DNA from: Ruditapes philippinarum
Taxonomy: Eukaryota
DNA: 62,937 nucleotides
Reading direction: 5' to 3'
Assembly: GCF_026571515.1 (NCBI RefSeq)
Contig: NW_026863253.1
Coordinates: forward strand, 62,001-124,937
Shown here piece after piece: positions 1 through 62,937 of the stretch. The notes beneath the pieces are model-generated. The model did not search any database, was not told where the DNA came from, and saw only the letters and a program-made list of their open reading frames with translations. Positions within the stretch are counted from its first letter, which is position 1. Every line of letters starts with the position of its first letter. The position numbers were made by a program, and so were the translations under genes.

Positions 1-29
1 TTAGAATTTTTTAATGAAAAATTTCATAC

Positions 30-202
30 CAAGGACCTTTACCACTGGTTCTATATGCCCCGCCAGCCTGAACACCTTGGTTATGCTGCTTTATTCTACG
101 ATTTGGGTCTACTGTGTATCCAATATATGTACGACCTTTGAACTTTGGGTTGACATTATACAGTAGATAAACACCATAGAAGTTTTCTATTTCATGGACC
201 AT
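30..202 (-). CDS. SLX1: Structure-specific endonuclease subunit SLX1 (GIY-YIG), first coding exon; gene continues beyond the left edge
   Basis: [14 protein letters not shown]...[32 protein letters not shown] is the SLX1 GIY-YIG N-terminus; donor TG|GTATGA at 30/29. Confidence 0.93.
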
Positions 203-2016
203 GTTCTACTCTAACTAAAAAGATACAATTTACAAATTAAATAACATTATCATAATAAGCAAGTTGTAATTTGTATGACTTTTACCTGGGATATACGATA
301 ACTTTTCGTATGTCCCAGCTTTTACTAAGTTTATTTTACCAGTTTACCTAAGAAATTTACTCTAAAAGGTTAAGGTCTGCTGTGTGTTTCACATATTTTC
401 TGTTGTATGGCACAAGGAAACAACAACACATTCAATCAAAAATAGATTTATTAGGCCAAACATTAGGTTATTATTTTACTTGCAGTAAATAGCATATTTC
501 AAAGTTTTTTTCATAATTTGTTAAGAATTACTGAATGTCATATTGCTTTATTTCAAATATGTAAACTAATTTTACCTTTGTATTAAATAAAGGCAAAATT
601 ATTTTTTTTCAACAAATAAGAATATATGGAAAGTAATGATTGTTTTGGAGTTACCTACAAATATCTTATAACCACAGAGATACTTTGGTGCAAGACCCGT
701 TAAATGGGATTTTTTGTTATTCTTGTGGAATGGTTTATAACATGTCAAATGATGGCAGATGTCCCATGATTTGTGTCAAAGTGTTGTTGTTTTTTAAAAA
801 AAATTATTGACAGTAAATAAAGGTTGGATCAATCTGGGGGACAGATCTGATCCCAAAGTGTTTGTAATTTTGACAGACCATTATCGTTAAAAGTGATGAC
901 ACGAAAGTGATGTTGTCCATGGTGTTTCAAATAGAATGGTCTTGAGTCGCACCAATTTTTAAAAAAAAATGTCTCAGCTGAGTCACGTGATAAGGTTATC
1001 TACCGACCCTAATCTGGCATACAAATAACACTGTCAAAAAATTAAATTACAAGACAATATTTTGATGAAATTTAAATTGATCAAAAACTTACTGAAAACT
1101 TATCCTGGCTACATTACAGTAACATTATTTACATTAAAAAATAACAATTTCATAGATTTGCAATGAAATAAGGAATTTTTCATTCACGGTGTCAAGGTAA
1201 AAATCTACTTCTCATATTTGAAGATAGCTCTGACTTTCATAAGCTTTTATAAATTTATGCATTGTTCAATGACAAAATAGAAATTGATTTTACAGAGAAA
1301 AATGTTATGTACTCGTATTGTGTAAAGATTTGATAATATTTCACGAGGCTGTAAAATCCGTGTTAAAATTTACAAATATCTGATGCTTAATTTGGTGCAT
1401 TTTCAAAAATGGTGTGGTTTGTCGGCAAATATTCTGAACAATCTATTTTTTTCAACAGATCATGGCTTTAAAAACATTACTGGTCAGAGAGATAACTCTG
1501 ACACATAGATAACTCCGACACTTGCTAAATATAATTTTCATAACTTTGTTTTTCAACAAAAAAGCATATGGTCACATAGTATTATAGGAGCAGTACAGAA
1601 TGTGATGATTTTTTGTAAGTTGGTAAACTTTTTAAAATTTTCAATTAACCGAATCTTTTCGTTGGCAAAAAATGCTTCAAAACGTTCTTTTTACTAAATT
1701 ACAATGAGGTAGTTAGAAATGTATTGACCACAGGCCACTGACTTGGGAAAGATTTTTGAAAACTTGTTTTTACATCAACAAAAAAAGATAAAACATATAA
1801 GATGTAAAAATAAATTGATGATGCTGATTTTCCTGTCATTTTTTACTTAAAAATTTTAGTGTTGACTTCATCTACTGTTGTGGGGTAAATAGACCATGTT
1901 TTGTATACCCCATTCAGGACCTTAAAGAAGTACCAATTCTCATTTTCATACATAATTTTGGTAGTGTAATGTAAAGTCTTTGAACTGAACTTTATTTAGG
2001 TGGTTCAATATTTAAA

Positions 2017-2921
2017 GGAAGTGGCTAGCCGTACGGGCCCGTACGGCTAGCCAAAAGTTCTAGCCGTATGTGAGTCACGTACGACTAGCCTGGACACACT
2101 GTATTGGCTAGCCGTACGGCACTTTTCAAAATTATATGGAAGTCGAAAATGCATTTGTTATTTTGTGTCTTTAAACAACGATTTTAATCAAATCTCCGCA
2201 TTTGTCCTAGTGTGTTCACTTTAATAAAGATGCTCCGCAATTTTGCACAAAAAAATAAATACGAGTAAGCGTTGTATAATCTATCTTAATAAAATTGAAT
2301 GTCAAAGTTGCATGTTATAATTAACGTCCTTAATTTTCATGCTTATGAATTGTATGAAAGATGAATTGTTAAATCTGTTAATTAAGCACATGGATCGAAT
2401 AAATAATGATCGGAGGGAAGTAAATAAATAAATAAAAAGAATATTAAAAAAAAAAACGGTGAAAAGGAAAAATAATTTAATAATGCAAACTTTTCTTAAC
2501 AAACTTCTATACCGGCGGTAATTGACGCAATTATCAGAGCCCAGCAACAATTTTTTTCGGTGTTTTTTTTTTTTCAGTTTAAAAATTAAACTTAATGAAA
2601 CAAAAATAGATTATTATCAAATTTTGTAAACTATTTCAATTCATGTTGTTTAACTGCAACCAAACGCTATTTTTTCTCGACGTCTTGAGATGACAAAGTA
2701 AATTATTTACTGTAGCCAACACGTCGATCTAAAATGTAAACATTCTTGACTAAAACCCTCGCTTAAAGTCATAATTAACATATGCACTTTCGCCTTCATT
2801 ATATATTTTTGAAAAGTGCGGTACGGCTAGCCAATACAGTGTGTCCTGGCTAGTCGTACGTGACTCACGTACGGCTAGAACTTTTGGCTAGCCGTACGGG
2901 CCCGTACGGCTAGCCACTTCC
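2017..2921. mobile_element. Mutator-like (MULE) MITE
   Basis: About 115-bp TIRs starting GGAAGTGGCTAGCC and ending GGCTAGCCACTTCC; 9-bp TSD ATATTTAAA (2008-2016, 2922-2930). Confidence 0.85.
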
Positions 2922-3099
2922 ATATTTAAAATATACAGGAAGATAATTCAGATATTACAAAAAGTATGTGATTTAGTGTCGAAGTTATCTCTCCAACCAA
3001 TATTCTGAAATATTTATCTTTTTTACAAGTTAAACAATTTTTAAAGAAAATCATGTTGTTAGAATTTTCATTTTTGCTTTTGTAGAATTTAACTTTTGC

Positions 3100-4011
3100 C
3101 ACAGACATTTGGGGTTTGGAGCTCAAAACGCCTTTAAAATCCAAATAAAATGCATATTTGTCAATCCCAGGACATGTACTGATCATATATATCAAAAAAA
3201 CTTAATATAAGCCGTTTTGAAAAAATTTCATATTTCAACATCTATAATAATACACAAGATAAAAATGTTCGCCGGAAAAAATCCGCACCCCTACCGTCAT
3301 AATCACCATGTATTTTAATCCATTTCCAATATTTTCACATAATCCTTTGGTCCATCGACACAGAAGATATAATTCTTCACGTTGATGGTCAATTTTAAAC
3401 TTCAACGGTAATATAAACAACGCAACAGCCGAAATAAACATCAATATTACGCCGTTTATTTTTCAACGACAAAATGTTTCGATAAATTCAATGGACCAGA
3501 CGGCTATGAACTAAGCTATCCGATTATGTGGCCCCAGCTTTGCCGTGTGCAAAATGCGCAGCGCTTTTAAGTTTGGGAACCACATAATCGGATAGCTTCG
3601 TTCATAGCTGTCTGGTCCATTGAATTTATCGAAAGATTTTGTCGTTGAAAAAAAAACGGCGTAATATTGATGTTTATTTCGGCTGTTGCGTTGTTTATAT
3701 TACCGTTGAAGTTTAAAATTGACCATCATCGTGAAGAACTATATCTTCTGTGTCGATGGACCAAAGGATTATGTGAAAATATTGGAAATGGATTAAAATA
3801 CATGGTGATTATGACGGTAGGGGTGCGGATTTTTTCCGGCGAACATTTTTATCTTGTGTATTATTATAGATGTTGAAATATGATTTTTTTTCAAAACGGC
3901 TTATATTAAGTTTTTTTGATATATATGATCAGTACATGTCCTGGGATTGACAAATATGCATTTTATTTGGATTTTAAAGGCGTTTTGAGCTCCAAACCCC
4001 AAATGTCTGTG
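3100..4011. mobile_element. Foldback element with 432-bp arms and 8-bp TSD (hAT/P-like mobilisation inferred)
   Basis: 3100-3531 is the near-perfect reverse complement of 3580-4011; 48-bp spacer; TSD ACTTTTGC (3092-3099, 4012-4019). Confidence 0.9.
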
Positions 4012-4622
4012 ACTTTTGCCCTTTTCTTGAACAGTTGAACACTTACATAATTTGCGTATGGCAAACTATACCGAGACATGTTTAATTGTAGCAAGAATGA
4101 TTTACATAGCGTTCGACCATTCTATTTGAAAGACCCTTTGTCTCAGTCCTTTATAACATAAGACGTTTCCGTTTATACTAGTCTACGTACACTGTCTAAT
4201 TTCTAAATAAACGATCCTTCACTTCTGCCGTTCTGGACCTAGTTCCTCGAAATCTATCATCAACGATCAACATGCCATTTTATGATGATATAATCATAGA
4301 TGTATCATATTAAACATGTCCATGAAAATCGTGAAATATAATACATAACACATTTAATTTGAACTCTTGAAGTAATTTAAATTCTTAATGTATAAATGGC
4401 GCAGTAAAAACCAAGGGAAGTAACTTTTTTCTGTGTAACTCAATCGGAACACCTCTACACAAAAAGAACATGAATTGTTCATTCATAATCGGACAAAATA
4501 TATTATTTCATTTAATTGCATTTTTTGTCCCAGATAATACTTATGGGAAGAATTTTATAAGACAAGTCACTTTGTCTCCCATATATTGTTTAAATGCTTT
4601 GCAAGTATCGTAAACCGTAATG

Positions 4623-4720
4623 AATAGAATAGAATAGAATAGAATAGAATAGAATAATGTTTTATTACCAATCATGGGCCTTCTCAGGCATACAATTACA
4701 TAAAATATCAGTACATTAAA
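4623..4720 (-). mobile_element. 3' end of a LINE-like retroposon with (TTCTA)n tail
   Basis: Minus strand reads gcctgagaaggcccatgattggtAATAAAacattattctattctattcta...; (ATAGA)n at about 4623-4655 on +. Confidence 0.5.
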
Positions 4721-5329
4721 TGTACATAAACAAAACAATAATAAGATAACATAAGCTAATTCTGATTTGATAACACAATTAACAAAGGACTAGTAACTAT
4801 ATGTATTCAACAAAGGCATTTTAAATGACAACACATAAAAGAAATAGAATTTGTAAAAAACCTCAACAATAACTAACCCACAATATCTTTTGAGATGCAC
4901 ATTGACAAAGACTAATTAATGATGTTAATAAATAACTACAATTACTTATTATGCATAAAAGTTCTATTATTGTTGTACTGTATAAATGTACTTGACTAAA
5001 ATGATTATTTATACAATCAGCTATTGACCTATAAACGCATATTAACATGATGATTGTTTTACACATATTTGAATGTATTTGACCCCTCACTAGTATGTGG
5101 GAAAGATACTTCTATTAGATTGGGAAATAATGTGAATATATCTACATAATGTTTAAACTAGATATGTTTAAAACTTTCTGCGAAACGCAGGTGTGAGTCC
5201 GTCTCTAATATATATTTTTCCTCCATGCTACCACAGATTTATATTGTAATATAAAACCGTGATTCAGCCGTTAAAGGCTGAGGAACTTTCCTTTCCATTT
5301 ATTATTAGTTTTTGTGGTCAGTCCCCGTG

Positions 5330-5470
5330 AGGACGTTCATAAATTGCGCTCGCCGCCCATATTTCAGGGCGTCGGCGCGGGGTATTGGGTATAGTTTTCA
5401 ACTAGCAATAACCACGCCTCGGATAAACCTCATTGGCTATGGTACCGCCACTGCGCAAAGCTACCGATGA
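5330..5470. promoter_or_regulatory. GC/CpG-rich patch with two ATTGG (inverted CCAAT) boxes; candidate promoter between divergent SLX1 and the B-box/NHL gene
   Basis: gcgctcgccgccc...gggcgtcggcgcgggg and ATTGG near 5384 and 5432 in an AT-rich background. Confidence 0.35.
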
Positions 5471-6074
5471 GAGATTACGAGAGTTTATAAAGCGCATATT
5501 TATATTTGTCAGTTAGGGTTATTACAGAAAAAAGATTAATTCAAAAGTCCAAAGATAGACTAGAAATATATATTGAATGATATTGCACGAATTATTTTTT
5601 GAAATCTTTACTGAACTTTACTGTAAATTACAAGTAAATGTCTTTTTATTACTTCCCTTTATATATTTCAGAAGACGTATAGATCACACAATCAATACTA
5701 CATTTATTTCCGGTTGTCGAAAAACGCTTCAAGCATGGAAAAGTTATAATTAGCGTAAAAGTTGAGTGGAGAATATTTTATGATATTCAGACTGTTTTAA
5801 AATGGTTTAAAACTATTTAAATAAACACAAAGGTATAAAGTTACGGCTTTCATAATACATTATTATGTATATACTTCATGCTCTGTGACATTTAAACCAA
5901 AACAATTAGAGCGCATATTTATATACATGTATTTAACTAGTATAATTACAAATGGACTTATACAAGTTTATACGATAATTTCGATCTAGCCCAACTTACT
6001 TTATGATTTTTTCCCCCCTTCTGGAGTTTAAAATAAAATCTGATACAAAATGAATTTTTCTAATAAATCTAAAG

Positions 6075-7905
6075 CGTACAGTGAGTGTGCCGAGCATGGC
6101 AACGAACCGGAGGAACTTTTCTGTTTCGGGCACGGGAACATGATTTGTGTCGTCTGCAGGCGATTGTACCATGGAAAGTAAGTACAGCTGGTCTATGTCT
6201 TTATTTTTTCAGAACATTGTAAGCGACACGTGTGCGTTTTCGATAATTTCCAACCTTCCTATATGTTTCTTTATAATTACCCGTACAATTTTATAACACT
6301 AGAGCTATATCTGATTTGTTTATTTCATGATTTGTATATATCTTGCTGCAAAAAAAGCCAATATAGACCATGCACTTAGTGCTACTCACTATGATAAACA
6401 AATGTAACATAAAAATATTATTTTATTTTAGAAAAAAAAACCAATATCTGTATGTCTTCTTTTTTTACAGATGCAAAAAAGTTGAACCTATATCAGACGA
6501 ATGTGTTGATTTCTCCAAATCGTACGTCAGTGGATCATGCACAAAGCAGATTCAGCACCTGATTCTGCAGTGTAAAGCCGTTGCTAAGGAACGCGACCGT
6601 GATTTGAAAAACCTTGACCTAAAAAGAAAGGAGATACTAAGCTCAATAATGGCCTTGAAGCAGAAACTTTTTGAAAAGATCGAGAAACTCACGTCAAGAG
6701 CAGCAGACGACTTGGATAGACTGTTTACTATAGAAACGCTTGAAATGAAGAAGCATTTTACATCATTGCGCGGAATGATATCAGAGCTCGAAGAGAAAAA
6801 GACCCGCATCGAGCAGTCACAGAGTCAAAGGTCAGAATTTGGTCTATTTATAGCAGTTCAAAAAGCGTTAAGAAAACAGACGGAAATGGCGTCAGCACTG
6901 AGAAATATTCACGACGAAGCACATAGGGTGAATTTAAAGTTCAAAGAGAGTGACGCCTTAGATAATGCTATGAAGGGTCTAAATAGTATGGGTGAAATTA
7001 TTCTTAATACGACGGAGTACAAAGTAATACCAAAAGACAAACGATCGGTGAAATCAAAGGAACCGGAAGAGTTCGAAATTCGGAAGCACGTGGACGAAAG
7101 AACGGCTCTTCTGATTGGACAAATGAATACTCGCAACCGAGACGACCAAGAAAAATGTTGGATCACCGGGATGGCCATTCTGAATGATAGTTCACTTTTG
7201 GTAGCTGATTATAACAGCAAGCGAATTAAGTTAATCGGGCCAAACCAGGAAATCTTGAAATTTATTCAATTATCGGTACCACCTTTTGATATTGCGTTAC
7301 TGGACCAAAAGACAATGGTTTGCACATTACCAGAAGCTAAACAAATCCAGTTTTTAAGCATTGATGGGAAATCAGACTTGAAACCCGGAGCTGAGCTGAA
7401 ACTTGACTTTGATTGTAATGGTATAGATGTTTCAGGAGGGAACTTAGTACTTACAAGCATCGCAGACAAATACGTAACGCTTATATCTCTTACAGGTGAC
7501 GTCATATGGACGACAGCTAGTGACGTCAATCACGGGGGACGCTTATTTGAATGGCCGTGGTATGTCAAAACTAATACTGAAACTGGTGAAATTTATGTTT
7601 CAGACAGGTCAAAGAATACAGTAACGACCTTAAATTGTGACGGTAGCGTTTTAAGCGTTCGTGACGTCAGAGGGAAGGGACCGAGAGGTCTTACATTTGA
7701 CGGAGTAGGGAGTATGTATGTCTGTCATTACATGGCGGACGAGCTGGAGATTATTAGCACCGAGAACCCACGTGACAGACGGGTGTTACTTAACAAGTCA
7801 GCCGGGATCCAGCACCCACAGTGTCTATGCTTTGACGGGGTTAGGGGTCAACTTTTACTGTCGGTTATTAACTCGGATACTATTTCCATTTTTCAAATCA
7901 AGTAG
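6075..7905 (+). CDS. B-box / coiled-coil / NHL-like beta-propeller protein (TRIM-like, no RING seen); exons about 6075-6177 and 6471-7905; start codon unresolved
   Basis: Exon 6075-6177 encodes CAEHGNEPEELFCFGHGNMICVVCRRLYHGK (B-box) and splices (GTAAGT 6178, AG 6470) in frame to CKKVEP...; helical region, then propeller repeats (LLVADY, IYVSDR, PRGLTFDG..SMYVC). Confidence 0.85.
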
Positions 7906-9104
7906 GCCTAGTCCTAGATCTAATTAAGGTAAAATCAAAGTGAGGGAAGTATGACAGATGGTCTTTAGAATATGCAGCAAATTCTCAGCAACAACATTGG
8001 TTATGCTTAGTCAGCAGTAAAAGTGACATTATGCTCATTTTGAACTGAATTTACTGTTTTATTTAAACAATAATTGATACAATGTAATAGGAAATGTTTA
8101 GAATGAAATATGAAAACCGCCTAAAATGTAAATTGACTGCCGCACTGTAATATTATATTTATCAAGGTATCGTTAGTGATAAATAAGGGTGGATATTAAT
8201 TATTGGAATTTGTGTGGAACATGCGAGATGTTTTTAATTAATGAAGTAAAATATGAAATTAAAAACAATTATTACATCATTTAAAGCTCTTATTGTTAGC
8301 TTATATCCTATTTTGAAAAAAAGACAACAACAACAAAACAAAACAAAAAACCAAAAAAACAAGCAAAATAATATACACCACCGCCACCACTAACAACAAA
8401 AATAATCCACATATTTTCTAAGTAACAATCGCTTACTGAAAAGTAATTTAAGTATTTTGATGTAAAGATGGTGTGTTCCTAATTTCCTATGTTAATGCCA
8501 AGTCTGCCATTACTTGGATTGTTTTTCAAAATTGATAACAAATTTTCCATTGAATTCTTTTCAAACGGTAGGAACTTGTTACCATTTTCATACACTCGAA
8601 TGTGACGAAAGCAGAACTTGAGACTAACCTGTATTGGTTGCATACAAGGAATCATGGTGATGAACCAAGTAGGGCTCGAACCCACGATCTATAGGTTATG
8701 CATGACACACCTTCACATCTATAGAAATTCATTCCCCGTTATAAGGTTGTCTTGAACCTTATCACCAATGTGTCAGCTGCAGATCACTGTATTCGAAGGC
8801 TGGAATTTTGACATGACCGAATATAGTGCGGCCTTATTTAGTTTAATAGAGTAATTCTGGCTGTGCGTGGTTCTTAAGTGATTTGATTTACACCAATTTA
8901 TTTATGTATTTTTGTTATATATATTTGTATAGGGGACGGGATGCAGGGCCTATACGTTAAAGGCCATTAGGAGTACTTTCATTGATTCCATGTAGCCAAG
9001 CATAAATAATGTATCACCTTACATTCTTCCAAGATATCGAATACAAAAAAAAAAAAAAAAAAAAAAAAAAACAGAGTGGCCATAATAACCATGCCTGTAA
9101 GTAA

Positions 9105-9260
9105 ATGTCATATAGCGACTTTCAAGCTTAACTTGTGTAGGAATACCTCAGGTGTCCGAGTTGCACGAGCGAAAACCAACCTTCCGTAAACCAGTAGGAT
9201 AAATACCACTTGTCTTATGACATAATCCAAAGTCCATTGGAAAGCAGCCGCTCTTACCAA
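9105..9260 (-). mobile_element. Degenerate SINE fragment, second SINE family (V-SINE/RUDI-like, tentative)
   Basis: gtcatatagcgactttcaagctt...aaccaaccttccgtaa matches in reverse the copies at 46215-46350 and 49270-49400. Confidence 0.45.
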
Positions 9261-11754
9261 TCAGCAGAGTTATTAGATCAAGATATTGTTGTTTATATGA
9301 TGCTGATGTTTACTAACATCATACTCCATCCAACTCGTCAGACGGAATTCAAAAAGTTATATAAGAACCACTAGAGTTTTCGTAGTGTAAGCTTTACTGT
9401 ATTCAATGTAAAAAGGTTTATTTTTTTATATATAACTCTCAAAATTTAACTATAGATTCAGCTACTAAAAAGGTGATATAAAACCATGCGTACGTAAAAT
9501 GACAGAAGCTGAATCTAATAAAAAATTATTAAAGGTAACTTTTTTATTTACTTATACATATAGAAGTTAACAAGAAAATTTATAAATAAATTTACCTCCC
9601 TTTATTTTCAGTGGCTAGGCAAACCCTGAATCCAATTACCTCCCTTTACTTTGCATTGGCTAAGGCAAAACTATTCGTCATTTCTGACAACCATGACAAC
9701 AGGTCTGGCAATAATTCCGGACTTAAATAATGAAAGTCCATGCAATTATCCATGCCTAATGAGGAAATAGGGGTAAAAACGGGTTTTATTTCGGGTAAAA
9801 GGCATTTTTGAATCTAACAAAAATAGAGAATTGTACTGGTATAGTTCATTTAGATATATATAATATTACGCTCACAATACCAACACACATATAATTATAT
9901 ATATTTAGCTCCATGACCAACAGTCAGTTAACCCTGTGTTCTATGATATCACGGTACTCAATGTTTATCGGAACATGTTTAAATATACATACAGTATTGT
10001 AGTAACACGTATTATATTATATAAGAATAAATAAATACTTCTCTAAAAGTGAACTTTTTCCAAATAGAATCTATGTCAAACATTTATTTCAAAAGAAATA
10101 TTATAGAACCTGTGATATGATAGGAACTGAGTATATCTTAAAATAACAGAATGCACGTGATGAGTAGCCCAGAGCTCTGAGGAAATTCGCTCCTTATACT
10201 TTTAAATATGTACATTTTCACTGCTCGTTGTTACATAATTATTTTGAATTATATAGGTTTTGTCTGGCTCGAAAGATGAACAAGTCCATTAAAGAATCTT
10301 AGCGTTTTAATTCTTCTAAGTAAGAAATAGACCATAAATTGCTATATATCGCCCCCGAGATGTAAATTGGTACCTAGACGGTTGTGTTGGTCCATGGCTG
10401 GGCAAACAAATGTACAAAGATGGCCCGATTAAAGTACAAATTTTTTAGGAAAATCTGCCATATAAAATAATGAAGTCGAAATTCTGCAAGTTTTTAAATT
10501 TGTTTAAGTTATCAAGTTACTCCATCCTGTCAACAGGACGGAATTCAAATATTTATTTAGAACCACTCGACCTTTGTATAGGTCGACCGTAAGCTTTACT
10601 GGTGGAAGAAGACGTCCTCTTAAAAAAACATTACGTATATATACATATCTAAATTTACTATAATACTACTTAGTAAAAAAATCTATAGTATCCTTTGAAC
10701 GTAAAAATAATTTAATATATATTTAAAGATATTATTTAAGCCAGTTTATTATTTAATTACTGTATCGAATTAGGTGAAAACAGACAAAACACATCTTTCA
10801 ATTACCTCCCTTTAATACAAGTCTCGCTCTCTCTTATTATGGAATGCCGTATGTGACATAAATTTTCTCTATGAAATTGAAGAGCGCTTTGATTTAATTT
10901 GATCTTGCTGATATTTACACGAATAAAATGCATTTGAAGAGACTTTGAAATTGTTTAATAAGAATGAATGAATTTATTCGAAGAGATGCGAACTTGAATT
11001 ATTTAACCACTGGTGGTATTTGCTAGTTTCATAAATGGACTATGTTAACCTCTTTTCAAAATGTAATTAATGTTGTTGTTGTTGGGCTGTTGCTGTTGAT
11101 AATGTCGGTGATTTTGATGATGAATTGAAAATGATGCATTGATGATGAAAATGATGATGATTTTTAAAAATCAATGATGAAATTTTTTTGCGCGCTGTCC
11201 TCTTCCGAATTGAACTTACCTAATTTGTGGACATATAAAAAGCTATCAGTACGAAATTCATTTTAAGTGCACTTAATTCAGACAGGGGATCAAAAATCAT
11301 TAGTTAAAAATAAAGTTGTATAAGTATACATGGCGAAGTTCCTGCTTTACTGCGAAAGAGAGGCCCTGCGGGATTCGAACGTACAGCTGGGAGGGGCAAT
11401 AGAACGATTCTATTTAGGCTACCCGACGTCCGATTAAAATAGGTATTCCTGTTTATATATCTTTTTATAGATAACTGATTTCGTTGTAGGGTGTAAACAG
11501 CTGTATAAACATGTAGATGTTTTTTTCTCCATGTAATTAAGTTACATTGTACTTGTTCTGGCTTCTAAAACATTATATGCCGCCTTTTAACATGTTTTTC
11601 TTTGATGCGTTGCCGGGCGTTGCGGTACCCGTCCCGTTACAGTATAAAAACGCATACGCTGAAGGAGTACCAAAATCAAGTGTAACTTGTTTCCAAGGTG
11701 GTAGAATTATTTTACACTTAATGATTTCGACTTCGTGGCGGTGGTGTTGGTAAT

Positions 11755-11997
11755 ATTCACCCCGGATCACGGCAGCATGCCGCATTGAGTTTACCAGAGC
11801 ATAGTTAAGCCATCGCATCTTTTCTGGGCATGCTGTTAAGCAGTTCACCTTCATTTTTCGCAAGAAACTGATCAATAACATATGTACATGCCAGAGGAGA
11901 GGTACAGTGCGAATGACCGTAGAAAGGACTTCATTATCAGTAGCAACAAAAGTGACCTGCACCGTCCGGGAATCGAACCAGGGTCGCCTGATTCACT
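11755..11997 (-). mobile_element. tRNA-derived SINE (family shared with 28591 and 53852)
   Basis: Reverse complement of B box GGTTCGATTCC and of the core ttctacggtcattcgcactgtacctct. Confidence 0.75.
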
Positions 11998-12560
11998 GAA
12001 AAACTAACTGATATGGGGTATTACGCACCATGATAAATCGATAAATATCGGCAAATATCGGGTAATATCGTAAAAACAATGAAACCGCTCTTGCGATCTT
12101 TCCTGTTTTCTTATTTAAATACAATGTTCATTATTGTAACATGTTTTCCATTTGAGAAAATACCAATATTACAGTTCGCATAATTATATATAACGATTCT
12201 TAGAAAAAGACACAGCTTTGTTTAATATATCAATTTATTGTAATGTACATATACGAATAAACAAGACAAAGATACAAAGTATTCCCAAAATTTGAGATTT
12301 AAAACACACGGTATGAAATAACCGATTAAATCGCAAATTAAATTGGCTCTTATTGTATTTTAGCTTTATGATTTTCAGTTTTCGTGTGTTTTTAGGTAAA
12401 TGCAATGTGTTTGAAAACTCTATATTACTATGACATAGCAAATGATGTAACGTCATTTTTTTACTTTACTGTAAATATTGCCCTTCTTTTTTTACAAAAC
12501 AAAACTGTCATCACGCCCAATAGTCGAATAATTACTTACATTACTGACATCAACAACATA

Positions 12561-13194
12561 CGGTGGCACAGGGGTGACATGTGTGTGTGTGTGTGTGTGT
12601 GTTTTACTTATCTATCAGTTACTATGTCGTGCACACGTGTGACTACGTCGTACGCACGAGATAATTAAAGATCCTGTTTGTTGTAATTAAGGACGTAACC
12701 CCCTGAAGTGAAATTTTACATAATACATGTAGTTATTATTATATTTATAATTATTCCTCTAAAACAATTTTCAAACATCCAATACTGCAGTTTGTTAAAT
12801 ATGTACTGCAAATGTTTATAAGCATTGTAAGTAATCATTAAAATATATGCATTTATTTCTTTCTAAAATATGGCAAATACTTTCTAATTACCTCCCTTTA
12901 TTTACATGAAAATATCATTTCGGTAATATCTTTATATACATAATGCTTTTTGGATCTTAAAATATTGACTCATCTTCATTTGGGCATCATCTTTATGATA
13001 TAAAACCATAAAAAAGTTTGAGTTACAGGATCTTTAAGTCGTACGCACGAGTTACTATGTTGTGCGCACGATATACTTTGTTGTGCACGCAAGTTACTAT
13101 GTCGTGGGCACGAAGTATTATGTCGTGAGCACGAGTTACAATGTCGTGCGCACGAGATAAATAAAAACATACACATGTCACCTCTGTGCTATCG
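12561..13194. mobile_element. MITE with TA TSD (Tc1/mariner-like) and internal 21-bp tandem repeats, 64 bp past the P450 stop
   Basis: TIRs cggtggcacaggggtgacatg / catgtcacctctgtgctatcg flanked by TA; gtcgtgcgcacgagttactat-like units at about 13038-13156. Confidence 0.7.
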
Positions 13195-13258
13195 TAAAAC
13201 ACCATGAAAAGCAGTAACATTTTCATTTTATTTAAAATTTAAATTATTATCATTTTCA

Positions 13259-16200
13259 TTATAAAGGTAAGTCAGACACTGTGCTTGTATTTTCCATATT
13301 TCTGTCATGTACAATGACATTGAAATCTATGGGCTTCAGTGTCAGCCCATACTTACTGTCAACCACAGGGTGCTCACCAGGCACTATTTCAAACTTGCAT
13401 TTTTGCACGAGAATTGTAAAGAAAAGGAAGAGTTCCATCTTAGCCAACTGCTCTCCCGGACATTTTCTTTTCCCAGACCCAAAAGGAAGAAAACAGTCAA
13501 GTTTTGTTCTATCTACAATGAGTCTCGTACCGGAAGTATCCAAAAATCTTGACGGATTGAATACTTCCGGTTCATGGAAGAATTCTGGGTCATGGCTGAC
13601 GGACCATAGATTAACAAACACAAGCGTTTTCTCCTTGATGAAATATCCGTTGATGTAGGTATCTTTAGTCGTACTGTGTGGTAATGCAAATGGGAAAATA
13701 CACGAGTGCCTCATAGTTTCAAGGATGGTCGCCTCAGTGTAGGGCAATTCGGAAAGATCGGTTACATCCGGATCTTTGTCGGTGCCGTAGGCGGCCAGAA
13801 TTTCTTTGTAGACTTTCTCCTGCCACTCCGGGTTTGTCATAAGGTAGAGAATAGACCATTGGAGTGTACTTGCTATTGTATCAAAACCAGCACCTAGATG
13901 AAGTAGAAGGAAAAGGGGAAAAAAACATTAACAATTTACCAAACAATCGTTAATTATGTGAAGAAAAAAAGAATTACCAGGTGCTTTAATTAAACAACGA
14001 AATAGTATTGCCAACGATAGGCCAATTTTAAGGCAACAATGACATGTTAAGAAAGTAGCTGTCATATTCTTTATAATTATGCAAAACCGTTCCCTCTAAG
14101 AGTAAATCTTTACAAAATCATGCCAATTAGGTATAACGAAAACGTACGAAGAACCCGAGAGCGGCTTTGTGTTAATTACAATATATTTTCCGAAAATTTC
14201 CGAAATTTACCGATTCACTAGGGTTCGTAATCCTTAAGTTAAACACACTATACAAAATAATAATAAAAATTACGTACCAATGAGTTCCTGAAGTGTAGTC
14301 ATAATATGTACGTCCGTCAGTCCGACGGACTTTTTCTCCTCCGTGGACGTCTCCTCCGTTGCCTTGATGAGGGCATCTGTGATGTCACGAACGTGGGTTG
14401 CGTCATAGGTGTCAAGATGTTCACGTTGTTTCTTCAGGCATAGATTATCCATCGTGTCCAGAATCTTCAGAAATTGTTTAAAAGACCGTTTTGTAAAATG
14501 TCGCATCCATGGCATAATGTCAACAGGATTTCCTGGAAAATACAATAGATTGAAAGAAAAAAGATCTTTACTAAAAATGTCATCTTTTAACCTTGTCGGT
14601 GAAATTTTTGTTTAATGGAATATAGAATGGAATATAAGATACAGCTAAACGTGGTTCAAAGACCAGTTAGATGATCAGATTTTAGTTGAAGAATAAATAA
14701 AAAAGTGCAGACAAACCACCAGTATAAAACCGACCAGAAAGTTGTCTTTGTCGATTGACATCTTGTTTAGACAACAACAACAAATGATAATAAAATAAGA
14801 TGAATTAATAATAATAATAATAATTTGAGATATTGATTATTTTAAGTTTTAACTTATTAAGTCGTAGTTTTCCTAAGATGTGTGTCCTATTAAGGTAGTC
14901 GTTGACAGAATTTGATTGTACTTTAATTGCATTGATAAGAAGCATGATCTCACTAATGCAGTAAAGTGGATTGGTCTGCAATGGGCACATTTTCCATAAG
15001 CACATGTATAATAAAACAATAGAAATGTGCCATTTCGATATTCTTAAAAAAACTTGAAAAGAAATGTTGATGGAATTGTAAGTGATTTAGTAAGATCATT
15101 TATTTATGATGATCAAGAGTATTTTGTTCTAGAACATTTTATCGTCTGCTGTCTAAATATAATTATGTAAAATCAGATTAGGTATCTCACACTTGCCAAC
15201 AACATACATATATATAATTCTTTCATAGTATAATGTTATGTCTGATATTATTTACAGGGCCTCTTTCGTTTGCTTGTTTATTTATTTGTCATTCAAATAG
15301 TCACACAAATATGTACATGTAATTGTGGTCAAAAGATAATTAGCATAATGGACGGAGCAATCTGTTGCAATTACGAAATCGGTTCGACCTTTATATTTAG
15401 CACTGAATCTCATTAAATACGGACATTTTAATATATTACAACCAGAAAATTATGTTATTAAACAACTATTATATCATATCCTCCAGTTGTTGTCGTGCAA
15501 CAGACTTGTACTTGACGGGTCAACACACATGACGTCACGTGAACGTTTGTATATATAGCACTGAGCCCGGACAATCCCGGTAGTTTGATCTGATAAGTCT
15601 GGGAAAAATGTAAGTTGTTGCTTTTTTATCTTCTGTCAATTATTATTAGATTATTATTTAAATTTTGTTTTTTTTTTAAAGATTTTTTTTTCTTCGCAAA
15701 ATCTGTTACCGGAAACAGATTAACGATGCTAGCTTTCAGGGCTTCCATTTCTCTTTTTGTTACCTCATGACGAAAATAATAAGAACGTTTTTATATGGTT
15801 ATCTTCTTTATAAAGAAATTTATCATTTATTGCTTAATATTTGAAGGCTCAGTATGCCTCAGAAATCCATTTAAAAAAAAAATCTTTAGGAATAACAAAC
15901 ACGTGATTAATAATGTTTAAATAATGGATAAAGTGCATGTTAGATGTTTTACAGCGTTGAAAATAAAATAAGGTAGCAAAAAGATACAAAGTACATGTAG
16001 TAAATTGTATTTGGACTTTCATTCAAAATACTAATTCACTATTATTATACCAATTGCAAACAGAAATATATAAAAGATAGTTTGTGCATCTAGCAAATGA
16101 AGAGTTTGTTTTTGTAAACTGTAACAAGATACAAAAAAAAACATATACAAATTTGAAAACTTTAGCATTTCTGAGGCATAATGTACCTTTAAGATTTATT

Positions 16201-19200
16201 CTACCTTTTACCGGGGTCTTTCAAATATAATAAATAATGTTTATAACTTTTTACAGATCACGATGAGACAGTTTGTTATCTGCGCCTTGCTTATTGTCTT
16301 GGCTGTTGCTTATGTGCAGTCAGGTAAGTTTTCAAACACATAGTTATAACAACAACAACAACAACACCAACAGTCGCAAAACACTATTAACGATAAGGCG
16401 CTTTAGTTGCGTACGATATTCTGGAACAAAAGAAGATTTTTGCGAGCGAAACCAAATCTCAAATCTGATAAAATTGTTCAGTAAAAATCAAGTAGTTCCG
16501 AAGAATTACTGTATTTTATTTACATTAATTGAATAAAAAAATATGCATGGCTCAAAGATTTTCTTTTATGATCATAGAAATAAATGAAATGATTTGAGGA
16601 CAAATTTGCGGAATTATTCTTGAATAATTGTTCTGTTATAAAGTACTGATTACTTGAATTTCTGTATTAAAATAAACCCTATTTTTGCACTAATATTTTA
16701 GCGGCAAGAATAATGATTTCAAAATTAAAACTGTATATTTTGCAGATAATTAGTTTATAAATAATGTAATTTATACTCAGTTACATAATTATTTCCAGTG
16801 TTTTATTGTAATATATCAGATGATTATATTCTGATAAACCACTAGTGAAATTTATAAAATATAATTTTCACTGTAGCCGGACTATATCAGAATGCGGATG
16901 AAAAGAAAATCATATCTAAATGGAATAGCACGCAGAAATAAATGCCGTCATACGTAAATTTTGCTTCTTTAGGAAAAGAAAGTCGATGTAATCATACATC
17001 ATGTTAAAAATGTAACAAAATTAGAGAAATTTAATAGAACTATATTTCAAAATTGATGATGTGACGTCATGATGTGATGACGTCACAAAGGAGAATGCAC
17101 GACGTTACGCGGCAAAATCAGTAAAAAATATTTAAAATCACTTAAAAAGCATGAAATAAAAAGAAAATTTATTTGTTTTACATATAAGATTGAAATCACA
17201 CGAGCGAGATTTGTCATGGCACTTACATGACTCCATATTAATCAGTTCTTATAACAAGACTATACTTATATTTCAACAGAGTGTGTTCATAATGGTATCA
17301 CATACAAGACAGGTGAACAGTACCAAGACGACTGCAATAAATGCACTTGCAGTGGGAATGGAGGAGGAGCGTGCACCAGAAGAGAATGCCCACCCAAAGG
17401 TGTGTTTGTAATACAATTCTGCACTTTTCTTAATTAGTTTATCCTGTCAAACAGTGTTATGACAATCTAACATAAATTATCTTTTTTTTTTTACCATATT
17501 TATGTTTAGTACTGTTGACCACAAATATCACTTAAATACAGGAGTTAAATCCAGATTTTACGTAATACATTTTAAGTGAAATGAGCTTTTATGAAAACGA
17601 CTCCATTTGAATTTGTGTTCTTTTTTTATTTCAAGCTTAATGTAATATTATTAAAAGCCTTTGACATCTTAGTTAAACCGACGCTTACATGATCTAAACC
17701 TCAACGGAAAATGACGGAACTATATACCGAAATTTCTCGAACACACTGCACGGGTGCTTAAAGCGGCCTTTAGCTTTAATTTTTTGTTGAACAAACAGTT
17801 CTGTATTATTTCAAACTAAATACTTCAGTAACTTTATCTTGAAAAATTAATTCTTTTGATTTGACAATTATATGAAACGATTTATCTAAAAATAACATAT
17901 TTAACATATTTTACCTTTAAAAAAGCTAAAGGCCGCTTTAATAATGTTATTTCATGTCGATTTTATCATTGAAGTCTGCACGTACAACGGAGGGAGTTAC
18001 GGGGACGGAGAACAGTTTATGGACGCTGACAACTGTAACCAATGCACGTGCACTGCCACTGGGGTCGCAGCCTGTACCCTTATGTTGTGTGGTTAACAAC
18101 GACAAATAAAACACCACCATTAATAACATCACATGTTTATTAAAAATGATTTTCTTTGACTGTGGTCATTTGATGTAGCGCATTTCTTGTTTTTATGTAC
18201 ATGATGGTATAAAAATAAAATTTGAAGGAAAAAAGATTTTTTTTTGTCTTTTATAAAAAGAATGAGTCGGTAAACTAAGGTAGCATTGAGTTTCATGGTT
18301 GAAAGGTACTAAATACTACATAACGCTTTGTTTGGTAAGTATATAGTTGAACGTACAAATTGCTATACATTATAAAAATTTACCATATTTTATCTGTTTA
18401 AGAAATACTCCCCTGTTGTTATAATTATAAAAGTGCTATACTTTTTTTCCATATTAAGACATATTTTCTAAAAATTACATTGGTAACAATATTAAACAAA
18501 ATGGTATTGATTGAGTTCGGCTATCATTTAATAATATACGAATAATTGTCATTACAAAATTTTAACAATATTTAAACTATTAATATTTTCATCATATTGA
18601 AAAAAGTATTGATTAATGAACACCGGTACCTCAGTAGCAAACACGTTCTTCTTTAAAAACTACTTTTACAAAAGACACTGACGTTTGTTACTCGTTCTCA
18701 AGAAAGTCATTTGAGCCGCGTCATGACAAAACCAACATAGTGCGTTTGCGACCAGCAAGAATCCAGACCAGCCTGCGCATCCGCGCTGTCTGATCAGGAT
18801 CCATGCTGTTCGCTTACCAACTCTATTACAAGTAGAGAAACTGATAGCGAACAGCATGGTCCTAATCAGACTGCGCGGATGCGCAGGCTGGTCTGGATCC
18901 ATGCTGGTCGCAAACCCATTATGTTGGTTTTGTCATGACACGGCTCATTTTTTTCATGATTTCAAATATTTTTTTTATAGAATTTCACTTACCTGCCCCT
19001 GCGAATGCCATGAACTCGTCGTTGTTTTTGACAAGTTGTAGAAAATCTGGGTCGTCCCGGCGGTATCGTTTACCAAAACATAATGCGCATATAATGTTCC
19101 CGACGGAAAGATATATCTCATGGTGCGGATCTATGGGTTGTCCGTCGGACTTGAGTAAATTTTGTACCAAAAATTTAGCCTCTGATACAATTGCCTCCTC

Positions 19201-19623
19201 AATAGGGTTGTACTTCTTGTTTGCACAGAGGGCCAAAACATTCTGTGCAATCTTCCGGTGCATCTTCCATCTTGCTCCATAGTCGCTAAATCCCATACTG
19301 TTGCCATTGGCAATGAACTTGAATGAATAGAAATCCGGTCGTCCAGCGAAATCTTCTGACTGCTTGACAAGCGCCTGTCGGATTACTTTCTGACCATTTA
19401 GGACAACAGTCGGGCACGAGCCCATTGTGATCTGATAAACGTCCCCATAGCGTTTCCGGTATTCAGTCAAAGTCTTATGGGGTTTGCACCCCAACTGCGC
19501 CAGGTTACCAATCACCGGCCACCCGAGCGGACCCGGAGCTGTTGACGCAACTTTCGCCTTGCGTCTTTTGAGTACGACCATGCACAGCCCAAATATAAGC
19601 AGTAAAACTGGCGTGACGTACAT
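13259..19623 (-). CDS. Cytochrome P450, CYP1-like (clan 2), about 506 aa; exons 19623-18993, 14532-14278, 13893-13259
   Basis: N-terminal anchor, PGPLGWPVIGN, FAGRPDF, WKMHRK, I-helix ELIGAGFDT, ETMR, FNPSRF, heme motif FGSGKRKCPG; both introns GT-AG phase 1; 1521 nt open. Confidence 0.93.
15530..15615 (+). promoter_or_regulatory. Candidate core promoter and short non-coding exon 1 of the nested pacifastin-like gene
   Basis: TGACGTCA 15530-15537 overlapping CACGTG 15536-15541; TATATATA 15550-15557; GTAAGT donor 15610; acceptor at 16256 just before the ATG. Confidence 0.6.
15845..16188. mobile_element. Kolobok-like MITE, copy 1
   Basis: TIRs aggctcagtatgcctcagaaat / atttctgaggcataatgtacct with TTGA/TTAA flanks; homologous to 19944-20298. 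Confidence 0.7.
16263..18096 (+). CDS. Secreted two-domain pacifastin-like serine protease inhibitor, 100 aa, nested antisense in P450 intron 1; exons 16263-16323, 17280-17399, 17975-18096
   Basis: MRQFVICALLIVLAVAYVQS-ECVHNGITYKTGEQYQDDCNKCTCSGNGGGACTRRECPPK-VCTYNGGSYGDGEQFMDADNCNQCTCTATGVAACTLMLCG*; both introns phase 1 GT-AG; AATAAA 18105-18110. Confidence 0.88.
17762..17937. mobile_element. Short Kolobok-like MITE
   Basis: TIRs agcggcctttagcttt / aaagctaaaggccgct with TTAA on both sides. Confidence 0.75.
18713..18946. mobile_element. Palindromic MITE, GAG...CTC ends, 4-bp TSD (Sola-like)
   Basis: About 110-bp arms gagccgcgtcatgacaaaaccaacat... / ...atgttggttttgtcatgacacggctc; TSD ATTT. 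Confidence 0.8.
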
Positions 19624-19716
19624 TTTCCTAATTGTTGGATATTAGAATTAGTCCTTAAATTTATTTCACACGAGCGTTGCTTCAAACACAAAATGACTTT
19701 TTTAAACCAGGAGCAA

Positions 19717-19730
19717 ACTTTTATATAAAG
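19717..19730 (-). promoter_or_regulatory. Candidate TATA box of the P450
   Basis: Minus strand CTTTATATAAAA about 100 bp upstream of ATG 19623. Confidence 0.45.
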
Positions 19731-19943
19731 TAGGGGACATTTTACATATTTAATGAGAATGGTTATAAAACAGACACTTTGACCAGTACAATGACCTGCA
19801 GAGCGTCACTTTTCAGACGAATTAATGACACTGGGGGAAAAAGTCGCTCTCTTATTCACATGTCAGACTGCATGATGTTATATTAAAAGTTTAAAAGGGC
19901 ATGTCACATGATACCTGAAGGCCAGTCAAGCTGATTTGTTTAA

Positions 19944-20298
19944 AGCCACATTATGCCTCAGGATATCATTTGAAAAAAATCTTTAGAAATGTCAAACATG
20001 TGTTTAATAGTGTTTGAATAATGGATTTAGAGCATGTTAGATGTTTAACAACTGAGAAGAAAGTAGCGCTGAACGTGCGATAATGTAGAAAATTGTAAAT
20101 AAACAAGTATTTTGACATCCATACAAAATACTAATTCAAAATACTAATAATACCGATTTCAAACAGAGGTATATTTGCAAAAGATAGTCCATATATATGA
20201 CAATTGAGTATTACTTTGAAAAATGTAACAAGATACCAAAAAATGAAGATTTTTTTTGAGAAATTAAATTGGTAGCATTTCTGAGACATAATGAGCCT
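19944..20298. mobile_element. Kolobok-like MITE, copy 2
   Basis: TTAA flanks (19940-19943, 20299-20302); TIR and interior similar to 15845-16188. Confidence 0.7.
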
Positions 20299-20406
20299 TT
20301 AATTACAAGAAAGGCTAAAACCCTAACATGATCGATCTCAAGCTTACGAAATTAAAATCCTTCTTACTTAAGGTAATTAATATGTTCAAATGTCTAAACA
20401 ACAAAT

Positions 20407-20570
20407 GAGCCGCGTCATGACAAAACCAACATAATGGCTTTGCGACCAGCATGGATCCAGACCAGCCTGCGCATCCGCGCAGTCTGATCAGGATCCATGC
20501 TGTTCGCTATCAGTTTCTCTACTTGTAATAGGGTTTGTAAGCGAACAGCATGGGTCCTGATCAGAATGCA
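20407..20570. mobile_element. Truncated second copy of the Sola-like MITE
   Basis: AAAT|gagccgcgtcatgacaaaaccaacat matches the 18713 copy; right arm incomplete. Confidence 0.75.
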
Positions 20571-21139
20571 TTTTTTGACGAAATGCTTCATAAATAACCT
20601 GACGAGGTCTGCGTCTTGTTTATGCCTAGGTCACAAATAAGAAAATGCCGCCGGGCGGCGTCTGTTTCTCCAAAAAATCGCAATATCGACCGGCGTCCGT
20701 CCGGCGGCAGTGACTATCGGACGGCAGCAGCTGAAAATTTTGTTCATCGGGCGGGCGCATTCGAGTTTTAAGTACTACTTAAAAGCTAACGGCGGCAGGA
20801 CGATAATTTTTGGGGTCACTGAGTATAAAATATCATCGAGCGGACACCGCTCGGTCGCCGGGCGGCGACTGGTCGATGTTTTTGTGATCGGGCGATTTTT
20901 TTTTCTATTAAAACACCGTCCGATTTAAAAGGCTTCCGGGCGGACATCGGCCGGGCCCCGCCCGGTGCCTGAATAGAGACGAGTAGTCAAACGATTATCG
21001 CCCGGTAACCGGACGATTCATGTACAGGCACCGGGCGGTCATCGGTTTGTCATCCGGCGACCGGGCGGCTTGTGTTTGTTGTAATTTCAGCTATTGCCTC
21101 AAAAATATATTTGTGTAATTCTTTTCAATACTAGTAAAC

Positions 21140-22435
21140 ATGGACATTCTTGTGGAGCAAGAACGTGTTCGTCGATATTTCGTACGGCAAAGACAAAATA
21201 TAATTGTTTATTTAGCAGCATTATATGACGAGGGTCAGTTCAGCGGAGGCCGTAGGAGAAGGTCAATCTGGGTGAAGCCATGGCTTCAGAGAAGGGTTTT
21301 CTATGGCCAATACGACACTCTTATGATGGAACTAATGCGAGAATCGCGCGGGGACTTCAAAACATACTTACGCATGGAACCGGAGATGTTTCGAGAGATT
21401 CTTACTAGGGTGGCGCCACGAATCACCAAGAATAAGCAAAGGCGACCTCCTTTAGAAGCAGGGCTTAAAGTAGCTATTACCATGCGCTTTTTAGCTACCG
21501 GAAATTCCTACCACAGCCTTGCGTTTGACTTTCGTGTTGCTCACAATACTATTTCACTCTTCGTGCCGGAAGTTTGTGAAGCCATTGTAGCTGAGTTTAA
21601 AGACGAGGTCATATGTACACCATCAACCCCCGATGAATGGATCGAAGTTGCAAATAAGTTTCGACGGCGATGGGATTTTCACCATACATGCGGCGCACTC
21701 GACGGAAAGCATATTGCGATCAAAAAACCAAAGCAGTCTGGAAGTCAGTTTTACAACTACAAGGGGTTCTTTTCTATTGTTCTGTTAGGTCTCGTCGATG
21801 CAGATTATAAGTTTTTGTGGGCGAACATTGGAGCTAACGGTTCGTCTTCAGACTGTGGCGTATTCAATCGGTCTAGCCTGGAGCCAGCCCTTAGAGAAGG
21901 AACTCTTGGGTTGCCACCACCAGAACCACTTCCATTTGACGATAGAAACACGCCATATTTCTTAGTGGGCGATGACGCCTTCCCTTTGAGATCGTATCTC
22001 ATAAAACCCTTTCCCCATCGCTTCTTGGACCACGACGAAAGAATTTTCAATTACCGTTGTTCCAGGGCTAGGCGAGTAGTTGAAAACGCTTTTGGAATTC
22101 TTGCGGCAAGATTTAGATGCCTTCTTACCACGATGCAGACAACCCCAAGGAATGCCAAGAGGATAACAAAGGCTTGTTTGATCTTGCACAACCTGATGCG
22201 GGATCGTTATCCGAGCTTGCAGAACGAGGACCTTGACCATGATGACGGACAGGGGGATGTCGTGCCAGGGGCTTGGCGGAATGTTGGCGTGCTCGATGAC
22301 GTCAATGATGTCGCCAGAGGACCAAGAGGAACAAGGGAAGGGAAGCAGCTTCGTGTGTATCTAAAGCACTATTACTGCAGTGATGTTGGGCGCGTACCCT
22401 GGCAAGAAGCAGCTATTAATATGCCCTTGCGATAG
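21140..22435 (+). CDS. Harbinger DDE transposase (HARBI1-like), 431 aa, single exon
   Basis: RFLATG, GALDGKHI, YNYKGFFS, GSSSD, GDDAFPL, ARRVVENAFGIL, LHN motifs; no stops. Confidence 0.95.
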   Translation: MDILVEQERVRRYFVRQRQNIIVYLAALYDEGQFSGGRRRRSIWVKPWLQRRVFYGQYDTLMMELMRESRGDFKTYLRMEPEMFREILTRVAPRITKNKQRRPPLEAGLKVAITMRFLATGNSYHSLAFDFRVAHNTISLFVPEVCEAIVAEFKDEVICTPSTPDEWIEVANKFRRRWDFHHTCGALDGKHIAIKKPKQSGSQFYNYKGFFSIVLLGLVDADYKFLWANIGANGSSSDCGVFNRSSLEPALREGTLGLPPPEPLPFDDRNTPYFLVGDDAFPLRSYLIKPFPHRFLDHDERIFNYRCSRARRVVENAFGILAARFRCLLTTMQTTPRNAKRITKACLILHNLMRDRYPSLQNEDLDHDDGQGDVVPGAWRNVGVLDDVNDVARGPRGTREGKQLRVYLKHYYCSDVGRVPWQEAAINMPLR

Positions 22436-23054
22436 TATAGCATATAACATTTAGACGAAAGTGTGTATATGGTGCATCATGACAGTTAATCTTACAGCAA
22501 GCAGCCAATTATGCGGTTGTAATTATTTAGGCTATTTTATAGTGTTATAACTTGAAAATATTTTGATCAGAACTTAACAAATGTGTCTTCAAATATTCCT
22601 CTTCTAGTTTTAATTTCATGTAATGATAACATTTGAAATAGAGTAATAGCTTTATTTACTTTATTATTTTAAATGACTTCAACAACATAGTAATAGATAA
22701 TATTTCAAGGTAACATTTAGGCATATTTGTGCATATTACGCGTTATGTGTGTTTCACAGAATACTAAAAAATTAAACATTTTACAGTGAATGTTGCAGAC
22801 ATAAACAGGGTAAGTCAATGATCATAAGTAAGAGTATTACATAATTACTTCGGTTTAACTTTTATACATTGTGAACGGATTTTTGTACCGAATTTTATGT
22901 TATTGATTTGTGTATTTGAAATTCTAATAATGATTAAATTGTTCATTAATCGAACTTCTTGTCCGAATTATATTTTTTTAATAAAAAAATAAACGAGCAA
23001 CCTGAATAGCATCAAAGTTCTATAATGTTTTGAGCACCCATACAAAATGACGCA

Positions 23055-26000
23055 TTACTTCTGTTGTTGATTAGCTAGTGGATACAGGCTGCGGTCCTCT
23101 ACTTGTGTAGATGGTGATGACGACATTGTCTGCTGTGTCTGCCTAGCTTCGCTTGCAAGGTCTTGAGAACTGTGAACACTGGGAATGTTCACAGCCTGGA
23201 ATGCCTGTGCAATTAAACTTGCCGTACTTTTTGTCTTCGCAGATCGACCTGACGACATATTGTCCGACGTAGTCTAAAACAATGCCAAATAAGATGAGTT
23301 AAGTGTTTGACACGAAATAATTTGCATATTATACAATTACAGTAAAACCAGCCTCTAAATATACAAAACCCTTCAATAATATCACCTCAAAATTCGAAAA
23401 TAAGTTATTTGTAATGTTTTAAGCATTTATAGAAAACCAACCCGCGGTAAAAACAGAAGGTACTAGGGTTGTCTTAATACAGGATGTTCATTGTATTGTT
23501 GATGTTTACATTGCTTTTTGGACTAAAGAAACAAGCATAAGAATTGTTGAAATAAGTATTATTTTATAAGAAGTTTCATAGTATTTTTAAGGAAAACAGT
23601 CCATCCGTAACACTCTAGGCTGTTTCCTTACTTCAAATTTGTTTTGATATGACAAAGTATGCTCGGTTTGAAAATATTAAACCATAAAAAAGCTGATGTA
23701 TTTCAAGCAATAGTAATGCCCTCGAAAGTATTCAAAAAAAATCTTAACATCGATTTTCAACCCTGATACTGACCTCATTGATTGTTGTCTGCTCATTGTC
23801 ATGAAGCATAGAAAGGTACGACTGTTGCTGATCCGGAAGCTGAGGTGGTTGTTGCTGCTGGAAAGCTGGCAAACTGACAGGAAAGACCTGCGAGGGAGGA
23901 GGCATGCGAGGACTTCCAGCAACTGTAACAGCCGGTAAATAGCGCATAGTCGCCTCGAAGGTGTCTCTCTGAAACTGTCTAAAGCTCTGTGCAGGCACTG
24001 CAAGACAGGCACTTGTTAGCCACTGGCCCCAGGCAGTCCGTTCGTCTCCAGCTTTGGCTTTTTCATCTGCACACAAACGTTCTACCTAAAACCAAAACAC
24101 ATAAATAACAGCAACAGGAAAGAGTACATGCGGGAAATGCAAAATGCAGAACAGACAACGTCTACCAACGCTTATAAAGAACAGAAAGAATAGAAGGATA
24201 TATGGTCAAAAACATGAAGTTACAACTGTCAGCGGACAATATATGAACTACTTGGGGGGAGGGGAGTCCGTCTCTAAGGGGCGCCAAAGCTCGCACTTAA
24301 CTTATATTTGTTACGAGTTTCGAATTTTACTATTAAAGTAGTAAATTGTACCCTTTGATCTGCCGCTCTCATGTCCTGACGGGTAACATCCAGCAAACTT
24401 TGAAGTACATTAACAACGCTGGAGCTTGTTTTTGGTTTCTTCTTTGTCCTTTCGCCAATTGACTGAATGGCACCCGTGGTTGTGGTAGTTCCAAGGTCCG
24501 CATCCTCTTCATGGTCAAAGCTCCCTGTCTCATCTCCATCCTCAGTCCCATCGTCCTCTATGTCCTGTTGTTAAATTACAAAAACATATACTGGAAATAT
24601 TGCAGTTAATATTGAAAGAAAATGAACTTTAGAAGTAAATGTTAAATACATGTGTTATAAACTTCTGAAAACGTTTTATATCATAGCCTATAATAATTGT
24701 GAACACTGTGATTTATCTGCTTATTTTGATACTAAGTATAAAATAACATCAAATTGTTTCGATATGATGAAATTCATGAAGCATATTTATATAAATCACA
24801 GTTATATTAAGTTTATCCTCTTGTAAGAAGCTTACATCTGTATTTCATCAATGGATTGGTTAAAAAATGTACGTACATCTAGTGAGCAATAAAACAATAA
24901 GATCATGTAATGAAAATTGAATTTCAAAATAATTACCTTTCCAAGCTCCTCGCAAAGTACCCGTGGCTTAAGATAGGAATCGAGAAACGCATATCTACGA
25001 AGCTTCCATTGCTGTAACATGGTGAGTTTCTTCGCACCTTGACCAGACTTTCCCTGACTGATTAGCCTTTTTATTTTGCCTATGTCAGTTCGTATTGAAA
25101 CGAACCGCTTCCAAATGTTATCAGCTACAAAAAATATAAAAAGGTAATTGCATGGTCGTACAATAATTCACAACTCTTCTATAGATGCTTAAAATTTGCT
25201 TAGTTTCAGACGATGCTGTTTACTTTTTTTGGTGTTCCAAAATTTGGTGGTTCATGTGTATTCATTTACTAAAAAGGTACTCTTTAAGGTCATCACATAT
25301 ACAAGGACATGGTTTTTCAAGTAAAAGTCCAAGTGTGAATAATGTTATAAATATGTTTATTTTTAAATTACAGTCAAGGCTGTCTTAAACAGCCATCCAA
25401 GACATACAGTCATTTTGGCTACTTAAAATAGGTGGGTACTCAATGGAGGATCAAGTTCTCATTCAAATATATTTTTTAAGAAAAGCTATTATAATAGTTG
25501 GCTATCGTTATGTGTATACTAAATCTATTTTAATCATAGAGTAATCTGAATCATTATCATCAGTCATTATTATTATCATCATCATTATCATAATCATAAC
25601 CATCATCAGTTTTCACTATTTACAAACGTATATAAATATTAATGGTTTGATATGTACACTCCTTCCATAATAGAAGCAATCCTGGCTTGAAGCTTTGCAT
25701 AAATGTAACGTAGATAAATGCACTCACGATTAATAATCTCCATAATTGATACTTATTATTCGATAAAAATATTTATCTTCTTGAATAATAAAGGTTTTTT
25801 TACAAAACATAATAATTGTCTTTATTTAACTTCCGATCAATAGGAAAATGTGTGACAACCATTTAAGTTTCGGCACTTTCTTTTATGATTTGGATTAAAC
25901 AATAGATTCTACATGTTGGTAAACATCAAAGATTCTTTTCTCCCACCTCTGACCACTTATTATTAAAGTCGAAAGATAAAAAGTGGCCAAACGCAATAAT

Positions 26001-26416
26001 AATATCTTATTCCAAAATCGCAAACAAACAAATGATTGCAAAACAAAAACGACATGGTCGTTTAAGCCAGGTGAACGCCTATTTACATCGACGAACATTT
26101 TAATTAGTTGTTAATGAATCCATAAAGACGGGTAATAAAATTTGAAAATACCTGTGTGTCCTTGGCCAAGAACAGCAGCAAAATTTAAAAGTTCTGTATT
26201 TCTCTTTTGTTTGTTTTTGTAATCACTGTCACCTTGATTATAGAAGAATGGTCTTTCTTCGAAAAAATCAGCAATTTTTTCTTCAATGTCCATGCGTGTA
26301 TCTAATGGACCTTCGCCTTCTACGGCCTCGATATTGGCCGTTGGTGACTCGGTGTCACTATTACGGACCTCCTTGGCCTTCCCCTTAGCTTTTGCGGCTG
26401 ACCTCTTTGGTGGCAT
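23055..26416 (-). CDS. Harbinger MADF/Myb-like DNA-binding partner, about 398 aa; exons 26416-26152, 25124-24937, 24564-24352, 24085-23774, 23273-23055
   Basis: MPPKRS...IADFFEERPFFYNQGDSDYKNKQKR...ADNIWKRFVSIRTDIGKIKR...KSGQGA...W...YAFL is MADF-like; all junctions GT-AG and in frame (1197 nt). Confidence 0.82.
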
Positions 26417-26984
26417 AATTACAACTGGCTGATTTATAAAGGATGTCATTAAATGTAAAGTCATTGTCGCCCGGCGCCCGCGCGGCAACCGTCCGATTCA
26501 CTTTTAAATCGCACAGGCGCCGTACGGACATCGTGCGGCGACCGCCCGACCCGTTCAATTCTTTCTGTAAAATCCATTCGGCAAAAAATCGCCCGACGAC
26601 TGTTTCATTCATGACCACGCAATGTATCAGATTTTAAATCGCCCGGCGTCCACGACATCAAAAAATCTGCCGATTTTATAAAAATCGTTAAATCGGACGG
26701 CGCCCGTTTTATTTGTGACCTAGGCATTAGTATATTAACAGAGACCGTTATCGGAATTTAATTTAATTTCATAATCAATTTTGTAAAATGGAAATTTCAT
26801 TGAGTGAGCCTAAGTGTTTGAACTAGAGCACCTGCTACCATGATTTTACGAAAAAGACATTCAACAGTTAAAAATATTTCAAATACATATACTTTATATA
26901 TATAAATGATAATGCTATTGTCTAGCCATGTCCGTTTCCATCACAACTCGTTTTACTGATAAAATAGCGGATATTGAAAGAGTG

Positions 26985-27300
26985 CAGATTCAATACTGAA
27001 TTTATTGAACGAGTTGAATAAAATTATATTATGCGAGGCTCTGGCGAATATAAAAAATATTTTAGACAACGAATTCAATAAATTTAGTTATTAAGCTACA
27101 CGAATATCATATTTTATTTTTTACATACCGAAAAGAAGAACTGTTTAGTGACAAAAAGTATCATTTTTTCATTGACGTGCTTATAGTTTAACGCATACAT
27201 TTAGCGTGTCTTTACATGGCAAATAATGTCACGTCAAAATATTTGCACGACCGTGCAATACCGTTTTTACGGGGTCGCATAAGCGACACGGGTATGTGAC
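26985..27300. repeat. Dispersed AT-rich repeat with internal palindrome; related copy in opposite orientation at about 61905-62230
   Basis: tactgaatttattgaacgagttgaat...gaattcaataaattt hairpin; ccgtgcaataccgttt...gtcgca...gggtatgtgac is the reverse complement of 61908-61958. Confidence 0.55.
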
Positions 27301-28049
27301 AAATGCAAAGTTATTGGTTACAACTTACTCCGACTTGTAATGCACGTACATGTTTATAGAAAAGAAACTAATATACTCGTCATAAAATACGCTGAAAATC
27401 TTGAAAAGAAATAATTGTATTAAATTAACGGAATGCAAGTCCTTGCTCTGCTAAATATCTGAAATGGACATGTCTGTCATTTTTAGTTACGGCTAAAGTC
27501 ATCATTTCAATATTGCCAACATTCTTTATTCTGACTTTTAAGTTTGTTTCAGCAAAACACTTGTTTTGTACCAAAAGCGAATTTTATTTAATAAAACTAC
27601 ACGTCCTTGTTCCGTGACTTCAACAGATGTTAATGTTTCTTGTTTATATAACTAAGTTGTGTCAATGTCCGACCCAGACGGTAGTTAACCGACAAACTGA
27701 CCGACGCAAAACGACCATTAAAAAAGATACAGTCAATCCCATCTCTCTCCCAATAAAACACCATTTACAGCAAAATATGATCCTTGACGACGCCAGAATT
27801 TCACATTCCCCTATAGAAAAAGGAAATATATTTCAGTCACATGTACTGAGAAAGTACCTGTCAACAATGTCAACTGTTGCATTTTCAAACAGTGGTCTTA
27901 ATAGACATGTTTAACTGTGGTGTAGTTGAAACTGATACGATGACCTAGATCTAGGACATAAGCACTTTTCGGAAGGTTGTCAAAATTTGGATGACATGCG
28001 TCGAATGACTATCAAATTTATCTGAAGCATATTTGGCTGATTTGTGCCA

Positions 28050-28460
28050 TTCGCGTTTCCGCCCCGCTACCCTGCCAAGCAAAAAGTCGAGAATTAACAA
28101 GTTAAATCGGCGGGGTCGCGGAGTTTGATAAATCAAACTTTGCCACTCGCCCCGCGCTATTTAGCGTGTTTTCACCCCGCGCCCCGCCATTTAAACATAT
28201 CATTTTTCGACTTTTCGCAGGCGGGTCGCGGGGAGAAAACACGCTTATAAGCGGGGAGCTTAAACTTCGCCCCGCGTCCCCCGCTAAATAGCGTGTATTC
28301 GCTCTGCGCCCGCCGTTTTATTTCTTTAATCTCGCTTATTAGCGTGTTTTCGCTCCGCACCCCGCCATTTTAACTTGTTGATTTCTCGACTTTTCGCAGG
28401 CAGGTAGCGGGGCGAAAACACCCTTATAAGCGGGGAGGGGGGGGGGGGGCGCAGGGCGAA
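28050..28460. repeat. GC-rich element of direct and inverted ~105-bp modules (probable MITE remnant)
   Basis: tagcgtgttttc...gacttttcgcagg...gaaaacacgcttataagcggggag at about 28155-28259 and 28334-28438. Confidence 0.55.
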
Positions 28461-28590
28461 AGGAATTGACTGCTTGCAATTGCTTCGCACATAATATTTT
28501 CTAAATATGCATATTTTATTCTGGACAGAATATACCAAGTTTGTTTTGAAAATAATGAAATAGTCATACTTCAGGCAAACTTAAGTCATT

Positions 28591-28855
28591 CGGTTAGCAC
28601 AATATAGGTAGAGCGTTGTATTGTGAATCGTTCGACCAGTGTTCGATTTCCTGACGGCGCAAATCCTTTTTGTTGTGATTGATCATGAAATCCTTTCTTC
28701 GGTCATTCGCACTGTACCTCTGCTATTGCATATACAGAAGTTATCAGTACCTTGCGAAAGTGAAATTGGTACTGCTTGCAGCATGCCCAGGAACGATGCG
28801 GTGGCTGACCTGTGCTCTGATAAATTCGGTGTGGCTTTCGGAGTGTAAACTAGCA
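28591..28855 (+). mobile_element. tRNA-derived SINE
   Basis: Degenerate A/B boxes (tagcacaatatagg, gttcgatttc) followed by gatcatgaaatcctttcttcggtcattcgcactgtacctctgct. Confidence 0.75.
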
Positions 28856-29509
28856 ACACCATCACTTCAGTCAAACTTTGTATTTTTCGTCCAATGATGC
28901 CATCAAATGTAAATATTTCACATGCTTGCTAAAGATATGTTCCTTTATTACCTAATATCAGTTTTGTTTTGATCGATGGCTCTGCAACGGAAGTGTCGAG
29001 GGCTCACCAAAATGGGAAAGAGCCTGGCACCATTTTTGCTATCTTGACGTAAATGATTTTGAAATATATCAACCTTATTCCTCTCTTTATGATTTTCTCG
29101 CTTGGGGTTTGAGGATACTGCCGTGTGAAATATACTGATATAACCCCTAAACAACAACAAAACGTGAATAGTCTATTTTTTACACCAGGTGCCAATTTAT
29201 GGACAATGCTGGATGGAAACTTACATGCCATATATTCTATATAATCACATTAACACTTTTTTATCTAAAATTGTGTCACTAAACGCGTGGAAAATTTATT
29301 CAAAATCTTTATCATTTATGTTTATTATGATGGTTTACTATCAGAGATAAATTGATTTATTAGCAAACAATGATATCATACTTATCTGATAGTGATCTTA
29401 TAGTACATTGATTTGTATTGCCATGGAAATCTTTTTTATATCTGTAACAGGTAACCTCTCAACAAAGTTCACTTTTTTGTTGGGTTTTACCTCGCACGAA
29501 TACAATAAA

Positions 29510-29685
29510 GGTCAAACAGTAGCTTTCGTACTTTACTGATGAAAGAAAACTTCAGATGCCCCTCCATGGATTATTTTATGATGCCACCAACGGGAAACTA
29601 AGTAGAATCACTGACTAGCTAGCTGGATAGTTTCATCACATGAAAGAATCCAAAATCTCTGAAGGAATTCGAACCTACCACACTG
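29510..29685 (-). mobile_element. SINE fragment, second family
   Basis: ctttactgatg...agctagctggatag...catgaaagaatccaaaatc...attcgaacc is the reverse complement of 49270-49400. Confidence 0.55.
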
Positions 29686-30551
29686 AGATGATTGTTAGAT
29701 CTAACAATTATAGGTTTCAAACAAATTGTTAAAAAATTCAAACATTCTTCAGTCAGATATATTTAATGAAGTTCGATTATCTGCAATATATTAAGTTGTT
29801 TGTAAGAAACAGCAAAAATATCATTTCGAGGAAAGTACTGGGAACCGAGGCTTTAGCAACTTAGTAGTACGAAAGCCGCTTAAATGGAAGTAAATGCTAA
29901 AGTATTTGAAGTGTAAAATAACATGAGTTATTTTTTCTCATTTTATGCTGTTTATTAACATAAGGAGAAATTTTCAAAATTGCTACAAATGTTTGGATCT
30001 ATTCAAATCACTGCTTTTAGTTTATTGAAACTTTCATTTTGTTGTTTGGAAAACACCATTGAAATGCCCCATACAAATAAAGTATTTCAGTTTTATGTAA
30101 GGTTATTTCAGTATTATAAATGGTGTTCATGAAAAAGTGATCAGAATCCATTTTTGAAGCATATATAATGCTAGGATAAATTGTTTATTTTAGCAATCCA
30201 AGTTATAACAAAAATCCATTACTTTGCCAGCGTTGTATTACGTATCATCTCCTTTACTTTTTTTGATGACAAAACAGGGTTGATAATATTGTTGCGGGAA
30301 AACTGACATGCGCGTAGCGTATTGCCGTTCTTAATGAAAAGTTAAAATTAAAGGAACGACAAACTTTGAGTGCGCTTGTGAAATGAACAATATATATATA
30401 TATATTTATTTATAATACTGCACGTTTGCAACGTCACTTTTCATTGGATAATCCTGACGTTTATATAGTTTTATATACACGGCTGCTGTCAATTCATGAA
30501 GAAATCTTACTTTTTTTCTCTAAAAAATGATGCTTGCTGTATTATAAATTC

Positions 30552-30688
30552 GTTATAAAGATTGTGGACAGTTTATATGACCGTATATAAACGGCTGTTT
30601 GCAATATAACCCTCGCCTAGCGGCTCGGGTCATATTTACAAATAGTCGTTTATATAGGGCCATATAACGTGTCAACAATCGTTATAAC
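30552..30688. repeat. 137-bp imperfect palindrome (miniature foldback element)
   Basis: gttataaagattgtggaca..ttatatgaccgtatataaacggct pairs with agtcgtttatatagggccatataa..tgtcaacaatcgttataac. Confidence 0.7.
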
Positions 30689-30827
30689 TTATAATATATA
30701 TGTAATTAATTATGTAAAAGTGAAGTAAACTTAATAGTAGCTTATCATCGGTTTGTACATCAATACATTATGTAATATCACGTTCATAATTTTTATACCC
30801 TGAAACAACATAAAGTTTTAAGAGAAT

Positions 30828-31511
30828 TTTTTAGCTCACCTGAGCTGTTAAAAAAAAGTTATTCCATGTGGAGATCAGAAAAAAATCTTTTACAAATTGC
30901 AAGGACTAATTAGAGTACTAGGGTCAAAATTGCTCCGCCTGGAAAGTCCTAGTTTCCCAGTATGTGTTTAGTGAAAACTAAAAATATTCTTTTCCCCTAA
31001 ATCCACACATGCTAAAGCTTTAATATTTGGTATGAAACGTTGGCTAATGGTCCTCTTCCACCACGTGTATTCAAGTTAAAGTCTTAATAGGTCATAAATG
31101 ACCCCAGAGGGTCATAAAATCTCCTTAAATGATACTAAAGCTCCCAAAAAGCTTCTCCTCGGAAACCGCAAAGTTTATAACTAAGATATTTTGCATGTAC
31201 AATCGTATAGAAGACCTCTAGCAGGTTTATTCAAATTATAGTTGGGTTAAAATTGGTCCATGGGGGTCATGGCCCAGTAACATTTTGCATTTTAAATTAC
31301 AACTATCAAATTTGGATGCACATTTTTATGTCAGTCACGAAATTTTGGCTTATTAGCATATTTACTTTTTCATATATTATATATATTTGACCCTTTGAAC
31401 TTATCTTTGATATCAATTGACCCAGAATTTGACATAATGACTGCTTTTTATCAATAGTATCGGTCCTTTGTTATTTAGGTGAGCGATATAGAGCATCATG
31501 GTCCTCTTGTT
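30828..31511 (+). mobile_element. Helentron/HINE-like non-autonomous element
   Basis: T-tract then agctcacctgagc at the 5' end; complementary aggtgagc near the 3' end, followed by a short hairpin remnant and ctcttgTTTT. Confidence 0.6.
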
Positions 31512-32469
31512 TTGCACTGAAGTGCACCCCGTGTCGCAGCAGTATAACTATGTGTATGTCAGGTAGGTTTATATGAACATTTTAGTTATATCTATCTGTT
31601 TGTGTATGATGCATGAAATGATTAAATGAAGTATACCCGGCGCTCTATAAATACAGGACAGTATAATTTGCTCACGAAAGTAAGTTTATTTCGTTATTTT
31701 TGTCACATATACGTATACCTTTTATATTCCTATATACTATTCGTTTAGAATAAAAAAAGGAGCGATGCGGTTTGCACTATTGGCAGAGTTGGGTTGCACC
31801 CGCATACAAGACTTAGCTTACTGTATGTGAGCATTTCTGTGCATAACGCAAATAAACACGTATATTACAAGTTAAATTGTGTAATATAACTTGGTTTATT
31901 GTAGTTTTCCGTCAGTATAGTAAACATGAGTTTACATAAATTCACTGATAACTGATAAATGACATGTATAAGAAATTCATTTTACTACGATAACGAATGA
32001 TGGGTTTATATGTGTGTCATATGTGTGAAGAAAATGAAGGTATTTTAAGAAGAACACGTGGGTACTGATGACGATGACATTTTATGTTATTTGTTCAAGT
32101 TTATGTTGTAATCTAATTATATTAAAGGTTATATTTTACAATATTGTGAATAATATATTTGGTATACATCTTCATGAGACATCTGTGACGTAGTGGTTAA
32201 GGTTGCACACTGAAAGGTTCGATTCCAAAAAAAGGTGTTTTGCATTCCATCATGTGAGGAAGGTATCAATTTTTCTACAAAAAGAAAAACACACTCCTTG
32301 CTCAGCAAACTTTTCTCTACAACAGATCTCGAGATAAACCAAAATACTTTGATGCATATATATGAGATTCTGATATACTCTTGTTTGAAGTTTTACTCTG
32401 TTGTGTCAGAATCATGCTAAGTGTAAATGCAAAGCTATTACCCATACATGAGATAACTCAATATCTATT

Positions 32470-32755
32470 CGGTATGGTGGCTGATACGTGCCATGTCGTT
32501 TTTTCGCTCCACGGGGCTTCAGACCAAAACATGAAAATACGACAAATTGACGACTTTGTCGTACTTTCGCTCCGCGGGGCGCAAGCTAAGAAGATGCGGT
32601 GACATCGTATTTTCGTGTTTTCGCCTGCATGGCGCACCGCGAGCTGAAAAAAAACAAAACGACAAAGTAATGGCTATGTTGTACTTTCGTGTTTTCGTCC
32701 GACGTCCAGCGAAAATACCACAGACGCTTAGGGGTCAGGTGCTGGCCTCCAACGT
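32470..32755. mobile_element. MITE-like element with gtcg...ttttcg / cgaaaa...cgac inverted modules
   Basis: ggtggctgatacgtgccatgtcgttttttcg... and ...gcgaaaatacc...tggcctccaacg. Confidence 0.4.
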
Positions 32756-33123
32756 TACACACCCCTGTAAACACTCTATCAAAACTATTTTATTATTAAA
32801 ACACGAATGGGACATCTATTATAACGTTAAAAATGGTTTTCAAACAATATGAAAAAATATACCATCAAAGTATACCATAAAGTCTCAATAAAGTAAAGAT
32901 TGCAATCTTGAGTCTGCAATCTTTACTTTATTAAGACTTAATTATCGCCTTTCTTTTATTCAATGATCGTGACACAACACTTGAGAGGCTGGATGGCGGA
33001 GTTACGCTATGGAATGTCGGGTTGCACGAAACACTCGCGTACAGAAAACTACACGTGTGAGAGTCAAAAACTTGATTTTGATTTTAAGGTATATTGCTCC
33101 ATCGGGGGCTTGCTTACTGAAGT

Positions 33124-36100
33124 ATGACTACAGACGTTGCTGTCGTTGGGGCCGGTGTGATAGGACTGTCCACTGCAATCAACGTGCAGACGACAATTCC
33201 CGGTGCACGAGTCACGGTGATTGCCGACAAATTGTACGAGGGTACGACAAGTTATGGGAGTGGCGGAATGTTTATACCATCTATCACGTCTCTCCCTAAT
33301 GAATCCATCGAAGATCTCAGGTAATCTTCTCTTTCTTTAAAGCTGCACCCATAACTACAACAACAACAATACAGATTTTATTCTTTCCATTAAATCAAGT
33401 GAGTGTTGATTTGAAATTTGAGGAACAGTAAAATATTACAAAATGCGAAATCGTATTTTTATGAAAATATTAAAACTTAACCCAACATTACATGCAGATG
33501 AAAATAAACTGATTTAAGAAAAGTTAAACGAAAACAATTGAAAAGTCACAACGTCTGCGGAGCAGCACCCTTCGGGAGACAAAGATTCTGGTGTTGTTGA
33601 GATGTGTTACTCTAGACAGGTTAAATTTAATATTAACTTTTTCTTTGGGCAAGAAGAAATCAGTTTTTCGTTTGGCAAGAAGTAATACTGTTGTTGTCCG
33701 CTCTGCAGATGTTAAAACGCTCTATAAATTTCAAATTGTATCAAGGTTACGTTCACGGCCAGAACCGGTTTCGCCTTTCTTATATCAAATGAATAAGTTT
33801 TCTTGCTAGTGTCACGCGGGTAATACCGGTATACCGACATGTATAATAATTGCTCGTTCAAATATACACTGTAGTTTTTGTCAGTTTGTTTAAGAAATAA
33901 CATCGGCCTTAGAGGTGTATATATATCGGTTATATTTTACACCGGATTGGAGTTTTTGATGCGTAGGAATTGACCACGTAGTCAATTCCTACGAATCAAA
34001 ACTCCAAACCGGTGTTAAATAGCCGATATACACCTCTCAGACCAAACTCCTCACAGTGATTACCTCCCTTTATAAACTTCACAGACGTCACATGATGATG
34101 AAAGTCACATGACGTAACGTCGAAATTTAAATGAAAATATCATCCGTTACATAGAAAAATTTAACGTCATTTTTCTCTTTCTGTTTTATTTTTAACTTTT
34201 TGTAACTATGTCCGTTATATTTTATCAAAACATTATCAAAAGTATACAAAATAATGAAAAATAGATTAAAAAGCTAAAAAACATAAATATCAAAATTTTG
34301 ATTTTTCAGTGTTTGTGTTTCAATGTTTGTGATGACAGAGATCTCTGTACTGGTAAGGGGAGATCACTGCGTAGGAGATTGCTCTCAGACCGATGTTATT
34401 TCGATTGTAACACGATGAAATAAGGAAAAATCACTATAGTAATGTTATTTTTCAAGCGTAATTTACTTCCGGTGCCGATTTTTGTATAACTCTGTTCGAT
34501 TTTCGCACCTTTTTTTTTTCATTTATTTGATATTTGTAGTATAACAATACAAACATACATATTAACATACAATTCATAGACTCATACCTATAATTTCAAA
34601 AACAAAAAAAAAACTAAAAAAACAAAACTACATAAGTATGAAAGACATCCATTTACTCCATATTTCTACTATATATTTATTCATTTGGAATAATAGAAAG
34701 AGTATTTCAGATAAAGGGACTGAAAATTTAAAGTACATGTATATTCAAAGACATTTTAACATTATTTGGAGAAAGGGATAATGAAAAAAGAAGGCGTTTT
34801 GAAGTATATTCAAAAATATTTAACATTATTTGGTGTAAAAATAAGGAAAGAGAGACAGAAAAAAAACAACAAAGAAAATGTCAGAGAAAATATACATACA
34901 CAAACATACACACAGACATTAAAAAAGATACTTTTTTCCTACATACATACAAAACATACATACAATCGCAAAAAAAGATACAAAAAAAAACGATTTTCGC
35001 ACCTTACTGTTTCAAACATATAGAAATTATTAAACAAAACAACTAGTTAGAAAAAAAACGTTATTTTATCAAGTTTTCAACAATAAAAACTTACGTCGTA
35101 TTGTGTTTACACCACTGCCCCATTTAATTGTATGAAATAACGTCAGCTTGTTTATGAATGAGTTGTTTACTTAAGCGCATCTCACACAGAACACACGGCT
35201 TATACGGTTGATCACCCGTGTAAACCGTACAAACAACCGAACTAACCGTGAGTTTAACCGAGTGACACTCGGGCCATTCGAGTGTATCCGTGTAAGCCGT
35301 GTAAGATTTTTAAAACTTTTAAAAAACTGGTACGGATGTAATGTCCGTGTATGATCGTATAAACGATCGAACAAGACCGTAAGAGACCGTGTGAGACCGT
35401 ATGAGATCGTATATACAACCGTATTTGAAGTCCACTCCACGAGTGAGCCCAACCGTGCCACGATCGTATATAAATCGTATGGAATCGTTCGAGACCGTCC
35501 CCAAGTCCTACACCCAACATCCGATTAACATCCGAATGTCACACGATCACGGTACGATTCTCTCGAGTGCACATACGGTTTCATACGATCGCCATACGAC
35601 CAATACGGTTCAAGTACGAATCATACATGGCCTACACGGTATAGTACGGGTATACACGGTCTCACACGGCCTCGTATACGGTCTCACACAGCCTCTATAT
35701 CAGCATGAACTGTACAACGAAAACCACAACTACCTGCTGCCACACCTAATTCTAGATCTACCTAGAGCACTTGCTGCATCATACTAGAATGTATCCAAAA
35801 AACAAGGTTCCCACGCACAGAAGGAATGCAAGAAGGGCCACCCAGGCCTGCCGACCACTCCAACCTTCTGCCCCTGTCGAGCCGGATGAGCAGGGGGACC
35901 CACCAATGTCTGTCAGGCTTATCATAATTTCTAATTCCCTTATTCTGTCATCTGTTGCATCTGGCATTGTTTTATATAACCAATATTCACCTATATAGGT
36001 GTTCCTCGTTAAAAGTTCGAAAATTTATAAGACAAGCCATCAGAATGGGTCAATTTATATCAAAGCATACACAAATAATTGATAATTCGAGTACAACTCG

Positions 36101-39100
36101 AACAAAAGTCGACGGGACCCTATGTAAACCCTGTGAAAGTCGAGCAAGTCGAGTAAAAGTCGTGATTAATCGTACCAGGCCGTACTGGGCCGTATTTGGA
36201 ACCGTGCAACAATCGTATGTATTCGAATGCAAATCGTGTTCAAACCTTGCTTGACCGAGTATATCCGTCCTTTATTCGTACATGCTCGTGCTACATTTAG
36301 TTTAACTCGTGCCAACTAATCCCCAGGCACGGTTGGAGCTTAATACTCGTACCAGCCAATCCGTGTATAACCGAGTACGGGAACCGTGTGCCCAACCGTG
36401 TTTTGTGTGAGACGGGCTTTAGGATGACGTCATTACGCTGCTTACGGAGTCAAAATATTCATTAACTGATATGGATCTAATATGTGGCGTTAGTGTATGT
36501 GAGATATTATTTCGGTATTGTATGAAAAGAAAACATTATACGAACTGAAAATATAAACAAAAATGCTTTTTATTGTTGCTTTAAAATGCTTTGTAAACTA
36601 AACAATCGAGGGTGAAAACATAGCAGCTCATATACAAGTAGTCCATTACCGGTGTTTATTTGCTGTTTAACACCAGTTTTTTCCTTCTTTGTCTATAGTG
36701 ACAAAATCACGTGAGTGTTAGAATATTTCATTTGTGTACATATGTCCTATATAATCGTCATATTCATTTTCCCATATATTTCTAATTTTCATTCATTATT
36801 TTCTTTCTTTGCAACAAGTAACACAATCTCCACACAGTGATCTCCCCTTAATTCTTCGGCGTAGATCTCTGCCACCAAGGTCCCGATATATCAGAATTTC
36901 TGATATACTATATTTTTTCAAAAATTGTTTTATCTACTGCTTTTATCTATCAGATAAGTTTTCTCTCATTTATTTAACAATGTTTATGAATAAATAAATA
37001 AATAAAATGAATATTTAGAACTAATTTTAAAAAATATGACACGATATTTTGATATTTTATATTTTTTAGCTTTTGAATTTATTTTTCGTTATTTTGTATA
37101 CTTTCGATAATTTTTTGATAATCTATATCGAACGTAGGCACTTAAAGTTAAAAATAAAACAGAAAGAGAAAAATAATGTTAGATTTTCTTTGTAACGGTT
37201 GATATTTACATTTGAATTTCGACGTTACGTCATGTGACTTTCATCATCATGTGACGTCTTTGAAGGCAGTGATTACAATTCTGCCAAGGGAGGTAATCAC
37301 TGTGAGGAGTTTGCAAGTAACAATGTCATTCTATAATTCCTAACAACTTATTTCTTCTGGACGGGCCTCATAACATTTACTCATCCGGTTTGAAAAGCAC
37401 ATACGCGGACATTAAATATGCTTCCTTTGGTTTGCGCCACGATTTAGTTCAGCCTTTCAATTTGTTGTATCTAATTCTTTTCTTGTATTAGGAAAGAGGA
37501 ACCCGATTGTCTAGAAACAGCTCATTTCGTGGAGATTTCCCACCTTAATTTCAGCCTAAATATTTGTTTCTTTGTTGTAGAAACTGGTGTCGAGAATCTT
37601 GGAATTTTTACCGGAAGTTATCATTGAGCCCGGAAGCCAGTGAAATCGGAACAATCATAATGAGTGGATATGATCTAGTTGATCAAAAATTACATCCAAA
37701 GGTGAAAACATATGGTCACCACCCACATCTGTCTAAGCTATAAGTTTGGCAATCTTAAACAATAGTTAGAAATAGTTGATATGTTTTCCTTTTGTTTGAC
37801 CAAAACTTTAAAGGAAACGTTAATAACGCTTTCGTTTCGGTAGACAATAGATATTTACAAGTATTAGCATTTCCAAAATATGCTATGTATCGCCGTTCAC
37901 TGGTTTCCTGTTGTCATTTTTTGTATTTATTTAAAAATTGACCAACAGAAATGTCAACGTACACATACAGTCTAGAATATGTCAACGTACACACACCCAA
38001 TTTAGTTTGAAAGTGGTCTGAATATGAGGTTGCAACTTCGGAGTAGGTGGCTTTTTCTAACAAAAAGCTCGTTGGCTTTCTATTTAGATTGCCCTTTCAA
38101 ACTGTATATAAGTGCAGGTTTATACAAAGAAAGTTGCAAGTGCATTCATGTCATCACAAATAAGCTTAAACAACCTTTAACTTTTTTATAATGTATCTTT
38201 TTTAAATAATCTATTTGTTGTTTTGTGTTTTTCTTTAGAAGAAAAAAAATCCAGTTACTCAGACTGCTTAATGATTTGCTGAAACAGCAATTGTATACTG
38301 TATTTATCTAGATCATTTTACAGTCATTAAATAACGTAAACAGCCAGGATAAGCGTCTCTTGCTTAACCAAACTAGTGCCTTCTGTAGCAACAAAAGTTG
38401 CCAATGGCTGACAATGACGCCTAGTGACTATTTTATAGGAATTATTTCAGCAGTTATATCACTTGAACCCTATGATTACACCACGAACGTTCTATTAACA
38501 TGAGATTTTCAATAACACACCTTCTTGCACTAGTTATGTTATTGCCACAATTCGCCATTAAGTAATAGAAAAAGCACCAAAACACGAAGCTATGTGATTT
38601 GTACGAGGGGGAGTATTAATCAGATTGCCGAGTGTTTTGGTGTTCTTTCTCTTTTGTCTCATATTCAAACAAAAAAGCACGTTCCCTGTTGTCACAATAT
38701 GAAACCCCGAAAAAAATGAACCAATAAACGAACATCTGAATATGACATTTCTGTCGCTTTCCCTTTCTCTGCCGTCACAATATGTAAACCCCAGCAAAAA
38801 TGTGCCAATCAATGGGCATGCTCTGGAGTGCGGGTAACTAATACCCGCACTCCAGTTAACGCACTGTGCATGTATATGTATACGATTTAACCCTGACACA
38901 TTTTCAACAGAAAGGTCTCCAAACTATGATACAATTGTTTTTCGATGCACATACCGCAAAAATAACTTTTCTTTCTTGAGAAAATATTAGAAATGGTAGT
39001 TAAACGTCTCAATTCCGACTTATAGGACGCAAAGAAAAGAGGAATTGATAAAACATTGAACTTGATTTTCTGTCAGAATGTTAGCCACTTTCATGGTATT

Positions 39101-42100
39101 TCTGCCATCGACGGCAGCATTTATAATATGTGTCTGCCTACAACGGCAGCATTTTTCTTCGACCGAACAAGATTGAGCGTCTGTAAAACTTTCAAGAAAA
39201 GGCTCACGGGGTAAATATTTGGCTTGCGTGACCCCAATGGATGAACGTCTATGTTGATAACAGGAAATCCTGCCATTTACTTCAAACTTGAGACATTTTG
39301 AACAGAAAACAGACATTTTCACGGATTTTTCCGAGGCTGTCTCTTTTAACCTGCTCAAAATTGTCTTAAAACAGGTAAAAACGAGTCCAAAATTACCTCC
39401 ACAGTATTTCCATTCAATGGACAAAAGTTTTATAGCAATGAAATGGGGCCGTATTTGTGTAATATAATTAAACCAACCAAATTTATAACCTACCTGTATC
39501 GATCGGTAATTTTCAGATATCTGCCATAACTGCAGTGATCTGCCATCACTGCCGCCGGTAATACGGTGTGTAATTGGTTGCCTTAACCAACCTATAAAAT
39601 GGTGAATTGTTTATAAGATATTTTTTACATAACACGTGCAAGTAGATATATTCTTGAAATTATAATGTAAACAGGACATTAGTGATGTAATCATGGGATC
39701 AAGTGACGCAACTGCTGAAAACCGGTAATATAAAATTGTAACTCGGCGTCATCGTCAACCTTGGACCCTTTTTGCTGCTACGGAAGGCACTAGTTGGTTG
39801 AGCAAGAGACCCTTATCCTGGCTGTAAGTGTACCTATATTAATCCAGTATAAATATAAAAACGGCTATTTCAGCTAATCATTAAGCAGTCTGAGTAACTG
39901 GAAATTTGTCTTCTAAAAACAAAAGTATAAATAAATAACATAAAAAATGTTAAAGGTTATTTGCGATGAAATAAATGCACTCTTAACTATTTCCTTTGTA
40001 AAAAAATAGTAATTATATACAGTTTGAGAGGGCAATCTAAATTGAAAGCCAACTTTTTGTTGGAAAAAGCCACCTATTTCGAAAATGCAGCATCATGTTC
40101 AGACCACTTTCAAACTGAATTGGGAGTGTGTACGTTGACACTATCTAGACAGTATGTGTACGTTGACATTTCTGTAAGTTGGTCAATTTTTAAATAAATA
40201 AAAAAAATACAACAGGAAACCAGTTCTTTTTTTTTTCATTAAACATTCTCTTACACTCTTATATATTTTAAGACCTGAAATTTTACTTAGAACTGACATG
40301 CATATCGTTTATTAAATTTTCATCAACACTTTTACACAATAGTGTGTACGTTGTCATCGACAATTTGCAAATATTGTTTGAATGTTCTCATAAAATACAA
40401 AACGTTAGACGAAACTAAAGACACTTTTAGAAAACATCGGAACTGCCGCAGTCGGTAGGCTATGTAGCATTATTTAAATCGGCTGGACAGAAAAATGATC
40501 ACTAAAATACTTACCTTGGCCGTGTACGTTGACTTTTGTGGTCACATGACCAAAGTTGCTAACCCACGGTGATTTTGTTTCCACGTGGTATTAAATTCTC
40601 TGTTCGTTTTGATTGGGCAGGCGATGTCGGGGTAAAATTAAAAAAAAATATATATTGTCAAATCTTTTAAATTGTATATGTCGCCATTCAGGAACGCTGA
40701 CAATAATCTAAAACATGTATACATAGTTAATTTCTTAATAAATTATTTCTATAATGTAACTGTAAATCACTTTCCGCCAGTTTGCGGTCAACATACAAAA
40801 TATATTTATACCATTTATAATATAATTTTTGTCGTACACAGGATCCCCTGTACAAAGAGTTTGTATTCAGCACTGAAGAACTATCAAGGTCAGAACTTAC
40901 AGATTTAGGATTTCAGCAATTCAGGTTGGAATGAATTTCTGATTTCAATTAAAGCACCATAACTTCAGAATCAAAACTCTTGCTATTTATATACATTTGT
41001 ATATTATATAGTTAGAGAGAGATCGAAATAAATTTCGAACATTAACAAAATAAATGTTATGTCTCAAAGATATTGTACTCAAGTAGTTCATATAGTCATA
41101 TTTCCAAAACACGCAGAAACAGTTACATGACTTGCTTTCTTATCACCTTGAGGCGTGGAACTTTATTTATAATATAATGCAATACTAATTATGCAGGTGA
41201 ACTTTTTATTTACGAAAATATTGTTAACAATTTTTTATTTTCTTGAATATAAGATTGAAAATACGTATATAATGAAGTTCTTTTGTGGTATTAAGTTTCC
41301 TATTAAATATATTTTCTTTTTATTTCAGAACCGGATTCCGTGTCACTACTATTATCATTTTCATGAGGAAATATTTAATCTGGCTTCGAAAAAGGTAACA
41401 AACTAACACATATGTATGTTAGCCAGTAATGGCTGTTCTTTAAATACAATTGATAAACATTATTATACACATAACATCAATATTAACAACGGGTAAAGGG
41501 TTGAACAACAAGTTCTAGCAACATTAACAACTGGCCTTCCTTTAACCATTATAAAATGTAGAAACGAATACATGTTTGGACATAGTGAGCAACATCAAAT
41601 TATAATAAAGAAAAAAATATATTTGTTCTAACACAGATTTGAAGAAAATGGCGGGAAAATTGAGAAAAGACATCTTAACAGTCTTGGGGAGGTAATTATT
41701 ATTATTATTATTTTTATTATAATAATAATTATTATTATTATTATTATCATTATTATCATTATTATTAAAGATAGCAAAATAAGTTTTGACTATCTTTATG
41801 AATGTTAAAAATGTACTTTTTAATTTGAATACAAAACTCCCTGTTCATGGTGACTGTGATTTAAAAAATAATGTATACATTAAAAAAACTCTATCACCAG
41901 AATGATATGTTCGAACACACAGTGGATAAAAGATGTAACTTAGATGCTTGATCGTGTGAATCCAAATCCAAATTTATGGCGTTCTTACGGCATTTATATG
42001 CGACCTTACGAGGCATTTGTACTACAACTCTACGGTGACTTTGGGCTAGTAATCTAGGATTCCTTACCGCGTGGGTTCAAACCCTGTCAGGGCCAAGCCG

Positions 42101-44037
42101 TTGTTTCCTTGTGCAAGAAACTTTACATTTATTGCCCAAGACTGTTTGGTTCCAGGAACAGATTCGAGAGTGTTTCAATAAGCTTATAGCTATAAGCGTA
42201 TACACTACTCTTATAATAACCTTATTTGATTAGCTTTCAGGCCAATACGACATAGTGATGAACTGTTGCGGACCAAGTAGCGCGCAGTTGGTTAATGACA
42301 ATCGAGCGTATCCGGTCAGGGGACACATTGTCAGGGTAAACTTGATTTTATTTTATGAATAATTCGATTTAATTTTTATACTGTAAAACTGACAATTCTT
42401 TCTTATTCAAAGTGTAGTCTGTTGTGGCTGATTTGGTACACTTTGCGCGTTGCATTGTCGCTAGCAAAACACGTCAGACGGCGCGTTGTCGCACTGTCGT
42501 CATGTCGTGAGCGAAGCACGCCAATCGGCGCATTGTTGTGCTGCGCGTTGTTGCGATGTCGCCCTGTCGTTTGGCTTATATATCTAGGAAATTCTTTGAT
42601 TCGAGCCGTTTGGTGTGCATCGTTAACGACAGAACGACTAGACGACAGTGCGCAACGTACCGTTACTATCGCTAGCAACAACACGACGCCAAAAAGTGTT
42701 CTAAATCAGCCACCAACCACGGCGATAGGGCGATTACCACAACTTTTCCGCGCGTTCGTCAAAATATCATACTTCTGCCCGAGACACCGTATCTTTCTGG
42801 ACAAAATAGTTATGGCGGGCTAATCGAATTGTAGGAAATAGCTTATAAAATACCTTACTGTTAGATATTGCAAACTTTTTTCAACTTTTTAATTATTCCA
42901 TCGAATTTTTGAAACATTTCATCGTTAATCTAGCACAACACAATTTGCAGAACATCACATATTTCGAAGAAATAGTGTTTACAAAAGGTCAGGTCGACCT
43001 CAATATGACTTGTACTTATCGCAAAAACCTGGGCAGCGTTTTACTAACGTACTTACGCCTAAGATTTGCGTAAGTGTTTACTTACGTACGATTTTTTTAC
43101 GTAAAGGCGTTTCAATAAAAAAATGCGTAAGTACAAATTTCGTAAGTTTTTACGTAAAGTTACGCTCAAATTTTCCTGACTTAAAATTTACGTAAATATG
43201 GCCGACATTTTGTTAGGAAGAACGCGGCGAAGAAGAACGGCGAGAATTTCTAGGGAGAGACGTAATTGGTTTGAAATTTTGACAGAGAAGGAGGTTTGGG
43301 AGAAGTACCGACTAAGTAAGGAAAGAATAGCATTGCTACATGAGCTTATTAAGCACGACATTCAGCCAGAGACAAGGAAGAGTCATGCGATTAGCCCGAT
43401 GACAAAAGTAAATTGTGCCTAGATCTATCTAAATAATATTCTATTAAAATAATTCTAGAATTTTACATGTCGGTGTTCATTGTCTACGGTGTCCATGAAA
43501 GTAAAAACGTTTCCCAATCCACAAGATTATTCCCCTTTATTTTTTGTCAACTGACCTCGACATTTACTTCATAATGATCGACATCTTTCTACTAAAACTC
43601 AGTAAAACTTGTATATGGTAGCAAGTAAAAGAAGATAGAAAGGGAAGTATTTTCTGTAGCTTTAACGACGATGTGTTTTTGCTATGACCTGACGAGCCCG
43701 TATATATATAATGGTTAAGCATAAAAAGTTCCACAAAAAAGGGTGTGTTTCTATTGTAAATTTTTGGAAAATGTGATGCAAAAAGTCAATTTGAGATGCA
43801 TATTGGAGCACCGCACAACAGTGATTTCTAACACCGCATTTTATACCGTTAGACTGATTATAACTGGCATTGTTTTCCTTTGCAAACTTACATATCTACT
43901 TACAAATATGTTTTATTTGAAGGAAGACTGTTCACTTCCTATTTTTTCAATAAAATGTTATTTTATGGAAGACTTGAAGGACGAATTCAAAAATACCAGT
44001 TAGATAAGTGCAATGGTTTCAATAGATTAGTAAGTTG

Positions 44038-44106
<69 letters not shown>

Positions 44107-46753
44107 GAATTTCTTCAAATGTATTTAAACCCAAAATGTAAATATCTCTCGTCGATCGACATTACTGGAAAAAAAGAAAAGAAAATAAATACAGTGATTT
44201 AATGACGAATAATGCGGTGTCTGTTCAAGTTGTACGGTGCCTAGAATATGCACATGGAAACATGAAAATAATACCATATATACAAAAAAGAGGTTATCAA
44301 AATGGTGTAAATTGTTCAAACGAAAATAACTTTCATATCTATATTGTATTTCGATGATTTATATGAACTAAACGTACTAGAAAGTTTTAAATTTCGCAAT
44401 TAAAGAACTATTTTTCACAGTTTGCCCCAACTGTTTCACTATCTTGACTTAGATAGTGAAGCATTTAGCATGTACTAAAGAGTAATAAGCTTCAAATTAA
44501 ATGACACATTTGATGGAATGAAAAATTCGATGTTTTTGGCAAATTATCATCTGTTTTCTTGTCGTATGCAGTCTTGACATCCATTTTGTATGACAAAAAG
44601 ATACGGTGTCTTGGTCAGAAGTAAGGTATTTTGACTTTGCGCGGAAAAGTTGTGGTGTGCCATAGTGATCAATCAATTGCGATGACAATGTTTACTTGAT
44701 AAATTGTTAAGCTTATTTCAGGTACGGGCACCTTGGATAAAGCATTGGTTTCTCACAGATGGCCATTCTTACATTATACCCGGGTAAATACATTGCAATT
44801 TTAGTTAATCGGAGATTTTCGGCCATTTTGTTATAGCTTTAACGCCTCTCCTTTTACTGACATTTGTCTACACATATATTTCAAATGAGTTATGCTTAAA
44901 AAGGTCTTAACTCTACGGTATATTTCCACAATACTATCTTCCTTTTAAAAGAGTTGAGGCGATATAACAATATTTTTTATCGAGGGTCAATTCTCTCAGA
45001 TAGCTCTATATAAGTTAACGCTCAATCAGAACATCCTCGGTTATTATCTATAATAACTTAAGACTTACGGAAAGGGCCGAAAAGTTGCGAATGAGCTCAC
45101 AACACCTTGGATGTCATTAAAGGTTATCTACTTGATTTTAAGGTAAATTTATATGAAAATTTTAGTTTGATCCAAGGGATTCCAATAAATTAGAGTTTAC
45201 ATTGGACTTTGACAATTAGATTTTCAAATCCCCGCTGTGGGAACAATCAAGCGCCGAAACAAAACCACTTCATTGACCACGAAGTGCCTAATGACATAAA
45301 CGGTAGAAGTCGGCTTATTTTACCCTGCTCTACCACGATAGTTGGTCCGAGGTAAAGTTGATTGGTGCGTAAAACAACTAGACTTGTACATTTGTACCTT
45401 CAGGGAGGATCTTGTTAGACTAGGGGGAGTAAAACAAGTCGGGAACACAAGCTTGGAAGTAGACCCGCGTGATACGAAGGCAATTATGGAGGGCGTAGAA
45501 AAATTGTGTCCTAACATTAAAGTAAGGTCTATTCTATCTTCAATTGACAGTGACGCCTTAGAACCGAAATTAAGATACTTATAGTAAAATTATACAGTAA
45601 CTTTAAAGTATAACATTGTACCATAACTTGAAACAGTAAAGCCGTCTACCATGAATTGTTAGCATAGCATTTAGCCCCATTCTTCACAGCTATAACGCCA
45701 TTGCTTCTGCCAATTTCATCTTCTTGCTTCCTTACTGGTTCGTTCATGATATTAGTACATCATTATAACGTGTAGATGATTTTTTTCAGGGAGCAGTCGT
45801 GGAAAGCGAGTGGGTTGGATTGAGACCTGGAAGGGACAGAGTTCGACTTGAACCGGAAATTATGCATTTTGGAGGTAAACGACTTCCGGTAAGTTAACAA
45901 TTTTTTTCATATGTATGTGAAAGATAATGATCGTGTAGATTTTATTTTATTTTAAAGATCTATTTATTAGGAAGCCAAAAGCATACAGTAAAAACATGAG
46001 TATTTAAACAAACTTTTTTCTAAGCTTGGGCTTATAAACTGTTTAACAGTGATGTATTCTAGATTTAAAGCGACATGCTTCCGGGTTAATGATTTAAATC
46101 TTCGAAATAATCAAACTGAAGAAAAATATATCTACAGTTTATGAAATGTGTTACTTTACTCAATCCGTATGACAATGTGACTACGTATAACATAATTGAC
46201 TATATTTATACTCCAACTCATGTGAGGAAGCTACCTAGCTAGCTTACGGAACGTCGATGGTTCTACTCAGGTGCCCGTCCGTGGCTGAATATGGCTGAGT
46301 GGGCACCTGAGGAGTAAAGCTGATCTCAACAGTGTCAGTAAGACTTTAAACACAACAATACAAGCACACAATATAACTAACCAAACCGTGGTATTTGGGG
46401 GCATCCTTTTCCTATGAATACAGTTTTATGTATCCCTAAATTTTATTCCACTTGATAATAATTTGATAAATTGCGTACTTATTTGAATAGCAAGTGTCTT
46501 GTGCTAGGTTAAATCACTTATTGTGTACAGTTGATAACATTTTTTTCCTCAGATCTTTTTTTAGATAAGAATCTGGAAGCGTGCAGCTTTAATATCATTA
46601 TTGGATCTTAAATTTGGTTTAGCTGTGGTACTTTATTCACAGGTTGTTCACAATTACGGACATAGCTCACAGGGAATTGGTTTGTCATGGGGCACATCTG
46701 TTTATGCCGCCAGACTTGCGGCAGATATTCTTAAATCAGGAGCAAAACTGTGA
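33124..46753 (+). CDS. D-amino-acid / D-aspartate oxidase family flavoenzyme, about 337 aa; exons 33124-33320, 37581-37701, 40842-40924, 41329-41394, 41637-41691, 42234-42335, 44722-44783, 45404-45521, 45790-45888, 46643-46753
   Basis: VAVVGAGVIGLSTA (FAD), TTSYGSGG, YDIVMNCCG, YPVRGHIVRVRAPWIKH, YIIPG, LGG, WVGLRPGR, VVHNYGH, C-terminal AKL (PTS1); 1014 nt, all phases consistent. Confidence 0.92.
33894..34402. mobile_element. MITE-like element with short TIRs and a ~130-bp internal palindrome; partial inverted copy at 36824-37313
   Basis: gaaataacatcgg / ccgatgttatttc ends; cgtaggaattgaccacgtagtcaattcctacg centre; 34043-34381 is reverse-complementary to 36824-37313. Confidence 0.65.
35174..36418. 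mobile_element. Non-autonomous Harbinger derivative
   Basis: TIRs agcgcatctcacacagaacac / gtgttttgtgtgagacgggct; TTA TSD (35171-35173, 36419-36421); dense ccgt/acgg subterminal repeats. Confidence 0.8.
37899..40224. mobile_element. 2.3-kb element with ~450-500-bp diverged inverted arms in oxidase intron 2
   Basis: actggtttcctgttgt...tgtcaacgtacaca...cagccaggataag (37899 to about 38397) mirrored at about 39768-40224; no clear TSD. Confidence 0.75.
41696..41766. repeat. (ATT)n microsatellite
   Basis: Imperfect ATT run right after an exon donor. Confidence 0.85.
42424..42712. mobile_element. GC-rich MITE
   Basis: TIRs gtggctgatttggtacact / agtgttctaaatcagccac; internal tgtcg/cgaca modules. 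Confidence 0.6.
43032..43407 (+). pseudogene. Truncated Harbinger 5' end with first exon (43198-43407) of a HARBI1-type transposase
   Basis: EVWEKYRLSKERIALLHELIKHDIQPETRKSHAISPMTK resembles the HARBI1-type N-terminus; cttacg/cgtaag subterminal repeats upstream; no downstream exons seen. Confidence 0.65.
44042..44104. repeat. (AT)n microsatellite
   Basis: About 31 perfect units. Confidence 0.95.
46215..46355 (+). mobile_element. SINE fragment, second family
   Basis: catgtgaggaagctacctagctagcttacggaacgtcgatggttctactcaggtgcccg...ggcacctgagg...gactttaaacacaaca. Confidence 0.55.
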
Positions 46754-47350
46754 AGAATTTTTACATTCGTAGTTTTAGCTTGTTAATGGATATGTACGAT
46801 GATGGTTTGATATTAAATTATTTATGATAGCTTTTATTACACACTGTTTTTTCATGTGTTTACACATACATTGTAACTGATACAGCTTTTAAATAGGCAA
46901 TAAAAAAAATAAATCTCTCTTGACAGTCATTCATTCAAAACAAATAATCATGTATTTCATTGCAATAATGATATAAACATAAAAAGTATACACGTTTCCT
47001 TTAAAAATTTCACTCTGAACACCCTGTCGGTGATAGATAATCATCTCGGAAAAAAACCCTTATCTGAAGTTTGACGGAACGGACTGAAATGTTGCATTTG
47101 TGATATTTTAATCTTTGAAAGTTATTGTCAACTTGAGTAAGTTTTTCGCAACTCGCAACTTTCCGTCACCCTTCCGTCATAAAGAGTTTGTGTTTATTTT
47201 GTGAATACTAATTGCAAAGGAAATAAGGTTCGACCTCTATAGTTTTGTAGATCGCGAAACCTGGTTGATATGCATGCCATAGGGCTGGCGTACATGTATA
47301 CGTTATACAGTTATTTATGAATTTTATTTCTTTATCTTTGTATGTTTTTT

Positions 47351-50300
47351 TCAAGTCGAAAATGATACTCTTGAAGTTGTCGTTGACATATTAGGAATTG
47401 TTACACTTCCGGTTGCCTCACTTGGAATACTTCCGTTAAGAACGTCAATTTCTTCCTTGCGTTCGGGTTCAACCTTGATTACTAATGCACCAATAATATC
47501 AAACATTTCCCTACAGTGAAACGTAGCAGATATGTCCAAGTTTTTACTCTTTACTGGCATCAAATTTACAATTCCCGTCCATTCGCATTGTGCTGGAACA
47601 TTACTGAAAAGAATAGTTCAACACATAACTGAAAATGGTAGATCAGTGATCTAGTATTTTTTAAAAGAATACGTTTATTTTATTTTACACTGTAAATTTA
47701 AATAAGTTGATACCTTGATACTCCAATTTGCTTGTCAGAGTACTTAGAACTTTATACAAATGTAGGAGTTGTCATACATCTGCACTATCCTCGTTATAAA
47801 TCGTCATTAAAGTATATTAACTTTAAGCTTAAAATCTTTCTAAGATATTAAATAATTAAAATATTGAACACTTTATAATAACAGAGGATCACGAACTCAA
47901 ATTTTTTGATGAACATCATGGACTCGAGACCAACACCCTCCACACTGACTGTACAGTTTTTCAACGTCTTGTGAAGTGGATTTTTAAAGAATAACTTCAG
48001 AGGAAAGTTTGATCTCTTATAGACCGTTTCTTCTACCTAAGTTGAAAAAAATAACATTGCATTTAATGAAACACAGAAATAATTATTCCACCAGCGCAAT
48101 TCAAAATCGAACATAATGACATTAGGCAAGGCAGTGTTACAGTTTATCAAGAAGTAATGCACTGGAAAAGAACACTGTCTTTAAAGATATACTATGCTCA
48201 TCATAGACATATCATCACAATATGACGTCAAGCAAATTCTATAAATAAAAGAAAAGTCGCACGATACTTACTGACATTTCTAAATGAGGTTTTTGTAGAA
48301 GAAAATCGTCCACACATGCTTCTATCTGGTCTGTTTCCTCCACCCTGAGGTATCCCACTTGTCTCATACAAGTATGTTCTGCTAGTTTACCTAGATAATC
48401 GCTTTCATATATACCTAGTTGTAACTGCTCACCTGTAATTTAAGGTACATTTTTTAACCATAACATTAGGTCAGACAATCTGACAAGGGACTTACCTGAC
48501 CTTCTCTGGTTACTGTTGGAGAGCGGACCGGTAGATTGGAGGCATCGAGGGGTTTCCTTATTGTTTACGTATTTTATCGACGAAAAAATTCATTTGACAC
48601 CTTCATTCTTTTCAATTGAAAATTTAATGAAACAATTTTATTAAATAACATATTGAACCTTTCAAAAGCTGAAGGCCGTTTTTTCCTGTTGAATCCGTTT
48701 CATCGTTTTTATCTGCTTTGAATGTGGAATTAGTCCATTCCAAGTTTAAGGAATCTAAATATCTAAATACAAATAAATAACAATTAACGGTACAGAGTCT
48801 GTGCATATTCCATAATCAGGCTGGTCGGCTCTATGCTGGTGGAAAAGACTAACCACTTCCAGTTCCAGCACACTAAGAGTTAAAAAAGCAAAAAACAAAA
48901 ACATACTCTCTCCCGGTGGAATAGTTAGCGTCCATTGTTTTTGTTTTATACATTGATGTCGTCTGCCATTATAGTGAACGCTCTCACACAGTAACATGAC
49001 TTGGACCGTACGTTCGTCCATAGCGTAACTTGTTATAGTTGCCTTTACGTTGAAGTCGTCACCGATATACTCAAATTCTTTATCGTCCAGACGAAATTGT
49101 ATATCCTGTAAGATTAAAAGTGCATTCATTTACTTCCATAAAACTTTATAAAAAACACATAAAATAAATATATTTATTATTATTCAGCACCGTAAAACTA
49201 TGGGCGATTATGTCAAATAATATTGCCAGAAAGTCTATTCTTGAAAGGGATAGTATTTCAAATAACTATTCCCTCATCGTCGTGGGTTCGAATCCCATGA
49301 GGGATTTTGGATTCTTTCATGTGAGATAGCTATTCAGGTACCCATCAGTGACTGAAATAATGAATGGAATTGCACCTGAGGTTTTCCTCCACCCGTAAAG
49401 GATATTGAGGGACAGTGAAAAGTTAAATACCCTACATTCCCGTTCAGTAAAGATCCAATACTGAATAAAGAATTCAATAGTGATTAGTATAAAATAAATC
49501 CGTTATACCTTTGCTTTACATTTATGCATAGGTCTTGCTTTTCTAACTGGTCTTTGAACCACTTCTCTTTCCATCTTTGTTCCTGGTGAAAAGAAGAAAG
49601 AAAAAATAGGTCCCGTTTTAAAGGAACTCTAATGGCACTAAAACATAAAATTTGAAAACGTTACAAATATCAAGTAAAGCACTTAAAATTGAAAAATCTG
49701 CTTCTTGTATTTATAATCAGTTGGTTTACCTTTCTTGTATTTATAATATTAGTGACCATTTTCCCATTTGTCTTACACGCAAACTTTCAAATATCAGTGT
49801 TAAAGGTCCCATGCATAAAACAATAACCTTCCGGTCTCTTAAACACTTTGATGAAAATCGATTTTTAACCGAATTGTCAGAGCAACCCTGGTCAGAAGTA
49901 GCATCTGTAGAAAATCAAGATAACTCTATAGATATGTTCACTGATAAATTTTTGTCTGTCCTTGAAAAACATGCACCAACTAGAAAAAAACGAGTAAAGA
50001 AGGTCACCCAACCAAACTGGATTAATAAAAACATCCTCGATGCTATTAAAACAAAACACCAGTTTCATAAGGTTAATGACACATATAATTACAACATATT
50101 GGAAACAACACGTTAAGTCTCTCATATATGATTCTAAGCGACAATATTATAATGATACCATCAATCAAAACAAATACAACCCAAAGAAATTATGGACTGG
50201 TCTAAAGGAATTATCTTGTTACAAATTCAAGGTCCAAACACATTTTATTGATGATGATGATGGCAACCCGGTTTCTGACCCTTTAATCACTGCAAATTTA

Positions 50301-52099
50301 TTCAACAGACAATTTGCGAATCTCCACCAATCCCATCATGCCATTAATCAGACTGGTTATGAAAATCCTGAGCTTGTTGAACTAAATGCATCTAAACTTC
50401 AGCATATACCCCCTTTCAAAATACCTAAAATAGAGCTCTCTTATGTGTTTAACCAATTAAAATCGATTGATATTACAAAGTCATGTGGGTCAGATGGTCT
50501 CAGTGCAAGGTTTCTAAAGTTATCGGCCCACATTATTGCTCCCATACATACCACTATATTCAATAACAGTATATTAAACAATACATTTCCTAAATCATTC
50601 AAAAATGCAAAAGTCATTCCTGTACATAAAAAGGGTTCTAAAAGTGATAAAAGAAACTATAGGCCTCCATACTTCCCTTGATATCACTTATTCTTGAACG
50701 TCATGTCAGTTCACATTTAAAGCAATACCTTGAGAATAATCAACTTCTTTACCAACGTCAGTCTGGATTCAGGTCAAATCATTCATGTTAAACTGCACTG
50801 ATAAGAATTATTGATGATTGGATTACAGCTATTGACAAAAATGAAATAGTTGGTTCATTTTTCTTGATTTCTCTATAGCTTTTGACTATGTTGATCACTG
50901 CATTATTATTGAAAAGCTTAGAATGTTAAACCTAGACCCTTAATCAGTTGCTTGGTTATCCTCCTATTTAGATTGCAGAATCCAACAAACTTACATATCC
51001 GGTTTATATTCAGAGTCAAGTTCAGTAACTACTGGAGTTCCTCAGGGCTCAGTGCTAGGTCCTATACTGTTGTTAATCTATATCAATGACCTGCCTTTGT
51101 CCATGGAAAAAACAGAAACTGATATTTTTGCTGATGACACCACCCTTTCAACCTCTGATGTATCCCTAAACAGAGTAGTTGAATCTCTTACTCATGATCT
51201 TTTAAATGCCAACAAATGGTGTGATTTGAATCGCATGTCTATCAATGTTAACAAAACTAAGGTCATGTATATTTCCTCAAAACACAAGCAAAATTATATT
51301 CATGAAAGTAATCCTTGTATTTTATATAAAACAGAGCAAATTTTTTGTAGCTCTGAAGAAAAATTATTGGGTATTACAATTAATAACACCTTGTCTTGGC
51401 AAAGCCATATTGATAATGTTCTTAAAAAGTGTAACTCATTGTTATCACGTATAAAATTATTTATATCTATACCTGTACGTAAAATGTTTTACAATGCATA
51501 TATTTTACCACATCTTGATTATTGTTGCATAATTTACGGTAACTGTACGTCTTTTCTAGAAGATAAACTCATTAAGTTCCAAAAGAGAGCTGCAAGACTA
51601 ATTCTAGACAAAGATTATGACACTCCATCTGCTGAACTTTTTTCTGAACTCCGCTGGATGACCTTTTCACAGAGGGTTGTTTTTCAAAAAGCTATTATGA
51701 TGTTTAAAATAATGAATAATCAGGCGCCTTCCTATTTATTGAATAATTTCATTTTATCGTCAGATGTTCATACTCGCATTTTGCGTTCATCATCTGATTT
51801 TCAACTTTATACCCCTAGACCAAATACTGAACAATTTCGTAAGTCTTTTGTTTATTCTGGATCTTGTATTTGGAACGGCCTTCCTGATTATATTAAGTCT
51901 GCTACATCTGTTAACCATTTTAAAACCTTATACTTGAGGTTTTATCACGCATTGATGTATACAAATTGATAATCTCCTGTATGTTTTACATTTATGTATT
52001 TTAATAGTTTGATTATGTTAAATTTATATTGTTCCTTGTTGAGGGCCTCATGGAAGATTGATTTGTTTGTTCAAATGAGTTCTCTCGTTAAATAAAGTC

Positions 52100-52144
<45 letters not shown>

Positions 52145-55100
52145 ATCACTTGGTTTACCTTTCTTGTATTTATAATCACTTGGTTTCCCTTTCTTGTATT
52201 TATTATCAGTTGGTTTACCTTTCTTGTATTTATAATCACTTGTTTACCTTTCTTGTATTTATAATCACTTGGTTTACCTTTCTTGTATTTATTATCAGTT
52301 GGTTTACCTTTCTTGTATTTATAATCACTTGGTTTACCTTTTTTGTATTTATTATCAGTTGGTTTACCTTTCTTGTATTTATAATCACTGGTGATATCTT
52401 GTTGTATTCTACTCATCTCAGCAAGATTGTACTTGTATGATAACACTGCTGGTCGTCCATCCGGGGTCTTAGAACTAATTGATTGACCTATCCTGAAATG
52501 GTGACGTTCACATCACATGGTATGATAATGTTATGGTATATCATAAGGTAGTTAGTTACAACAGCAGTAGTATCAAAACAGCGTGTTCAATCTTTATAAT
52601 ACCATATTATTATATGAATTTTAACTATGGTGCCATATTTAGGCCATGCACAGTTTAATGTGGTGTGACGAGAAATGCAAAATGTTCAAAATACGACAAG
52701 AGTATTCCATCTTATTGAACAGAGCATATACTGTACGGATGTACGATCTGTTGTTGAATATGATGGTAAACTCAAATTTAAGGATGAAAATACTGAATTA
52801 GGTCAAGCAACGTTGTCAACAGGTGATGAAGATAGACAAATAACAATTGTGGTGTTTTTCTTAAACTCTCAAAACGGTGACCTAGTGGTTAATGTGACAG
52901 CCTCACATCCCAGGGTTTATAGGCTCGAGCCCTACTTGGTCCACAACCAAGTTTCCTCTCATGATACCTGTCCTAGGAAGGGACTTGAGAGTGGTTGAAA
53001 TAAACTTAAGTAAACAAGCTCAAAACGCAGTATGTGTAAACTTACTCGGACGGTTTTCGGGCTTTTATCGATACTACTAGTAATAAATCCAATAATATTT
53101 TCAGATCAATGACAAACTAGCAATTTTTGTATTTACCTGGACTCCTCTACATTGAATACTGTCCAGTTGCCCATGTCCACTTTCAGCCAGTGTACAACGT
53201 TAGCGTTAATCTCGGCAAACACGTTACGTACGTCATATTTGACGTCAAGTAATCCGTTCTTAACGGCAATAAGTGGTGCTGGACCACAACTATGAACACC
53301 TGTAATTACCAATAAATTGCTTCTTACCTTCTTAATAAAATCCCTTTTGCCGAATTAACCGTCAAATATTTCATAAAATGTACCCAAATATTTCATAAAA
53401 TGTACCATATAAGTGACAAAATGTATATATTTCATAATGTATTCAGTTTTCTTAAATCAAAACAAAATACAATAAACATGTAAACTTTATTTCTTTGATG
53501 CCGTGTATAATATTTGCAAATACTTGCAAGTGCCCGAAATACTTGTTTAATATTTGATAAGATACGGTTGCTGTGTTTGTTTTCTTATTAGTTAGTTTAC
53601 AAGAATAGCAAAGAACATTTACAAGTATTTTGTAGAAAAGTAAAGTTAACCATTTGTGCTAGAAGTTTGTGGTGTGGCATCTAATGCCTGCCAGTCCTGT
53701 TCATTACACGGTTTAACAACATCCGGTCGCCGCATCCATACGTCATTCCATACGTGAAAATTCCTAGATCAAGGGAAAATAAAATATTTACCTTTTAGTT
53801 TTATGAATCTGTTGATAGTGAAATGTGGACCTATATAAAAACTTTTTACTGGCCACCCGGTGAGCTCAATAGGTATAGCATTGGACTGTGAATTGGGCGA
53901 CCTGGGTTCGATTCCCGGACGGTGCATGTCACTTTCATTGTGACTGGTCATGAAATCTTTTCTACGGTCATTCGCACTGTACCTCTGCTCTGGCATGAAT
54001 AGAAGTTTCACTTCCTTGCGTAAGTAGAGGCATCTTGTACTGGTAAACTGTTTGACAGCCTGCCGAGGAACGATACGGTGGCTGAACTGTGCTCTGGTCA
54101 GTTCAATGCGGCTACCTGCCGTGATCCGGAGTGAAAACCACCAACACCACACCAAATTTCATTATGGTTAGCTTCAGGAATACTTGTTATGTGATATAAA
54201 TATATTGCTGGTATTACACAATTATCTTGTTCTCACCATACAAGATCGTCACTATCGTCATCGTCGTCACGCATTTCTTCTATAGATCCGTCTTCCTTTA
54301 ATTCATAGTAGAAATCTATAGCCAGTCGTCCGTCCGTCCCGCGTCCAGAGTTATAACTGGTCACACATCTACATGGAATACCGATTGCCCTACAAACTAA
54401 ATGGTACCATACATTACCAAATACAATGTATATAAAACATAAATTACGTTAAACCGCTTGCACTAGCACTGTTGTGGGTTCGAATCCCAATAAAAAGAAA
54501 CTCCTTTTTACTAGCCTTCTAGCATATTGAAAACCGGTTGTTCTACCAAGGCCAGTTTATGTGCTATGGATTCATCCTTAAGCCTGGGACGGAATTTTAA
54601 GTCCCAGCTTAAACGTTTAAGTTGCGACCTGACCATTCATGTGTCAATGACTCTAAAAACGATTCTTAAAACTTATTAATATATCTTTAAAAAATGCTTA
54701 TTTAAACCTATCAAATTGATACATTTCTATTGTCTCCATCAATATCTGAAATACTTTTGGCAAATGTGCACATTGTAGACCAAAAACAGTAAGTTGTTGC
54801 CGATTTTGCAACCATTCTTTAGAAAATTCAAACGAAGAATTGCCTTTTAATTAAATAACGCCAAAGGTAGTACATCTTAAATATTTTAAATTAAAGGAAT
54901 ACAATTAGTTCAAATAAACAAACATACTCGTTGTAACAAGTCCAGCATAGACAAAACATTGTCCATATTTAACTGGTTCCGCATTATCTCCCTTGCATGC
55001 AAGAACATTTTCCAGATATTGTTTCAAAATGGCGACACTTCCGCTCCACGTGGTTGGAGGGCGTCCATCTGTGAAATCATTCGTTGACCATTTCCCTCTC

Positions 55101-56118
55101 AGAACACCACAATTGTTTTCATTATCATTCAGCTGTAACAAAATATATTTTCATTTTACAAACATATTGACGCATGCGCATTGCAAGCTTAAAATTTCAA
55201 CAATTTAAATAAATTTAATACAAATGAAACTGTGTTCTTTTCATTTCAATATGATGAAAATTGGTTTGATTAACAGACAACTAAATTAAATATCATTAAT
55301 AATTTAGGTAGTGGTATTCGCATCTCAATCCAAGGATCGTGATTGTGAACCCTTATGGGGTCACGCCCATGTTTTCTCATTTGCCACCAAAGGTTATAAC
55401 AGGAAACAGGTTCGAGACTTGTAGGCCCCTACAAATAAGTTGCAAGCCTTCTTCTCGTTCTATACTGATGGTAAAGGTTAATCACTTCCGGTTCTAGCAG
55501 GTTTTGGTTAAAAACACTCAAATGACCTCTTTCAAGAAAGCCACTTACTATCGTAGATATGTTTCTTGTAACAGCGACCGGGTCACCCATAGCTTGAGTT
55601 GTGCGAAAATTGAACCCACGTTTTATTATATATAAACAAGCTTCTAAAATGCCACTTTCAAACTGAAATAGACGAAAAACTTATTGAATATGCCGTTTCC
55701 TAAATGAATTTAAAGAGACGGATTCTTTCAAACTAAAGGGCATATACAATGTAAATACAACAAAAAAGTGCTAAAATTGAAATTGAATGATAATCAGTAA
55801 TGTACATGTAAAGTTCATCAATTAAAATATTAAAATACGTGTGTGTATTGTCTTAGAAATGCTACTCTTGAACTGGAAAGGAACACAAAAGTTTTTCAGA
55901 ATCCACTAAAAGTGTCCATAAATTGCAGTAACAGGAGTTATAAGCAATGCTTCTAAAATGGCTATGCCGTTATATTTCTAATGTTAAACAAAGTCTTTCT
56001 TTAATTTTCTAAACAAAATGATATCTAAACTTTTAAATATATCAACAATAATTCTTCTGAAATTTGTTATTATTCACATTTTTAAAAGTTCTATATTGGA
56101 ACCTGGAGGAAATAAAAG

Positions 56119-56171
<53 letters not shown>

Positions 56172-59100
56172 GTCAGTCAGTCAATCAATCAATCAATCAA
56201 TCAATCAATTTTAACTTAGAGAATATATTACCTGACCGAACACCCATGGTTTAACATTCATACGTTTCCGGCATCCTGTAAACATGATGCCTGCAGAGTT
56301 CAAAATATACTCGTCCAGTAGGGGCTCTGGAGGGAAATACGCTGTATCATCTATATAAAAGTAAAGAAATGGTACCAATTCAATTTACATGTTTTGATTT
56401 TGTTCCAAATGTTAAATGCTCTAATTATATACATTATTGAAGAATTATTAAACACATATTTGACATTTGAAATTTGAATTAAAGCAATATTGATTTCTGA
56501 TGCATTATGTGCCTTGAAATTCATAAAATGACATTCTCGAGCTTCAGATCAATAAACAAAAAAAAAAAAAAAAAACTAACAAAAAAACTGTATCGAAGTT
56601 AGGTTAATGCGAATAGATTATCTGTCACCCATTGATAAACATAACAAAGGAAAATACTAAATTATTTTTATATATGAAACATACTTTTGCACCAAGGGTC
56701 TATTGATAAACATAACAAAAAGAAAATAGTAAATTATTATTATATATGAAACATACTTTTGCACCAAGGGTTAAAGAGGACGTAAATTCTGTCTGGATGC
56801 TCGTAAGTGACGGTAGCAGTCTCTGTCTCGGACCGTAGTATACTCTGTAATGAAAACTTCCAGTCGGATACGATACAATCTGCTGGTGTGAACACCCATA
56901 AGTTTGCTACAATACAATCCTGAAAATAAAATTGTATTTGTTAAACATACAATGTCTTTTATTTATCCATTGTGAATGTTTTAACATGTATAGCAGGTAC
57001 TGTCAAATACATTTGTTTTAGAAACTGAATAAAATTTCATAAAACAGACATTTATTTCATGAAGAAAACATATTAAGAAATTATTTACAGTAATTCCTCT
57101 CTTAAAAACAACAGCGTTACGAACAAAAATAAGTCGCACAAACAACATAAAACAGGGTAGTAAAATATGCAACAATCATATGAGTTAAGTTTGGAGTTTA
57201 AGTTAATAGTTGGAACAGACTGGGGTATTTCGTATCGAAATTGCATCCAAGAGTGATAGGGAAAATGTTCTACGTTGCATCCTCCAAATTTTGAAATAAA
57301 AGCACATCTTTAAAAACAAACCCGGATACTTTTAGAAACTGTGTTTATTCCTTCTTCAGCCGACGGCTCTACAACGGAAGTGTCGAGGGCTCTCATTCAA
57401 ACAAATCACTATGTGGAATGCATCAAAGATTTAACATTTTGTTGTTTCCACGGAGCGAAACAGGGACCTTATAATATTAAAAACAATGCCTATACGCTAT
57501 TTCACAAGAATAGGGAACTGGATTATAAATGATTCTGATTATGAAAGATTGTCTTATACTATCTATAGAACTAGTTTGTAGTCATGTATGTAACTGAGGT
57601 TGTTGATATTCTTACTCATGCACACATATAAGCATAAGGCTCAATTTTTTTTAAATACACTTCAGTATTTACAATATAACTGTGATATACTTTACCCTAT
57701 TTTTAGTACCAATAACTGGTAGAAAGTCAGATTTCCATCCACTGGAACCCTGGGAAGTGTATGACGACAAACAAACCATTGTGTCATTTCCGGGTAACGG
57801 TTTGTCTCCTAAAAAAGATGAATTTAAAACAACAAAAAAACAACAACAACAACAACAACACAATTTATTTCCCATTATTCAAGCTTTAAAAATACGCCAC
57901 CTAGGATGCAATATTTATGGAGATGAAAAACTTGAAAAATGTTGCTTTAATGGTATTATTTATGATTCCTAAAACAACTCAAGATTCGTGCCTTTTCAAA
58001 ATATCATAACTTTATTTTCAAGAAATTATCTACATCCTTATGAATAGGAAAAGTATGAACTAAGAATAATTGCATAGGAGTGGTCCCTAAGATTGATGAA
58101 TATCAAACTTTTTTGTAAGCATGTGTACCCACAAATCAAAAGGGAGGGAGTTTATTCGAAAGAAGTCTTTACAAGAAATATATGATCTTTATCGAAACAT
58201 TCATTATTCTATTCCGATACAAACATGTCTTCGACTTACCTGTTTCGAAGTAAAATTTGAGTTCGTCATTCAAAGAATTATATGGACGGTTAAAGGTCAA
58301 GGTTATTTTGAATGGTTGACCTCTGCGCACTACAAGCGTACCCGATTTAGGTAAACTGAATTTCTTGGTATGATGGTGTTCAGCATTTTCCCAGGCCCAC
58401 GTTTGTAACTTCCGGATATACAGAGGAACTATAAAAATAACAATTTGCACTGGTTTCATTTCTAAGAAAATATAAAATGAACTTTTATATCATACAAACT
58501 TTGAAAACTTTAACTTTGAAAGTGCTATCTAGTATTTTTTATTATATTTTAGTACTGTGGGCAAATGTGTTAAATGTAAAATAAACTGGTTCATATTTAA
58601 TATCAAATTAAACATTAAATTGCCATCTTCGTGCAAAATTTCCCAAATCGTAACATTTTTTTTTGTAAAGTCGATAGAGTACTTTATGACTTGATCGGCA
58701 CAAAAGGTATTTTTGATATAAATGAATTTTATAATTCAAATTTCTTTTGCTTTTAAAATCAATACTTCTATAATTCATGTTATTATATTTGATCGTTTAG
58801 CTATTCTACCTCTTCATTTGGTGGCCTTATTTAATTTCTATCGAAATGTTGGGCAAAAATAATTGTCTCTAAGGGTTAAAAAATATATTTTGCTAGTTCT
58901 TTAATCTTTTCATTGATGAATTGAAAATTAATTTATTTAATTTTTTATTCTTTACCATTTTTGTCACGAATAACGGACCCCGGAAGTATGGTCTGTTTAG
59001 AAGGTTTGTGGGTAACGATTTCTTCATCTGTTCCTAGAGTGGGCGGAGTCAAAATAACAGTCCGAAAAACTGGTTTCTTTTTCCCAAATGTAATCTTTAA

Positions 59101-59640
59101 AATGTAAAAATAACATGCAAGGGTCTAAATTGTTTTATATCGATTTTCAGGAACTTGCCTCTAGATTAAAAATAATATTTTTGAATTTTGCTTGCTTCTA
59201 TCAAGTTTTCTTTTTTCAATATAAAGAAATGTAGTTCAAATTTTCGGTTCTATGACCATAATGCAATTTAAATCTGATTATGCGCTATTAAAGTAAAAAT
59301 AATACTTGTACAGTCTGCTTAATTAAAGTCCTGTGCCTCTACACCTCTAACATTTAATGATATTGTGATTGATATCCATGTTATCTATCTTGCATAAGTA
59401 CTGATCTTACAATAGTTCATTTGCTATGCTTTAAATAATACATCAATTTGACGTCACCTTTTCGTCGATAAATATTTAGAAAATATGAAATACTTGTCAT
59501 ATTTTCATTAATACGTGCAACGTGTCATAATAAGCATGTATAATTTCACAATATATTACTATATTATATTTACTTAGTTTGACCTTTTGAGAAATCATTT
59601 TATGCATTATTTGAATGTATGATGAATATCTTACCCCCAT
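47351..59640 (-). CDS. Transglutaminase, about 811 aa; exons 59640-59635, 59094-58956, 58428-58240, 57808-57696, 56919-56757, 56350-56232, 55662-55549, 55132-54928, 54396-54237, 53763-53651, 53299-53137, 52492-52368, 49582-49509, 49105-48907, 48432-48272, 48036-47897, 47603-47351
   Basis: [40 protein letters not shown], catalytic [40 protein letters not shown]; 2436 nt in frame; the first two exons are the least certain. Confidence 0.9.
49270..49400 (+). mobile_element. SINE fragment with B box, second family
   Basis: gtgggttcgaatccc..gggattttggattctttcatgtgag...gcacctgaggttttcctccacc. Confidence 0.6.
49748..52140 (+). mobile_element. 5'-truncated, frameshifted CR1/L2-group LINE, antisense in a transglutaminase intron
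   Basis: Begins at the end of the APE domain (SDHFPI); RT pieces [36 protein letters not shown]; several frameshifts and a stop; AATAAA plus (ATT)n tail; TATAAT on both sides. Confidence 0.92.
52141..52389. repeat. 30-bp minisatellite made of transglutaminase exon end plus splice donor; continues at 49702-49747 beyond the LINE
   Basis: About 8.3 units of tataatcacttggtttacctttcttgtatt, two alternating variants, one 29-bp unit. Confidence 0.95.
53852..54150 (+). mobile_element. tRNA-derived SINE, best-preserved copy
   Basis: A box tgagctcaatagg, loop ctgtgaa, B box ggttcgattcc, core ggtcatgaaatcttttctacggtcattcgcactgtacc, (cac/caa)n tail. Confidence 0.8.
56119..56207. repeat. (AATC)n microsatellite
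   Basis: About 22 units with a short (AGTC) interruption. Confidence 0.95.
56631..56771. repeat. ~71-bp tandem duplication spanning a transglutaminase exon/intron boundary
   Basis: attgataaacataacaaa...gaaacatacttttgcaccaagggt occurs twice. Confidence 0.9.
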
Positions 59641-60719
59641 AATCAGGTTCAAAAATCCTTTACAACAGAATCTTGTTAAAACAGCACAAACTCACAAAAA
59701 CATCCATATAAGACAACTTTATACATGTATTATAAGTATAATATATGTATGTAAAAAATAGGTTAACTTATTGAAATTAAATATCGGATATGCATTGTTA
59801 AAGTATTTATAAAAGTGAATTGAAAAGAGTGTCATAGATTGTGGTTTAAAACAAAAGGCTGAAAACAAAGACATTTTATATTTAAATCGTTTGTTATAAC
59901 CAATCGACCGGATAGTTCAAGACGGTTCAACTGTGAATATCGACTTTTCAAATTATGCAAAGCGGATTACACCATTTTATTATATATTGTTGTGTTGTTT
60001 TGTTGTTGTTGTTGTTTCTTTTTTGTAAATTTAATTTCAATAAATTATGATTATTATAATTTCACTCATTTTGTACTAAGCTCAATTCTGAAGGAAAATG
60101 GTTTCCTTAATTGTGGATTCTTACTACTCATACGTAATATTTAAGGAAACATAACCGTTACACCAATTAGGCTCACACCCACGATCCCTACGCTAGAAGG
60201 TAGTTACATAACCCATTAGGCAGCTGCTTATTATTTTGTAAGTTTGATTAAATAATACAAATGTAACTGTTTTTTAATAGTCACCATCCGACTTATTCAA
60301 GAAGAGATTCGAACCCACAAAGGCATGTGATTCCGAGTCGATGAGGGTAACTAACACAGTAAAACAACAATTCGGCAAAAATATATTTATATCGAGTTAA
60401 CCAAAACTACAAAAGAGCAGTCGTGCCGCAAAGTTCACAACCATGTTCAAGTTTCAATCGGTGATATGAACATTTCTACAAAGACAAAGGGATGACTCTT
60501 TTCAAAATTATGTGACTGAAATTCTGCTAATGCTTTAAATTATTTCCGGTCTTGTTTCAATAATTATCTCCTAACAGGTAAACTCTTCAATACATAAACA
60601 TGAAACTTTTGTTCTCATCTGAATTGGAATTACTCTTCCAGTTACTTGTTAGGAGTACAATAACTTAAGTAGTGATCGATAAAGAGGAAAATATAAGTAT
60701 TAAGAACTATTTACCCGAA

Positions 60720-60955
60720 ATGAGATGAATAAACGAATCGGTTTGAGTACAGAATTAACCTAGCGTCTGTGACGTAGGATGTTTGTGATGTCAATAACGT
60801 GGGCGTCACTAATTAGAAACGACTTCAACGCGAAAAACAACAGTAACTTTTATACGATATCAATATTAAAAAGTGTAAAATGAATGCAGAATTGAGGACG
60901 ACGATATTATAATAATCAAGAACATGGACAGAGGCGGTAAAATAGGTAAATTAAT
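60720..60955 (+). repeat. Diverged duplicate of 62390-62630 including putative first exon MDRGGKI (60924-60945)
   Basis: gaacATGGACAGAGGCGGTAAAATAG|GTAAATTAA is identical in both copies; upstream parts are diverged. Confidence 0.75.
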
Positions 60956-61074
60956 TATTTGATTTTTAAAAAATGTATGCTTGTTACTAAATGTTCACTG
61001 ATTTATAACAGAGGTCGGGTAAATGAAAAAAAAACCTGTAGAATTTCGACTTAATGTCGACTAATATGATACAA

Positions 61075-61590
61075 TTTGTTTATAACATGCATGATTACTG
61101 TTTGTATATACATGATTACTGTTTAGTGCAGGCTTGATTTCTGTTTAGCATATGCATGATTACTGTTCAGTACATGCATGATTAAACTTTAGTACATACA
61201 TGATTGGTGTATTGTATATGCAAGATTGATGTTTAATACATGCATGATTTCTGTTTAGTACATGCATGATTACTTTTTAGTACATACATGATTGTTGTTT
61301 AGTACATGCATGATTTCTATTAAGTACATGCCTGATTTCTGTACAGTACATGTATGCTATTGTTTAGTACATAATGATTACTGTTTAACACTGCATGATA
61401 ACTGTTTAGTACACGCATGATAACTGTTTAGTACACGCATGATTACTTTTTAGTAAATGCATGATTACTGTTTAGTACATGTATGATTACTGTTTAGTAC
61501 ATAAATGATTACTGTTTAGTACATGCATGATTACCGTTAAGTACATGGACGATTACTGTTTAATACACGTTATAGTACTGTTTAATACTG
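61075..61590. repeat. 22-bp minisatellite, roughly 23 units
   Basis: Consensus tacatgcatgattactgtttag. Confidence 0.9.
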
Positions 61591-62599
61591 TTTTAGTACA
61601 CATATCTTTATGTAAATAATTCCTCTTCACAATTTGATCAATTATATACTAGTATGTAGAATAGAATACAAACATAATAAATTTGTGTCATTGAAAAAAA
61701 CACAACAGCAACAACAAAATATTCCTCAACAAGTACTACATTTTTAAGAAAATATTTATCACCCAAGCTGATGTTGTAAGAACGCATGATTTAACACCTC
61801 TTTGTATTTAATGATTTTATGATATTTTGTATACGAAAAGACTAATAATTATGGTAAAATGACACAATGGTAGCCGTAAGTACATAAGTATTTTGCATTC
61901 TTTACCTGTCACATACCCATGCCGATTTTGCGACTGCGTACAAACGGTATTGCACGGCCGTACATATATTTTGACTTGACGTTATTTGCGTAAAACTAAC
62001 ATAGTGTAAAGATGCGCTAATGTTAGCGTTACACAAAATGGGCGTTAATGAAAACAGGATTCTTTTGCATTTTTAGCAGTCTTATTTTGGGTATGTGATA
62101 AAAAGAATATTTCATTTGTACAGGTTCATTACTGAATTTATTGAACTCATTGAATATAATAATATTTTGCTCGCCAGAGGCTCGCATTCAACTCGTTCAG
62201 TATATCCAGTACTGAACCTCCACTCATTCAATATCCTCTATTTACGTCTTCTTTCTTATGATAGTATAATTATCAATTATAAATTATCAGTTAATGGTCA
62301 AAATTACGAAATTGATAATTATCATCATTTTAACACATTTTGAACAAAGTCATTTGTCCTGTGTAAAAATACAGTGAATAATTAGCAACTAGTATGTTAG
62401 AACGAAACGGTTTGAGAACGAAATTAAATCGACGTCTATGACGTCGGACTACTATGATGTCACTGACGTTATCGCCATTCATTAGAAACGACGTTTGCGC
62501 TAAATGCAACAGTATATTCTAGATCACATTAAGAGTGTTTTATGGATGAAGAATTAAATTTAGAGATGTTAAAACGCGCCATTCTAGTTATATAGGAAC

Positions 62600-62937
62600 A
62601 TGGACAGAGGCGGTAAAATAGGTAAATTAACAGACAGTATTTGTTTGTTTGTTTTAGTTGATATGGAATATACCTCATCAAGAAATTTGTTAGAAAATTT
62701 AGATATTTTAATATGCGCGAAATTTTGCTTTTCCAATGTATGGAACTAGAAATAAGACCGCATGATATAATTTGTATTTCATCAATATATCTTTGTATCT
62801 CATCGAAAAGCTTACGATACTGAACTTTTTACTTAGGGGGCAGGGGACCTAAAAATAAACAATTTTGTATTTCAGTGTGGCCAGAAACACAAATTGCAAA
62901 TATTTCAAAATCTGTTACACTGGCAGATAACCAGTTG
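62600..62937 (+). CDS. Putative start of an unidentified gene; exons 62600-62621 and 62876 to window end
   Basis: ATG GAC AGA GGC GGT AAA ATA G|GT joins tttcag|TG giving MDRGGKIVWPETQIANISKSVTLADNQL, open to the edge. Confidence 0.45.

What the first reader, a model, noticed from the sequence alone, without database searches (positions are those of the whole stretch)
52141..52492. Splice-donor ladder: a minisatellite built from a transglutaminase exon end could add 0-40 aa of Lys/Tyr-rich repeat
Seen: the 30-bp unit (minus strand AGT GAT TAT AAA TAC AAG AAA G|GT AAA CCA) is the last 22 nt of the exon plus the first 8 nt of the intron, so nearly every unit carries an AAG|GTAAAC donor. Donors ending the exon at 52368, 52338, 52308, 52278 and 52248 are in frame and stop-free, adding alternating [10 protein letters not shown] / [10 protein letters not shown] decapeptides. 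A 29-bp unit then shifts the later donors (52219, 52159) out of frame, and one unit has lost its GT. Known: this is the conserved YKY.EGS..ER region at the end of the catalytic core, and lysines are the amine-donor substrates of transglutaminases. Inference: donor choice or VNTR allele length could produce an isoform series with a cationic, self-crosslinkable loop. It may equally be a neutral expansion.
Basis: partly seen in the sequence, partly recalled or inferred. Interest (0 to 1): 0.78.

Follow-up and report, generated by a model that had tools for sequence, protein, structure and literature searches.

The report
Splice-junction minisatellite in clam transglutaminase
An intron of a clam blood-cell transglutaminase gene begins with about ten tandem copies of its own exon end and splice donor; the one assembled mRNA that spans it uses only the first donor, so it looks like an ordinary example of a repeat type already described.

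Summary
A 30-bp repeat (52144-52389, minus strand) has a unit made of the last 22 nt of a transglutaminase exon plus the first 8 nt of its intron. It repeats the AAG|GTAAAC donor. Four extra donors are in frame and stop-free, two are frame-shifted by a 29-bp unit, and one has lost its GT.

New points:
A 5'-truncated antisense LINE (49753-52143) split it, and 1.7 more units lie at 49700-49752.
- The gene is complete: 15 collinear exon matches and an intact Cys/His/Asp triad. It is spliced in two RNA-like runs.
- The only contig that spans the junction (1 of 1) joins exon end 52368 to acceptor 49582. None of the three RNA-like runs has a contig on the array.
- Six of six bivalve orthologues read ..YK[Y/H]KKGT.. 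across the junction with no insertion.

This is a known kind of repeat: the "mirage" minisatellites of amphioxus and the boundary minisatellite in intron 7 of human F7, where only the most upstream donor is used.

The scan has already noted the same kind of repeat on other DNA of this genome (12 notes hold the word "mirage"). A second, two-copy example sits in this same gene.

The isoform ladder is unsupported, but contigs cannot exclude minor use. Interest is low.

The parts
47447..58408 (-). Transglutaminase gene (hemocyte protein-glutamine gamma-glutamyltransferase-like), with 15 collinear exon-level matches
   Evidence: tblastn of database protein P0001 gives 15 HSPs at 54-89% identity. 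The closest named orthologue is P0018 (Mercenaria), 716 of 871 aligned residues identical. Pfam finds Transglut_N, Transglut_core and Transglut_C on separate exons. Triad motifs [16 protein letters not shown] and DATPQ are present.
52368..52492 (-). Exon of 125 nt (tenth exon-level match) ending ..[10 protein letters not shown] + G; the authentic donor GT is at 52367-52366
   Evidence: X17 contig record 16 lies on 52367-52491 as one 125-nt piece. It is joined to 53136 upstream and to 49581 downstream. Sequence.
52144..52389 (-). Main block of the 30-bp minisatellite: 8 full units plus the first 7-11 nt of unit 9. Pseudo-donors correspond to exon ends 52338, 52308, 52278, 52248 (in frame), 52219, 52159 (out of frame) and 52189 (GT lost)
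52101..52143 (+). (TTA)14 tail of the LINE. Read on the gene's sense strand it ends in AATAAA at 52105-52100
49753..52100 (+). 5'-truncated LINE (end of the endonuclease domain plus reverse transcriptase), antisense to the gene, inserted into unit 9 of the array
   Evidence: Pfam RVT_1, E 1.6e-10, on 50944-51966. The first look found 591 candidates in the genome, and the 40 copies scored are 92-98% identical. DNA-run depth is 200-2400 against about 7-9 on single-copy flanks.
49700..49752 (-). Remnant of the array beyond the LINE: the rest of unit 9 (26 nt, with an intact AAAG|GTAAACC) and a partial unit 10 (21 nt)
   Evidence: also found as L002.
49509..49582 (-). Next exon of 74 nt, (G)GA ACA AAG.. 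= [25 protein letters not shown]; the acceptor AG is at 49584-49583
   Evidence: Joints 49581->52367 (X17) and 49104->49508 (X16, X17), both CT..AC, which is GT..AG on the minus strand. Sequence.
56631..56771 (-). Second boundary-spanning tandem duplication in the same gene: 72 bp x 2.0, made of the last 16 nt of the exon ending ..NPWCK plus 56 nt of intron, donor AAAA|GTATGT
   Evidence: No RNA evidence: it lies outside the stretch laid.

Best explanation
This is a boundary-spanning ('mirage', F7-IVS7-type) minisatellite. A 30-bp segment straddling the exon-intron junction of an expressed clam transglutaminase gene was tandemly amplified into the intron. It then spread further as a 60-bp two-unit block, presumably by slippage or unequal exchange (inferred). 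That gave about ten copies, all inside the intron. A LINE later landed in unit 9. The spliceosome uses the first, ancestral donor (exon end 52368) and removes the remaining copies with the intron. This matches the strict preference for the most upstream of identical donors shown experimentally for human F7. The in-frame, stop-free state of the first four extra units follows from copying 22 coding bases plus GTAAACCA in multiples of 30. It is not a sign of selection: one unit in eight already carries a frameshift and one has lost its GT. The array is best read as a tolerated by-product of a minisatellite-prone genome. Its only likely effect is to supply in-frame back-up donors if the first one is damaged (inferred from the F7 experiments).
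For: The unit is unique to this locus: 9 of 9 genome matches. The array continues on the far side of a LINE whose family has copies 92-98% identical, so the array predates that insertion. The 1109-nt contig of run X17 is spliced 53297|53136-52491|52367-49581|49508-49104 with GT..AG ends, and its exon piece is exactly 125 nt. Depth over 52192-52385 is 0, 0 and 1.05 in X15, X16 and X17. The 1.05 equals the 19 exon bases of that one contig. The DNA run X3 has 14.8 there. No RNA-like contig fits two places of the stretch, while two X3 contigs do. Six of six orthologues (Dreissena, Mya x2, Mercenaria, Mactra, one unnamed) have K-K-G-T invariant with no insertion. A search of 1.84 billion representatives with the 81-aa read-through found only the canonical transglutaminase plus unrelated periodic proteins. 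Paralogue L005 has the same junction and phase and no array. The exon plus array has no special RNA structure, z = 0.24. Precedent: in F7 IVS7 only the most upstream of 5-9 identical donors is used (PMC1557585). Amphioxus mirages do not disturb regular splicing (PMC3087553 passages).
Against: Only one RNA contig spans the junction. All runs were Logan contigs, which drop rare variants and give no junction counts. The tissues and conditions of the runs are unknown. The X16 contig reaches only about 20 nt past the acceptor, within the 22 nt shared by all units, so it is uninformative. As summarised in the introduction of PMC1557585, the two nearest pseudo-donors are used constitutively in human IFI 6-16 and CBS, so 'first donor only' is not universal. 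The units are nearly identical: 4 of the 5 full AGTGATTAT-type units are the same. Their youth therefore cannot separate neutrality from selection. Array length was not verified independently, because X3 contigs stop at 52360 and 49731.
Confidence: 0.75

Rival explanations
1. Isoform ladder: the in-frame pseudo-donors are used some of the time, or depending on allele length. This would insert 10-40 residues of Lys/Tyr-rich GKP[ST]D[YN]KYKK repeats near the end of the catalytic core, as in the human IFI 6-16 gene.
For: Four pseudo-donors are identical to the authentic one over -3..+6 and keep the frame with no stop. IFI 6-16 and CBS do use their two nearest pseudo-sites (PMC1557585 introduction). 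The insertion point aligns to the FXIII-A stretch that leads into the link to beta-barrel 1 (domain borders recalled), where extra residues might be tolerated.
Against: One of one spanning RNA contigs is canonical. None of the 3 RNA-like runs has a contig on the array, while the DNA run does. None of the 6 orthologues has an insertion. No protein in the representative library carries the repeat after a transglutaminase core. One unit is frame-shifted and one has lost its donor, as expected without constraint.
Confidence: 0.12
2. The repeated donors act as RNA elements and code for nothing. As a cluster of U1 snRNP binding sites just after the real donor, they could strengthen exon definition. 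They could also suppress premature cleavage at the AATAAA (52105-52100) that the antisense LINE tail places on the sense strand right behind the array.
For: Seven intact copies of a donor that fits the MAG/guragu consensus at -3..+4 lie within 250 nt (consensus as quoted in PMC1557585). An AATAAA follows directly on the sense strand. That U1 suppresses intronic polyadenylation is recalled knowledge and comes from no call.
Against: The array predates the LINE, so it cannot have arisen for that purpose. The F7 study found no autonomous regulatory element in the neighbouring intron sequence (section heading seen in the outline; stated in the discussion). Nothing here tests U1 binding or 3'-end use. 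The many other such arrays noted in this genome point to a mutational cause, not a functional one (unchecked notes).
Confidence: 0.08
3. Assembly artefact: the array or its copy number was produced by mis-assembly of a short repeat.
For: No independent contig spans the array. The X3 DNA contigs stop at its two edges, 52360 and 49731.
Against: X3, a DNA run, has contigs on the array (depth 14.8 against about 7-9 on single-copy flanks) and reaches both edges. The units differ in an ordered two-type pattern with private changes. The array is interrupted by a LINE, with unit phase preserved across the insertion. An artefact would not produce that.
Confidence: 0.03

Closest known systems
Human F7 intron 7 37-bp VNTR (Borensztajn et al. 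2006, PMC1557585; abstract, introduction, first results section and discussion read)
   Same: The first monomer of an intronic minisatellite spans the exon-intron boundary, so the authentic donor is followed by several sequence-identical pseudo-donors. mRNA uses the most upstream one. As it happens, both genes serve clotting or cross-linking.
   Different: The F7 unit is 4 nt of exon plus 33 nt of intron, occurs in 5-9 copies, and is a proven length polymorphism tested with 50 constructs. Here the unit is 22 nt of exon plus 8 nt of intron, 30 bp long, so four pseudo-donors stay in frame. The array is split by a LINE, the host is a bivalve, and usage rests on a single contig.
Amphioxus 'mirage' minisatellites (Adh3, globins BflGb6/BflGb9; passages of PMC3087553 read; the original Adh3 paper not seen)
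   Same: [quoted passage not shown] Many copies carry AG/GT signals, and regular splicing is undisturbed.
   Different: They were described in a cephalochordate, at either exon edge. Length instability was shown there and is untested here.
Human IFI 6-16 (intron 2) and CBS (intron 13) donor minisatellites, known here only from the summary in the introduction of PMC1557585
   Same: The donor is reiterated by a boundary minisatellite. These are the precedents for real multi-donor use, in which the authentic site plus the two nearest pseudo-sites are used.
   Different: There the extra donors are seen in transcripts. Here none was seen (0 of 3 RNA-like runs).
Other splice-junction arrays noted by this scan in the same genome (notes s1-810574, s1-808180, s1-803757, s1-803816 and others; unchecked AI notes)
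   Same: Same genome and the same kind of repeat. The follow-ups likewise found no use of the extra sites.
   Different: Most of those are acceptor-side arrays or longer ones. This one is donor-side, in frame, and has spliced-contig evidence for the first donor.

Membership tests
Boundary-spanning ('mirage' / F7-IVS7-type) minisatellite | Head-to-tail tandem array with a unit of minisatellite size | tested here: met
   Period 30, 8.4 copies, 91% matches; 8 full units plus a split ninth and a partial tenth.
Boundary-spanning ('mirage' / F7-IVS7-type) minisatellite | The first monomer spans a real exon-intron boundary, so the splice-site sequence is reiterated in the intron | tested here: met
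   The boundary at 52368|52367 is fixed by the spliced X17 contig. Unit 1 is 22 nt of exon plus 8 nt of intron. Paralogue L005 has the same junction.
Boundary-spanning ('mirage' / F7-IVS7-type) minisatellite | Regular splicing uses the authentic outermost site; the copies are silent or minor | tested here: inconclusive
   One of one spanning contigs uses the first donor, and no RNA-like contig lies on the array. Contigs cannot exclude minor use.
Boundary-spanning ('mirage' / F7-IVS7-type) minisatellite | Length polymorphism or instability (VNTR behaviour) | not testable with these tools
   The contigs of DNA run X3 break at both edges of the array. No long reads were laid.
Multi-donor minisatellite giving an in-frame isoform series (IFI 6-16 type) | Transcripts joined from two or more of the reiterated donors | tested here: not met
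   Only the joint 49581->52367 was found, and depth on 52192-52366 is nil in X15, X16 and X17. The data are limited to contigs.
Animal transglutaminase (Transglut_N / Transglut_core / Transglut_C) | Domain architecture | tested here: met
   Pfam hits on separate exons: Transglut_N 63.7 bits (above its cut-off), with Transglut_core 21.9 and Transglut_C 25.2 bits just under their cut-offs on these fragments. There are 15 collinear matches to P0001, which itself matches FXIII-A at 1.9e-84 and TG2 at 6.9e-81.
Animal transglutaminase (Transglut_N / Transglut_core / Transglut_C) | Catalytic Cys-His-Asp triad | tested here: met
   YGQCFVYAG (exon 55144-54929), NFHVWND and DATPQ (exon 53763-53650) are read directly and align to the orthologues' invariant columns. 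Enzyme activity was not tested.

The most novel reading that the evidence does not exclude
The pseudo-donors are not wholly silent. In some tissue or state, or in alleles where the first donor is weakened, the nearest in-frame copies (52338, 52308) would be used, as in human IFI 6-16. That would give transglutaminase forms with one or more Lys/Tyr-rich decapeptides just before the link to beta-barrel 1. The array would then be a heritable, length-variable source of protein variants and a built-in in-frame rescue for donor mutations. More broadly, the many such arrays noted in this clam genome could mark a junction-directed duplication process worth studying.
Probability: 0.12. Interest if true: 0.55.

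Novelty: new member of a known kind. Interest (0 to 1): 0.22.

Why it matters
Taken alone it matters little, being one more boundary minisatellite whose extra splice sites appear unused. It has three modest points of value.

- It is a clean natural test of 5' splice-site choice outside mammals. Seven intact, identical donors lie at 30-nt spacing, four of them in frame, so products of their use would escape nonsense-mediated decay and be visible if made.
- Together with a second two-copy example in the same gene and the other arrays noted by this scan, it suggests that this clam genome is unusually rich in junction-seeded repeats. That would be a genome-level question.
- It warns gene predictors. 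Reading through into the array yields a plausible open frame that is not in the mRNA.

Tried and rejected
- The 41-aa exon alone against solved structures gave 0 hits at E <= 10. It is too short and too divergent.
- AlphaFold2 of orthologue P0001 with the 6-row alignment gave mean pLDDT 34.1 and pTM 0.24. The model is unusable, so the structural place of the junction rests on the HMMER alignment to FXIII-A plus recalled domain borders. That alignment pairs the FXIII YKF..ER motif with the first of the exon's two YKY motifs. The exact equivalence is therefore ambiguous.
- The RNA fold of exon plus array showed no structure (z 0.24).
- L003 (contig C1954) matched the array at 71% identity. It is a separate 26-bp x 62 minisatellite of similar A-rich composition. 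I took this as resemblance only, because the exact unit occurs nowhere else.
- Apart from P0001, the hits of the 81-aa read-through were short transglutaminase fragments (four fetched) and other proteins. The three of those that I fetched are unrelated ten-residue-periodic proteins.
- A paper search on mollusc transglutaminase splicing gave nothing relevant in the 12 papers listed. I did not search for papers on this particular gene's array beyond.
- Independent verification of array length failed, because DNA contigs break at the array.
- No eukaryotic genomes other than this one could be searched, so the presence of the array in related clams stays unknown.
- I built and searched no joined spliced model. 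Exons were searched apart.
- Supplementary files of the papers were not opened. The additional files of PMC3087553, which show mirage alignments, may bear on how closely the unit structures compare.
Full report
**What is there.** Tandem Repeats Finder reports a 30-bp array at 52140-52389 (8.4 copies, 91% matches, score 437), directly beside (TTA)14.3 at 52101-52143. On the minus strand the array resolves into eight full units. Five are of type AGTGATTATAAATACAAGAAAGGTAAACCA and three are of type ACTGATAAT... They mostly alternate, so the array grew partly as a 60-bp two-unit block.

- Four of the five first-type units are identical.
- The fifth, unit 5 (52269-52241), lacks one base and is 29 bp.
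- Unit 2 has one private change, AAG to AAA.
- Unit 7 reads GGGAAAC and so has lost its GT.
- Unit 1 consists of the last 22 nt of an exon plus the first 8 nt of the intron.

Donors that would end the exon at 52368, 52338, 52308, 52278 and 52248 all leave phase 1 with no stop, adding [10 protein letters not shown] and [10 protein letters not shown] alternately. Donors at 52219 and 52159 are shifted to phase 0.

The repeat is far beyond chance and is private to this locus. A 26-nt core with up to 3 mismatches matches 9 times in the window against 0 in 100 shuffles. In the whole 1.41-Gb assembly, 9 of 9 matches lie here and the reversed control gives 0.

The array does not end at the (TAA)n run. 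Another 1.7 units lie at 49752-49700 on the minus strand: the last 26 nt of a unit with an intact AAAG|GTAAACC, then a 21-nt partial unit.

Between the two parts lies a 5'-truncated LINE on the plus strand, antisense to the gene.
- Its body is 49753-52100, with Pfam RVT_1 at E 1.6e-10 on 50944-51966.
- Its (TTA)14 tail is 52101-52143.
- Unit 9 is split by it with its register preserved. ATTATAA stands on both sides, a possible target-site duplication that cannot be told apart from the tail.
- The LINE family is abundant and fairly young. The first look found 591 candidates, and the 40 copies scored are 92-98% identical.

So the array existed before that insertion.

**The gene.** The minus strand from 58408 to 47447 carries 15 collinear exon-level matches, at 54-89% identity, to a 751-aa database protein, P0001. 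Its source names P0001 hemocyte protein-glutamine gamma-glutamyltransferase-like of Dreissena polymorpha.
- The closest named orthologue is that of Mercenaria mercenaria (P0018): 716 of 871 aligned residues are identical, and 40 of 43 in this exon. The host is therefore a clam close to venerids.
- Pfam finds Transglut_N (63.7 bits) on one exon. Transglut_core (21.9 bits) and Transglut_C (25.2 bits) fall just under their cut-offs on others.
- The catalytic motifs [16 protein letters not shown] and DATPQ are intact.
- P0001 matches human factor XIII A at E 1.9e-84 and transglutaminase 2 at 6.9e-81.
- The assembly holds many paralogues: 26 Transglut_N matches.
- One paralogue, on contig C4443 (L005), has the same junction and intron phase..QYKYIE|G then gtaggc.., followed by an exon starting GSERER. 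It has no array.

The donor at 52368 is therefore the ancestral one.

The exons were searched apart, and P0001 served as the full-length stand-in.

**RNA evidence.** The run search listed ten runs holding at least half of the sampled words, labelled DNA?, and three guessed-RNA runs holding 0.20-0.25 of them. That smaller share is about the exonic fraction of the query. I laid X15, X16, X17 (RNA?) and X3 (DNA?) on 48700-54500. All four are Logan contigs.
- **X17.** One 1109-nt contig (depth 10.7) is joined at 53297|53649, 52491|53136, 49581|52367 and 49104|49508. All four joints have CT..AC ends, which are GT..AG on the minus strand. Its piece on this exon is exactly 125 nt (52367-52491, two other letters). 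The transcript therefore uses the first donor (exon end 52368) and the acceptor at 49582, with no extra unit.
- **X16.** It has two of these joints (53297|53649 and 49104|49508), so it also holds spliced RNA of the gene. Its contig runs only about 20 nt beyond the acceptor, inside the 22 nt that all units share, and cannot say which donor was used.
- **X15.** It has none of these joints, and its contigs cross exon-intron borders. It behaves like DNA or unspliced RNA.
- **X3.** The DNA run has none of these joints.

Depth over 52192-52385 is 0 in X15 and 0 in X16. It is 1.05 in X17, which is what 19 exon bases of the 10.7-deep contig give over a 194-base bin. It is 14.8 in X3. No RNA-like contig fits two places of the stretch, while two X3 contigs do.

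In short, 1 of 1 spanning contigs is canonical, and 0 of 3 RNA-like runs hold any contig with array sequence. Contigs drop rare variants and give no counts, so use below roughly a tenth to a fifth of the transcript in X17 would go unseen. That bound is my estimate, not a tool result.

**Protein evidence.**
- A search of 1.84 billion representatives with the 81-aa genomic read-through (52249-52491) gave 16 hits. Only P0001 is a full transglutaminase, aligned over query residues 1-55.
- Of the other 15 hits I fetched seven. Four are short transglutaminase fragments and three are unrelated proteins with ten-residue periodicity.
- A word-indexed search with residues 425-515 of P0001 gave six proteins from Dreissena, Mya (two), Mercenaria, Mactra and one unnamed source.
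- In their alignment, 6 of 6 read ..DYK[Y/H]KKGT.. without any insertion, and K476, K477, G478 and T479 are invariant.

The Lys-Lys at the exon end is thus old, and the decapeptide repeat appears in no known protein.

**Known kind.** A paper search led to Borensztajn et al. 2006 (PMC1557585). I read its abstract, introduction, first results section and discussion.
- Human F7 has a 37-bp VNTR in intron 7 whose first monomer spans the exon 7 boundary.
- The 4-8 identical pseudo-donors are functional but silent.
[quoted passage not shown] When it is mutated, the next one takes over.
- The introduction lists further cases. LMNB2 and PDGF use the authentic site only. IFI 6-16 and CBS use the authentic site plus the two nearest pseudo-sites.

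Earlier notes of this scan supplied the word "mirage". I checked it in passages of PMC3087553. [quoted passage not shown] They do not disturb regular splicing although many copies keep AG/GT signals.

Twelve notes in this genome hold that word (unchecked). I also found a second example in this same gene. A 72-bp x 2 duplication at 56631-56771 spans the donor AAAA|GTATGT of the exon ending ..NPWCK, and read-through from there meets TAA after five codons.

**How it most likely works.**
- Shown: the structure, its uniqueness to this locus, its age relative to the LINE, and use of the first donor in the one spanning transcript contig.
- Inferred: origin by slippage or unequal exchange; choice of the first donor by the same upstream preference or exon definition as in F7; and the open frame as a by-product of a 30-bp unit, since one unit in eight is already shifted and one donor is dead.
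- A plausible side effect, by analogy with the F7 mutants, is that damage to the first donor would move splicing to the next copy. That would cost only a ten-residue in-frame insertion.
- The donor AAG|GTAAAC fits the MAG/guragu consensus quoted at -3 to +4 and departs from it at +5 and +6.
- No RNA structure singles out any copy (z 0.24).

**Rivals.**
- Isoform ladder, 0.12. It is unsupported but not excluded, given the IFI 6-16 and CBS precedents.
- A role as a cluster of U1 sites, 0.08. The array might strengthen exon definition, or it might mask the AATAAA at 52105-52100 that the LINE tail puts on the sense strand. This is speculative, and the array predates the LINE.
- Assembly artefact, 0.03. 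This is unlikely given the ordered unit variants, the LINE interruption and the DNA-run contigs on the array and at both edges. The copy number is unverified.

**Verdict.** This is a new member of a known kind, of low interest in itself. The genome-wide abundance of such arrays in this clam may be the more interesting question.

Noticed in passing
window 56631-56771 (minus strand): A second boundary-spanning tandem duplication in the same transglutaminase gene: 72 bp x 2.0, made of the last 16 nt of the exon ending ..NPWCK plus 56 nt of intron. It duplicates the donor AAAA|GTATGT. Read-through from the first donor meets TAA after five codons.
   Followed up: partly
window 52369-52491 (minus strand) and alignment A1: The exon holds two similar motifs, [10 protein letters not shown] and YKYKKG+TKMER. 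HMMER pairs the factor XIII YKF..ER motif with the first of them, while the paralogue L005 has only the second (..YKYIEG SERER). This may be an old internal duplication in this orthologue group, conserved in all six bivalve orthologues.
   Followed up: partly
window 53850-54140 and 49282-49475: Two very abundant short repeats lie in introns of the gene. DNA-run depth is about 17,600 and 11,600 against 7-9 on single-copy flanks, and both are also high in the RNA-like runs. The first translates with a tRNA-like ..GIEPRSP.. stretch, so it is probably a tRNA-derived SINE.
   Followed up: no
window 52100-52105 (minus strand): Read on the gene's sense strand, the antisense LINE's (TTA)n tail ends in AATAAA. 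This is a potential intronic poly(A) signal immediately behind the array of donor copies.
   Followed up: no
L003 = G000:C1954:38216-41424, array at locus 707-2309: A 26-bp x 62 minisatellite whose unit resembles the 30-bp unit (71% identity over 238 bases). It is A-rich, and the exact unit occurs nowhere else in the genome. I judged it a chance resemblance of composition.
   Followed up: partly
window about 54237-54254 (minus strand): One X17 contig of depth 3.8 replaces 31 letters at the acidic run ..[11 protein letters not shown] at the end of that exon with a variant reading [10 protein letters not shown]. This is probably an allelic difference in a poly-Asp stretch.
   Followed up: no
window 6367-7902 (+), 21119-22432 (+), 13262-13927 (-): Long open frames seen in the six-frame listing: a 512-aa frame with a coiled-coil and a repeat-rich C-terminal part, a 438-aa transposase-like frame, and a P450-like exon. 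I named these by eye only and ran none against Pfam.
   Followed up: no
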